This document shows, piece after piece, positions 1-64,000 of a stretch of 64,000 nt of DNA. The number at the start of each line of letters is the position of its first letter. Within the stretch, counting starts at the first letter, position 1. Where the stretch lies: the IMG/VR virus record IMGVR_UViG_3300045988_134731, positions 64,001-128,000 of that record, one strand, 5' to 3'. A program made the translations under genes and the position numbers. The stretch is from a virus. A model generated the notes under the pieces. It made no database searches. It saw only the letters and a program-made list of their open reading frames with translations, and had not been told where the DNA came from.

Positions 1-664
1 CCTTAAAAGCTTTCTCTTGAGTTTCATAATATCCCAAATATTCTTTCTTTGATTTACCTGTTTCAAAATTGTATACACGACAACGTACTTGATATTTACC
101 ATTTTTGCAGAGTGTTGCACCTATAGGCGAATCACCTCTATTTTTATTATTTTTAGTAAATAAACTATTAATAGTTTGAGGTACATAAATGCATGTATCT
201 GGAGAATATATTTTATTTCCTTTACAAAGTATATCTTTATCCAAATGCATCGTCTCTTCTCCTACTTTATAATAATTTTTACTATCCCAATATCCAAAAT
301 TTTGAAAGTTTAAAAATTCTTCCGATACTTCACAATCTATATAAGTTGGGTTTCTATCTCTATATTCTTCATTATAACACCTTTCTAGCATACCATTCCA
401 TGTGTTATAACATCTTGTATGTCTATTATTTTCACCTGTTTTATATTTCCCTTCTCCGACACAACCCATGCCAAATACACGTTTCTCATAAGGACATTTA
501 ATTTCTCCTTTTTTAAAATTGCTATATCGTCTATTTTTAGCTACCCAATCGTATTCTGGAAAATATATATCCACATCGTTCCATTTTCTATATTCAATTA
601 TTATCATCTCACTTCCAAATGTATTGTAACCTTTCTCACCTGTTCTATCATTTTTACTCCCCAT
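1..664 (-). CDS. AP2-like DNA-binding protein, N-terminal ~220 codons (C-terminus lies left of the window); one of four paralogs
   Basis: Reverse translation from ATG 662-664 (GGAGGG RBS at 671-676) reads MGSKNDRTGEKGYNTFGSEMI...LGYYETQEKAFK. It is collinear with the 259-aa ORFs at 16729, 24776 and 34984. It runs off the window, so it is absent from the ORF track. Confidence 0.7.
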   Translation of the reverse strand, partial: MGSKNDRTGEKGYNTFGSEMIIIEYRKWNDVDIYFPEYDWVAKNRRYSNFKKGEIKCPYEKRVFGMGCVGEGKYKTGENNRHTRCYNTWNGMLERCYNEEYRDRNPTYIDCEVSEEFLNFQNFGYWDSKNYYKVGEETMHLDKDILCKGNKIYSPDTCIYVPQTINSLFTKNNKNRGDSPIGATLCKNGKYQVRCRVYNFETGKSKKEYLGYYETQEKAFK

Positions 665-676
665 TAATATCCCTCC

Positions 677-1915
677 TTAAATAAAAAATACTGAATTATT
701 CTCATCGACTGCTATTATTTTAGCACTATTACCTTTAGTTCTTAATTCATCTTCTATAGTATCTCTAAATTTATATTTACCGTCTTTATCACTATGATGT
801 ATTAATATTAACGGTGTATTTATATTAAACATAAAATCTATATTCTCGTTAGCCATTATATGAGATGACCAAGTATTCATTTCATATATTTTGCATTTTT
901 TCTTATATTCTAATCCTTCTATTTTTATAGTTTTATTGTCTTTTCTTTGAAGTTCTCTACCTATAGTACCTATTCCACAATACCCTACCATTATAATAGT
1001 AGAATCTTTATCTTCAACCATTGTTTTTAAATGGTTTAATATTCGCCCTTGAGTATACATACCACCACCAGAGATAACAATTTTCTTTTCATTATTAGTT
1101 GCTACACTTAAGCTATTTTGATAATCCTTTACATAAATAAAATTTTTCCAATTTAACACTTCTCTAAAATATTCTTTTTCTTCACCTTGTAATATTTCTA
1201 AATAAGCATTAGTGATAGAATGACATAATTTCCCATCTACATATATCTTTGTATCAAAATTAGGGTCGTCTTTAAAACATTCATACAAATATATCATCAA
1301 GTTTTGAGTTCTTGACTGTGCAAATGCCCCAAATAGTATTCTTTTGTTTTTACTTAATTCTTTTTTAATTATTTCTTTTAATTTGATTCTTTCCTTTTCT
1401 ACTTGTTTTTTAGATTTAAATCCTCTATTTAAATCATTATATGTCCCTTCTACTATACTTACACTAGAAGATTGTATATTATCCCTTTTTAATACAAATG
1501 GTGCTTTATTATAATTGCTACCCAAATCAGATGTTATATGAATTTTTTTAGTGTTTCCAGATAGAGTTTTTATGTAAAGAATCAATTGACAGCCACCTAA
1601 AATATGCCCAGAATTAACAAACTCATAACACACTCTATCATTTAATTTATATACTTTATGCATTTCTTTATCTATTACATTATTCATTAGTAGATATACA
1701 TCGCTTTCACTATATAAAGGTTCTACTTTATATTTCTGCTTTTGCAATGCTTTAACATTTCTTTCTATTATGTATGCCCCATCAAGTAGTAACGGTTCTA
1801 ATAGTAATCTATTTTCTCTAGTAGTTATTAAAGGTACTGATATATGATTACTTATTAAAGAAGGGAGATTCCCAATATGGTCTAGCTTCAAAGATGTGTA
1901 TGTAGGATAAAACAA
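677..1915 (-). CDS. beta-CASP metallo-beta-lactamase-fold nuclease, C-terminal fragment (frame-shifted relative to 1888..2580)
   Basis: Contains DHIG (second half of HxHxDH), NSGHILGG, ITSDLG, VEGTY, SSH and LIHHSD, matching MBL and beta-CASP motifs. The ORF-track start is a TTG without an RBS, so it looks like a continuation of the upstream ORF. Confidence 0.65.
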   Translation of the reverse strand: MFYPTYTSLKLDHIGNLPSLISNHISVPLITTRENRLLLEPLLLDGAYIIERNVKALQKQKYKVEPLYSESDVYLLMNNVIDKEMHKVYKLNDRVCYEFVNSGHILGGCQLILYIKTLSGNTKKIHITSDLGSNYNKAPFVLKRDNIQSSSVSIVEGTYNDLNRGFKSKKQVEKERIKLKEIIKKELSKNKRILFGAFAQSRTQNLMIYLYECFKDDPNFDTKIYVDGKLCHSITNAYLEILQGEEKEYFREVLNWKNFIYVKDYQNSLSVATNNEKKIVISGGGMYTQGRILNHLKTMVEDKDSTIIMVGYCGIGTIGRELQRKDNKTIKIEGLEYKKKCKIYEMNTWSSHIMANENIDFMFNINTPLILIHHSDKDGKYKFRDTIEDELRTKGNSAKIIAVDENNSVFFI

Positions 1916-2580
1916 GCTTGTAGATTGTCTATTCTACTTAACACATCATCAACCACCCCCTTATTAGCTTTATATTCGTCATATAAACTTCCATTACCTT
2001 GACTTTGTCCAAATTCAACTAACAATCTTTCATATTTATTATCACCTACTGGATAAGATACAATTATTGCACTCCCTGTTACTTGTGTTTTACTACTCCC
2101 TGCAAAATCTATTATAATTTTATCTTTATTCTTTTTAGATATATCATAATGTTTATGCTTTTTATCTTTTTTCTTTTTAATATATAAATTATTTCTTCTA
2201 CAGTCTAGTATATCTTGTGACACAAAGTTTATTTTTTCGTTTGTATTCAATATATAATTTTGAAGTGGTACAATCTTACCATTTATTTTTGCTGTGACAC
2301 AAGATGCATTTTTATCCCATCTAATATCTTTTATTAATTCATAATCATCTTTATCAATTAAAACTTTATCTTCTAGCTCCTCTTGAAATTCGTCATATAA
2401 CTTCATTTCATAATGTTTAGGATATTCTTCATATTCATTTAAATCTATTTCTGTTCTTCTATTATCTTCTAAAGGAAATCCATATTTTTTTATCTGTAAA
2501 TAATGCTTATTACATAATTCCCTTTTTATATTGTCCCCATCCGTTAGTTCTCTTCCACAAATTTTGCAGTGTCTGTTCAT
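1888..2580 (-). CDS. N-terminal fragment of the same nuclease (CxxC zinc-finger domain plus first MBL motifs), ending FILHTHL-stop
   Basis: N-terminus MNRHCKICGRE...CNKHY. VTGSAIIVS...LLVEFGQSQG resembles MBL motif 1, and HTH is the first half of HxHxDH. It overlaps the next ORF by 28 nt in another frame. Confidence 0.6.
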   Translation of the reverse strand: MNRHCKICGRELTDGDNIKRELCNKHYLQIKKYGFPLEDNRRTEIDLNEYEEYPKHYEMKLYDEFQEELEDKVLIDKDDYELIKDIRWDKNASCVTAKINGKIVPLQNYILNTNEKINFVSQDILDCRRNNLYIKKKKDKKHKHYDISKKNKDKIIIDFAGSSKTQVTGSAIIVSYPVGDNKYERLLVEFGQSQGNGSLYDEYKANKGVVDDVLSRIDNLQACFILHTHL

Positions 2581-2653
2581 ATCTTTATCTCTCCTTTATA
2601 GTTTTGTATGCTATTAATAAATCTTTCTGACACTTTATCTTTATAGTACATAA

Positions 2654-2785
2654 CTACTTCTTTGATATTTTTTCTTTTTCAGTTGTAAACATTCCTTTAG
2701 TTCTCAATTCTTCATAGCAACTTTCGCAATAACTTAGCTCTCCATTTTTTAATTTCTTTCCACAATGAATACAATATTTACTCAT
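2654..2785 (-). CDS. small zinc-ribbon protein (43 aa)
   Basis: Below the ORF-track length cutoff. ATG at 2783-2785 is preceded by AGGAGAA. Translation is MSKYCIHCGKKLKNGELSYCESCYEEL..., with two CxxC pairs. Confidence 0.45.
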   Translation of the reverse strand: MSKYCIHCGKKLKNGELSYCESCYEELRTKGMFTTEKEKISKK

Positions 2786-2851
2786 ATCTTTATTCTCCTT
2801 TCTAGGAGGATTGATTCCTCCCTCTTTGTATTATAAAATTTATTAATTATT

Positions 2852-3268
2852 TTAATAGTAATTTTCCGATAATGCCGTTATTAAACTCATTATTTTAGTT
2901 ACGTCTTTATAATTCATGGTATTTATTTTAATTTTAAATTTTCCAGAATAATCTATTTGAATATTATTTTGTATTAAATCCCACAAATCTATTTTTATTA
3001 TTTTTTCAATTCCTTTATGTTCTTCTTCTCTATTAATCTTTACGCATTTTACTATTGCATTCGTTCCAACTTCATAAGTTATTTTTTTATAAATCACTTG
3101 CCAGAATCCTACTGTATTTACTTTAACCAAATCAACATTCTCTTTATTTATTAATTTCATAACTTCATCCAAACCTTGCACTATTTCAAATTTAATTAAC
3201 TTTTCATCTTCAATTAAACTAATCCCCATAATCAAATTTACGTCACCATCTACGCCTAGCACTTTCAT
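2852..3268 (-). CDS. hypothetical protein
   Basis: ORF with a GGAGG RBS, starting 3 nt after the stop of the ClpP-like gene. No motif recognised. Confidence 0.6.
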   Translation of the reverse strand: MKVLGVDGDVNLIMGISLIEDEKLIKFEIVQGLDEVMKLINKENVDLVKVNTVGFWQVIYKKITYEVGTNAIVKCVKINREEEHKGIEKIIKIDLWDLIQNNIQIDYSGKFKIKINTMNYKDVTKIMSLITALSENYY

Positions 3269-3270
3269 TA

Positions 3271-4365
3271 TTAATCCTCCGATTCTTCTCTAAAATATTC
3301 ACAATCAAAGACGTCATCAATGAATGCGCATTTATGAAAGTCTGTACATTTATTGTAGTCTGGACAGAAATGACAACAAATATTAGTTCCACGATGTAAC
3401 CCACATTCAGTTGGTTCTTCACATTCTTTTATATCTTCTTGTTTATTTTCTTTACAAGTGCAATCTTCACAAGGCACTTCACATTCACATTCACTATCTA
3501 ATTCATCTAATTTATTCTCCATATGTTCACATATATCTGCTTTTTCTGCATATTTACATAATTTATCACATTTATCAAAGTCCTCGCCTAATACCTCTTT
3601 AACAGCTTCCCCTAATGTCATATCTGGTTCTGTATCTCCCTCTATTTCTTTTATTTTATCTTGTATTTCTTTTTCTGTAGGTTTAGGTTCGTCTGGTACT
3701 ATATTAACCAACCCCTTCATCTCTTCAATAAAAGCATCCCATTCACTTTGTGTCATTTCTTCTTTATCCATATCTTCTAATGCTTTTGCTAATCGCTCTT
3801 CTTCGCTAGGCTCTTCCTTTATTATTCCATATTCCATGGCTTTATCAAAATCTATCCAAAAATCACGTCCTTTATATTTATCCAAAACTTCTTGCGTTAA
3901 ACCAGTATCTCTAGTAACTATATCGTCTAATATTTTTTGTATTTTATTCATTCTTTTAGTTTCACTCTCTAAATCACTTAATTTGTCCATTCTCATCATA
4001 GACATTTCATGATACATTAAACTACCAAATTTGCTCATTGTTCTATAATCGCAAGCACAAAACAAATACATTCCTGCTGAATAGGCGTGACTACTTGTTC
4101 TTGCCTTAAATATTATTCCTTGTTCTTGCTTCATCCTTTCCATTAAATCATATATTTCTAAAAATTTATATAAATCTCCCCCGTTACTATTTATTCTAAA
4201 TTCTACTACATCAGCGTATAATGGTAGATAATCACTTTGATATTTTAATCTTTCATTTGTTTCAATTATAGCTTTATTTTTATCATATATATCTAATAGT
4301 TCATTAACTACATAATTTCCTAATTCAGCATCAAGTTCCCCAGTAAAGTTTATTATTCTTTCCAT
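3271..4365 (-). CDS. ClpP/S14-family serine protease-like protein with an acidic, cysteine-rich C-terminal extension
   Basis: NSNGGDLY, AYSAGMYL (Ser) and LMYHEMS (His) resemble the ClpP core. The last ~110 aa carry 17 Cys among many D/E residues. Confidence 0.6.
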   Translation of the reverse strand: MERIINFTGELDAELGNYVVNELLDIYDKNKAIIETNERLKYQSDYLPLYADVVEFRINSNGGDLYKFLEIYDLMERMKQEQGIIFKARTSSHAYSAGMYLFCACDYRTMSKFGSLMYHEMSMMRMDKLSDLESETKRMNKIQKILDDIVTRDTGLTQEVLDKYKGRDFWIDFDKAMEYGIIKEEPSEEERLAKALEDMDKEEMTQSEWDAFIEEMKGLVNIVPDEPKPTEKEIQDKIKEIEGDTEPDMTLGEAVKEVLGEDFDKCDKLCKYAEKADICEHMENKLDELDSECECEVPCEDCTCKENKQEDIKECEEPTECGLHRGTNICCHFCPDYNKCTDFHKCAFIDDVFDCEYFREESED

Positions 4366-4564
4366 AATATCTATCCTCCTTGAATTATTAATTATTTTTA
4401 ATTACATATTTATTGTTAAATCATTTTCTTCATATAAACCGTATTTAATCGCTAAATCTTTTATTACAATTAATATTGCCTCAATTAATAACTTGTCTTC
4501 ATTTATTATGTCTAGTTTACTTATTTTATCTGCTTTTGTTTTACTTACACCATTTTTAATAGCG

Positions 4565-5230
4565 TTATTTTTTCAATCTAGTATTTAAATTTACTCCAAA
4601 TCTACTATCTATTTCTTTATATATTTCATCATATACAACCTTATGGTTTATACCAGTTTTATATGTTATCTTATTAACCATATTTTTCACATCTGTTCTC
4701 CAATTATCTTTCGACAATGATATTAAGTCTTGTATATTATCTAATGAATTTTGAAGTCCTTTTATATCTTTTTCCATTTGTTTCTGTTTTAATTCTTGTT
4801 CAACCATACTATCAAATAATATTTTGAATGACTGAAGATTAGGTGATAATTCTGTTGTGTCTATTGTTTGCATTTGTGCTGATTCCATTTCGTTGAAACG
4901 TTTAACATATTTTGCTGTAAATAATATTCCTTTTTCACCAGTCATTTTGTTTGCTAACATTTCACAACCCATTTTAGTACATTCATAACATTTCCTGTTT
5001 TCTCCTTTGGCATCCATATAAGTGCTTTCTATAAAATAATCTAACGGTGGGAGTTCTCCTTTCGTTAAAGTCGGTATTATTCCTACTATTTTAGTTTTGC
5101 CATTTTTATCGACTTGACCTTCTAGCATTTTTAATACATCTCCATGACTTCTCTCCATCATTTTAGCAACCTCTGTGCTCGGTATAGTTTTTATCTTTTC
5201 ATTTTTATTTATATCAATTATATTACTCAT
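4565..5230 (-). CDS. Rha-family phage regulatory protein (start trimmed to ATG at 5230)
   Basis: IPSTEVAKMMERSHGDVLKMLEG matches the Rha N-terminal signature. The GGGAGAG RBS fits MSNIID rather than the ORF-track GTG. Confidence 0.55.
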   Translation of the reverse strand: MSNIIDINKNEKIKTIPSTEVAKMMERSHGDVLKMLEGQVDKNGKTKIVGIIPTLTKGELPPLDYFIESTYMDAKGENRKCYECTKMGCEMLANKMTGEKGILFTAKYVKRFNEMESAQMQTIDTTELSPNLQSFKILFDSMVEQELKQKQMEKDIKGLQNSLDNIQDLISLSKDNWRTDVKNMVNKITYKTGINHKVVYDEIYKEIDSRFGVNLNTRLKK

Positions 5231-5327
5231 ATTTCTCACTCTCCCTTTTATTAATTGTTTTTAATCCCTTACTATTTTTGTCGAGGTATTTCAATAAGTT
5301 TACATTTTAATCACCTTCTTATTATAG

Positions 5328-5359
5328 TATTATCAAAACTGTTATTGAAATTACCTATG
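5328..5359 (-). promoter_or_regulatory. class-2 promoter-like element (CATAGGTAAT-N14-TGATAATA)
   Basis: The 32-nt geometry is identical to the other eight copies. It is followed by an RBS and an ATG-TAA start-stop at 5300-5305. Confidence 0.45.
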
Positions 5360-5438
5360 ATTTAAAATTTATATTTCATATTATCTCCCCTAATAGTAAT
5401 GATTATATCATACCTATATTATTTGTCAATATATTTTA

Positions 5439-6020
5439 TTAATTATTTTCATATGAATTTGATAAAAAATATAATACATCACATATATCAATATCTTTAT
5501 TCTGTTTCATTTTTTTACAATCCTCGTGATAAACGCAATCATTACAAAAATTCACACCTGTATCTTGGTAAATGTAATCTAATATTTTTATAGCTTTTTC
5601 TCCTATATTTCTTTTTACTTTAGCTTGTTTAACTTCTTTATTTATATTTATTTTTATTTTATTAAATCTTAATAAACGTGATTCTTGATAAAAATTAGAA
5701 TAATCGCCTTCCCAAATCATATATAAATTGTTTATGTCTCCATTTTTATATCTTATTTCTATAGAAGTTATATCATCATAATCAACAATACGTTGAAATG
5801 GATTAAAATATTCTTTATATAAAGAGTCCTGTATTTTATCTACTCCTTCTATAATACATGAAAGAGAATAAGAATCATCATTTGCTTTTTCTATTTCTAA
5901 GCTTTTAAAGCTTTCAATCGGTATTCTCATATATTCACAATTTTCAAAAATAAAATCTATAGATTCTATATTTTTATCGCACACTTCATTACTATCTGTA
6001 ATTTTAATACATCTTTCCAT
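5439..6020 (-). CDS. hypothetical protein
   Basis: ORF with a GGAGGG RBS. It ends in NN-stop inside the 15-mer. Confidence 0.6.
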   Translation of the reverse strand: MERCIKITDSNEVCDKNIESIDFIFENCEYMRIPIESFKSLEIEKANDDSYSLSCIIEGVDKIQDSLYKEYFNPFQRIVDYDDITSIEIRYKNGDINNLYMIWEGDYSNFYQESRLLRFNKIKININKEVKQAKVKRNIGEKAIKILDYIYQDTGVNFCNDCVYHEDCKKMKQNKDIDICDVLYFLSNSYENN

Positions 6021-6092
6021 AATATTCCCTCCTAATAAAAATATATTAAAATATCACTAAATTGCAACAAACTCTAAAGTGATATAAATAAA

Positions 6093-6881
6093 TTATAATG
6101 AAATACTTTCTATTCTATCCTTAGCTATGTTAAAATAGTTTTTATCAAGTTCTATACCAATAAATTTTCGATTTAAATTCATACAGGCTACACCTGTACT
6201 TCCACTACCCATAGTAAAGTCTAATACCAAATCCCCTTTATCAGTATAAGTTTTTACAAGATACTCAAGCAATGTTACTGGCTTTTGAGTAGGATGTTTA
6301 ACAAATTCTTTGCTATTAGGTCTTAAAGAGTTAAACTTTAATATTGTACTAGGATTTTTTAAATTAGCATTATATTTACTACTATTAACTTCTATATATC
6401 CCAATGCGTTTTGTTCACTCGTTGAATTATGAAATACATAACCTGTTTTATGTGCCTGTTCTATTCTTTTACTTTTTCTAGGAATCATTTGCTTATTGTA
6501 TTTACATTGCTTTTTATAAAATACACTTATAATTTCATGATAATTTAATGGTTGTCTATTGGCATTACCTATATTTGAAGGATTACTTTTTTCCCATATC
6601 CAATCATACTTAAAATCTTTAATATTGCTCAATCTCAATTCACTACTAAATGGTTCAGCTCCAAATAATATTATAGGTGTGATTTCTTTTGTTAACTTTT
6701 CAAGCCTTTCCCACATTTTATCATAAGGAATTGGATTATCCCATTTTGTTTTGTTTTTATTTAATTTTCCATAAGGAGGGTCAGTTATTATTGCATCAAA
6801 CTTAACTCCTAAAGATATTAACCTATCCATAACCTCCAAACAATCCCCTTGATATAATTTATATCTTTCATTTTCAAACAT
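6093..6881 (-). CDS. DNA methyltransferase (N6-adenine/N4-cytosine type, beta-class motif order)
   Basis: Contains DAIITDPPYGK (motif IV) followed by FTMGSGSTGVAC (motif I). It is a paralog of 50962..51705. Confidence 0.8.
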   Translation of the reverse strand: MFENERYKLYQGDCLEVMDRLISLGVKFDAIITDPPYGKLNKNKTKWDNPIPYDKMWERLEKLTKEITPIILFGAEPFSSELRLSNIKDFKYDWIWEKSNPSNIGNANRQPLNYHEIISVFYKKQCKYNKQMIPRKSKRIEQAHKTGYVFHNSTSEQNALGYIEVNSSKYNANLKNPSTILKFNSLRPNSKEFVKHPTQKPVTLLEYLVKTYTDKGDLVLDFTMGSGSTGVACMNLNRKFIGIELDKNYFNIAKDRIESISL

Positions 6882-6892
6882 CTAATCTCCTC

Positions 6893-7120
6893 CTAATAAA
6901 AATATATTAGTTTTAAGCCATTTCCTATAGTTAATTTGATTCCTTTAAACGTTTTCAATTCGTAACCGTCATCAAAATTAAAAAACAATTTTAAATATTT
7001 TAATAATCCTTCATAAGTATATTCGTCAATGATTACTCCAGTCGGTTCTTTTTGTTTTAGCGATATATATTTTTCTAGCTCCTCTTCAAAATATTCATAA
7101 TATATTTTATAATTATTCAT
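6893..7120 (-). CDS. hypothetical protein
   Basis: ORF with a GGAGGGG RBS. Confidence 0.55.
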   Translation of the reverse strand: MNNYKIYYEYFEEELEKYISLKQKEPTGVIIDEYTYEGLLKYLKLFFNFDDGYELKTFKGIKLTIGNGLKLIYFY

Positions 7121-7132
7121 AATATCCCCTCC

Positions 7133-8395
7133 TTAATCATAACTAACTTCTTTACCTAATTCTCTAATACATTTAAAAACTGGAAACCTTAAAGATAATC
7201 CTCCTTTATCGTTATAGGTTTCTTCAAAGTATTGTATTTCAGCTATACGATTTAAATATTCTTCTTGATTATTCCAAATTTGTTCTCTTTGTTTATCATC
7301 AAATCCACTTCCTACGCCAAGCTGACAACCTTTATAATCACATATAAGGTTACCTAATACACCTTTATATTTACCGTCACCCTCTTCAAAACCTATGATT
7401 TTTAAATCACAAGAGTTCATTACTTTTAATTTTAATAATGTTTTGCTTCTTTTAAATTCATATGATTTGTCAAGATTAATCATACAACCTTCTGCACCAT
7501 TTTGTCTGTATTTATTTAAAATTTCTAAAACTTTATCATTATCCTTTCCATGATATAATACAGGAGTTACTTTTAAAAATTCAGTCTCTTTGATATTTTC
7601 TAACACACTTCTTCTGATTGAATAAATATCAGTTTTTTTCTTACCTTCAAATTCGTCTAATGTAATAATATCAAACAGCATATACTTAACACCTGTTTTA
7701 ACTTCATTTTTAGTAGATATTATTTTCATAGTGTCTTTATATACACTCTCATAATCACTATTTATTGCTAATAATTCACCGTCTAAACAAACATTATTTA
7801 AACCTGTTTGTTTTATTGATTCTAATACTTCAGTCAATCCCGTTATTTCCTTGTTTTGTCTACTCTTCATAGTTATTTTTCCATTTTTAATAATTGTAAA
7901 GCATCTCTGACCATCCATCTTTTCTGTGATAAATTTATCACCTTTGGGTAATTTATTTAAATCAGCTTTACTACCAAGCATAATATCAAATGTAGGTATA
8001 AATTCATAACCTAAAGCTTTATTAACCGTTTTAGCATCAGCACCCATCTTTAATTTTTTAGTAAATAATCCTCTACAAAATTCTTTTAAATCCTCTTCTT
8101 GAATAGATATAAATAATTTTACAAGTGATATATCTCTGTCCGTACCTGTATTATGTGTTTTTAAGTATTCAAACATATCCGTTATTTTTACATATACGTC
8201 ATTACTCAAAGGTACATCTTTATTAATTTTTTTATCACTTAATCCAGTTTGGATATTGTCATCAAGTAAAAATTTCAAACATTCTAAGAATAATTCATTA
8301 TCTCCATTTTGTTTTATTATTGATTCTTTACTCTTTTTACCACTTACACCTGCAATTTTATCAAATATTTCCTTTACTCTTCTTAATTCTCCCAT
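7133..8395 (-). CDS. ATP-dependent DNA ligase
   Basis: TEKMDGQR carries the KxDG adenylation motif. Size and downstream motifs (LDGELL, EGCMI, LLKLK) are consistent. Confidence 0.8.
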   Translation of the reverse strand: MGELRRVKEIFDKIAGVSGKKSKESIIKQNGDNELFLECLKFLLDDNIQTGLSDKKINKDVPLSNDVYVKITDMFEYLKTHNTGTDRDISLVKLFISIQEEDLKEFCRGLFTKKLKMGADAKTVNKALGYEFIPTFDIMLGSKADLNKLPKGDKFITEKMDGQRCFTIIKNGKITMKSRQNKEITGLTEVLESIKQTGLNNVCLDGELLAINSDYESVYKDTMKIISTKNEVKTGVKYMLFDIITLDEFEGKKKTDIYSIRRSVLENIKETEFLKVTPVLYHGKDNDKVLEILNKYRQNGAEGCMINLDKSYEFKRSKTLLKLKVMNSCDLKIIGFEEGDGKYKGVLGNLICDYKGCQLGVGSGFDDKQREQIWNNQEEYLNRIAEIQYFEETYNDKGGLSLRFPVFKCIRELGKEVSYD

Positions 8396-8398
8396 GTA

Positions 8399-8557
8399 TT
8401 AATCCTCCTCATAAATATATTTTATATCACAATAATCTAATAAGATAAAAATATCTTTTAATGTATTTTTAATATCGTCACTTTGTATTGTTATTATTTC
8501 TTTATCTGATTCGTCATAAAATGTTATAAACTCCCCGAAACTACATTTAATTTTCAT
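8399..8557 (-). CDS. small hypothetical protein (52 aa)
   Basis: Below the ORF-track cutoff. It fills the gap between two genes, and its stop overlaps the ligase RBS. Its own RBS is weak. Confidence 0.4.
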   Translation of the reverse strand: MKIKCSFGEFITFYDESDKEIITIQSDDIKNTLKDIFILLDYCDIKYIYEED

Positions 8558-8560
8558 ATA

Positions 8561-9136
8561 TTATTCCTTTCTAGTTACATTATAATTATCTAATATCCAC
8601 TTAAATTCACAAGTTCCAACACTATAGTTATAATCACAACAATCACAACGAGGATGAGATTCACACATAGTTCTAAATGCTTTATACAAATCTTTTGCTG
8701 ATACAATCATTTCTTTTTTGGGTTTTTCTGCTAATTTAGCATATTCCCATGTAGTTATAAGGGAAGTATTCCAAGAAGTATCATAATCGTAAGTAAATAC
8801 CTTCCCATTTTTATATTCAGCAAAGTGTTTTCTTTGCCATTCCTCATCTTTAGAATTTCTAACTAACACTTTTGTATCAACGGGTACTTTAGCCCAATCT
8901 ACCTTTTCTCTTTTCCATATTGATTCATTACATGAATTAAATACTTCCATTATGTCATATTCATTGTCATTCATACTACACATGTCATCGTTATAACTTA
9001 CTAAAAAATAATGCAAATTTGAGGAATATTCATAAAGATTTATACCCTCAAGATATATTTCATTATTTAATATTAGAAATCTACTTTTATTTCTCATTTC
9101 AAAAAACATTCCATTTTTTAAATCATTTTTATTCAT
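8561..9136 (-). CDS. hypothetical protein, MNKxDLKNGM family (copy 1 of 3)
   Basis: Shares MNKNDLKNGM..., VDWAKVPVDTKVLVR and C-terminal CEFKWILDNYN with 9638 and 18149. Confidence 0.65.
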   Translation of the reverse strand: MNKNDLKNGMFFEMRNKSRFLILNNEIYLEGINLYEYSSNLHYFLVSYNDDMCSMNDNEYDIMEVFNSCNESIWKREKVDWAKVPVDTKVLVRNSKDEEWQRKHFAEYKNGKVFTYDYDTSWNTSLITTWEYAKLAEKPKKEMIVSAKDLYKAFRTMCESHPRCDCCDYNYSVGTCEFKWILDNYNVTRKE

Positions 9137-9150
9137 ATTAATATACCTCC

Positions 9151-9615
9151 TTAATTATATAAAAAAGAATACTTTACTTTATTGTCGTTATGTATTCCTA
9201 TTTTTACAAACTCTCTATAAAAATCTTCGTCTTTTATATTTTTTATATCCTCTTTCTTATCTAAATCAATAACCCATGAATCATCTCTGTTTCCTCTTTC
9301 ACGTTTCCAACTATTATCTTTCTCTATATTAATTCCAGTTAGTACAATTTTCTTTTCTTCGTTATTAAGTAAAACATTATAAGTAATATATATTCTATCT
9401 CCGTATTTTTTAAATTTTATTTTTATAATTTTTTCATTTTCTATATTATAATATGTATTTTTTATTAATCTATTAAGGTCGTTTGTCAAAACTCTTATGC
9501 TAGCATATGGATGTTTAATTGTGCAAGCCAAATCTAAGATTAAATCTTCGTAAAAATTTCCTTTATAGAATTCTCTATTGATTTTCATATCAAGATATTT
9601 ATTAATTTTATTCAT
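9151..9615 (-). CDS. hypothetical protein
   Basis: ORF with a GGAGG RBS. Confidence 0.6.
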   Translation of the reverse strand: MNKINKYLDMKINREFYKGNFYEDLILDLACTIKHPYASIRVLTNDLNRLIKNTYYNIENEKIIKIKFKKYGDRIYITYNVLLNNEEKKIVLTGINIEKDNSWKRERGNRDDSWVIDLDKKEDIKNIKDEDFYREFVKIGIHNDNKVKYSFLYN

Positions 9616-9637
9616 ATTTTAATCCTCCTATCCTCAC

Positions 9638-10210
9638 CTATTTCTCTGTCAAATTATAATTATCTAATATCCACTTAAATTCACAATCAAGTTTTGTTTT
9701 AGAATATTCACATTCATGACAATTTACACAAAAATTATAAAACTTTTTTTGTAATTCATTTCTTGTTATTTCTTTCTTAGGATTTTCAGCTAATTCACAA
9801 TAATTCCATTTTTCTAAATCTACAAAACTGTCACTCCAAAAAGTCCTTCCGTTACTATATGTATAAAATTTATTATTTTCATAGCAAGTAAAATATCTAA
9901 GTTCCCATTCATCTTCTTGGTTTTGTCTTACATACACTTTTGTATCTCTAGGAATTTTACTCCAATCTACCTTATCTCTTTCCCATATTAATTTACCATC
10001 AATATCATACACTTCAATTATATCAAACTTATTTGAGTGAATATTCTTTAAGTCGTCACTATAATGACTAAGAAAAACTTTCAAAGTAGCTTCATATTTT
10101 AAAGAATATTCTTCATATGCTGTTTTAAATATTTCGCTTCTTATTATATCATACCAATTATTATTTCTTGTTTTAAAACTCATGCCATTTTTTAAATCTG
10201 ATTTATTCAT
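9638..10210 (-). CDS. hypothetical protein, MNKxDLKNGM family (copy 2 of 3)
   Basis: Paralog of 8561 and 18149, with a GGAGG RBS. Confidence 0.65.
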   Translation of the reverse strand: MNKSDLKNGMSFKTRNNNWYDIIRSEIFKTAYEEYSLKYEATLKVFLSHYSDDLKNIHSNKFDIIEVYDIDGKLIWERDKVDWSKIPRDTKVYVRQNQEDEWELRYFTCYENNKFYTYSNGRTFWSDSFVDLEKWNYCELAENPKKEITRNELQKKFYNFCVNCHECEYSKTKLDCEFKWILDNYNLTEK

Positions 10211-10222
10211 ATTTATACCTCC

Positions 10223-10297
10223 TTATTTATTACTTAATCTTACATCTAATATAGTTGATATAATAATCACTGCTAACAATATTAATAACACATTCAT
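10223..10297 (-). CDS. possible 24-aa hydrophobic peptide
   Basis: GGGGTGA RBS, then MNVLLILLAVIIISTILDVRLSNK. The stop overlaps the next RBS. It is very short, so this is speculative. Confidence 0.25.
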   Translation of the reverse strand: MNVLLILLAVIIISTILDVRLSNK

Positions 10298-10388
10298 ACC
10301 ATCACCCCTTATTAATCATTCATCTATTCTATCTAAAAGTTCTTCCACTTTATATTCTCCCTTTATTAATAATTATATTATAAATACG

Positions 10389-10634
10389 TTATTTATCAAT
10401 ACTTTTATTAATTATTTTTATTTTATCAACTAAATTATATAATTCATTCCAATCATGTAAATAAAAAACATAATCATTTACATATACTTCAATTATTCCT
10501 TTTGAGAAAAAACTTCTCTCTCTAAAAATTATTCTTACTCTTAGTTGTTCATTTGCGAATATAGATATAAAATAGTTATCTTCAACTAATTTTAAATTTA
10601 GTTCTTTTTTCAGATATTCTATTTCTTTAATCAT
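10389..10634 (-). CDS. hypothetical protein
   Basis: ORF abutting the upstream stop. The RBS is weak. Confidence 0.5.
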   Translation of the reverse strand: MIKEIEYLKKELNLKLVEDNYFISIFANEQLRVRIIFRERSFFSKGIIEVYVNDYVFYLHDWNELYNLVDKIKIINKSIDK

Positions 10635-10637
10635 AAT

Positions 10638-11108
10638 TTAACACCACACCCTATGTTTCTCATGTATTTCTTCTAGCCCATCATAATCACTTATCTCCCA
10701 TTCAACATCTTCTGGTATTTCTACTATTTTTAATGAGGCACAACGACCACTAGCTTTTTTACTTCCCATTTCTTCAAACAATTTTATTAAGTCTTTGTCA
10801 TCTCTATCATATAATTCATCACTTAGAAATGTACAATTCATTAACTCCTCGGGATTTTTACCTTGATATTCATATGTAACATAAATCATGTTCCAACTAG
10901 GTCTTTGATTTTCTACAATTAAATCTCCATTTTCTTTAAATTTAAAATCTCGTATGAATTCAAAAGTATCATTGTAATCTTCGTCATACCCTCCACTATA
11001 GAAATATAATTTGTCGCATTCTCTATTTTTTATTTTACATAATTTTATTTTAAATTCATCTGATAGGGTATACCCTCCGAAGCATCTATTTATTAATATT
11101 TTTCTCAT
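10638..11108 (-). CDS. hypothetical protein
   Basis: ORF with a GGAGG RBS. Confidence 0.6.
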   Translation of the reverse strand: MRKILINRCFGGYTLSDEFKIKLCKIKNRECDKLYFYSGGYDEDYNDTFEFIRDFKFKENGDLIVENQRPSWNMIYVTYEYQGKNPEELMNCTFLSDELYDRDDKDLIKLFEEMGSKKASGRCASLKIVEIPEDVEWEISDYDGLEEIHEKHRVWC

Positions 11109-11165
11109 AATTATTCCTCCTTATATATTGCACTATAGTTTTATTCCTATTGTCAATATTTTTTA

Positions 11166-11660
11166 TTAATTATTTTTAAGAAGGTTGACTTCTTCTTTTT
11201 CATAATATTTACAATCAGCACAACATGGAGACTCGCAACTTAATAAGCTATTTAGTTCAGAAAGTTCAGATGGGTCTAATGTCTCTTTTCCATGAAGTTC
11301 ACATTTATGAATTGTAAATTCAACTGAAGGTGTATTACTTTGTTGTAAAACACATATTCTTAAAAGAGTATATACATCTATTATACCTTCATTACCTTCT
11401 TGAGTAATTGCTTGTATAATCTTATTTTTGTAATAATACAGTATTGATATGTTATAATTTCCATCTAACTTAGCTAATAATGTAAAATGTTTAGCATCTC
11501 CTATATTCGTATCTATATATTCATATAATTTTTTAGATGTTAATTTCAAAGTCACCTCTAATACATCAAGTCCTTTTAATTTTTCAACTTTTTCCTTTAC
11601 TTCCTCCATTATCAACTCCTCTAGCTTTTCGCCAAATATTTCGTTTTTACTTTTATTCAT
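11166..11660 (-). CDS. hypothetical protein
   Basis: ORF with a GGAGG RBS. It ends in NN-stop inside the 15-mer. Confidence 0.6.
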   Translation of the reverse strand: MNKSKNEIFGEKLEELIMEEVKEKVEKLKGLDVLEVTLKLTSKKLYEYIDTNIGDAKHFTLLAKLDGNYNISILYYYKNKIIQAITQEGNEGIIDVYTLLRICVLQQSNTPSVEFTIHKCELHGKETLDPSELSELNSLLSCESPCCADCKYYEKEEVNLLKNN

Positions 11661-11720
11661 ATTACCAACCTCCTTATATTAATAATTATATCATATATGA
11701 AATAAAAGTCAATACTTTTA

Positions 11721-12098
11721 TTAATTATTTTCATATATATTACCAATTACTTTATTTTCAACTTTACCAAATTTAGGTATAAGTCTGTAAAAACTATCTT
11801 TTTCGTCTTGAATATACCAACAACCTTTAATCATAACTACTCTGCCCACAATATGATTTAAAGCTCTAGTTGTTTCTACTATATCGTCTTCATATATTTC
11901 TGTGCCGTTTATATCGTTTATTTCTGTATACTGTCCTACATAACTAACACTGTCCCAATTACATACATCATTTTGGTCTGATTTATTTTTTTCATTCGGC
12001 ATAAAACAATATACGCTTTTGCCATATGGTATTATAGAAATTTGCGAATCATATAACCATTCAACTCCATTATGACCTCTAAACTTAATTTTTCTCAT
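11721..12098 (-). CDS. YopX-like protein
   Basis: MRKIKFRGHN...VGQYT...DIYEDDIV...IGNIYEN resembles the YopX family pattern, recalled from memory. Confidence 0.5.
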   Translation of the reverse strand: MRKIKFRGHNGVEWLYDSQISIIPYGKSVYCFMPNEKNKSDQNDVCNWDSVSYVGQYTEINDINGTEIYEDDIVETTRALNHIVGRVVMIKGCWYIQDEKDSFYRLIPKFGKVENKVIGNIYENN

Positions 12099-12123
12099 AA
12101 TTTTCCATCTCCTTATATTAATA

Positions 12124-12173
12124 ATAATACTATTTTTTATTTATATTGTCAATACTTTTTATTAATTATTTTT
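12124..12173 (-). promoter_or_regulatory. sigmaA-type promoter preceded by the 15-mer (exemplar)
   Basis: On the minus strand: AAAAATAATTAATAAAAAGTA-TTGACA-17 nt-TATTAT, followed by the GGAG RBS and ATG of 11721..12098. Confidence 0.55.
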
Positions 12174-12191
12174 ATTAATTTTTTTAATCCT

Positions 12192-13064
12192 TTAATTTTC
12201 TTCTATATCTATTCCAGTTATTGTTTTAAATATATCTTTATCAAAGTTAGGTAATGAAACAAATGTCAATCTTTCTTTATCGTCTATACGATTCCACATA
12301 TTTCTCCATGCTTCTGTATATCTTAATTCTTTTAAATAACCTCCAGTAGCTTCATAATTGGGATGTTTTTCTTTTTCTTCATCTGTCATATTGTATTCAT
12401 TAACCCATAGAGTTAATTTAAAATAATTATCTATTATTTTAAATGCATGACTATTCTTCCATATGTCTAATGTCCAATCACTTTCTTTATTAAATAGTTT
12501 AATCGTTTCATGTTTATCATTATCGTCAGTGCAAAAGCATCCTAATTTTTTATTGCCTAAATTACAGTCTCCAATGTTATAATTACCTTTATTATAATTA
12601 CCACTATTGCAATGACCAGAATTATAATTACCACTATTCCAATTTCCAGTATTCCAATCTCCAGTATTCCAATCTCCAGTATTATAATCTCCAGTATTAT
12701 AATCTCCAGTATTAGAATTTCCAGTATTATAACTACCTGTGTTTTTAATACCTGTGTTACCTTCACCAGTATTAACCATATCTAATACTTCATGCCAGTT
12801 TAATTCTCTTATTATTTTTATTTCATTTGTTACACATTTATTATTTGAATAATTACTTTCTATAACTTCACCAGTAGCTTCTATTATAGCTACTTTGTTT
12901 TCTGGGTCAAAAGTGTAATAATTAAAACAATCAACTAGCTTTTTACAAAAATGAAATCCTGTTTCACATATACTTATTTCTCCTTCATATTTATATGTTT
13001 CTCCTACTTTATATTGAAAACCTCTGCAAGTCCAATCTGAATTAAATACTTTATATCCTTTCAT
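12192..13064 (-). CDS. repeat protein with about 10 tandem N-[TS]-G-x-[YW] pentapeptides
   Basis: NTGDYNTGDYNTGDWNTGDWNTGNWNSGNYNSGHC... is encoded by 15-bp tandem repeats at about 12560-12770. The N-terminal domain carries CETGFHFC. Confidence 0.7.
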   Translation of the reverse strand: MKGYKVFNSDWTCRGFQYKVGETYKYEGEISICETGFHFCKKLVDCFNYYTFDPENKVAIIEATGEVIESNYSNNKCVTNEIKIIRELNWHEVLDMVNTGEGNTGIKNTGSYNTGNSNTGDYNTGDYNTGDWNTGDWNTGNWNSGNYNSGHCNSGNYNKGNYNIGDCNLGNKKLGCFCTDDNDKHETIKLFNKESDWTLDIWKNSHAFKIIDNYFKLTLWVNEYNMTDEEKEKHPNYEATGGYLKELRYTEAWRNMWNRIDDKERLTFVSLPNFDKDIFKTITGIDIEEN

Positions 13065-13086
13065 ACCTTTTTCTCCTTTCTATTAT

Positions 13087-13155
13087 TAATAATTTTCTTG
13101 CTCTATCCATTCTTTTTCTTCTTTATCCCATACCCTAAACTTTAAGTTTTTCATA
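13087..13155 (-). pseudogene. 22-codon remnant of a YopX-like gene
   Basis: AAGGTGGTGA RBS, then MKNLKFRVWDKEEKEWIEQENY-stop. This resembles the YopX-like N-terminus (MRKIKFRGHN) and is then truncated. Confidence 0.35.
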
Positions 13156-13178
13156 TTTATCACCACCTTATATTATTA

Positions 13179-13210
13179 TATTAACATAAACTTTATAAAA
13201 ATTACCTATG
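13179..13210 (-). promoter_or_regulatory. class-2 promoter-like element (CATAGGTAAT-N14-TGTTAATA)
   Basis: Exact match to the consensus geometry, with an RBS about 10 nt downstream. Confidence 0.5.
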
Positions 13211-13271
13211 ATTATTATTTTATTATTATTTAAATCCTCTTTTAAAAAATTAGAGGGAAATTAATCCCTCT

Positions 13272-13517
13272 TTATAAATTTAAGTCATCCAATGAAAAGT
13301 CAAACTCATCTTGTTTCCTTTCTTCTACCTTTATAGTTTCACGTGAAACACTTTGTTCTACATTCATGCCATTAGCTAAATACGATTGTTCAATCTGCAT
13401 GTGTAATCGAATTAAATCTTTAATAAATGCTGTTTTTGATGTTTTACCATTTAAATATTCTATAATATCGCTATCTTTCTCATTGAATGTTAATCTCATT
13501 TCTTTTTTAGTAGCCAT
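13272..13517 (-). CDS. parR: ParR-like ribbon-helix-helix partition adaptor
   Basis: 81 aa, immediately downstream of the ParM-like gene. N-terminus KKEMRLTFNEKDSDIIEYL is RHH-like. Confidence 0.45.
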   Translation of the reverse strand: MATKKEMRLTFNEKDSDIIEYLNGKTSKTAFIKDLIRLHMQIEQSYLANGMNVEQSVSRETIKVEERKQDEFDFSLDDLNL

Positions 13518-13525
13518 AATATCAC

Positions 13526-14440
13526 CTACTTATATAATTTATTAGCTATATTTAATAAACCTTGTGCTTGTAAAGTTATGTCCTCAGATGATATTGTTTG
13601 TTGATATATCTTTTTCATTGTAGGTGATATAATTTTAGCTCCACCACCAATAATGAGAATATTTGAATTCTTGATGTTATTTGTTTGCCCTTTTATTTCA
13701 TTTACTAAATTAACTATAAATTTCTTAACTAACTCTTCTTTGTATTTGAAATCACCTACTAATAAAGACTCTTCATTATCAAATATTCTTTTTGTTTGTT
13801 CTAATGATAATGATAAATCATATGTTAGGTTAAGATATTCTCTACAAGAATTGTATAAATTAAACAATCCTAATCTTATACTAAATCCATCTTTTAATTG
13901 CATTTTATTATCGTAGACTGTAATATCACACGTATTCCCACCTATATCCACAACCATCGTATCTACATTTTTATTTAATTTATTCATTATACCTTGTATA
14001 GATTTGATTGAATAAGACTCTGGAAGTATTGTAACATTCTCAATTACTATACTTCTTTTAATCCCATTTATAATTATAGTCTTTTTATTATTCTTTTTAA
14101 TATAATTTTCCATTTCATCTTTCTTTTTATATTGATTAACAGGACAACAAGTTACTAAATTGATATTGTTTTCCGTATCTTTTGTAGCATTTGCTATACA
14201 ATAATAAAGTAATATTAAATAATTGTCTTTTTTATATTTTAAAAGTTCATTTTCATACTTTCCTTCACCAATTAAATAACCCTCATCATCTATAGTGAAT
14301 TTTTGATTTTGTGAAAAGTCATCTAATCCCTTTTCACATTTTTTAATTCTCGATTCACAAATACAACTCCCATTATTAGATATAGCTATTGACGTTAAAT
14401 TACCAATGTCTACTCCTATATTGATAATATTTTTACTCAT
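13526..14440 (-). CDS. parM: ParM/Alp-family actin-like segregation ATPase (start trimmed to ATG at 14440)
   Basis: Actin-fold phosphate and adenosine motifs are present: IGVDIGNLTS, VVDIGGNTCD, LIIGGGAKI. The GGGGAGG RBS precedes MSKNIINIG. Confidence 0.7.
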   Translation of the reverse strand: MSKNIINIGVDIGNLTSIAISNNGSCICESRIKKCEKGLDDFSQNQKFTIDDEGYLIGEGKYENELLKYKKDNYLILLYYCIANATKDTENNINLVTCCPVNQYKKKDEMENYIKKNNKKTIIINGIKRSIVIENVTILPESYSIKSIQGIMNKLNKNVDTMVVDIGGNTCDITVYDNKMQLKDGFSIRLGLFNLYNSCREYLNLTYDLSLSLEQTKRIFDNEESLLVGDFKYKEELVKKFIVNLVNEIKGQTNNIKNSNILIIGGGAKIISPTMKKIYQQTISSEDITLQAQGLLNIANKLYK

Positions 14441-14838
14441 AATATCATCCTCCCCAAAATATTGATTTATTAATTCCGCTACCCTCATGGTAGTATGATA
14501 AAAAATACGATATAAATTGATAATGATTTTCAACTGTTACATTACAAATTTTACACCGTATTTCACCTCCTTTACTATAATATATGTTTATTTACAAAAA
14601 TGTTGACTACTATATACATAAATTTTGTAAAAATATTTATTATAGCATCTCCTAATTCTCCTTCGGAGGTATCAAATGAGCTAATATATGCCTTTCTAAG
14701 AAGTTTGAGTAGTCTTATTGAATAAGAGAGGATGTATAAAATTAAATCTTCTTAAAATTGAAAAGGCAAATTTTACCATATAGGGTCGAGTTTTTCCGTT
14801 TTCATCATACTTAGATTCCACTCAACCCCATATTATTA

Positions 14839-14870
14839 TATTAACATAAACATTATAAAAATTATCTATA
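14839..14870 (-). promoter_or_regulatory. class-2 promoter-like element, variant (TATAGATAAT-N14-TGTTAATA)
   Basis: Near-identical to 13179-13210. It points into a ~400-nt untranslated leader upstream of parM. Confidence 0.4.
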
Positions 14871-15278
14871 TTTATTAATTATTTTTTCATAATCAATTTT
14901 ATATTTTTTGTCTCTTGGATTTCTTAACATTATCCATAACGGAATTGAATTTAAAAGGTCAGATGGAAGTTGATATAAAGTTACGTCTATTTCCCATTCT
15001 TTAAATTTTTCATAGACATCTAATAAATCAAATTCCAATTCTTTATTTCTAAATTTTTGAGTAATTATATTTAATTCCTCTAAATCTAATAATACGTTTG
15101 CTTGAGAATGTGCATTACACCAAGCAAAGTTAACCTTTTCTAGAACTTCTAAATTCTCTTTTATAACTTTAACATATGATTTGCTTTTATCTGGAAATTC
15201 CTTTTGTAAAATGTCAATAAATTCTTCTGACATAAGAATGGACTCCCTTATCAAAACTGTTACAGTTATATCTTTCAT
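14862..15278 (-). CDS. hypothetical protein
   Basis: ORF with a GGAGGAG RBS. Confidence 0.6.
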   Translation of the reverse strand: MKDITVTVLIRESILMSEEFIDILQKEFPDKSKSYVKVIKENLEVLEKVNFAWCNAHSQANVLLDLEELNIITQKFRNKELEFDLLDVYEKFKEWEIDVTLYQLPSDLLNSIPLWIMLRNPRDKKYKIDYEKIINKYR

Positions 15279-15313
15279 ATAATCTCCTCCTTTATTATTG
15301 TTAAATTTCTCAC

Positions 15314-15354
15314 CTAAGCGCAGAAAAAGGTTTACTAAGCGCAGAAAAAGGTTT
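15314..15354. repeat. perfect 20-bp direct repeat with 21-bp period (CTAAGCGCAGAAAAAGGTTT x2)
   Basis: Copies at 15314-15333 and 15335-15354, between two genes. It is unusually GC-rich for this DNA. Confidence 0.8.
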
Positions 15355-15398
15355 TTTTATAAATAGATAAATATATAAATAGATAAAAATATAAATAT

Positions 15399-16196
15399 TT
15401 ATTTTTTTTCTTTATTATTCTTAACTTCTTCATATTTATCTTTCCAATATCCGTAAGTAGTTAATTTTATATTTATGTGTCTTGCAAACTCAATATTTCC
15501 ATGTGAATTTATTTTATTATCATATTCAGTATAGCTCTTTATCAAATTATCATTGTTTAATCTTACAATCAAATTTGTTATTTTTGTTAGAGTAGACCCA
15601 CTATTAGGAGATAAGCCTATACTTTCAGCCATATCTTTTCTTGAAATTTTAGTATATGTTTTAGTATTACAACGATATTTCAACAGTACATATAATTTAG
15701 TCAAATATTTATTTCCAGTATCAATTAAATATCTCATTACATCTTTTTCTAATAAGACATATTTTCTATTATTAGTATCTTTATTATTTATTATATATAC
15801 AGCTTCGCCATTAATCTCTTTGGGTACTATCAAATTACCTAATTTAATTATTTTGTTTATACTTTTAAAATAATTTTCTATTTTCTTTCCACTTAACTCT
15901 TCAATCATAATTCTATTATCTTGTATGTCTTTTCTATAAATATATCTATGCTTTTCATTTGGATTACGTTTGCTCATATAATTTAAAATAGAATAATCAT
16001 TATAATTACAATTTTTATTTTTCATATATACATCTTCACTTCGCACAGCATATTTTAAAATATCATCTTTGTCATTTAATTTACTACTATCTTTATTTCT
16101 ATCTATAATTAAATCTTTTATATCATCGTCTGCATTATCCCAACATCCATTAGTCCATTCATATTCCCACTCTTGATTATAATCTAATTTATCCAA
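15399..16196 (-). CDS. hypothetical protein with a possible HTH (start uncertain: TTG 16196 or ATG 16229)
   Basis: The ORF-track ATG lies inside the upstream gene. AAAGGTGGTGA sits 4 nt before the TTG at 16196. MAESIGLSPNSGSTLTKITN is HTH-like. Confidence 0.5.
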   Translation of the reverse strand: MDKLDYNQEWEYEWTNGCWDNADDDIKDLIIDRNKDSSKLNDKDDILKYAVRSEDVYMKNKNCNYNDYSILNYMSKRNPNEKHRYIYRKDIQDNRIMIEELSGKKIENYFKSINKIIKLGNLIVPKEINGEAVYIINNKDTNNRKYVLLEKDVMRYLIDTGNKYLTKLYVLLKYRCNTKTYTKISRKDMAESIGLSPNSGSTLTKITNLIVRLNNDNLIKSYTEYDNKINSHGNIEFARHINIKLTTYGYWKDKYEEVKNNKEKK

Positions 16197-16212
16197 GTTA
16201 TCACCACCTTTA

Positions 16213-16701
16213 TTAATTATTATATTCATTCATTACATTATACACGATATATCCATCTTTTATACCTGCATAATAGTCGTCCTTATCCATATCACCTATC
16301 ATTATAGCTACAGATATAGGTTCACCAACTTTTGACGATACACTATCACTTATGTTTTTACTTGCATTAGCATATTGTTCAACCAGTCTATTCCAAGATT
16401 CTCTATTATGTTCTATGCTATGTTTAAATTCATCTTGAGTATAGTTAAAAGTCACTAATATATATCCATTATCAACTTTGACATTATATTCAACAGATGC
16501 ATCAGATTCAACTATAGCAAGTTCAATCATTTCTTCCACATAATCTCTTGCATTATACAGTGTATCTTGATTGTCTACTTCTATTTGTTTATCTTGTATA
16601 GGTTCTTGATTTGTTTCATTGGTTTTCTCTATATTACTACAACCTACCATACTTATTGATAATACACCTGTTAATAATAAGGCTTTTATTTTTTTATTCA
16701 T
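16213..16701 (-). CDS. lipoprotein
   Basis: Signal peptide MNKKIKALLLTGVLSISMVGC has a lipobox Cys. It is a paralog of 32220. Confidence 0.7.
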   Translation of the reverse strand: MNKKIKALLLTGVLSISMVGCSNIEKTNETNQEPIQDKQIEVDNQDTLYNARDYVEEMIELAIVESDASVEYNVKVDNGYILVTFNYTQDEFKHSIEHNRESWNRLVEQYANASKNISDSVSSKVGEPISVAIMIGDMDKDDYYAGIKDGYIVYNVMNEYNN

Positions 16702-16728
16702 AATTCCCGTCTCCTTTACTAATTATTT

Positions 16729-17508
16729 TTAATCATCAATTTCTACTATGTAATCATACAAAGCATCATATAGTTTTTGTGGTATTTTATCCTTATAATA
16801 ATCAGCTACTTCTTTGATGTTACGTTCTTTATAATACTTATAAACTTCAAAAGCTTTCTCTTGAGTTTCATAACACCCTAAGTGTTCATATTTTGATTTT
16901 CCAGTTTTTGGATTAATTAAACTGCAATAAGCTCTATATTTACTATTTTGAGTAAGGCTTGTTCCAATGACTGACTCTCCTCTATCATTTTGTCTTTTAG
17001 TAAATAAACTATTAATTGTTTCTGGTACAAATATACAAGTCTCTGGTGAATAAACTTTATTTCTTTTAACTAAAATATCTTTATCTAAACACATTCTTTC
17101 ACCTTCAACTGTATAATAATTTTTATCATACCATTTTCCAAAGTTTTGAAAGTTATGCCATTCATTACAAACGGTACAACCTTTATATGCAGGATATTTT
17201 TCTCGATTTTTTTCATCATAACATCTTTGTAACATACTATGCCAAGTGGAATAAACTCTAGTAGCCTTACCATTTTCTTTAGTTTTATACTTCCCCTCTC
17301 CAATATATCCCACATTTGAACAACGTGGCTCATAAGGACATTTTATATTTCCTTTTTTAAAATTATAATACTGTTGATTTTTAATAATCCAATTATATTC
17401 TGTAAAAGATATATCTATGTCTTGTGCATTTCTATATCCTACAATAATCATTTTACTTCCAAAATTATTCATTCTTCTCTCACCTGTTCTATCTATTTTC
17501 ATTCTCAC
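16729..17508 (-). CDS. AP2-like DNA-binding protein (paralog family)
   Basis: KIDRTGE...NNFGS...YSTWHSMLQRCY...LGCYETQEKAFEVYKYYKE. The C-terminal part resembles an AP2/integrase-type DNA-binding domain. Confidence 0.65.
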   Translation of the reverse strand: MRMKIDRTGERRMNNFGSKMIIVGYRNAQDIDISFTEYNWIIKNQQYYNFKKGNIKCPYEPRCSNVGYIGEGKYKTKENGKATRVYSTWHSMLQRCYDEKNREKYPAYKGCTVCNEWHNFQNFGKWYDKNYYTVEGERMCLDKDILVKRNKVYSPETCIFVPETINSLFTKRQNDRGESVIGTSLTQNSKYRAYCSLINPKTGKSKYEHLGCYETQEKAFEVYKYYKERNIKEVADYYKDKIPQKLYDALYDYIVEIDD

Positions 17509-17520
17509 AATATCTACCTC

Positions 17521-17709
17521 CTATATATTCATTAATTCTGACAATTCAATAAGTTGCTTTAAATCCTCAAATTCTTCTTTTATTTCATTTATATCTTTAT
17601 GCACATCGCAATCATTACAATAATAATTGCATATACTTTGACTATCACATATAGTATTTATTACTAATTGTTTTATTTCTTCTAATTTATCTAACATTTC
17701 TTCATTCAT
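17521..17709 (-). CDS. hypothetical protein
   Basis: ORF with a GGAGG RBS. Confidence 0.55.
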   Translation of the reverse strand: MNEEMLDKLEEIKQLVINTICDSQSICNYYCNDCDVHKDINEIKEEFEDLKQLIELSELMNI

Positions 17710-17753
17710 ATCTTATTCCTCCTTGTATTATATCTCTCATTTATTAATTATTT

Positions 17754-18122
17754 TTATAAAGTTTTAAACTTTTGAATCCATTTAGGTATATTTTTATCAT
17801 ATATACCTAAATTAACAGTTACTATATTATCTGAATAAGTTCCTTGTAGACCTCTAGCTCTTACCGTCAAATAACCTTTTCTTTCTAATTCAATTAAATC
17901 TTTTTCATGTGCTTTAAGTATGATTATTTTATTCCCATACTCTTTAAAGTCAGATATTCTTTTATCTAAAGCACGATATATTTTTAAGTTATCACAGTCG
18001 TCTATGTATGCAGGTAATTTCCAATGTATATAATCAAATACTGTCCATGCTGTATAAGTACCTATTTGCCCTGCATTCATATTTAAATCTTGATTTACAA
18101 TTATATACATAACTTGGCTCAT
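17754..18122 (-). CDS. possible PTH2-like (peptidyl-tRNA hydrolase 2 fold) protein
   Basis: YIIVNQDLNMNAGQ and KIIILKAHEKDLIELE...VTVNLG align by eye with archaeal Pth2 blocks. The DAG catalytic block is not conserved (RARG). Confidence 0.3.
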   Translation of the reverse strand: MSQVMYIIVNQDLNMNAGQIGTYTAWTVFDYIHWKLPAYIDDCDNLKIYRALDKRISDFKEYGNKIIILKAHEKDLIELERKGYLTVRARGLQGTYSDNIVTVNLGIYDKNIPKWIQKFKTL

Positions 18123-18148
18123 ATATTCACCTTCTTATATCATATCTA

Positions 18149-18712
18149 TTATTTTCTAGTTATTGTAAAATTATCATTTTTCCAATTTTCTCTACAATCA
18201 CCAGAATATTTACATTTATTACAATTATGGAATTTATTGCAATATTCTTCAAATAAATATTCCACTTCATCAAATGTATATTCTTTTTGTTCTGGTTCTA
18301 CTAATTTACATTCTTTCCAAAATGTTTTATCAGACGTATTCCAAGAAGTTCTACCCATGTCAAAAGTATAAAATCTTCCGTCTTTATATTCTGAAAAATA
18401 TCTTTTACGCCATTCCCCATCTTTAGAATCTCTAACTAAAACTTTTGTATCAACGGGTACTTTAGCCCAATCCACTTCTTCTCTTTCCCAAATGAGATTG
18501 TCGTCTGAATCAAGCACTCTCATTATGTCAAATTTAGCATTAGATTCATAGCTCATATCTTCTTTAAAACATCTTTTTAATGTACTCAAACTATATTCTA
18601 ATTCTAATTTATTTCCACATTCTTTTCTGTAAATATTATTTTCTATTATATATTTTATTTCTCCATCTCTCGATATAAATTTCATTCCATTTTTTAAATC
18701 TTGTTTGTTCAT
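18149..18712 (-). CDS. hypothetical protein, MNKxDLKNGM family (copy 3 of 3)
   Basis: Paralog of 8561 and 9638. Confidence 0.65.
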   Translation of the reverse strand: MNKQDLKNGMKFISRDGEIKYIIENNIYRKECGNKLELEYSLSTLKRCFKEDMSYESNAKFDIMRVLDSDDNLIWEREEVDWAKVPVDTKVLVRDSKDGEWRKRYFSEYKDGRFYTFDMGRTSWNTSDKTFWKECKLVEPEQKEYTFDEVEYLFEEYCNKFHNCNKCKYSGDCRENWKNDNFTITRK

Positions 18713-18740
18713 ATTTCATCTCTCCTTTTATTAATTATTT

Positions 18741-18911
18741 TTATCTATCACTTAATTTTGTTACAGATACATTCTCGATAACTCTTTCGTCTTTAGTTTT
18801 CAGTATATATTTAAAGTTAGTCAAGTCATAAGTGACCCCCATAACTCTACATTTTATTTTCTTAGCTCCTTTCTCTGGTCGGTAATAAATCCAATCATTA
18901 ATATTAAACAT
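18741..18911 (-). CDS. small hypothetical protein (56 aa)
   Basis: Below the ORF-track cutoff. A GGGGGG RBS precedes the ATG at 18909-18911, and the stop lies inside the 15-mer. Confidence 0.5.
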   Translation of the reverse strand: MFNINDWIYYRPEKGAKKIKCRVMGVTYDLTNFKYILKTKDERVIENVSVTKLSDR

Positions 18912-18998
18912 AATATCTACCCCCCCTTATACTTATAATTATAATACTTTTATTTATATTGTCAATGCTTTATTAATTATTTTTACTTCAATGTCTTA

Positions 18999-19700
18999 TT
19001 AATAATTTATTGCATTTTCTTTATTTATAAAGAAATGTATTCCAGTACTACATTCATTCCATCTATTATTATCAAAATTATCCACATGTACTATTTCTCC
19101 AACTCTATATATAAAATTACTATCATGGTTACTATTTATCTTAGTTATTTTCTCTTCTGTTTCAATATTTTCTATATCTAATACTTTAGCTTTGTTACAT
19201 CTACATTTTGAAGTAGTTGCACTACTTCTTTTAGCATCTTCTAATATCAATAACTTAACTATACATCCATTAGCTTTCTTATATCCTATAAAACTCCCTT
19301 CTTCTGGACAAGCTAAATTATAACCAATAGTATGAATATTTGTTTTTATATCTTTTAAATTAGCATTACTTAAATCAGCATTGCTTAAATTAGCATTACT
19401 TAAATTACTATTACTTAAATTAGAATAACTTAAATCAGCATGACTTAAATTGGTATATCTTAAATCAGTATATCTTAAATCTACACATCTTAAATTGGTA
19501 TATCTTAAATCAGTATTGCTTAAATCAGTATTGCTTAAATTAGCATATTTTAAATCAGCATATTTTAAATTAACATATTCTAAATCAGCATTTTCTAAAT
19601 TGGCACATCTTAAATTAGCACGTTTTCCTCCTTTTCCTTTTACCCACAATTCATGCTCCTTTAATATTTTATTTAATTCCTCTTGATTTATATTTCTCAT
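18999..19700 (-). CDS. pentapeptide-repeat protein
   Basis: About 18 consecutive A(D/N)LxX repeats (ANLRCANLENADLEYVNLKYADL...). The C-terminal domain ends CSTGIHFF. Confidence 0.8.
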   Translation of the reverse strand: MRNINQEELNKILKEHELWVKGKGGKRANLRCANLENADLEYVNLKYADLKYANLSNTDLSNTDLRYTNLRCVDLRYTDLRYTNLSHADLSYSNLSNSNLSNANLSNADLSNANLKDIKTNIHTIGYNLACPEEGSFIGYKKANGCIVKLLILEDAKRSSATTSKCRCNKAKVLDIENIETEEKITKINSNHDSNFIYRVGEIVHVDNFDNNRWNECSTGIHFFINKENAINY

Positions 19701-19760
19701 AATATCAACTCCTTATACATATAATTATATCACTTTTTATATAAAAATCAATACCTTTTA

Positions 19761-20333
19761 TTAATTATTTTTAATTTCTTTTATTACATCTTTGATTAAA
19801 TTAATTTTTCTATTAATTGTCACACTGCTTACATTTAATGTTTTAGAAATTTCATTTTGCTTGTATCCATCCATCAACATATTCATGATTATATGTAATT
19901 CTTCTGCATTAATTTTATTGTATTTTCCCACATTACGCATTGCAATTATATCATCAAATTCTTTTAACAATTCCATATATTCAATATCTTTATATTTCAA
20001 ATCTATTTTTCCTATGGTATCTAATAGAGTGGTCTGTTCTTTATCATCGTCAGATATATTAACATCCATAGATATAAGTACATCTTTGTCTCTATAAACA
20101 TTATCTCTTAAATATACATTGTATGAATTATATATTATTGCACAAATAAAACTTTTTATATTTCCTTTAGTAGAATCAAATTTGTTTTTAGCACTCCAAA
20201 GCTCCAGTAATGAATGTTGAATCATGTCATCTTTGAATTTGAAAAATCCATTATAATTTTTATTATATATCTTACCAGCCAATTCTAAAGATAAATTCAC
20301 ATATTCTGTATCACTTATCATTGTTTTACTCAT
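19761..20333 (-). CDS. small sigma-70-family factor (regions 2 and 4 only)
   Basis: DDMIQHSLLELW...FICAIIYNSYNVYLRD is region-2-like. GYKQNEISKTLNVSSVTINRKINLIKDVI is a region 4.2 HTH. Confidence 0.65.
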   Translation of the reverse strand: MSKTMISDTEYVNLSLELAGKIYNKNYNGFFKFKDDMIQHSLLELWSAKNKFDSTKGNIKSFICAIIYNSYNVYLRDNVYRDKDVLISMDVNISDDDKEQTTLLDTIGKIDLKYKDIEYMELLKEFDDIIAMRNVGKYNKINAEELHIIMNMLMDGYKQNEISKTLNVSSVTINRKINLIKDVIKEIKNN

Positions 20334-20371
20334 CCCTTATTTCCCCCATTTCTTTTGTATATTAATTATTT

Positions 20372-20761
20372 TTAAACTATTTCCCAAGATATTATTATAA
20401 AATTATTTATTTCGTAATAATTATTATTTGAATAAGTTATACCATAATCATCATAGTCATATGCCGTATTACTTCCATAACTATTAAAGTTATCGGTATC
20501 TTTTAGACTACTACCACTTGCCCACGTATAACCTTTATCGGATAAAAAATATAAAAAATCTTCTGCTTTTTCTTTAGTATTGCAATTTACAGCTATGTCC
20601 TCATATATGAATTTATTTAAATCTATAGTATTTTTATTCCATGTCATTTCGCCTAAACATTCTTTTATTTTTGTTAAAAGGTTATACTCCATACAATTAT
20701 TAGTATTTGATAATATTTTTTTAAGATAATTTAATTCTTCTTGTGTCATTTCTATTTTCAT
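20372..20761 (-). CDS. hypothetical protein (start trimmed to ATG at 20761)
   Basis: AAAGGGGATGA RBS before MKIEMTQEE. The C-terminal IDLNKF..AVNC..KAEDF domain is shared with 21428 and 22240. Confidence 0.55.
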   Translation of the reverse strand: MKIEMTQEELNYLKKILSNTNNCMEYNLLTKIKECLGEMTWNKNTIDLNKFIYEDIAVNCNTKEKAEDFLYFLSDKGYTWASGSSLKDTDNFNSYGSNTAYDYDDYGITYSNNNYYEINNFIIISWEIV

Positions 20762-20777
20762 AATATCATCCCCTTTA

Positions 20778-21338
20778 TTAATTATTTTCATTTATTTCAT
20801 TTATTATAAATCTCATTCTATGAATTTTCTTCTTTACAGTATTCTGACTGCAACCAAACATCTTAGACACTTCAGATTGTGTGTAGCCTTTATCTAATAA
20901 TTCAATAATTTTATGTAATTCATTTATATTCATTTTTCTACTTGTTCTTTTGTTTTTATTTATAACATATTTATCAAATTTCTTCATTAGTTCATTAAAT
21001 TCTATATCGTTGTAATGTATATCATCTTTACCTATAATATCCTCTAAACCTAGTATATACCCTTCTTCACTTTCTTGCTCTATATAAGTATATTTGTCTT
21101 GATGTTTATATACAAAGTCTCTAAAGTACTTTTTAAAGCTTCTATCGGCTATCAAATTAAGATAACTATTTAAAGATATATTTTTTCTATTATCGTATCT
21201 TTTTATAGATTTACACATTTCTAAAATTGCTAGTCCTATTGCATCATCTCTATCATTAGGAAATTGTTTATATTTTTTATTCCATGTTCCCTTTGCTACA
21301 CTCATTATTAGATTCCCTTTTTCCTCACTAATTTTCAT
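20778..21338 (-). CDS. small sigma-70-family factor (second copy)
   Basis: DDAIGLAILEM...LNLIADRSFKKYFRD is region-2-like. GYTQSEVSKMFGCSQNTVKKKIHRMR is a region 4.2 HTH. Confidence 0.65.
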   Translation of the reverse strand: MKISEEKGNLIMSVAKGTWNKKYKQFPNDRDDAIGLAILEMCKSIKRYDNRKNISLNSYLNLIADRSFKKYFRDFVYKHQDKYTYIEQESEEGYILGLEDIIGKDDIHYNDIEFNELMKKFDKYVINKNKRTSRKMNINELHKIIELLDKGYTQSEVSKMFGCSQNTVKKKIHRMRFIINEINENN

Positions 21339-21388
21339 ATTTATTCCCTCCTTTATTTATCTTATATATATTATAACACATTCTCATT

Positions 21389-21418
21389 AGAAGTCAACAC
21401 CTCTAATGAGAATTTTAT
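21389..21418 (-). terminator. perfect 10-bp inverted repeat (TCTCATTAGA-N10-TCTAATGAGA)
   Basis: Lies between the stop of 21428 and the promoter region of the sigma gene. It could act as a terminator or an operator. Confidence 0.4.
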
Positions 21419-21427
21419 TAATTATTT

Positions 21428-22060
21428 TTATACTTCAACTAATTTAATTGGTATGTTATGATTCAAACAATATTCTCTTTCTATCATACATCCTTTACTG
21501 TTAACAAAATCTTTATCTATAACCCACATCTCCTTGCAAGTCTTTAAAAGTTCTATACAAAGGTCTATGCCTGCGTCATAAGGATAACTATCGTATAAGT
21601 AGCCGAATGTATGTACAGGGCTTATAAATACGTAATTTGGATATTCTTTAACTAATCTTTTGACCTTATATTCTATATCTCTTTTGTTTTCTTTTAATCC
21701 ACTATAGGAATGAGATATATAAATTTTCTTTATGAATTCAGTTCTTTCTATTTCATCAAATGATATTATGTTTGTTTCTTTATTAATTATTTCCCATTCG
21801 TATATTTTGTAATATTTATCATAAAAACCTATTGAGGAATAACTTAATCCTGTTTCGTCAAATCTATAACAAGTTTCACGCCCAAATTCGTAATTTTTTA
21901 TATTATATTTTGTCAATTTATCTCTACTGCACCAAATTATACCTTCATCATCTAAATATTTAAATAAATCTATTGATTCTTTTTCTGTTTTACAGTTGAT
22001 AACTATATTTCCTTTTTTGAATTCTTCTATGTCTAATGTATTTCTATTTAATTTATTCAT
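21428..22060 (-). CDS. two-domain protein; C-terminal part resembles nucleoside 2-deoxyribosyltransferase-like (DUF4406-type) proteins
   Basis: KIYISHSYSG...FISPVHTF...LCIELLKTCKEMWVI pattern, recalled from memory. The N-terminal domain is shared with 20372 and 22240. Confidence 0.35.
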   Translation of the reverse strand: MNKLNRNTLDIEEFKKGNIVINCKTEKESIDLFKYLDDEGIIWCSRDKLTKYNIKNYEFGRETCYRFDETGLSYSSIGFYDKYYKIYEWEIINKETNIISFDEIERTEFIKKIYISHSYSGLKENKRDIEYKVKRLVKEYPNYVFISPVHTFGYLYDSYPYDAGIDLCIELLKTCKEMWVIDKDFVNSKGCMIEREYCLNHNIPIKLVEV

Positions 22061-22061
22061 A

Positions 22062-22524
22062 TTATATAACCTCCCATTTTATTATTTTATAATTTTGACT
22101 TCTGTAATAGGTTGTGCTAGCATACAATATTCCCATATCTTCAAAGTTGTAACCCGTTCTGTTTTCATACATAAAATAGTAAGTTTCTATTCCTAAAGGT
22201 TTGCCTGTTCCTCAAATAAATTCATGTTCTTTTAAAACGTTAAAAAAAATCATTCACTTTCTCTTCAGTATCGCACCAAACAGCAACTCTACCATTTACA
22301 AATTCTTCTAAATCAATAGTATCTCTATTCCAAATATATTCATATTCAAAATAACTCATTATTTTTTCAATCAAAGCATTCTTTTTGTTAAAATACGGGC
22401 AATTCACACAATCAAACGGTTTATATTGATATTCTTCAATTATACAACCCGATTCACATTCATTTGTATTGCTGATTAATATTTTTAACACTTCAAATTC
22501 TTTATCAGTTAATTCTATTTCCAT
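22062..22524 (-). pseudogene. decayed paralog of 20372..20761
   Basis: The intact part (22240-22524) ends VNDFF-stop at an A8/T8 run (22242-22249). The homologous C-terminus (...YNFEDMGILYASTTYYRSQNYKIIKWEVI) continues in another frame after an in-frame TGA at 22212-22214. Confidence 0.5.
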
Positions 22525-22525
22525 A

Positions 22526-22726
22526 TTAATCCTCCCATTCAAAATCATAAGTTACCTTACCTTGTTTAAAATGATAATATATATCATTAAATTCTCTTGT
22601 TATTTTCACACATTTAAATAAATCGTGATAATCATTCACATATATCGTATCTCCTAATTTATAATCATAGTTTGTTTTCATACACTCCATCACACCATTA
22701 CAATACATTAATTCTAAAAATTTCAT
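22526..22726 (-). CDS. hypothetical protein
   Basis: ORF with a GGAAGGAA RBS. Confidence 0.55.
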   Translation of the reverse strand: MKFLELMYCNGVMECMKTNYDYKLGDTIYVNDYHDLFKCVKITREFNDIYYHFKQGKVTYDFEWED

Positions 22727-22787
22727 AATTACATTCCTTCCTTTTTATTAATTATTTAGTTTTCAATATTATTCGTCAATAAGTTTA

Positions 22788-23399
22788 TTAATTATTTTTC
22801 AACTTACACCATTTTCTATAAACTGTATGATATTCTTCCCATGAATTGTCTAAAACGAATCCTTCATTTGCATTGATTACATCGACAATTCCTCCGTCAC
22901 AACGATACATCCAAACCTTTATGTCTTTTTCTGCAACCAAATCCATACTGAAATAATATTTCTTATTTTTATCAAATATAACTTCTTTTGAATTATTATT
23001 TATAAGTTTATCTTCTAAATTATCTAATGATAAAATTCCCGAGTCTGCCCAATGGTCATTTTTATCTATACCAAAAAATATTTTTCCTTCAAATTCTTTA
23101 GGTTTACCACCTTGAAAACTTGATTTTGTTTGTATTGTTCCTATAATGTTATTTATAATATCATTTCCATATATATTTTCTTTTTCTATGGATTTAACAT
23201 CTACTTCTATTTTATTGCAACTATAAGGAAATACAACATATTCCTCACCTTCTACTTTAATTACACCTATATATTCAGTTTCTGTCTCTACGATTTTATT
23301 ATGGCATAAATTAGTCCAATTAGGAATGTTCCCATTATAAAGATAATACTTATTTTTATCAAATATATATAAAGTGTCTAAATCAAATTTATCCAACAT
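22788..23399 (-). CDS. hypothetical protein
   Basis: ORF with a GGAGG RBS. It ends in NN-stop inside the 15-mer. Confidence 0.6.
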   Translation of the reverse strand: MLDKFDLDTLYIFDKNKYYLYNGNIPNWTNLCHNKIVETETEYIGVIKVEGEEYVVFPYSCNKIEVDVKSIEKENIYGNDIINNIIGTIQTKSSFQGGKPKEFEGKIFFGIDKNDHWADSGILSLDNLEDKLINNNSKEVIFDKNKKYYFSMDLVAEKDIKVWMYRCDGGIVDVINANEGFVLDNSWEEYHTVYRKWCKLKNN

Positions 23400-23463
23400 A
23401 TTTTTTCCTCCTTATACTTATAATTATATAACCTTTTATATCATTTGTCAATAAGTTTATTAA

Positions 23464-24048
23464 TTATTTTAGCTTTAAATTATGTAACTTTTTAATTTTT
23501 TCTTTTTTCTCACCATTGCTTTCAGTATAATACTTTTCATTATATCGTTTAATGCTTGCTTCGTCTTTTATAGGTTTTTCTTTTTGTATATAATTACTTA
23601 AAGCATCCAATATTGTATTGTAAGCTTTATCAAATCCGTATAATTTACGATTTTCATTTTCTGTAATTCTACGCTTAGTTAATTGATTTTTCATATCATT
23701 TAAAAATTCTAATTGTTTTATTTCTTCTAATTCTCCTAAGTCTAATTCTTCAAGTTGATGATATAATTTATTTTTAACATTACCATAATTATGCTCTTCT
23801 CTTGTTACTTCTACTTGGTATTTACCAAGCTCTATTAAGTCATCTATAAGATTATTATATAACTTTTCAAAAGACTTTTTACCTGTATGTTTTACAAATT
23901 GCACTTTATCATCTTTATAAACTGTTATTTCAGCAGGTATATTTGAATATTCTTGTTTAATTTCATTATATTTTTCCATACACTCTTTATAACTATCTGC
24001 TTTCAAAGAGAAACTGCCATATTTTAATCCAATTTTTATTTTATACAT
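23464..24048 (-). CDS. hypothetical protein
   Basis: ORF with a GGGGGAAAG RBS. Confidence 0.6.
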   Translation of the reverse strand: MYKIKIGLKYGSFSLKADSYKECMEKYNEIKQEYSNIPAEITVYKDDKVQFVKHTGKKSFEKLYNNLIDDLIELGKYQVEVTREEHNYGNVKNKLYHQLEELDLGELEEIKQLEFLNDMKNQLTKRRITENENRKLYGFDKAYNTILDALSNYIQKEKPIKDEASIKRYNEKYYTESNGEKKEKIKKLHNLKLK

Positions 24049-24085
24049 CTTCTTTCCCCCTTATACATTATTTTATTAATTATTT

Positions 24086-24304
24086 TTAAACTTCTAAATC
24101 GAATCCCCTTAAATGATTATAATAACTTTCTCTTTTATCTGCTCTGTCTAACACATCCACTCTACATTGAAGAAAATCTATAACCTTTTCTAAAAACTCA
24201 TCGTCAAAATCTTGATTAATTTCTTTACAATATATAGCGTCTTCTTCTACGCTATTTGCTACTATTTCGTACGCTTCTTTAACATTCATAGTACCTAATC
24301 TCAT
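24086..24304 (-). CDS. hypothetical protein
   Basis: ORF with a GGGGGA RBS. Confidence 0.55.
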   Translation of the reverse strand: MRLGTMNVKEAYEIVANSVEEDAIYCKEINQDFDDEFLEKVIDFLQCRVDVLDRADKRESYYNHLRGFDLEV

Positions 24305-24337
24305 ATTAATTTCCCCCTTTATTTTATCTTTTGTATA

Positions 24338-24682
24338 TTATATTTCTTTGCACCAATTCACAAATACGATGTAAGCTTCACCTTTGTCATTGAAACAATA
24401 ACCATTTTTTTTATTTTCAACTTTGACTGGTTTACCATCTATTTCTATTTGCCACCCACTCAACTCTCCTAAATGTTTTGATATTAATCTCTTATCAAAT
24501 ACATATTGTTTTCCTACTTCAAACTCTTCTACTTTATCTCCTAAGCACATACATTGACTAGGTAAAATTATTTTTTCTTCACCATTTTCTGGTATAATCC
24601 CAGTAAATTCATCCACAATTGTTACAAGCTCTCCTTCATATATATAATTTTTGCTTGAATCAAATAAATCTACATTTTTCAT
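24338..24682 (-). CDS. hypothetical protein
   Basis: ORF with a GGAG RBS. Confidence 0.6.
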   Translation of the reverse strand: MKNVDLFDSSKNYIYEGELVTIVDEFTGIIPENGEEKIILPSQCMCLGDKVEEFEVGKQYVFDKRLISKHLGELSGWQIEIDGKPVKVENKKNGYCFNDKGEAYIVFVNWCKEI

Positions 24683-24775
24683 ATTACCAACTCCTTAATT
24701 TTTATTTATTATGTATTAAGTATATCATAACCAAATTATTTTTGTCAATACATTTTATTAATTATTTATAAATTT

Positions 24776-25555
24776 TTAGTCTGTAATTTCAACTTCATAA
24801 TTATACAAAGCATCATAAAGTTTAATTGGTATCAAATCTTTATAATAATCAGCAACTTCTTTAATATTCTTTTCCTTGTAATACTTGTAAACTTCAAATG
24901 CCTTATCTTGTGTTTCATAAATTCCTAGATGTTTACCTTTTGATTCTCCTGTTTCTGGATTAATCATACTACAATGTACTATATATTTACCATTTTTAAG
25001 AGAACTTGTTCCTATAACTGATTCTCCTCTTGATTTATCACGTTTGATAAATAAACCATTAATTTTTTGAGGTACAAATACACAAGTATCCGGTGAATAA
25101 ATCTTATTGTGCTTTACTAAAATATCTTTATCTAAATGCATTATTTCATCTTTTACTTCATAATAGTTATCATAATACCACTTAGCAAAATTTTGAAAAT
25201 TTAACCAATCTTCGTCAACTTCACAATTAGTATATGTAGGTTGTTTCTTGTGGTATTTAGAATCATAACATCTATATAACATATTATGCCATGTATCATA
25301 AACTCTAGTATTTTTACCATTCTCTTTTACTTTATACTCCCCTTCTCCCGGATAACCAACTTCATATACTTTTCTCTCATAAGGGCAACTAATTTTACCT
25401 TTTTTAAAGTTATCATATCGTCTATTTTTAGCAGTCCAATTATACTCTGGGAAATAGACGTCAATATCTCTATTTGTTCTATACTCTACAATTATCATTT
25501 TACTGCCAAAATTATTTATTCCTCTTTCGCCTGTTCTATCTATTTTGTTATTCAT
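24776..25555 (-). CDS. AP2-like DNA-binding protein (paralog family)
   Basis: Collinear with 16729 and 34984 (KIDRTGERG..NNFGS...YDTWHNMLYRCY...LGIYETQDKAFEVYKYYKE). Confidence 0.65.
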   Translation of the reverse strand: MNNKIDRTGERGINNFGSKMIIVEYRTNRDIDVYFPEYNWTAKNRRYDNFKKGKISCPYERKVYEVGYPGEGEYKVKENGKNTRVYDTWHNMLYRCYDSKYHKKQPTYTNCEVDEDWLNFQNFAKWYYDNYYEVKDEIMHLDKDILVKHNKIYSPDTCVFVPQKINGLFIKRDKSRGESVIGTSSLKNGKYIVHCSMINPETGESKGKHLGIYETQDKAFEVYKYYKEKNIKEVADYYKDLIPIKLYDALYNYEVEITD

Positions 25556-25580
25556 AATATATCATCCCCTTTATTAATTA

Positions 25581-25892
25581 TTATTTATAAATTTTATAAA
25601 AAGTAATTAAATCATACATTCCCTTTGTTCCTCTTATAATAAACCACTTTTTAAATTGTTCCTTACTTATATGAGTATATATTCTCGCACATTCTGAATC
25701 TGGTATGTCCTCAAATATAACATTATTAACTAAGAAGTTTTTGAATGTTTCATAATCTGATTGATTATAAAGTGTATCTATTATCTTGTAATTTTTTTGC
25801 TGATTTATTTTTATATTTTTAATTCTTTCTTTATTTTTTTCAATTATATTCCCACCTGCACAATTAATAGGTTTAATTATCATATTTATCAT
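25581..25892 (-). CDS. hypothetical protein
   Basis: ORF with a GGGGGA RBS. The start is ambiguous between two ATGs. Confidence 0.55.
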   Translation of the reverse strand: MINMIIKPINCAGGNIIEKNKERIKNIKINQQKNYKIIDTLYNQSDYETFKNFLVNNVIFEDIPDSECARIYTHISKEQFKKWFIIRGTKGMYDLITFYKIYK

Positions 25893-26110
25893 TTATCCCC
25901 CTTGTTTTTATTTTATATATATATTATATGATGTTTATTATAATTTATCAACTGTTTTATTAATTATTTTTAAAATTAAATAAAAATAATAGTAATCCAA
26001 ATATTATACTCAATTATATTATACCACCTATGCATATTATATATTTCATATTTATCACCCCTTTTATATAATAATAGTACATCTTGATATATTTGTCAAT
26101 AAGAATGAGT

Positions 26111-26139
26111 AAAAAAATAGAAGGTATTAAACACCTTCT
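26111..26139 (-). terminator. rho-independent terminator
   Basis: AGAAGGT-N7-ACCTTCT stem followed by T7 on the minus strand, just downstream of the 26154 stop. Confidence 0.6.
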
Positions 26140-26153
26140 GAAACTTTTATTAA

Positions 26154-27155
26154 TTATTTAACCACATTCTTTATATTATCTAATAATTTATCTAAATCAA
26201 TTTCAAATAATTTAACTGATAATTCATACAGTTCATTTAATTGATTTAATACTTTATCTATATATTCAAGTTTATTTTCTTTTATTTTCTTTGTAACTTT
26301 TATCTCTTCTCCTAAATTATTTATTATCTTACCTTTATAAACTAAATTACTCATTCTCTTAGATAAATCTAAATGATATTTCTTTTCAAATTCAGAATAC
26401 AATAAATTCCATCTATCTGTAACTTTATCTATACCATTAATCCTTATTATTTGATTTAATCTTTGTCTTTTTTCAGCTAAAGTTATATTCTCTGCAAGCC
26501 CCTCTATAACGCCACTCTTATGTTTGCTTTCCTTTTCTAATTCTAGTATCCTTTTATTCTTTAATTCAAATAATTTGGCATTGATTTCATTCATTTTCAC
26601 TAAATCACCAGACATCATAGCGTCAACATAATCAACTTTTAATCTTGTTTCCTCATCAATTTCATTCGATATTGTATCAATGTTACCATTGCCATTTTCT
26701 GCATCGTGTACTATATCTAATATTCTTTTTCTCAACTCTTTTGCTATTTCTGAATCTCTTAATAGCATACCTATATTTAATAGAGTGCGTTTTGTCATAA
26801 GATACATACCTCTGTTTGGAAATATTAATTCATATCCATCATTGAATGTTAATATTGACTTTCCGTTCATTTGTTTATTATTTCTTAAATGTCCTTCTAG
26901 AACTTTTAAGAAATCTTTCTTTTTATATATTTTAAGTCCATTTTCAATTAATTCATCTCTATTGTTTTTAATTAAACTATTTATTGCCTCTAACCCTACC
27001 TCATAATAATCTGCTCCCATTTGTACTGTTATTAAATCTGTATTAGCTATTGTTAGTATATCTTTTACACTTTCTAATATATGTATATTATTTTCAGTCA
27101 TTTGAGTTCTTCTTTCTTTTACATTTATTATTCCATTTTCTATTCTTTTATCCAT
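26154..27155 (-). CDS. hypothetical protein, possibly antirepressor-like
   Basis: The central block NGKSILTFNDGYELIFPNRGMYLMTKRTLLNIGMLLRDSEIAKELR weakly recalls Bro-N/antirepressor domains. It is driven by a class-2 element. Confidence 0.3.
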   Translation of the reverse strand: MDKRIENGIINVKERRTQMTENNIHILESVKDILTIANTDLITVQMGADYYEVGLEAINSLIKNNRDELIENGLKIYKKKDFLKVLEGHLRNNKQMNGKSILTFNDGYELIFPNRGMYLMTKRTLLNIGMLLRDSEIAKELRKRILDIVHDAENGNGNIDTISNEIDEETRLKVDYVDAMMSGDLVKMNEINAKLFELKNKRILELEKESKHKSGVIEGLAENITLAEKRQRLNQIIRINGIDKVTDRWNLLYSEFEKKYHLDLSKRMSNLVYKGKIINNLGEEIKVTKKIKENKLEYIDKVLNQLNELYELSVKLFEIDLDKLLDNIKNVVK

Positions 27156-27261
27156 ATTATCATTCTCCTTTTTATTTATTATTTTTATTGATATTTCATT
27201 AACTTTATTAATTATTTTTATTCTGCACTCAATTTACATCAACTCCTTTCTTATATTACTA

Positions 27262-27293
27262 TATTAACAATTACTATTGAAAAATTACCTATG
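27262..27293 (-). promoter_or_regulatory. class-2 promoter-like element (CATAGGTAAT-N14-TGTTAATA)
   Basis: Exact geometry. It is followed by AAAGGAG and a TTG-ATG-TAA mini-ORF at 27234-27243. Confidence 0.5.
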
Positions 27294-27327
27294 CCTATAA
27301 ACAAAAAAAAGAAACTAGAGATTTTCT

Positions 27328-28200
27328 CTAATTTCTCGAAGAATTACATCCATAATATAAATGGTGATATTTAAAGCTTAACTCATTAGCATTCATATTA
27401 TATCCATTTATATCAAGATAGCTCTTTGTATTTTGTATAGTCCATATAATATTATCTAATGTTTGTAATACAAACATGTCATACATGATTCCACTTTGGT
27501 ATATTCCTGTAGCCGTTAAGGTAACATTTAATCCACCATGTTGTAATTCTTTTGTTAAAACAGTTAATTTTCCACTTAAATTACTACGTTTCATTGGTTC
27601 TAAACCATTATTAGTATATTTATTACATAATGTCTTGAATAAATATTCACTATGCATATTTAAATCATAATAAAGCACATTTCTACTTCTTGTTGTATTA
27701 ACATATACTTCTTGTTCTATTGTATCTTTAACTAACTCTTTCATTATATCATCACACAATATCTTATTTCCATTTACATTTATATAACTATAGTCTTCTG
27801 CTACGTCAGAAATCTTAATTTCTAATAGGTCTTTAAATCCTTTGCCTAATACTTTATTAAATATCATATATATTAATAATTTGTCTTGTGCATTTATAAG
27901 TGAATTGATTATATCTAATATTTGAGTTTTTGTGAAGTATTTAGATTCGTCAAAATATAAACATTTTTCCATTAATTCATCTTCTTTTAAATCGTATTTA
28001 ATTCCCTTTGTATCTAATATTTCTTTTAAAATTCTAAATCCGTCGTAGAAACTACTTCTATTAATTGTCTTTAGATTTTTTATAGCAAAATCTTTTATTA
28101 CTTGTTCATTTATATTTTTTTCACCTATTTCATTAATTAAATCATTCACTTTATTTTCCATTCTATTCATTTTAATTTGTTTATCACACATCTTTTTCAT
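27328..28200 (-). CDS. hypothetical protein
   Basis: ORF with a GGAAGGGG RBS. No confident motif. Confidence 0.6.
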   Translation of the reverse strand: MKKMCDKQIKMNRMENKVNDLINEIGEKNINEQVIKDFAIKNLKTINRSSFYDGFRILKEILDTKGIKYDLKEDELMEKCLYFDESKYFTKTQILDIINSLINAQDKLLIYMIFNKVLGKGFKDLLEIKISDVAEDYSYINVNGNKILCDDIMKELVKDTIEQEVYVNTTRSRNVLYYDLNMHSEYLFKTLCNKYTNNGLEPMKRSNLSGKLTVLTKELQHGGLNVTLTATGIYQSGIMYDMFVLQTLDNIIWTIQNTKSYLDINGYNMNANELSFKYHHLYYGCNSSRN

Positions 28201-28346
28201 TTTAACCCCTTCCTTAGTTGTCTGCCTTGCTTATTATAACATATGATATCCTTAATGACAACTAACTTTATTAATTTTTCTTTTTATATATTATATACAA
28301 ATTAGAGTTTAAATATTCACAATTTATTAATTATTTTGAAAATGAG

Positions 28347-28376
28347 CAAAAAAAAATAAGAGGTTTTATGCCTCTT
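28347..28376 (-). terminator. rho-independent terminator
   Basis: AAGAGG-N7-CCTCTT stem followed by a T-run on the minus strand, downstream of the 28418 stop. Confidence 0.55.
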
Positions 28377-28417
28377 GAAAGTAACGATTATTTAATTCTG
28401 TTTTTAATTACCCTTTA

Positions 28418-28609
28418 TTAATTATTATCAAACTCATCTAAAGTAATCATGTTATCAAATCTTTTTTTTATTCTTCTTTCCCATTCGCGATTCATCACAT
28501 CAAACATACAACTCATACCAAATAACTCTTTACATTTATTTTTTAAATCTTCATTCGTACATATATTATAACACGCAGGCGTATTTATTTTACATTCTTC
28601 ACAATTCAT
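28418..28609 (-). CDS. hypothetical Cys-rich small protein
   Basis: ORF with a GGAGG RBS. It ends in NN-stop. Confidence 0.55.
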   Translation of the reverse strand: MNCEECKINTPACYNICTNEDLKNKCKELFGMSCMFDVMNREWERRIKKRFDNMITLDEFDNN

Positions 28610-28626
28610 TGTATCAACCTCCTTTA

Positions 28627-28884
28627 TTAATTATTTTTATTTATGTAATTGAATACTAAAAAGGTGTTATTCTTTTTATTATACACTAATTCTAAATTAT
28701 ACCATGTAAGTTGAGTATTATAATATAAATCTTGAAAAGCTAATACTATTAATTCTTCATTATCTGGAATGTTCAGTATTTCAGCAAATTCCTTCAGCGT
28801 ATAATTAACAATCAGTGTATCTTCCAATTTCTTTCTACTGTGTTCTATAAAGTCATTTACTTGTTTTTGTTTTAATATATTCAT
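28627..28884 (-). CDS. hypothetical protein (start trimmed to ATG at 28884)
   Basis: AAAAAGGAGGA RBS before MNILKQKQ. Confidence 0.55.
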   Translation of the reverse strand: MNILKQKQVNDFIEHSRKKLEDTLIVNYTLKEFAEILNIPDNEELIVLAFQDLYYNTQLTWYNLELVYNKKNNTFLVFNYINKNN

Positions 28885-29002
28885 AATATATCCTCCTTTT
28901 TTTATTGATTTGATAAAACTATAATATTTAACATAAGTGGACAAGCATCGTTCCACTACAATTGAAAGGTAACGAACCCTGTCCTCTTTTTATAATTAGT
29001 AT

Positions 29003-30211
29003 TTATATTTTATGTATAAAGTAATATGTATTTTTAATTTTGTTGACAGTCTTTCTTTTCTTATGAACTACATAATGACTCTCTCCTAATATTTTAACAA
29101 ATGTATTCAAATTAATATTTTTACCATTTACATTTTTTATATTTAAATCTTTGGGAATTTGTTGTATTTCGTCAACTATTATCCATTTATTTAAATATTT
29201 TTCATCTAAAGTTATTGTCATAGGTGGTAATGCGTTTTCTTTAGTTTTAACAACTATTAAATTTAAATCTTTTCTAAATCTTCCCCTAGCTTGTATACAT
29301 TCGGTTATATTAGTTGAATTGACGATACATAAATCAACATCTTTATCTGTAACATTGATTCCTGTTTCACTAGATTTATTAAATATAAATACATTATAAG
29401 GTTCTCTTATTTTACCTGTAGTCAACAATTCATCCATGAAACTTATTTGCTCTTCATTTAAAGGATATTTTTCATTATTTCTGCTCCATACACAAATTGG
29501 ATTTAATCCTAAGTCAAGACACATTGTTTCTATTCTCTTCATGTCATTTATTTGTTTTGTATAAATACCTGCTTTCATTCCACCATATAAAAATCCTTCT
29601 AATGATTGTTGCAAGTAAAATTTAATTTGTGAAATGTTATTGATATATAATTTAACCTTATCTATATATCTTTTTATTTCCTTATTGATTAATAAATTAA
29701 TTACATTAAAATTTTCTAATTGTGGGTATTTTCTTACCATTTGTTCTAAATAATAATCTGTTGCTGTCATCATAATTATTGGAGTTCCTAAATGTTTTCT
29801 AAATAAAAAGAATAAAGCTGAACTTAAATCTCTATCTTGATTAAATTCTGAATATTCTATGGCGCTATGTATCTCATCAGCAATAATCAAATCGAAATAT
29901 GATGAAAATTCTTCATTGACATCATATAATATCTTGTGTCCAAATTCCTTATAAGTCATCACTAATATACTTGGATGTTCTTCTTGCACATCTTTATTAT
30001 TAGTTGAATATGTATTCTTTTCTTTTAAAACCTGGTCTTTTAAATTACTATTATCACATAAATATAAATATTGTTTATTAACATCATTCATTAACACATT
30101 TATACAATAATAAGTTTTTCCACTACCTATAGGTGCAAGAATAAGATTATTTTCTTCTTCGCTTAACTTTTTCTTTTTCATTACCTCACTTAAATATTTA
30201 TTACCTCTCAC
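29003..30211 (-). CDS. SF2 (DEAD/DEAH-like) helicase (start set to GTG at 30211)
   Basis: LAPIGSGKT (motif I), IIADEIHS (motif II), MMTAT (motif III) and QARGRFR (motif VI). AAGGAGGA lies 6 nt before the GTG. Confidence 0.65.
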   Translation of the reverse strand: MRGNKYLSEVMKKKKLSEEENNLILAPIGSGKTYYCINVLMNDVNKQYLYLCDNSNLKDQVLKEKNTYSTNNKDVQEEHPSILVMTYKEFGHKILYDVNEEFSSYFDLIIADEIHSAIEYSEFNQDRDLSSALFFLFRKHLGTPIIMMTATDYYLEQMVRKYPQLENFNVINLLINKEIKRYIDKVKLYINNISQIKFYLQQSLEGFLYGGMKAGIYTKQINDMKRIETMCLDLGLNPICVWSRNNEKYPLNEEQISFMDELLTTGKIREPYNVFIFNKSSETGINVTDKDVDLCIVNSTNITECIQARGRFRKDLNLIVVKTKENALPPMTITLDEKYLNKWIIVDEIQQIPKDLNIKNVNGKNINLNTFVKILGESHYVVHKKRKTVNKIKNTYYFIHKI

Positions 30212-30311
30212 AATATCTCCTCCTTGTTTATTAATTATTTTTATTATTATAAGTGATATAACCACTCCACGCAATAATTATACCACTTATAATATATTTG
30301 TCAATGGTTAC

Positions 30312-31199
30312 TTACCATACATTTTCAGCCATAGCTTTTTTATTGTCATTGTCTTGGTGATAATAAAATCTAAAAGTTGTATTACTACTTGAATGACCTA
30401 ATAACTTAGCGACTTCATCGCATGAATAACCAGCCTCAACGTATTTTGTCGCTGAAATATGTCTAAGGTCATGTGGATTGAGTTGTTGTCCTGTAACCTC
30501 TGTTATCTTGTGTATAAGCTTTTCTAAGCCACCAATACTTATTCTGCTTTTATAACTACTAAGGAATAAAGAATTATCCTTAGAAGGGATTCTATTACGT
30601 TCTATCATGTATTCATTATATAGTTGTAATGTTTTACTAGATAATACGCAAGGTTTCCTGCTACCACCTTTTTGAATTACTGTAAATTCTCCAGTATTGG
30701 GATTGATAGTATCTATATTTAATTGTCTAAGCTCTGAATTTCTTAAAGCACAATTAAGCATGACTTCAACAATCAATCTATTTCTCATATTCATATAATT
30801 AGGTTTTCTATTATATTCAGATTCTAAATAAGTTCTTATTTTGTCAACTTGTCCTGTATTTCCTATTTTACCTTTAGATTCAATTCTTAATTGTTTAAGT
30901 TCCTTACTAGCATTAAAATCAATAATCCTAAATGCATATAGATAACTATAAAAACTCTTACAACTAGCAATACGTCGATTAATACTTTGACTGCTTAATC
31001 CTTCATTTTTTTTTCTATTCAACCAGTTTTGTAATATTACCACATTAGAGTTTTGTATATCTTCAATTGTTTTAAAGTTACAATCTTTAATCATTTCCTT
31101 TACTACTGGAATATATGATTTAATAGATTTTGGAGATAAGTTTTTAATATCTTGTAGATATTTAACATAATTATTTATTAATTTTTCCATATTATTCAT
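30312..31199 (-). CDS. tyrosine recombinase (phage integrase/Xer family)
   Basis: Contains ALRNSELRQL (Arg I), HDLRHISAT (HxxR) and LLGHSS...TFRFYYH (His and Tyr). Confidence 0.8.
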   Translation of the reverse strand: MNNMEKLINNYVKYLQDIKNLSPKSIKSYIPVVKEMIKDCNFKTIEDIQNSNVVILQNWLNRKKNEGLSSQSINRRIASCKSFYSYLYAFRIIDFNASKELKQLRIESKGKIGNTGQVDKIRTYLESEYNRKPNYMNMRNRLIVEVMLNCALRNSELRQLNIDTINPNTGEFTVIQKGGSRKPCVLSSKTLQLYNEYMIERNRIPSKDNSLFLSSYKSRISIGGLEKLIHKITEVTGQQLNPHDLRHISATKYVEAGYSCDEVAKLLGHSSSNTTFRFYYHQDNDNKKAMAENVW

Positions 31200-31398
31200 T
31201 ATCTTTTCCTCCCCTTTTTAATATCTTATATATATAAGTATATATCATGTGGTATATTTTGTCAATAGTTTTATTAATAATTTTTATAATCTTTTTGAAC
31301 TATATAAAAATAGACCAGAACAAAATCCAGTCTGTAAGTTTATTAATTATTTTTGTTTCTTAACTTTTCTATTATTTTTATTTGCCCTATACCTGTTA

Positions 31399-31983
31399 TT
31401 AATGTTTTAATTCCAAATTTACTACCATACGGAGTATTTTTATAAGTTTTGCAAAATCGCCTATAGAAATACTATCTGATGTTTTTGAAATGGTTTCAGC
31501 AAAATCAACTTTAGGTTTATCCTCTTCTATCTTACCCAATAATGGTTTTGTTGCTTCTTCTACTTCTATTTTTACTAATTCCTTATGTGCGTTAACGACT
31601 TCTAAAGAATCTTCACTAAATAATTGTAATTGCAATTCTTCTTTTCTTGTTAGTTGTGGCAATTGTTGTTCCTTTAATCTCTTTTCACATTCAATAAAAT
31701 ATTTTCTAAACTTTTTTCCTTTATCATTCCTTTGTAACATACATATTTCTTTTGCCATGTCTAATTTAATTACATGGTCAATATATGTAGTTTCATTACC
31801 TTGGGCTGTTACTTTTTTTTGAGTAATAGCTATATAATCCAAATTCTCTTCAAATCCATATTTCAACATTCTTTTAAACCAATCATTATATCTACTTTCC
31901 ACTCCCAATCCTTTATGTAATTCTCTACCACTTACTATTATTTCTTGATTTTCATTCATTTCTATTTTTATTAATTCATTCAT
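31399..31983 (-). CDS. AntA/AntB-family antirepressor-like protein
   Basis: VSGRELHKGLGVESRYNDWFKRMLKYGFEENLDY matches the AntA N-terminal signature. The C-terminus may be frame-shifted. Confidence 0.6.
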   Translation of the reverse strand: MNELIKIEMNENQEIIVSGRELHKGLGVESRYNDWFKRMLKYGFEENLDYIAITQKKVTAQGNETTYIDHVIKLDMAKEICMLQRNDKGKKFRKYFIECEKRLKEQQLPQLTRKEELQLQLFSEDSLEVVNAHKELVKIEVEEATKPLLGKIEEDKPKVDFAETISKTSDSISIGDFAKLIKILRMVVNLELKH

Positions 31984-32086
31984 TTTATATTCCTCCCCTT
32001 ATTAATTATTTCTATCATCTTTTTTACTTTCCATATATATATATATATAATTCTTTTACATATTTAGAACACCTCCTATATCATTG

Positions 32087-32118
32087 TATTAACAACTATA
32101 TGTAAATAATCACCTATG
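32087..32118 (-). promoter_or_regulatory. class-2 promoter-like element (CATAGGTGAT-N14-TGTTAATA)
   Basis: Exact geometry. It is followed by AGGAGGTG, 8 nt, then an ATG-TAA start-stop at 32056-32061. Confidence 0.5.
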
Positions 32119-32219
32119 ATTTTAATAATTTTTAAAATCTTTTTAAACTATAAAAAAATAGACTAGAATAAAATCTAGCCTATCAATTAATATTATTTGT
32201 CATCATTTCAGTTCTTTTA

Positions 32220-32699
32220 TTAATTCATGTTATCTGCTATGTTAAATACAATTTCACCATCTTTTATTATCAAATAACAAGTTTCCTCCCTATCCTTTGC
32301 GTCACAAATTTGAATTGTAAAGTTAACATTAGTGTAACCTTTGTCGTTTAAGTATTCTTTTAATGTACTAGATGTTTCTTTTAATGTATCTAACAGATTA
32401 TCCCATTTACCAGTATATATAGCATTAGATACCTCTTCATGTTGGAAATAGTTGGTTAATACTAAACCATCCTTTTCCATTTTATAACTGTAATCTTTTC
32501 CATAGAATATTTCATCCACCTTATTTTCGGTTAAATAATATGCTATTTCTACCAGTTGTTGTTTTTGTTTATCCTTTGTTTCATCATCCATTTGTTGAGT
32601 TGTATTTTCTGACACAGAATCAAGTTCAACATCTTTACATCCTATCATAGATATTAATAACATTCCTGTTAATATTAGTACTGATAATTTTTTATTCAT
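32220..32699 (-). CDS. lipoprotein (start trimmed to ATG at 32699)
   Basis: MNKKLSVLILTGMLLISMIGC carries a lipobox. It is a paralog of 16213. Confidence 0.7.
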   Translation of the reverse strand: MNKKLSVLILTGMLLISMIGCKDVELDSVSENTTQQMDDETKDKQKQQLVEIAYYLTENKVDEIFYGKDYSYKMEKDGLVLTNYFQHEEVSNAIYTGKWDNLLDTLKETSSTLKEYLNDKGYTNVNFTIQICDAKDREETCYLIIKDGEIVFNIADNMN

Positions 32700-32720
32700 A
32701 ATTACCAACCTCCTTATGTT

Positions 32721-32879
32721 TTATTTATTATAATTTTTTAACCAATTTTTAAGTTCCTTTAATTGACTTTTATATATGAAATTATAATTTTGTCTTTTTT
32801 GTATTTCTTTTGTTGCAAATGCAATGCTTTCAGCTTCATAAGACATATCATTTATATCTTTTTCTCTCCAATTATGCAT
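32721..32879 (-). CDS. possible small protein (52 aa), or the 3' part of a frame-shifted gene
   Basis: MHNWREKDINDMSYEAESIAF... with a GAAGG RBS. A 28-codon ORF starting at 32974 with a GGAGGGG RBS ends just upstream in another frame. Confidence 0.3.
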   Translation of the reverse strand: MHNWREKDINDMSYEAESIAFATKEIQKRQNYNFIYKSQLKELKNWLKNYNK

Positions 32880-33043
32880 TATACCTTCTATTCTGCTAAA
32901 ATTATGTTTGATTTCTTTATTATTACTTTTTCTTCTTCTAAATCTTTTATTTTTCCTTCAATTATATTTTTCATGTTTACCCCTCCTATTTATCTTTATA
33001 TACTAATCATATCATAATTTACTATCATTTGTCAACACTTTTA

Positions 33044-33667
33044 TTAATTATTTTTACTATCATTCACCATTATATTATTTAATTTAATATATTTTTTTTC
33101 TTTATTATCGTATATTTTTAATTCTCCATAATCAGCTTCATGTCTACCATATAGTAATAATTCAATTATCTTCTCTTTGGATAATCTATCTCTAACTCCT
33201 ACAAGTTTATTACATTTAGTGCAATATATATTATAACGATGATATTCTTTTTCTAGCTCTAAATTAGGAATAAAAAATTCATCGTCATTTACCTCATATT
33301 TATGACAAAATTCTTTCCATTCTTCATAATGACTTGTATTTCTACCATGTTTCTTGTCAGACAATAAATGGATTAATTCATGTTGGATAACATGCTTAAC
33401 CGTATCATTATCATATGCGTTAATACGTTTACTAAATTTAAATTTCACTGGTAATATAAATTCACCATTTCTCTTATATCTGGCACTAAAGTAACCCATG
33501 CTTGATTTAAGTCTACCATCTACTGATATTGGAATTGTATCAATTACATTTCCTATTATCATTCTATCGTTTTCGTCCATGCTATTATTAACGAAACTCT
33601 TCATATAACTTCTTATTTCCTTTTCAGTCCAAACTTTATTATTTTTATTAATATTTTTCCCCATCAT
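33044..33667 (-). CDS. SprT-like zinc metallopeptidase
   Basis: VIQHELIHLL carries HExxH. A downstream CTKCNK zinc-ribbon-like element is present. Confidence 0.55.
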   Translation of the reverse strand: MMGKNINKNNKVWTEKEIRSYMKSFVNNSMDENDRMIIGNVIDTIPISVDGRLKSSMGYFSARYKRNGEFILPVKFKFSKRINAYDNDTVKHVIQHELIHLLSDKKHGRNTSHYEEWKEFCHKYEVNDDEFFIPNLELEKEYHRYNIYCTKCNKLVGVRDRLSKEKIIELLLYGRHEADYGELKIYDNKEKKYIKLNNIMVNDSKNN

Positions 33668-33756
33668 TCAATCCCCCAATTAACTTTATTAATTATTTTT
33701 ACTATCATTGTTACGAGCTAGAGGATTAATTAAAATCCCCTTTGAATTTAATTCCC

Positions 33757-34053
33757 CTATTTATTATTCTTCATATATTCAAAATCTCTAATTCTATATT
33801 TTATTTCATATTCCATATTGCACAATGCATCTGAAATCTTATCTGTTAAATCTTCAATTGTATTTTCTTTGTCAATTTCGACTATATCATTTAATAAATA
33901 ATCAATCATAATTAATTTCTTTTCTATTTTATTACGTTCATCATGAGTTAAATATCTAGCAGTTGCATATATGCATTTTTCTTCTTGTTCATATTCACAA
34001 TTACCTCCCCACATCTTATTATAATCACAATTTACACATACATTTTTATCCAT
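33757..34053 (-). CDS. hypothetical Cys-rich protein
   Basis: ORF with a GGAGG RBS. Confidence 0.55.
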   Translation of the reverse strand: MDKNVCVNCDYNKMWGGNCEYEQEEKCIYATARYLTHDERNKIEKKLIMIDYLLNDIVEIDKENTIEDLTDKISDALCNMEYEIKYRIRDFEYMKNNK

Positions 34054-34117
34054 AATAATTTATCCTCCTTATATAAACAATATCATGTTTAACCATCATT
34101 GTCAAGAGTTTTATTAA

Positions 34118-34954
34118 TTATTTGTAGTTAGTAATTAAAACTTCTATGCTCTTATATCCATTATCTTTTTTATGGTAATTACAATTTGAATAATCATAAT
34201 CTAAGTAGTTTACATTATAATTTTTGCTCCAGTTTATTAATATTTCGTTTTTACTTCCATTATGTTCTAATACATTAGATATTGCAAATTTTATACCTTT
34301 TTCATTTAATCTGTCACATAATGATAATAATTCTTTTTCAGTTTCTTCATTCCAACCTGTATTGTAAGTAGCTTCTGTTACTAAGTATGGTGGGTCTAAA
34401 TATACAAAGTCATTTTCTCCTAATTTGTTAATATCTAAAGATATAAAATTTTTATTTGTAAATTCTATATCTTTTTTCTGAATTGCATTTGAAAAATCTT
34501 TAAATTTTTGTTTTAAACTTGGATTAAAATTTCTTTTCCCAAAAGGCATATTAAATTTTCCTTTCTTATTAAATCTTACTTGATTATTAAAAGAATGGGC
34601 TAATAAAGTATAAAGTACATACCATTCTTTATTACCATCATTGTAAGCTTTTCTTAATTCTAAATAACCTTCTTTGTTTTCTTTACTTAAATCATATTCG
34701 TTAATTATTTTTTCTATCATTTCGATAGCTTTCTCTGTATTATTATTTTGTATTCCTTTATATGTATTTATTACTTGAGTGCATAAATCATTGGCTATTA
34801 TTTTATTAGCATTAACATTCACTGCTACATTACAACCACCTGTAAATAAATCTACAAAAGTGTTTATATTTTTTGGAAATAGTGGTAATATTTGATTTAA
34901 TAATTTCCCTTTTCCACCTGTGTAATTAAGAGGGCTTTTAATATATTTTTCCAT
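34118..34954 (-). CDS. Dam-type (D12 class) N6-adenine DNA methyltransferase
   Basis: PLNYTGGKGKLL near the N-terminus and VYLDPPY motif IV. Confidence 0.8.
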   Translation of the reverse strand: MEKYIKSPLNYTGGKGKLLNQILPLFPKNINTFVDLFTGGCNVAVNVNANKIIANDLCTQVINTYKGIQNNNTEKAIEMIEKIINEYDLSKENKEGYLELRKAYNDGNKEWYVLYTLLAHSFNNQVRFNKKGKFNMPFGKRNFNPSLKQKFKDFSNAIQKKDIEFTNKNFISLDINKLGENDFVYLDPPYLVTEATYNTGWNEETEKELLSLCDRLNEKGIKFAISNVLEHNGSKNEILINWSKNYNVNYLDYDYSNCNYHKKDNGYKSIEVLITNYK

Positions 34955-34983
34955 AATTTCATCTCTCCTTTTATTAATTATTT

Positions 34984-35763
34984 TTAATCATCAATTTCAA
35001 CTTCATAAGCGTATAATGCATCATATACTTCTTGTGGAATCTGTCCTTTATAATAATCCGCAACCTCTTTAATATTCTTTTCTTTATAATATTTATAAAC
35101 CTCAAATGCTTTTTCTTGTGTTTCATATAAACCTAAATATTTATTTTTTGATTTACCTGTTTTGGGATTAATCAAATTACATTGAGATACATATTTTCCA
35201 TTTTTATAATTTGAAACACCTATTGGATTAGTACCTCTTTTACTATCATTTTTAGTAAATAAAGTATTAATTGTATTTGGTACATAAACACAAGTATCTG
35301 GGCTATAAATTTTATTATGTTTGACTAATATATCTTTGTCTAAGCACATTTTCTCGCCTTCTATATCATAATAATTATTTTCGTCCCAATATCCAAAGTT
35401 TTGGAAATTATGAAATTCTTTTGAAACATTACAATTTTTGTATGTTGGATTTTTATGTCTATTCTTTTCATTATAACATCTTTCCAACATATGATTCCAA
35501 GTCTTATAAGCTCTAGTATTTTTACCATTTTCACTTACTTTATACTTACCTTCACCAATATAACCAATAGCATAAATATTTCTTTCATATGGGCATTTTA
35601 TTTGACCATTTTTAAAATTTTGATATGTTTTATTTTTAGCAGTCCAATTATATTCTGGAAAATAAATATCAACATCTTCCCATTTTTTATATTTTATTAT
35701 TACCATCTCACTTCCAAAGTTATTAACTTTTGTTTCTCCAGTTCTATCTATTTTAGCCCCCAT
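34984..35763 (-). CDS. AP2-like DNA-binding protein (paralog family)
   Basis: Collinear with 16729 and 24776. Confidence 0.65.
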   Translation of the reverse strand: MGAKIDRTGETKVNNFGSEMVIIKYKKWEDVDIYFPEYNWTAKNKTYQNFKNGQIKCPYERNIYAIGYIGEGKYKVSENGKNTRAYKTWNHMLERCYNEKNRHKNPTYKNCNVSKEFHNFQNFGYWDENNYYDIEGEKMCLDKDILVKHNKIYSPDTCVYVPNTINTLFTKNDSKRGTNPIGVSNYKNGKYVSQCNLINPKTGKSKNKYLGLYETQEKAFEVYKYYKEKNIKEVADYYKGQIPQEVYDALYAYEVEIDD

Positions 35764-35892
35764 ATTATCTCCTCCTAATTAATTTTATATATTAAGTATA
35801 TCATGTTGTGTTATTATTTGTCAAGAGCTTTTTTATTAATTGTTTTTATAATCTTTTGCAGGTTTTATAGGATAACCTGCAAACCTATAATA

Positions 35893-36756
35893 CTATCCTA
35901 TTAATTTATATTGATTTTGTAAATTTTCAAGTACTATTAAGGTATCTGAATTTCTTTTAGTATACCAACATTTTTTATTTCTATTCCATTTGAATCCAAA
36001 TTGTTTCAACATGTTTCTAAAATTTTCTGATGGTTTACCTTCAAAATATAATTCTATTCCATTTTTTTCAAAGTTTTCTACTATATCAAATTTATCACTA
36101 TTATTTTTATTATTTTTTTCTGTTCTCTTTTTAGATTTTTTAACTTTTCTTTCAACCACTTTAACTGTCTCGTCATAATTACCAAGTTTTAAAGATGGAT
36201 AGAAATTAACGCTAAAATAATCTATTTGAGAGTCACAATCAGAATATCTATATTGATTTATTATTTCCCAAACTCTTGCAACTAATTTTTTACCATATAT
36301 TGATAGTTCTGGATATTCGATATACGGTGATATTTCATAATTGATTATATTTTTATCATCATTTGCATGAACACTTTTAGGAGTTTCTTTCACAATTACA
36401 GTTAAACTACAGCCTCCAGAAAATTCATTTTTTGTAACACTAAATTTACAGTCTGAAAATTCTTCTTTTAATTGTTCTCTAACAAATTTAGCTATTGTTT
36501 TAATATCTAAATTTCTATCGTATTTTTCACCTTTCCAACCATTTTGAGTATAGAATTCATTTCTTGTACTTTCTGCTGTTTCTTCTGTTTTTATATTATC
36601 TCTATTTTTCCAAACAGGAAATAATATATCGTATTCATTATTGATAGCTTTCATTACTTCAACATCTCCGCCTTTGTCTGGATGATGTTTAAAAGCTAGT
36701 TTTTTAAATTGTTTCTTTAAGTCTTCTAAAGAGTTTATATTTTTAAAATATTTCAT
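35893..36756 (-). CDS. J-domain (DnaJ-like) protein
   Basis: LEDLKKQFKKLAFKHHPDKGGDVEVMKAINNEYDIL is a canonical J-domain helix II-III with the HPD motif. Confidence 0.75.
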   Translation of the reverse strand: MKYFKNINSLEDLKKQFKKLAFKHHPDKGGDVEVMKAINNEYDILFPVWKNRDNIKTEETAESTRNEFYTQNGWKGEKYDRNLDIKTIAKFVREQLKEEFSDCKFSVTKNEFSGGCSLTVIVKETPKSVHANDDKNIINYEISPYIEYPELSIYGKKLVARVWEIINQYRYSDCDSQIDYFSVNFYPSLKLGNYDETVKVVERKVKKSKKRTEKNNKNNSDKFDIVENFEKNGIELYFEGKPSENFRNMLKQFGFKWNRNKKCWYTKRNSDTLIVLENLQNQYKLIG

Positions 36757-36887
36757 ATCATTTATCCCCTTTCAATTATCTTACTTATATAATAACACAC
36801 TTTATATTATATCGTCAATGACTTTTTAATAATTTATTAATTATTTTTATCATCATTGACTTTGAGCTAGAGGACTATCTGAAGTCC

Positions 36888-37127
36888 TCATATGATTTTT
36901 TTAATTTCTGATATCAATATATCATAGTTGTCTTTTATATATTTCTTGGCTTGATTTATAGTTCTAAATTCCATACTGTCGTTGTTGCACTCTACTGCAA
37001 AATCTATTGCAGCATCTGAATTATCTCCTATTAATTCTAGTGTTGGTTCTAATCTCCAACTTTGTGTATATTCGCTAAAATTAATTAAAAATCCTTTGTA
37101 TTTATAATTTCCTGTACATTGTTTCAT
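36888..37127 (-). CDS. hypothetical protein
   Basis: ORF with a GGAG RBS. Confidence 0.55.
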   Translation of the reverse strand: MKQCTGNYKYKGFLINFSEYTQSWRLEPTLELIGDNSDAAIDFAVECNNDSMEFRTINQAKKYIKDNYDILISEIKKII

Positions 37128-37274
37128 GTTATCAACTCCTTATTAATTATTATAGTTACATTATATATCATTGCAAATATATTTGTCAATAGCTTTTTAT
37201 AAAATTTTATTAATTATTTTTATTATCATTTTCTATATGGTAGTACAGATGTTTCCATACTACCATATAATAGT

Positions 37275-37769
37275 TTATATCATCATTTCTAATCGACTTA
37301 TTAATTTTGATATAACATTATATATAAAGTCTGCGTCCTCCATATCACAAATATAATTCCAGACGCACTGTTCCTCATCTTCGTAACCCAATTCATTAAA
37401 ATACTTATATTCACTCCATGTAGCGTTATCCCAAATATACTGTTGTTTATCCACATTACTTTCAAATATTTCTTCACATTCTTCCATCAGATAGTCCACG
37501 AATTCTTGATAATCATCTTGCAACTCGATGTCACCAAATTCTATTTCTGGCACTTCTACATATTCACTAATTGCTAATAATAACAATTGATTATCTTTTA
37601 TTTCATTTGTATTTGTAGTTGTTATTGTTCCATCTAAATTTAATACTATGTTGGTTTTTATTTTGCCATCATACCACGCTTGTTTATGAAGCGTACAATA
37701 GCAATCTATTATCTTACCTTCTATTGTTTTGTCATTTAACAGATTTAAAAATCTTTTAATATTATTCAT
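37275..37769 (-). CDS. hypothetical acidic protein (start trimmed)
   Basis: The AAAGGGGAA RBS fits the third in-frame ATG. Confidence 0.55.
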   Translation of the reverse strand: MNNIKRFLNLLNDKTIEGKIIDCYCTLHKQAWYDGKIKTNIVLNLDGTITTTNTNEIKDNQLLLLAISEYVEVPEIEFGDIELQDDYQEFVDYLMEECEEIFESNVDKQQYIWDNATWSEYKYFNELGYEDEEQCVWNYICDMEDADFIYNVISKLISRLEMMI

Positions 37770-37874
37770 TATCATTTCCCCTTTCAATTATCTTACTTAT
37801 ATTATAGCACTTGCAATTTAAAATTACAATCACTATTTATTAATTATTTTTTAAGAGCTGGTAGGGACTAATCC

Positions 37875-38150
37875 CTACCATTTTGTATAATATTCGTCAT
37901 CATCGTATTTATTTAAGTATGAAGTCTTTGAAGTCATTTTAAAATCATATTCATTATCAACGTCACTTACTTCTACTATGTATTTTTTTCTATTTAGAGA
38001 TACTTGTATATCTGTAGCTCCAAAAGGAATATCATCTAATACTTTTTTAATGTTGTTATAATTTAGTTTTTCTATTGATTTATCCCAACAACCTATTATA
38101 AAACCTTCCTTATTTAATTTCTCTTCAATTCTTTGTTTATTTGTTTTCAT
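37875..38150 (-). CDS. hypothetical protein
   Basis: ORF with a GGAGAA RBS. Confidence 0.55.
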   Translation of the reverse strand: MKTNKQRIEEKLNKEGFIIGCWDKSIEKLNYNNIKKVLDDIPFGATDIQVSLNRKKYIVEVSDVDNEYDFKMTSKTSYLNKYDDDEYYTKW

Positions 38151-38304
38151 ATTATCATTTCTCCTTTTTATTTATTATTATACTTTATATTATATCACAC
38201 ATCATTTTATTTTGTCAAGAGCTTTTTAAAAAATTTATTAATTATTTTTACTGTTATTTTTGATAGCTCGAGCTAGAGGGATTTAACCCTCATAATATCA
38301 TACA

Positions 38305-38817
38305 CTAACATAAGTTTGTTTCCCAAAATTGAGATTCTTCTTCAGCTTCTTTTACACTGATATCATTCATTATTGACCATATTTCAAACTTATGTCTTTT
38401 TATAAATGATACCGCGAATTTATCTGCATCTTTTTCTAATGTTAATTCTCTATAAGTTTTGTAAGCTTCTTCATAAGTTTTATATATTGTATTTTCATAT
38501 AAAAAGTATTCATTATCATATTTTTCATTATTCATTAATCCTTGTCTTGCGTGTCCTACTTCATGTAAAAATGAAAATGTTTCCAAAAAGTCATAAAACA
38601 TATAAACATTAGAGTCTAAATTATATTCTTTTTTTAAGTATTCAATCATAAATTTATACCATTTAGAATTTATGTTAAAATTACAATTCTGAATTGTTAT
38701 CACATCATTTGTACTATATGAAAATTTATCATCTTTTATTAATTTTATATTATCTAGATTTATACCTTCTGATTTAACTAATTCCAATATTTTATTTGCT
38801 TTTTCTAACGTTAACAT
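38305..38817 (-). CDS. putative HExxH zinc metallopeptidase
   Basis: FLHEVGHARQG motif. The rest is unrecognised. Confidence 0.4.
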   Translation of the reverse strand: MLTLEKANKILELVKSEGINLDNIKLIKDDKFSYSTNDVITIQNCNFNINSKWYKFMIEYLKKEYNLDSNVYMFYDFLETFSFLHEVGHARQGLMNNEKYDNEYFLYENTIYKTYEEAYKTYRELTLEKDADKFAVSFIKRHKFEIWSIMNDISVKEAEEESQFWETNLC

Positions 38818-39021
38818 ATTATCATCTCCTAATTAATTATCATACTTAAAGTATATTACTTTCAATTTTATTTATCAAGAAAAACTTTTTTTAAATTTTA
38901 TTAATTATTTTTGAGCTATACTACTTATAAAAATATAAGCAGTATTATTAATTATTTATACTATCATTTAAGATAGCTTTGAGCTATATTGCCTATATAT
39001 AGGCAATATTATTAATTATTT

Positions 39022-39351
39022 TTAATATCTTTCAATAGATATTTTTCTTATAACTTTAGTTTCTTTATTAGGACTAACACTTACTAATCTAGTAGGTATA
39101 TATCCGGCTATTGTATAACTTTTATATACTCTTTCAGTCCCTCCTAATATTTCAATAAAGAAATTAGTACTAGAGAATATTTTTTCATATTCTTCTGTTG
39201 TTATTTCTTCAGTTGTTATTTCTTCAGTTGTTATTTCTGAATATTTTTTAGGGAAATTTTTTCTTCCTTCTTTTTTGTAAGTTTCTTTTGTTAATGTTAT
39301 TTTATATCCTTCTAGACCTCTTATTATTGTTCCTAATTCTTTTTTATTCAT
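39022..39351 (-). CDS. hypothetical protein with an EITTE x3 tandem repeat (start trimmed)
   Basis: The 15-bp x3 tandem repeat at about 39190-39237 encodes EITTEEITTEEITTEE. GGAGTGG RBS. Confidence 0.55.
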   Translation of the reverse strand: MNKKELGTIIRGLEGYKITLTKETYKKEGRKNFPKKYSEITTEEITTEEITTEEYEKIFSSTNFFIEILGGTERVYKSYTIAGYIPTRLVSVSPNKETKVIRKISIERY

Positions 39352-39518
39352 ATTTACCACTCCTTTTTATTAATTATTTTTATATATTTATTATATATGA
39401 TTTAAACTAAGAATTCAAGAGCTTTTTAAAAAAATTATTAATTATTTTTACTATCATTTAAAATAGTGTTGAGCTAGTAGGAGGTTGCCCTCCCAATGTT
39501 ATACTATCATTCTTAATA

Positions 39519-39683
39519 CTATAAATAGTATATTGTATTAAGCAAATCAATAATATCAACCACATTAATGTTGAATGCATAACCTATACAGTCAACTACA
39601 TACATCAATGCTATGGATATTTGATTTTTAAATATAATAATTCCTAATACTAACACTAATACAAATAACATTTTATTTTTCAT
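39519..39683 (-). CDS. small membrane protein (start trimmed)
   Basis: AAGGAGAA RBS. MKNKMLFVLVLVLGIIIF is a single transmembrane segment. Confidence 0.5.
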   Translation of the reverse strand: MKNKMLFVLVLVLGIIIFKNQISIALMYVVDCIGYAFNINVVDIIDLLNTIYYL

Positions 39684-39760
39684 AATATTATCATTCTCCT
39701 TCATTATTAATATAATTTGCTATCATTTAAGACAGTCTTGAGCTAGAGGAATTTATTCCT

Positions 39761-39907
39761 CTATTTAATAATTATTTTTCCTTTGCCTTCATATATTTTG
39801 TTATATAACATTTTAGTTCTTATTGCAAGACCTTTTGACTTTACTTTTGCTAAAAATTCTTCGCTTTCTTCTGTTACTAAATATAAGCTATAATATACTT
39901 TCTTCAT
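39761..39907 (-). CDS. small hypothetical protein (48 aa)
   Basis: Below the ORF-track cutoff. AAGGAGTGA RBS, then MKKVYYSLYLVTEESEEF... Confidence 0.4.
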   Translation of the reverse strand: MKKVYYSLYLVTEESEEFLAKVKSKGLAIRTKMLYNKIYEGKGKIIIK

Positions 39908-40035
39908 AACTCATCACTCCTTAAATTTATTAATTATTTTTACTATCATGATTATAATATCATATTCTACTATCTTTTGTCAACAACTTTATTAATATTT
40001 TTTATAATCATTTTGATAGCATTGAGCTGGAAGGA

Positions 40036-40479
40036 CTAGAACACAATTTCTAAGTCCTTGTTATATCTTTTCATATTTAAACTTGCATGAGTGTCGTCAA
40101 CGCTATTATAGTACACTGTAATAACTTGACTTGTTTTTGGTTCAACAACGACCTTCATAACACAGTCTGTTATTTTTCCGTCGGTATCTACTGGGAATGT
40201 ACTCCAACTTTCTATTAATACTCTTCCATTATTTCTTGTTCTGTTATATTCTATTATATCAAATTCACCATGTTTTAGCATGTCGCATATTGTTTTCATG
40301 CTATAGTTGACAGTTGATTTTTTTCTTAAATGATAACTAGCGTATATACGTTGATGTAGCATGTTGTTTATTGCGATTATACATCTTTGATAATCGTCGC
40401 CTTTGAACTGTTTTACATATTTCTTTTCTTGTCCTTCTGTTCTTCTTATTGTTCCTTTTTTTATTTCTCCCTTTAACAT
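40036..40479 (-). CDS. hypothetical protein
   Basis: ORF with a GGGGAAAA RBS. Confidence 0.6.
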   Translation of the reverse strand: MLKGEIKKGTIRRTEGQEKKYVKQFKGDDYQRCIIAINNMLHQRIYASYHLRKKSTVNYSMKTICDMLKHGEFDIIEYNRTRNNGRVLIESWSTFPVDTDGKITDCVMKVVVEPKTSQVITVYYNSVDDTHASLNMKRYNKDLEIVF

Positions 40480-40540
40480 TTTTCATTTTCCCCTTTATTT
40501 ATTAATTATTTTTAAAACTTGAGCTTTAGGGAATAGATTA

Positions 40541-40894
40541 TTATTCCCAATAATATTCTATGTCAAAACCAAGGTTGTCAAGTTCTCTTTGTTGTTCTAA
40601 TGTTATCTTCTGTTTTTTATCTAACATTATAGTTTCACACTCTGGAACTATTCTAATAAGTTGGTAATTTCTTTGTAATTTTCCAAAAGCGTCATTATCG
40701 TATGCACTTATTTTTGTAGCTCCAAAAATTATTCTATGGTCGACTGCTCTGTAACTACCATCAGATTCGGCATTCAAGTATCTACCGTCAGATAACATAT
40801 AGAAACTTGAATTTCCTAAATAACAATCTGATACAGTGTTTTTAAGTTCGCAAAGATTTTCGTATCTTTTAACTAAATTTTTTGGATTTCTCAT
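40541..40894 (-). CDS. hypothetical protein (start trimmed)
   Basis: GGAGTGG RBS before MRNPKN. Confidence 0.6.
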   Translation of the reverse strand: MRNPKNLVKRYENLCELKNTVSDCYLGNSSFYMLSDGRYLNAESDGSYRAVDHRIIFGATKISAYDNDAFGKLQRNYQLIRIVPECETIMLDKKQKITLEQQRELDNLGFDIEYYWE

Positions 40895-40977
40895 ATTTAC
40901 CACTCCTTTTAATTGTTTAATATTTTGTTACTGGAAAAGGGCTTTTAAGAGGTTAACCCTTTAGAACTCTTTAATAT

Positions 40978-41397
40978 TTACAGCATATATCCTAATTGAT
41001 GTTTACATTCTTCCAAGTATGCAAGTTTTATTTGACTTGCTATTCTTTTACTTTGTGTTAGTTGTTTCTTTGTAAGTTTTTTTCCGTCTCTTACTGTTTT
41101 GGCGAATCCTTGTATATATGCAAATCCTTGTATATGTTTTCCGACTTTTTCTGGAATTATTAACTTTAATGTTTCTATTAACTCTTCTTCTGTATCGAAA
41201 TATTCTGTATAAGGGACTTTGGAATTTAATACTTTCTTTCTATCGACTTCTGTAATTTTGTTTTCTATTTCTTCAATATTTGTCAAGTATTTAACCACTG
41301 GTTCTGTTACTGGTTCTGTAGGTGCTACCATGTCGAAATCTAAGTTTAATATTTCTTCCAAGCTCATATTTGAAAAATCTAATTTTTTATCCTTCAT
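40978..41397 (-). CDS. hypothetical protein, first gene of the leftward arm
   Basis: ORF with an AGGAGGAG RBS. Confidence 0.6.
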   Translation of the reverse strand: MKDKKLDFSNMSLEEILNLDFDMVAPTEPVTEPVVKYLTNIEEIENKITEVDRKKVLNSKVPYTEYFDTEEELIETLKLIIPEKVGKHIQGFAYIQGFAKTVRDGKKLTKKQLTQSKRIASQIKLAYLEECKHQLGYML

Positions 41398-41439
41398 TTT
41401 TACTCCTCCTAATTTATTAATTATTTTTAGCTAATGAGT

Positions 41440-41700
41440 AGCTAATCCCGTAAATTATATTTTTATTACTTAATGAACGATTGGGCGTTCTCCCTTGTCT
41501 AATACTTATATTATAATGATAGTACGAATTATGCTTATTTGTCAAATACTTTTTTTAAAATTTTATTAATTATTTTTGTTGCTTGATGGTTAATTGGGTA
41601 ACCTCCCTTGTCTAATACTTATACTTTTTATTATTTTGTTTTATCTTAATTATATGATAGTACGACTAGTATACTTTTGTCAAACATTTTTTTTATTTTT
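41440..41700 (-). promoter_or_regulatory. tandemly duplicated leftward promoter unit (~115 bp x2)
   Basis: Two copies of ...GGGnnnCTCCCTTGTCTAATACTTATA...ATGATAGTACGA...TTTGTCAAA (TTGACA -35 on the minus strand), at about 41478-41550 and 41594-41690. Confidence 0.5.
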
Positions 41701-42553
41701 TTAAATTTATTTTTCCCTAAAAAAGTATATAGATAGAAGTTGATAAGTAAAAACGCTACAAGTTAGTGATATCAACTGTTTAAGCTATATTTTAGATATC
41801 TACAATAAAAATAAAAGTTTATATATAAATAAATTTTTATAGCTAAATACTTTAATTTTTTAAGTAAAAGATAGACTCCACGGTCAAATAGTAAAGTGTT
41901 CGACAAGTTTTACTTTAAAAATTGATAGTAAAAAATATGGTCACTTTATTTATTTAAGTTTAACCCTTAATAAATTAATTCTTTATATATAAATAAAGTA
42001 AAGCATAATTGAATACTTATACATAAAAATAAATTTATATAGATAAGTTATTGGTCGAATAGTTGAATAAAATAAAGTATATTATGTCGAATACTTTACT
42101 TATTGATAGTAGAAAATAGGGTCACAAATTTTATTAAAGTGGATAGTACAATTTACTTTATTTTAGTAAAGCTATAAAAAAGTATTTTATCGTACAAAAT
42201 TATTTTTATGAAGCGTTCCATTTTAAAATTGATTTTAAAGTTTAATAAATAAAGTTGGTATTAATTATTAAGTTTAACTTAATTAAATAAAGCAGAATGA
42301 TAATATCTCCTTTAAAATATTAAGGTAAATCAAGGATTAGCTTTATTTAATTAGGGAAAATATAAAGATTGTTTTATATTATAAAGTTATTATAAAATAC
42401 TGTAATCGTTGATATTACTAGCTTTAGAGTAATTTGACAAATATATACATGCTTTATATAGTAAAGAGAACAAAAGAGAATAGCTTAATTAGTTAATATA
42501 AATTAACATTATGCTTTATTATCTTAATTATCATAGGTATATTTATTAACTAT

Positions 42554-42623
42554 CTAGTATTATCAACGGTTGTAAGCTTTAGGAAAATGCAAAGGAAAAC
42601 AGTGAAACCGTTGATAATACTAG
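42554..42623. repeat. 16-bp perfect inverted repeat CTAGTATTATCAACGG / CCGTTGATAATACTAG with a 38-bp spacer
   Basis: Arms at 42554-42569 and 42608-42623. Related direct copies of CGTTGATATTACTAG lie at 42407-42421 and 42943-42957. Confidence 0.8.
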
Positions 42624-42896
42624 GATTGAATACCATACATAGGTATACACAAATAGAAGAAAACAGAAGAATGTAGCAATTGCAACTGTTTCACGCTTTA
42701 CAATATACCCACTATAGGTATAGGATGCAGTTATTGCAACGGTTGTATAGTATTGGGTAATATAGGTAAACTGTGAAACAATTATAGGTAAACACTTTAG
42801 GAAAATAAAGGAAAATAGATAAATCACTTTAGATTATTAGGAGAAATTGAATAAATGGTAAAAAATGTAAAATGGAAAAATTAGAAAAATTTTACT

Positions 42897-43112
42897 TGTG
42901 GATAACTTAGATTAAGAAAAAAAGTGTATAAGTGTATGAAAGCGTTGATATTACTAGATTATATAGACTTATAGGTTGTTAGCTTGAGATGTAGCTGGAA
43001 ATGTAATTGTAAGTATTAGTAAGACTTGCTTTCATATATATTTATACATATTAACAACTTGTGGATAACTAGCAAAATACTTGTGGATAACTAGGGAATA
43101 TAGTGTTGATAA
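42897..43112 (+). promoter_or_regulatory. cluster of three perfect DnaA boxes (TGTGGATAA, complement of TTATCCACA) plus one 1-mismatch box
   Basis: Perfect boxes at 42897-42905, 43060-43068 and 43082-43090, each within ACTTGTGGATAACT. TGTTGATAA at 43104-43112 has one mismatch. All share one orientation. Confidence 0.65.
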
Positions 43113-43672
43113 GCACGTCACCTGGACAAGTCAACCACTTTAAAAAATTAAGAATGTACGATTAATTAATACTTAATCACACTTTTTGGAGAAGGAATTT
43201 TTTTTCAATAGGCAAGAAATGTTGATATTCCAACATCTAGGGGGTGGTATCATATTCGGAGGGGCTTGACAAAAATTTTATTCTGTGTAGTAGTTTACCA
43301 ACTACATGCCATAAAAAATACCGAATTACATTTTTAACCATTTCTATAAACTCCTATCTTCATAACATTAACATATTTACAAATTAAGAATACTAGGAAA
43401 TTAATGCGTATTTATTATACTTTATTTTTATCTAATTTAAAGTATTAAAATTAGATATTACCGTATTGTACTTATTCTCGGGAAATGATATTATAAATAT
43501 GTTATTTTACGTTTATAAATTAATACTTGATTTAATGGGAATTTAATAGTATATTTAATATATTGGAAATAAATGGGAAAATATGGGTTTAATCAGATAT
43601 AATACACCGCCACTACGTATTAATTTATCTATATAAACCCATTAGTTTTACCGTATCAAACCATTGAAATAC

Positions 43673-43716
43673 CAAATAAAAAGGTGTGTAGTACAAGCAA
43701 TAGTCGTACCACACAC
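43673..43716 (-). terminator. rho-independent terminator of 43728..44321
   Basis: GTGTGTaGTAC / GTACcACACAC stem followed by TTTTTATTT on the minus strand. Confidence 0.6.
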
Positions 43717-43727
43717 TCAATTTTACA

Positions 43728-44321
43728 TTATAATATACACTTGTCTAAACACTCTAAGTTACAATTTACACACATAGTTTTAAGAATTTTATTCCTAATC
43801 TTGCCCTGTAAGTCGCTTATAATAAGTAGAGAAGGAAGAGTCTGCATACCTTGTTCAATCACATATTCTTTAATAGGATTAATATCTGTGTATTTATCTA
43901 TACAATCTGATAATCTACCATGCAATTGAACTTCTATTAATAAACCTTTCCTTATTATAGTATTGTCTTTTTTGTATCTAATTATAATATAACCATCTGC
44001 TATAACATTACCCAATTGAACATTTCTATCTACGTATATTATTTCCACGCCTAGTAATAATAAATTATATACTAATTCAGTTATATACATATCATGCCTA
44101 AGTAATCTTTCATTAGGTTTATTTTCAATATAATAAATATATTCTCTATTATATATTCCACTTCTAAAGCGTTTTAATTGCTTATATTCTACTAATTTAT
44201 TAGCTCTTCTATCCCAAGTGGTATTAGTTAATCCTGCAAAGAATAAATTTCTTATATGTTCTGTTCTACACATAGTAACTAGATTAATAAAGTTTAATAC
44301 TTGGATATCTCTTTCAGTCAT
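43728..44321 (-). CDS. replication-relaxation (Replic_Relax) family protein
   Basis: N-terminal wHTH-like MTERDIQVLNFINLV..CRTEHIRNLFF and the RLLRHDMYITELVYNLL block resemble this family (from memory). It lies next to an FtsK-like gene. Confidence 0.45.
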   Translation of the reverse strand: MTERDIQVLNFINLVTMCRTEHIRNLFFAGLTNTTWDRRANKLVEYKQLKRFRSGIYNREYIYYIENKPNERLLRHDMYITELVYNLLLLGVEIIYVDRNVQLGNVIADGYIIIRYKKDNTIIRKGLLIEVQLHGRLSDCIDKYTDINPIKEYVIEQGMQTLPSLLIISDLQGKIRNKILKTMCVNCNLECLDKCIL

Positions 44322-44439
44322 ATTATCACCTCAATATAATATATGTATATATTTAAATAATGTTACTAAAATATTTTTTTAATATTTAGGAAACATTTAC
44401 TACACACTTGCATATAGTTAAGTAAAAGGAGATGATAAT

Positions 44440-45570
44440 ATGAGTAATGTGATAGAACCTTTAACAAATACTATTTGGGATACAATAACATTATTATGTA
44501 AATCAGCTTTAGATGTATTTAATATTAAACATATTGATTTTACTGATTTCTTTAATAATATCAATATGAAGAATGCTTCTGGAGATATACCTAAGTTAAG
44601 AAATAAATGGGAAGACGAAAACTATAAAATATATGAGTTTATAATACCTACAGGAATGACTATAGATGATTTTAATAATAATAAGAATAAGTTTTGTCAT
44701 TTATTAAATAAAGAAAAAGAAGATGTTAGTTTTAAAAAGAATGGATATTATATTCAATTAAGAATTAAAAAAGAAGAGATAGTATGTGCTGACTTTGATT
44801 TAGAAAAACATAAAGCTAAAGGATACAAAATCCCTATAGGAATCAATTTAGAAGATTGTAGCATTAGATATATTGACTTTAGCGAACCTTCTAATGCACA
44901 TATGTATTTAGCAGGAGCTACTAGATGTGGTAAATCTAATTGTTTAAGAGTTATTATATCTCAATTAGTAATGAAAAGAAAATGTGACGTTGTGTTAGAT
45001 TTAATCAATGAAAAGAGAGTAGATTTATTTGAATTTAGAAACTGTAAAAATGTAATTCATTATACGGAAAATAGAGATGAAGCTGAAGATATATTATTTG
45101 ATGCTATACAAGATATAGATAAAAGATATGAACTGTTTACTTATAGAAATTGCACTGATATATGGCAATATAGGAAGTTTAAAAAAATGCCTATTAGATT
45201 TATAGTGATAGAAGAGTTATCTTCTTATATGAAGAATAAGGATTTTCATAATATGTTAGCTTTAATAGCTAGTAGAGGTGCAGGAGCAGGGGTGTTTCTA
45301 ATACTAACTACCCAATTACCTTCTAAAGATATATTACCTAATATAACTAAACAGAATATAAATATCGTTATAGGTGGTAAATGTAAAGATGAAATTAGGT
45401 CTAATATGATAATTAACTATGGATATTTACATTTATTAAGAGGAGCTGGAAATATGAGAGTGTTTGATTGTGAAGAATATGGGACAGAAATACAGACATT
45501 TTATATTGATAGAGAAACTGTATTAAAAATAAGTGAAAAATATAGTAAAAAGAAAGAGGAGGTAAAATAA
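44440..45570 (+). CDS. FtsK/SpoIIIE/TcpA-like DNA translocase ATPase
   Basis: LAGATRCGKSN (Walker A), RFIVIEELSS (Walker B) and GVFLILTTQLPSKDIL (FtsK-type QxP block). Confidence 0.7.
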   Translation: MSNVIEPLTNTIWDTITLLCKSALDVFNIKHIDFTDFFNNINMKNASGDIPKLRNKWEDENYKIYEFIIPTGMTIDDFNNNKNKFCHLLNKEKEDVSFKKNGYYIQLRIKKEEIVCADFDLEKHKAKGYKIPIGINLEDCSIRYIDFSEPSNAHMYLAGATRCGKSNCLRVIISQLVMKRKCDVVLDLINEKRVDLFEFRNCKNVIHYTENRDEAEDILFDAIQDIDKRYELFTYRNCTDIWQYRKFKKMPIRFIVIEELSSYMKNKDFHNMLALIASRGAGAGVFLILTTQLPSKDILPNITKQNINIVIGGKCKDEIRSNMIINYGYLHLLRGAGNMRVFDCEEYGTEIQTFYIDRETVLKISEKYSKKKEEVK

Positions 45571-45752
45571 TGAAGTATACATTATATGAATCTATAGAAG
45601 ATAGAGATGATTTATATGAAAATATTTATGTGAATAAAATTGAAACAAAAAATAAAAAAGAAATAGAAGAAGAAATAAATAAATTAAAAGAAAAATGTAG
45701 TAAAAATCCTTCATATGAATATGGATATAGAATAATTAAAAAATTATTTTAG
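45570..45752 (+). CDS. hypothetical protein
   Basis: ATGA start-stop overlap with the upstream gene. GAGGAGG RBS. Confidence 0.55.
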   Translation: MKYTLYESIEDRDDLYENIYVNKIETKNKKEIEEEINKLKEKCSKNPSYEYGYRIIKKLF

Positions 45753-45764
45753 GAGGTTAATGGT

Positions 45765-45959
45765 ATGAGAGAGCTTTGGGAAGTAGAATGGAAGATGGAA
45801 TCAAGAGATAGAATGGAAATAATTGGTGGATTAATTAAAGAAGATACGTTAGAGGAGTTAGAAACATCAATGGAAATTTATAAAGATAGGTCAATACTTG
45901 AGAAAATTTTAATAAAACCTCCTAAATTTGGTGAAATTATTAAGAAAAAATACGAATAA
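45765..45959 (+). CDS. hypothetical protein
   Basis: ORF with a TAGGAGG RBS. Confidence 0.55.
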   Translation: MRELWEVEWKMESRDRMEIIGGLIKEDTLEELETSMEIYKDRSILEKILIKPPKFGEIIKKKYE

Positions 45960-46054
45960 AATGCTAAATTTTTAGCAAAAAAATGAGTAAAAATGCATAA
46001 AAAACATTAAAAAATTAAGAAAAATTGCTTATTTTTATAAAAAACAAAAGAAAA

Positions 46055-46070
46055 AGCCCTAAAAAGGGCT
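46055..46070. terminator. bidirectional terminator hairpin between convergent genes
   Basis: AGCCCT-AAAA-AGGGCT flanked by A-runs and T-runs. Confidence 0.55.
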
Positions 46071-46192
46071 GATTATTACATTTTGGAAATAAAATATAAT
46101 AATTTAATTAAAGTTATATGCGATATTTGCAATTCTTATGAGAATGTACTATATCATGATAACATGGAAAATATATTTTGTCAATAGATTAA

Positions 46193-47149
46193 TTAAAAAA
46201 TACTTGTCCTTATAAATAAGTCAGTATAATACTTAATTTTATTATTTAACACAGCTTTAAAGTAAGGATATACATTATAATCTATTTTATCTACATTAAA
46301 TTTAGATAATGTTGTATTGACTGATTCAATAAAAGACTGTTTCATATCTTCATACGTGAAATCTATTAACTCAAAATCTTTTTGAAGAGACGACATACAA
46401 TTATTTGATATTAAACTCTTATTAGGAATGTATGACAATGGTGAAATTTGTTCAGTTTGTTTCTTTTTAAAATATACTCTTTTATCTAAATCTTTTACAT
46501 GAAATGTTATAGATTTTACACTTCGTCCTTTTTTATTTTCAGTATATGATAATTCAAACATTCCAGTATTATTTAATTCCTTTTTAGCTCGTTGAAGAAC
46601 ATTTCTTTTAAAATCAGCATACAAATTATATTTGTTGTTTAACATTAATAAATCTTTTAATTCGTCTAGTTCATATGTTATATTTTCTTTTGTATTACTC
46701 CATAATCTAAGAAGGTCATATAATCTTTGGCTATATATTGATTTTAAAGTTAAAAATATTTTCATATTAATAGGTGTATAAGCTTTGTAATTCATAAGAA
46801 GATGATAAACTTTATCAATGACAACTATTTTAAATAAATCTTCTTTTTTATTATATTCATACCCAGCTATAATACTATATTTACAGCTCCACTCACCATC
46901 TTCTCTAAAGTATATTTTTTCATCTAGCATATTATCTAATACTTTTTTAATACCTGGAACTGTTTTCTGTGTTTTATTTGAAATAAGATTTTGAAATTCT
47001 TGTTTGCTTATATAACAATATGCATTACCAGACTTAGCCTTCTGAAGTTTATACAATATGAAAATAAATATATTATTATGCATGAGAGATATGTTATATC
47101 TAGCACTAACTATTGTGTTATTTTTCATAAGTATTTGATTTTTACTCAT
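46193..47149 (-). CDS. Rep_3 (RepB-type) plasmid replication initiator
   Basis: N-terminus NNTIVSARYNISLMHNNIFIFILYKLQ is the typical Rep_3 opening. About 318 aa, with iterons directly upstream. Confidence 0.65.
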   Translation of the reverse strand: MSKNQILMKNNTIVSARYNISLMHNNIFIFILYKLQKAKSGNAYCYISKQEFQNLISNKTQKTVPGIKKVLDNMLDEKIYFREDGEWSCKYSIIAGYEYNKKEDLFKIVVIDKVYHLLMNYKAYTPINMKIFLTLKSIYSQRLYDLLRLWSNTKENITYELDELKDLLMLNNKYNLYADFKRNVLQRAKKELNNTGMFELSYTENKKGRSVKSITFHVKDLDKRVYFKKKQTEQISPLSYIPNKSLISNNCMSSLQKDFELIDFTYEDMKQSFIESVNTTLSKFNVDKIDYNVYPYFKAVLNNKIKYYTDLFIRTSIF

Positions 47150-47186
47150 ATTAAAACCTCCTTAATTTCTCATAGTTATATTATAA

Positions 47187-47356
47187 CCCTTAATATCTCA
47201 TATTAATAGTCCCTTATTTTAACATATTTAAATTATTATGAGTAATTAAGGAAATAAAAATGCCCTTAAAAACACATATTTATAAACGAAATGATACTTA
47301 ATTTAACATATATATCCCTTAAAAACACATATTAAAACCTTTAAAACTCATATATA
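47187..47356. repeat. five 19-bp iterons (CCCTTAwwwwmmCATATww)
   Basis: Copies start at 47187, 47211, 47263, 47316 and 47338, all in one orientation, directly upstream of the rep start. Confidence 0.7.
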
Positions 47357-47448
47357 ATATGATGAATACAAGGAATATCAATAGAAGTAGCTTTCTTAAA
47401 TACTATTAAATACTAAATTAAATACTATATATATTAAATAATATAATT

Positions 47449-47480
47449 CATAGGTAATTTTTCATTATTAGTTGTTAATT
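47449..47480 (+). promoter_or_regulatory. class-2 promoter-like element (CATAGGTAAT-N14-TGTTAATT)
   Basis: Consensus geometry. It lies in tandem with the next copy. Confidence 0.4.
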
Positions 47481-47584
47481 ATATAAATATAATTATAAAA
47501 TAATACATATATTCGGAGTGTTTTTGTAATGGTATTAAAGAAGCTTAATAAAAAATCTTAAAGGACAAACATATTTTTGTAATT

Positions 47585-47616
47585 CATAGGTAATTTTTTA
47601 TATAGTTATGTTAATA
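47585..47616 (+). promoter_or_regulatory. class-2 promoter-like element (CATAGGTAAT-N15-TGTTAATA)
   Basis: Lies upstream of the AAAAGGAG RBS of 47652. Confidence 0.5.
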
Positions 47617-47651
47617 CATAAATAAGAAATAAATAAAAAGGAGTTGATATT

Positions 47652-64000: not shown

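Follow-up and report, generated by a model that had tools for sequence, protein, structure and literature searches.

What does a 2.3-kb stretch filled with ordered short repeats and consensus DnaA boxes do in an element that has a replication initiator of its own? The window analysed here, 64,000 nucleotides in length, is part of a roughly 135-kb, 25% GC, circular phage-plasmid from gut Firmicutes, and the stretch is located at a switch of gene orientation in the following setting.

41398..43727, no strand: gap without genes that separates the leftward arm from the module of 197-aa, FtsK-like and Rep_3 genes
43684..43716, minus strand: intrinsic terminator of the 197-aa protein gene
43728..44321, minus strand: gene for a 197-aa protein (phrog_9996)
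44440..45570, plus strand: gene for an FtsK/SpoIIIE-like ATPase
46193..47149, minus strand: gene for a Rep_3 (WH1-WH2) replication initiator, related to RepE (match at 1.4e-10) and RepM

The gap had been described from the sequence as holding no credible gene, and this is borne out, the longest open reading frame being an 82-aa low-complexity frame. The homologous gap in relatives (2.6-2.7 kb), including those of a sister clade, is also without called genes, and its size and position are kept across every sampled lineage. A similarity search of the gap DNA against phage and plasmid collections gave no match, a covariance-model search with Rfam 15 gave none in the gap and a single chance-level one (E = 0.56) outside the region, and a literature search returned no account of the origin in this phage family, nor of DnaA boxes in Firmicutes phage-plasmids. 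The gap is best read as a control region rather than an overlooked gene; it is ordinary in kind and represents no new kind of system. Of the proteins encoded beside it, the 197-aa protein had no match in PDB, Pfam or NCBIfam and an AlphaFold model too poor for use (pLDDT 41), and by inspection it appears to resemble replication-relaxation proteins, with a winged-helix N-terminus. The features recognised within the gap are as follows.

41458..41703, minus strand: tandem pair of repeat units, each about 113-138 bp long and with a promoter-like site
41545-41516 and 41683-41654, minus strand: promoter-like sites TTGACA-18-TATCAT (11/12 matches), which would drive the leftward arm
41800..42400, no strand: the gap's richest stretch in A+T (16-22% GC), with AT-only ATAAAAATAAATTTATAT-like repeats and two GGTC...GGTCAC units
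42407..42957, no strand: group of four CGTTGATAWTACTAG sites, part of a wider GTTGATAW family
42434..42462, plus strand: rightward promoter-like site TTGACA-17-TATAGT, with TCGACA as its -35 element in most relatives
42630-42646 and 42705-42721, no strand: two operator-like ATACC-N7-GGTAT palindromes
42897..42905, minus strand: DnaA box A (TTATCCACA), a perfect consensus match
43057..43112, minus strand: DnaA box array B, comprising two perfect boxes (43060, 43082) and one with a single mismatch (43104), repeated every 22 bp in one orientation
43138..43727, no strand: right-hand block that stays linked to the 197-aa / FtsK / rep module, with a recombination breakpoint at about 43138
43159-43179, inside the right-hand block: palindrome CGATTAA-N7-TTAATCA
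43218-43260, inside the right-hand block: conserved GAAATGTTGATATTCCAACATCTAGGGGGTGGTATCATATTCGG

The repeats listed in the preliminary description are real and far above chance, although several of its counts had to be revised. Four copies of CGTTGATAWTACTAG are present as reported (42407, 42609 and 42943 on the plus strand, 42554 on the minus strand; 0.01 expected), and so are three copies of GTGAAAC, two direct and one inverted. The two GGTC...GGTCAC units lie at 41883-41944 and 42053-42125, differ by an internal indel and contain TATTCGAC/TTCGACA motifs. The figure of about six copies of TATAGGTA holds only for a relaxed core, exact copies numbering three (42713, 42761 and 42783), and ATAAAGC/GCTTTAT occurs exactly four times, the earlier count of about eight applying to the 6-mer TAAAGC/GCTTTA (eight copies in 41999-42581, where about 0.6 are expected). 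The 7-mer ATAGGTA is present in five copies against 0.7 expected. The tandem promoter units, the ATACC-N7-GGTAT palindromes and the most enriched short motif, GTTGATAW, with 8 of its 25 window copies in 41739-43228, had gone unremarked. The inverted repeat formed by the second and third CGTTGATAWTACTAG sites is perfect, but 18 bp long (42554-42571 / 42606-42623) rather than 16 bp. Its arms vary independently among relatives, without compensation, so each arm would be a binding site of its own. A conserved hairpin or cruciform was rejected for this reason and because both strands fold equally well.

All three perfect DnaA boxes of the preliminary description, at 42897, 43060 and 43082, are confirmed, as is the one-mismatch box at 43104, and all three perfect boxes lie on the minus strand. 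TTATCCACA is the accepted DnaA-box consensus of low-GC Firmicutes, clostridia included (PMC5749712). Repeat detection returned positions 43057, 43079 and 43101 as a 22-bp periodic array. In the whole window, 5 perfect copies of TTATCCACA were observed against 0.72 expected; three fall within 194 bp, and the remaining two lie at 19078 and 37447. That such clustering is unlikely by chance, as had been argued, is supported by 300 Markov simulations, in which no 250-bp span held more than one box. The DNA at 42800-42899 is 20% GC, against 25% GC for the whole element, and the lowest-GC DNA of the gap (16-17%) sits about 500 bp or more from the boxes. No run of at least three NAR triplets (DnaA-trio) was found within 45 nt 5′ of any box, and no GC cluster flanks any of them.

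Comparison across 11 close relatives showed about zero diversity in the 9-bp box cores, with flanks reaching 0.2-0.3; only 3 of 20000 random triples were as conserved as the box cores. The number of boxes varies from 2 to 5 with the 22-bp phasing retained. In L021 and L023 the flanking and inter-box sequence has been replaced, while perfect boxes and a 22-23-bp spacing have been kept or multiplied to 4-5: L021 has box A expanded into three boxes spaced 22-23 bp apart, and L023 has it as two perfect boxes plus one with a single mismatch. The third box of array B, a one-mismatch box in the window, is perfect in L012/L024. Perfect boxes in the close relatives' loci (10-21 kb, corresponding to about half of the window and for the most part beyond its left arm) occur almost only within this cluster. 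Because the cores are intact, the flanks diverged, the number variable and the phasing kept, the boxes are under selection. They are genuine, clustered, phased and selection-protected in close relatives, and on this basis it is reasonable to infer that DnaA binds them.

Beyond the close relatives the boxes are lost from view. They are absent from L029, which has a Rep that is 96% identical and iterons that are identical, from the abundant, roughly 80% sister clade and from the 82 kb of phiCD211 that were examined, and none lies near rep in related Rep_3 plasmids (Paraclostridium, Clostridium; L041, L042); the boxes were consequently rejected as a family-wide feature. In the corresponding stretch, sister lineages have unrelated sequence with other short repeats, and a direct replacement of the sister clade's CTTGTATACTAG palindrome by the boxes was dropped as the alignment columns differ. 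The left-hand stretch of the gap, about 41.7-43.14 kb, forms an exchangeable cassette with lineage-specific short motifs: L029 and L030 differ completely in their cassettes, whereas their FtsK-like and 197-aa proteins are 95-98% identical, and other lineages bear their own variants of the CGTTGATAWTACTAG sites. The tandem promoter units of 41458..41703 are conserved in L029 and L033, where the AT-only repeats of 41800..42400 and equivalents of the ATACC-N7-GGTAT palindromes are found again. A co-variation search for a motif-binding protein considered the 139-, 120- and 147-aa leftward proteins as partners of the lineage-specific motifs; these were rejected, either not tracking the cassette or having no DNA-binding signature.

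Our tentative preference, held at somewhat less than even confidence, is that the gap is a control or accessory-origin region served by several proteins, to which host DnaA would be recruited in this clade. It would form a non-coding control hub between the leftward early-arm promoters and the plasmid-maintenance module (197-aa, FtsK-like, Rep_3), built as a mosaic of predicted binding sites for several proteins. In the window's clade, the left cassette contributes the consensus DnaA boxes, which form two groups, share one orientation, are phased at 22 bp and may be where host DnaA oligomerises. The accessory role could be that of a second, DnaA-assisted initiation or helicase-loading site, with possible unwinding and a possible link to replication, or that of an enhancer coupling the element's replication and early transcription to host initiation status. 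This reading draws on the clustering of the boxes and the selection on them, on the A+T-rich repeat DNA at a switch of gene orientation and on the constant size and position of the gap. It is weakened by the lack of boxes in L029, the sister clade, phiCD211 and the related Rep_3 plasmids, by a complete iteron origin 4 kb away, by the missing DnaA-trios and GC clusters and by the lowest-GC tract lying at the iterons, and the GC skew does not help it.

Somewhat unlikely, but the closest alternative, is a transcriptional control region of the immunity type, composed of operators and promoters for phage regulators, at which DnaA would serve as a transcription factor or roadblock and have no part in replication. 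Operator-like palindromes are kept across lineages (ATACC-N7-GGTAT twice; CGATTAA-N7-TTAATCR), strong promoter-like sites stand at the gap borders and within the gap, and a promoter-like motif that recurs between genes elsewhere in the genome has ATAGGTA as its upstream element. From lineage to lineage the motif families change together, in the way operators follow their regulators, and sister lineages do without boxes. However, an operator region of 2.3-2.7 kb would be very large, the adjacent genes gave no sign of an HTH regulator, and no convincing promoter lies over the boxes in all relatives. Phased, one-orientation arrays with variable box number are, moreover, more typical of origins.

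The main proposal of the preliminary description, that the region is the replicon's principal DnaA-dependent origin, stands in so far as the boxes are genuine, clustered, phased and, in the close relatives, conserved. Speaking for it are the A+T-rich repeats close to the boxes, the switch of gene orientation here and the minimum of the cumulative GC skew (about 41-42 kb). The skew had been put forward as a check; however, coding-strand skew is about +0.33 for every gene and +0.28 for the head-on gene beside the gap, and because the skew tracks the coding strand, its minimum follows gene orientation and is uninformative on the origin. No box has a DnaA-trio, and the Rep_3 gene has conserved iterons of its own, which had been overlooked, at a separate site.

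47160..47510, no strand: probable plasmid-type oriV, made up of iterons, then TTAAATACTAT repeats and a tract of 9% GC

Here, 6-7 iterons of the form CCTTAA-N5-CATAT (47160-47353) overlap the rep ribosome-binding and promoter region, and the array is conserved in every lineage, including L029 and L033. The 9% GC tract at 47396-47500 is the lowest GC nearby and is located at the iterons, not at the boxes. Iterons of the CCCTTAAAAACACATAT type are confined to 47187-47353, with none within 41.4-43.7 kb, and no DnaA box lies within 500 bp of the iterons. The box region ends 3 kb from the rep 3′ end, with the iterons on the opposite side of rep. The boxes were accordingly rejected as part of the Rep_3 origin, the iterons lying elsewhere and L029 combining the same Rep and iterons with a lack of boxes. 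The Rep_3 iteron array at 47.16-47.5 kb is the likely primary plasmid origin, and with boxes missing in same-Rep lineages it is improbable that the gap is the main origin.

Transcription of the repeats as modules of one or more rightward non-coding RNAs seems more doubtful still. The plus strand of 42.4-43.3 kb is purine-rich and coding-strand-like (GC skew +0.32), has the promoter-like site at 42434-42462 and folds better than shuffled controls (z = -3.9). However, the opposite strand folds even better against its shuffles (z = -5.0), as expected for DNA palindromes, the uncompensated variation of the 18-bp arms does not suit an RNA stem, the Rfam match is absent, and the conserved block holds a single compensatory pair.

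An actin-like partition gene lies at 13526-14533, with repeats of its own at 15314-15401 that include a perfect 21-bp tandem repeat (15314-15354), which is likely the better candidate centromere at about 15.3 kb. The suggestion that the gap serves in partition, as a centromere, or in transfer, as a clt/oriT-like site of the FtsK-like ATPase and the 197-aa protein, is thus very improbable: short-repeat arrays do adjoin the FtsK-like gene, and the FtsK / replication-relaxation / RepA trio is a known Bacillus phage-plasmid module (PMC11526630), but the partition gene is 27 kb distant with its own tandem repeat, non-conjugative Bacillus phages commonly have FtsK-like genes, and the cassette with the repeats has been exchanged by recombination independently of the 197-aa and FtsK-like genes and therefore does not co-evolve with them.

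Returning to the gap as a control or accessory-origin region that recruits DnaA, a more specific history is conceivable, if rather unlikely: this clade's cassette would have gained DnaA boxes that wire a second origin, or early or lysis-lysogeny transcription, to host DnaA independently of the Rep_3 origin, with DnaA availability or replication stress as the signal. If DnaA does act here, a phage-plasmid common in the human and pig gut would have two replication inputs, its own Rep_3 initiator at the iterons and the host initiator at a separate, swappable cassette. This would offer a tractable case of a temperate element coupled to the host cell cycle, and of cis-regulatory cassette exchange between phage lineages. 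The present practical value is in annotation, with a likely oriV at 47.16-47.5 kb, a likely centromere at about 15.3 kb and the gap as a control region.

Several known systems resemble parts of this arrangement. An FtsK/SpoIIIE, replication-relaxation and RepA module is found in Bacillus phage-plasmids, RBClin15 and pBClin15-like elements, in a paper in which DnaA has 0 occurrences (PMC11526630). The window shares the trio of gene types beside the maintenance functions of an extrachromosomal prophage, although here the 197-aa and FtsK-like genes are transcribed divergently and the 197-aa protein has no Pfam match. In Firmicutes Rep_3 theta replicons, an A+T-rich region and the iterons lie immediately upstream of rep, and DnaA boxes are not known to be present; they resemble the 47.16-47.5-kb region, that is, the neighbouring origin and not the box region. 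The plasmid prophage P1 (oriR) and F (oriS, RepE) have iteron origins with DnaA boxes, and are similar in being a phage-plasmid or plasmid with a WH1-WH2 Rep, iterons upstream of rep, an A+T-rich tract and tandem consensus DnaA boxes. Unlike in P1 and F, the boxes here are separated from the iterons by about 4 kb and at least three genes, and are missing from sister lineages with the same Rep. In the chromosomal oriC of Firmicutes, bipartite DnaA-box clusters surround dnaA, with DnaA-trios and an unwinding element. The TTATCCACA consensus (PMC5749712), the one-orientation arrays and the very A+T-rich DNA nearby are shared with oriC. In contrast to oriC, the region has only 3-5 boxes, no dnaA/dnaN and no DnaA-trio or GC cluster, and the element is a phage. 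DnaA-box clusters outside origins and DnaA-regulated promoters are exemplified by the B. subtilis clusters and by E. coli datA. Those clusters are chromosomal, whereas the one described here is phage-borne, and the literature searched gave no phage-borne equivalent; what they have in common with the gap is a small cluster of consensus boxes set away from an initiator-bound origin.

The window has a GC content of 25%, with all genes of 1-41397 on the minus strand and mostly plus-strand genes to the right of there. Its recognisable genes include:

Prohead protease, ATP-dependent DNA ligase, portal protein and exonuclease
13526-14533, actin-like (ParM-type) partition protein
51716-52903, phage sigma factor
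Xer-like tyrosine recombinase
FtsK/SpoIIIE-like ATPase and Rep_3 (WH1-WH2) initiator

The portal protein shares ~30% identity with its counterpart in the C. difficile phiCD211/phiCDIF1296T group of 130-kb phages, phiCD211 has the same right-arm gene order, and Rep is ~40% identical to Rep proteins from plasmids of Paraclostridium and Clostridium. Close relatives comprise 15 IMG/VR contigs, mostly of 113-140 kb, and the sole match among GTDB genomes was a MAG of 'uncultured Firmicutes' from human gut. Taken together, these genes, likenesses and relatives identify the element as a large phage-plasmid from gut Firmicutes of low GC content. FtsK-like genes are common among Bacillus temperate phages and phage-plasmids, in which an FtsK/replication-relaxation/RepA module has already been described (PMC11526630). 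The only distant homologue (52% identity) of the 197-aa protein encoded beside the FtsK-like gene was seen at locus L036/L037, in the order 202-aa gene, 138-167-aa gene, 442-aa FtsK-like gene, all co-oriented; this different arrangement suggests that the 197-aa/FtsK-like pair is a mobile module also found outside this phage family.

No credible ORF was found in the 2.3-kb gap (41398-43727) between the leftward arm and the 197-aa/FtsK-like/Rep_3 module. The three perfect DnaA boxes and one-mismatch box reported in the preliminary description are present far above chance, as are its four CGTTGATAWTACTAG sites and its inverted repeat, which is a perfect 18 bp rather than 16 bp; the weaker repeat families held for relaxed cores only (ATAGGTA, five copies; TAAAGC, eight copies). 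A conserved hairpin at the inverted repeat was rejected, as its two arms change independently among relatives and are therefore two sites. One DnaA box lies at 42897, and those at 43060 and 43082 form a head-to-tail array of 22-bp period with the degenerate box at 43104.

To the extent that sequence alone can tell, the DnaA boxes are functional within the window's clade. Of the three cores, those at 42897 and 43060 do not vary among 11 relatives and that at 43082 barely does, with a pairwise diversity of 0.2-0.3 in the flanks, and random 9-mer triples from the local region were equally conserved in 3 of 20000 cases. In two relatives, L021 and L023, perfect TGTGGATAA cores are kept at an unchanged 22-23-bp spacing and rise in number (to five and four, respectively), although the DNA flanking and separating them has been replaced, and in L012/L024 the third box of the array is perfect. 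Among close relatives, whose loci were read over 10-21 kb, perfect boxes are almost confined to the cluster; these loci barely cover the window's left arm, where the window itself has two more (19078 and 37447). The accepted DnaA-box consensus of low-GC Firmicutes is TTATCCACA (PMC5749712), and no DnaA-trio flanks the boxes.

The boxes are nevertheless lineage-specific. The homologous gap of L029, a relative with Rep, FtsK-like and 197-aa proteins 96%, 91% and 89% identical to those of the window, has no DnaA box. Nor, allowing one mismatch, does the gap of an abundant sister clade from pig and other gut metagenomes, which retains the same architecture (197-aa protein ~80% identical, gene-free gap of 2.6-2.7 kb). 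No box was found within the 82 kb of phiCD211 read, or near rep in two related clostridial Rep_3 replicons.

Rightwards from window position 43138, L029 and a further relative (L030) are 95.5% identical, whereas left of it only one short stretch can be aligned (67% identity), placing a sharp recombination breakpoint inside the gap at ~43138. Accordingly, 43138-43727 travels with the 197-aa/FtsK/rep module and ~41.7-43.14 kb is an exchangeable cassette, and the gene-free region is thus assembled from two independently inherited parts. The right block has a conserved palindrome, CGATTAA-N7-TTAATCR, and a conserved G-rich segment. At only ~62-64% identity, the cassette is collinear among the window, L029 and L033 (a sister-clade locus). 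In all three it contains leftward promoter units in tandem, repeats of A and T only, motifs of the TATTCGAC type, a pair of ATACC-N7-GGTAT palindromes, and a site family whose cores differ by lineage: GTTGATAW in the window (8 of 25 copies within 1.5 kb), TTGAAAAC or TTGAGAAC for L029, and either TTGAAAT or TTGCAATT for L033. That all copies change in concert suggests that a phage protein co-evolves with them.

A very large number of metagenome contigs, drawn from many samples, stop inside the gap, typically 0.5-1.5 kb beyond the 197-aa gene (loci L001, L004, L007, L012, L014, L061-L069 and L075). The rep/FtsK/197-aa block is often an isolated assembled contig of 5-6 kb, and 7 of the 10 IMG/VR contigs of 126-140 kb checked end within ~10 kb of the gap. 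These breaks are likely due to strain-level mosaicism or to A+T-rich repeats disrupting assembly.

Several further features were observed in the window. GATC is absent (154 expected), and is absent or nearly so in all close relatives and phiCD211 (window 1-64000 and loci L001-L031, L039 and L040), which looks like restriction-site avoidance; L033 has 12, all within the gap and left arm. The element encodes a D12-class adenine methyltransferase (34118-34954). A 147-aa leftward protein (phrog_1905; 40036-40479, minus strand) is kept across lineages (48% identity in L033) and its residues 27-61 weakly resemble ubiquitin, with a match of 9e-8 only against polyubiquitin chains and of ~0.9 against shorter (two-unit) chains. 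Long in-frame tandem repeats occur in ORF 18999-19700 (15-bp unit, ~18 copies, within 19355-19620) and in a DUF7666 pentapeptide-repeat protein (12192-13064; period 15/30/45 bp, at 12561-12737).

We conclude that the gap is a conserved multi-protein control region, which in the window's clade has acquired and kept a phased DnaA-box array. We tentatively favour an accessory origin-type role, in which DnaA would assist initiation or loading, or the region would couple the element to host initiation. Ranked next, as a possible but less probable reading, is a purely transcriptional region with DnaA as regulator. The following promoter-like features were found in the window:

41458-41703, minus strand, two tandem promoter-plus-leader units (TTGACA-18-TATCAT, then conserved AAGTATTAGACAAGGGAG) preceding the first leftward gene
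5352, 13203 and 27286, minus strand, intergenic motif TCATAGGTAATTTTT followed roughly 8-12 nt later by TGTTAATAT
47450, 47586, 48015 and 50377, plus strand, the same intergenic motif

Genes at 36-41 kb, just downstream of the promoter-plus-leader units, are highly variable among relatives. The TCATAGGTAATTTTT/TGTTAATAT motif has the orientation of its downstream genes and resembles a class of promoter specific to the phage, possibly one served by the phage sigma factor; of the ATAGGTA sites within the gap, most are without the downstream element.

It is unlikely that the gap is the main origin of the element, as plasmid maintenance is accounted for without it by a Rep_3 iteron origin:

47160-47353, six to seven copies of the iteron CCTTAA-N5-CATAT, directly upstream of rep (46193-47149, minus strand)

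The iterons overlap the ribosome-binding site of rep, and beyond them are TTAAATACTAT repeats with a 100-bp tract of 9% GC. Firmicutes Rep_3 theta replicons typically have iterons and an A+T-rich tract upstream of rep. The iteron consensus matches the window seven times, where 0.71 matches would be expected, but never within the gap, and 47150-47650 has no DnaA box even with one mismatch allowed. The same iterons lie upstream of rep in L029, and a co-varying version, CCTTAATTACTCATAT, in L033 (Rep 75% identical), so that the probable plasmid oriV, 47160-47510, is kept in both. The GC-skew analysis proposed in the preliminary description gave a cumulative minimum at ~41-42 kb, which lends no independent support to an origin: skew follows the coding strand (+0.33 ± 0.10 for all 64 arm genes, +0.28 for the head-on 197-aa gene, +0.12 for rep), so the minimum reflects where gene orientation changes. 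An ncRNA region is slightly less probable still; both strands fold better than shuffled sequence, as palindromic DNA does, and Rfam gave no match. Least probable is a centromere or clt, for which, as a centromere, a better candidate (or operator) lies upstream of the operon with a 138-aa gene and the actin-like gene:

15314-15401, perfect 21-bp tandem repeat CTAAGCGCAGAAAAAGGTTT(A), two copies, then 8-bp ATAAATAG-type repeats

None of these readings, including the favoured accessory origin-type role, would make the region a new kind of system; P1 and F are classical examples of DnaA boxes in plasmid-prophage origins. What is unusual here is the location of the boxes 4 kb from the iterons, their lineage-specific presence and the exchange of the cassette.
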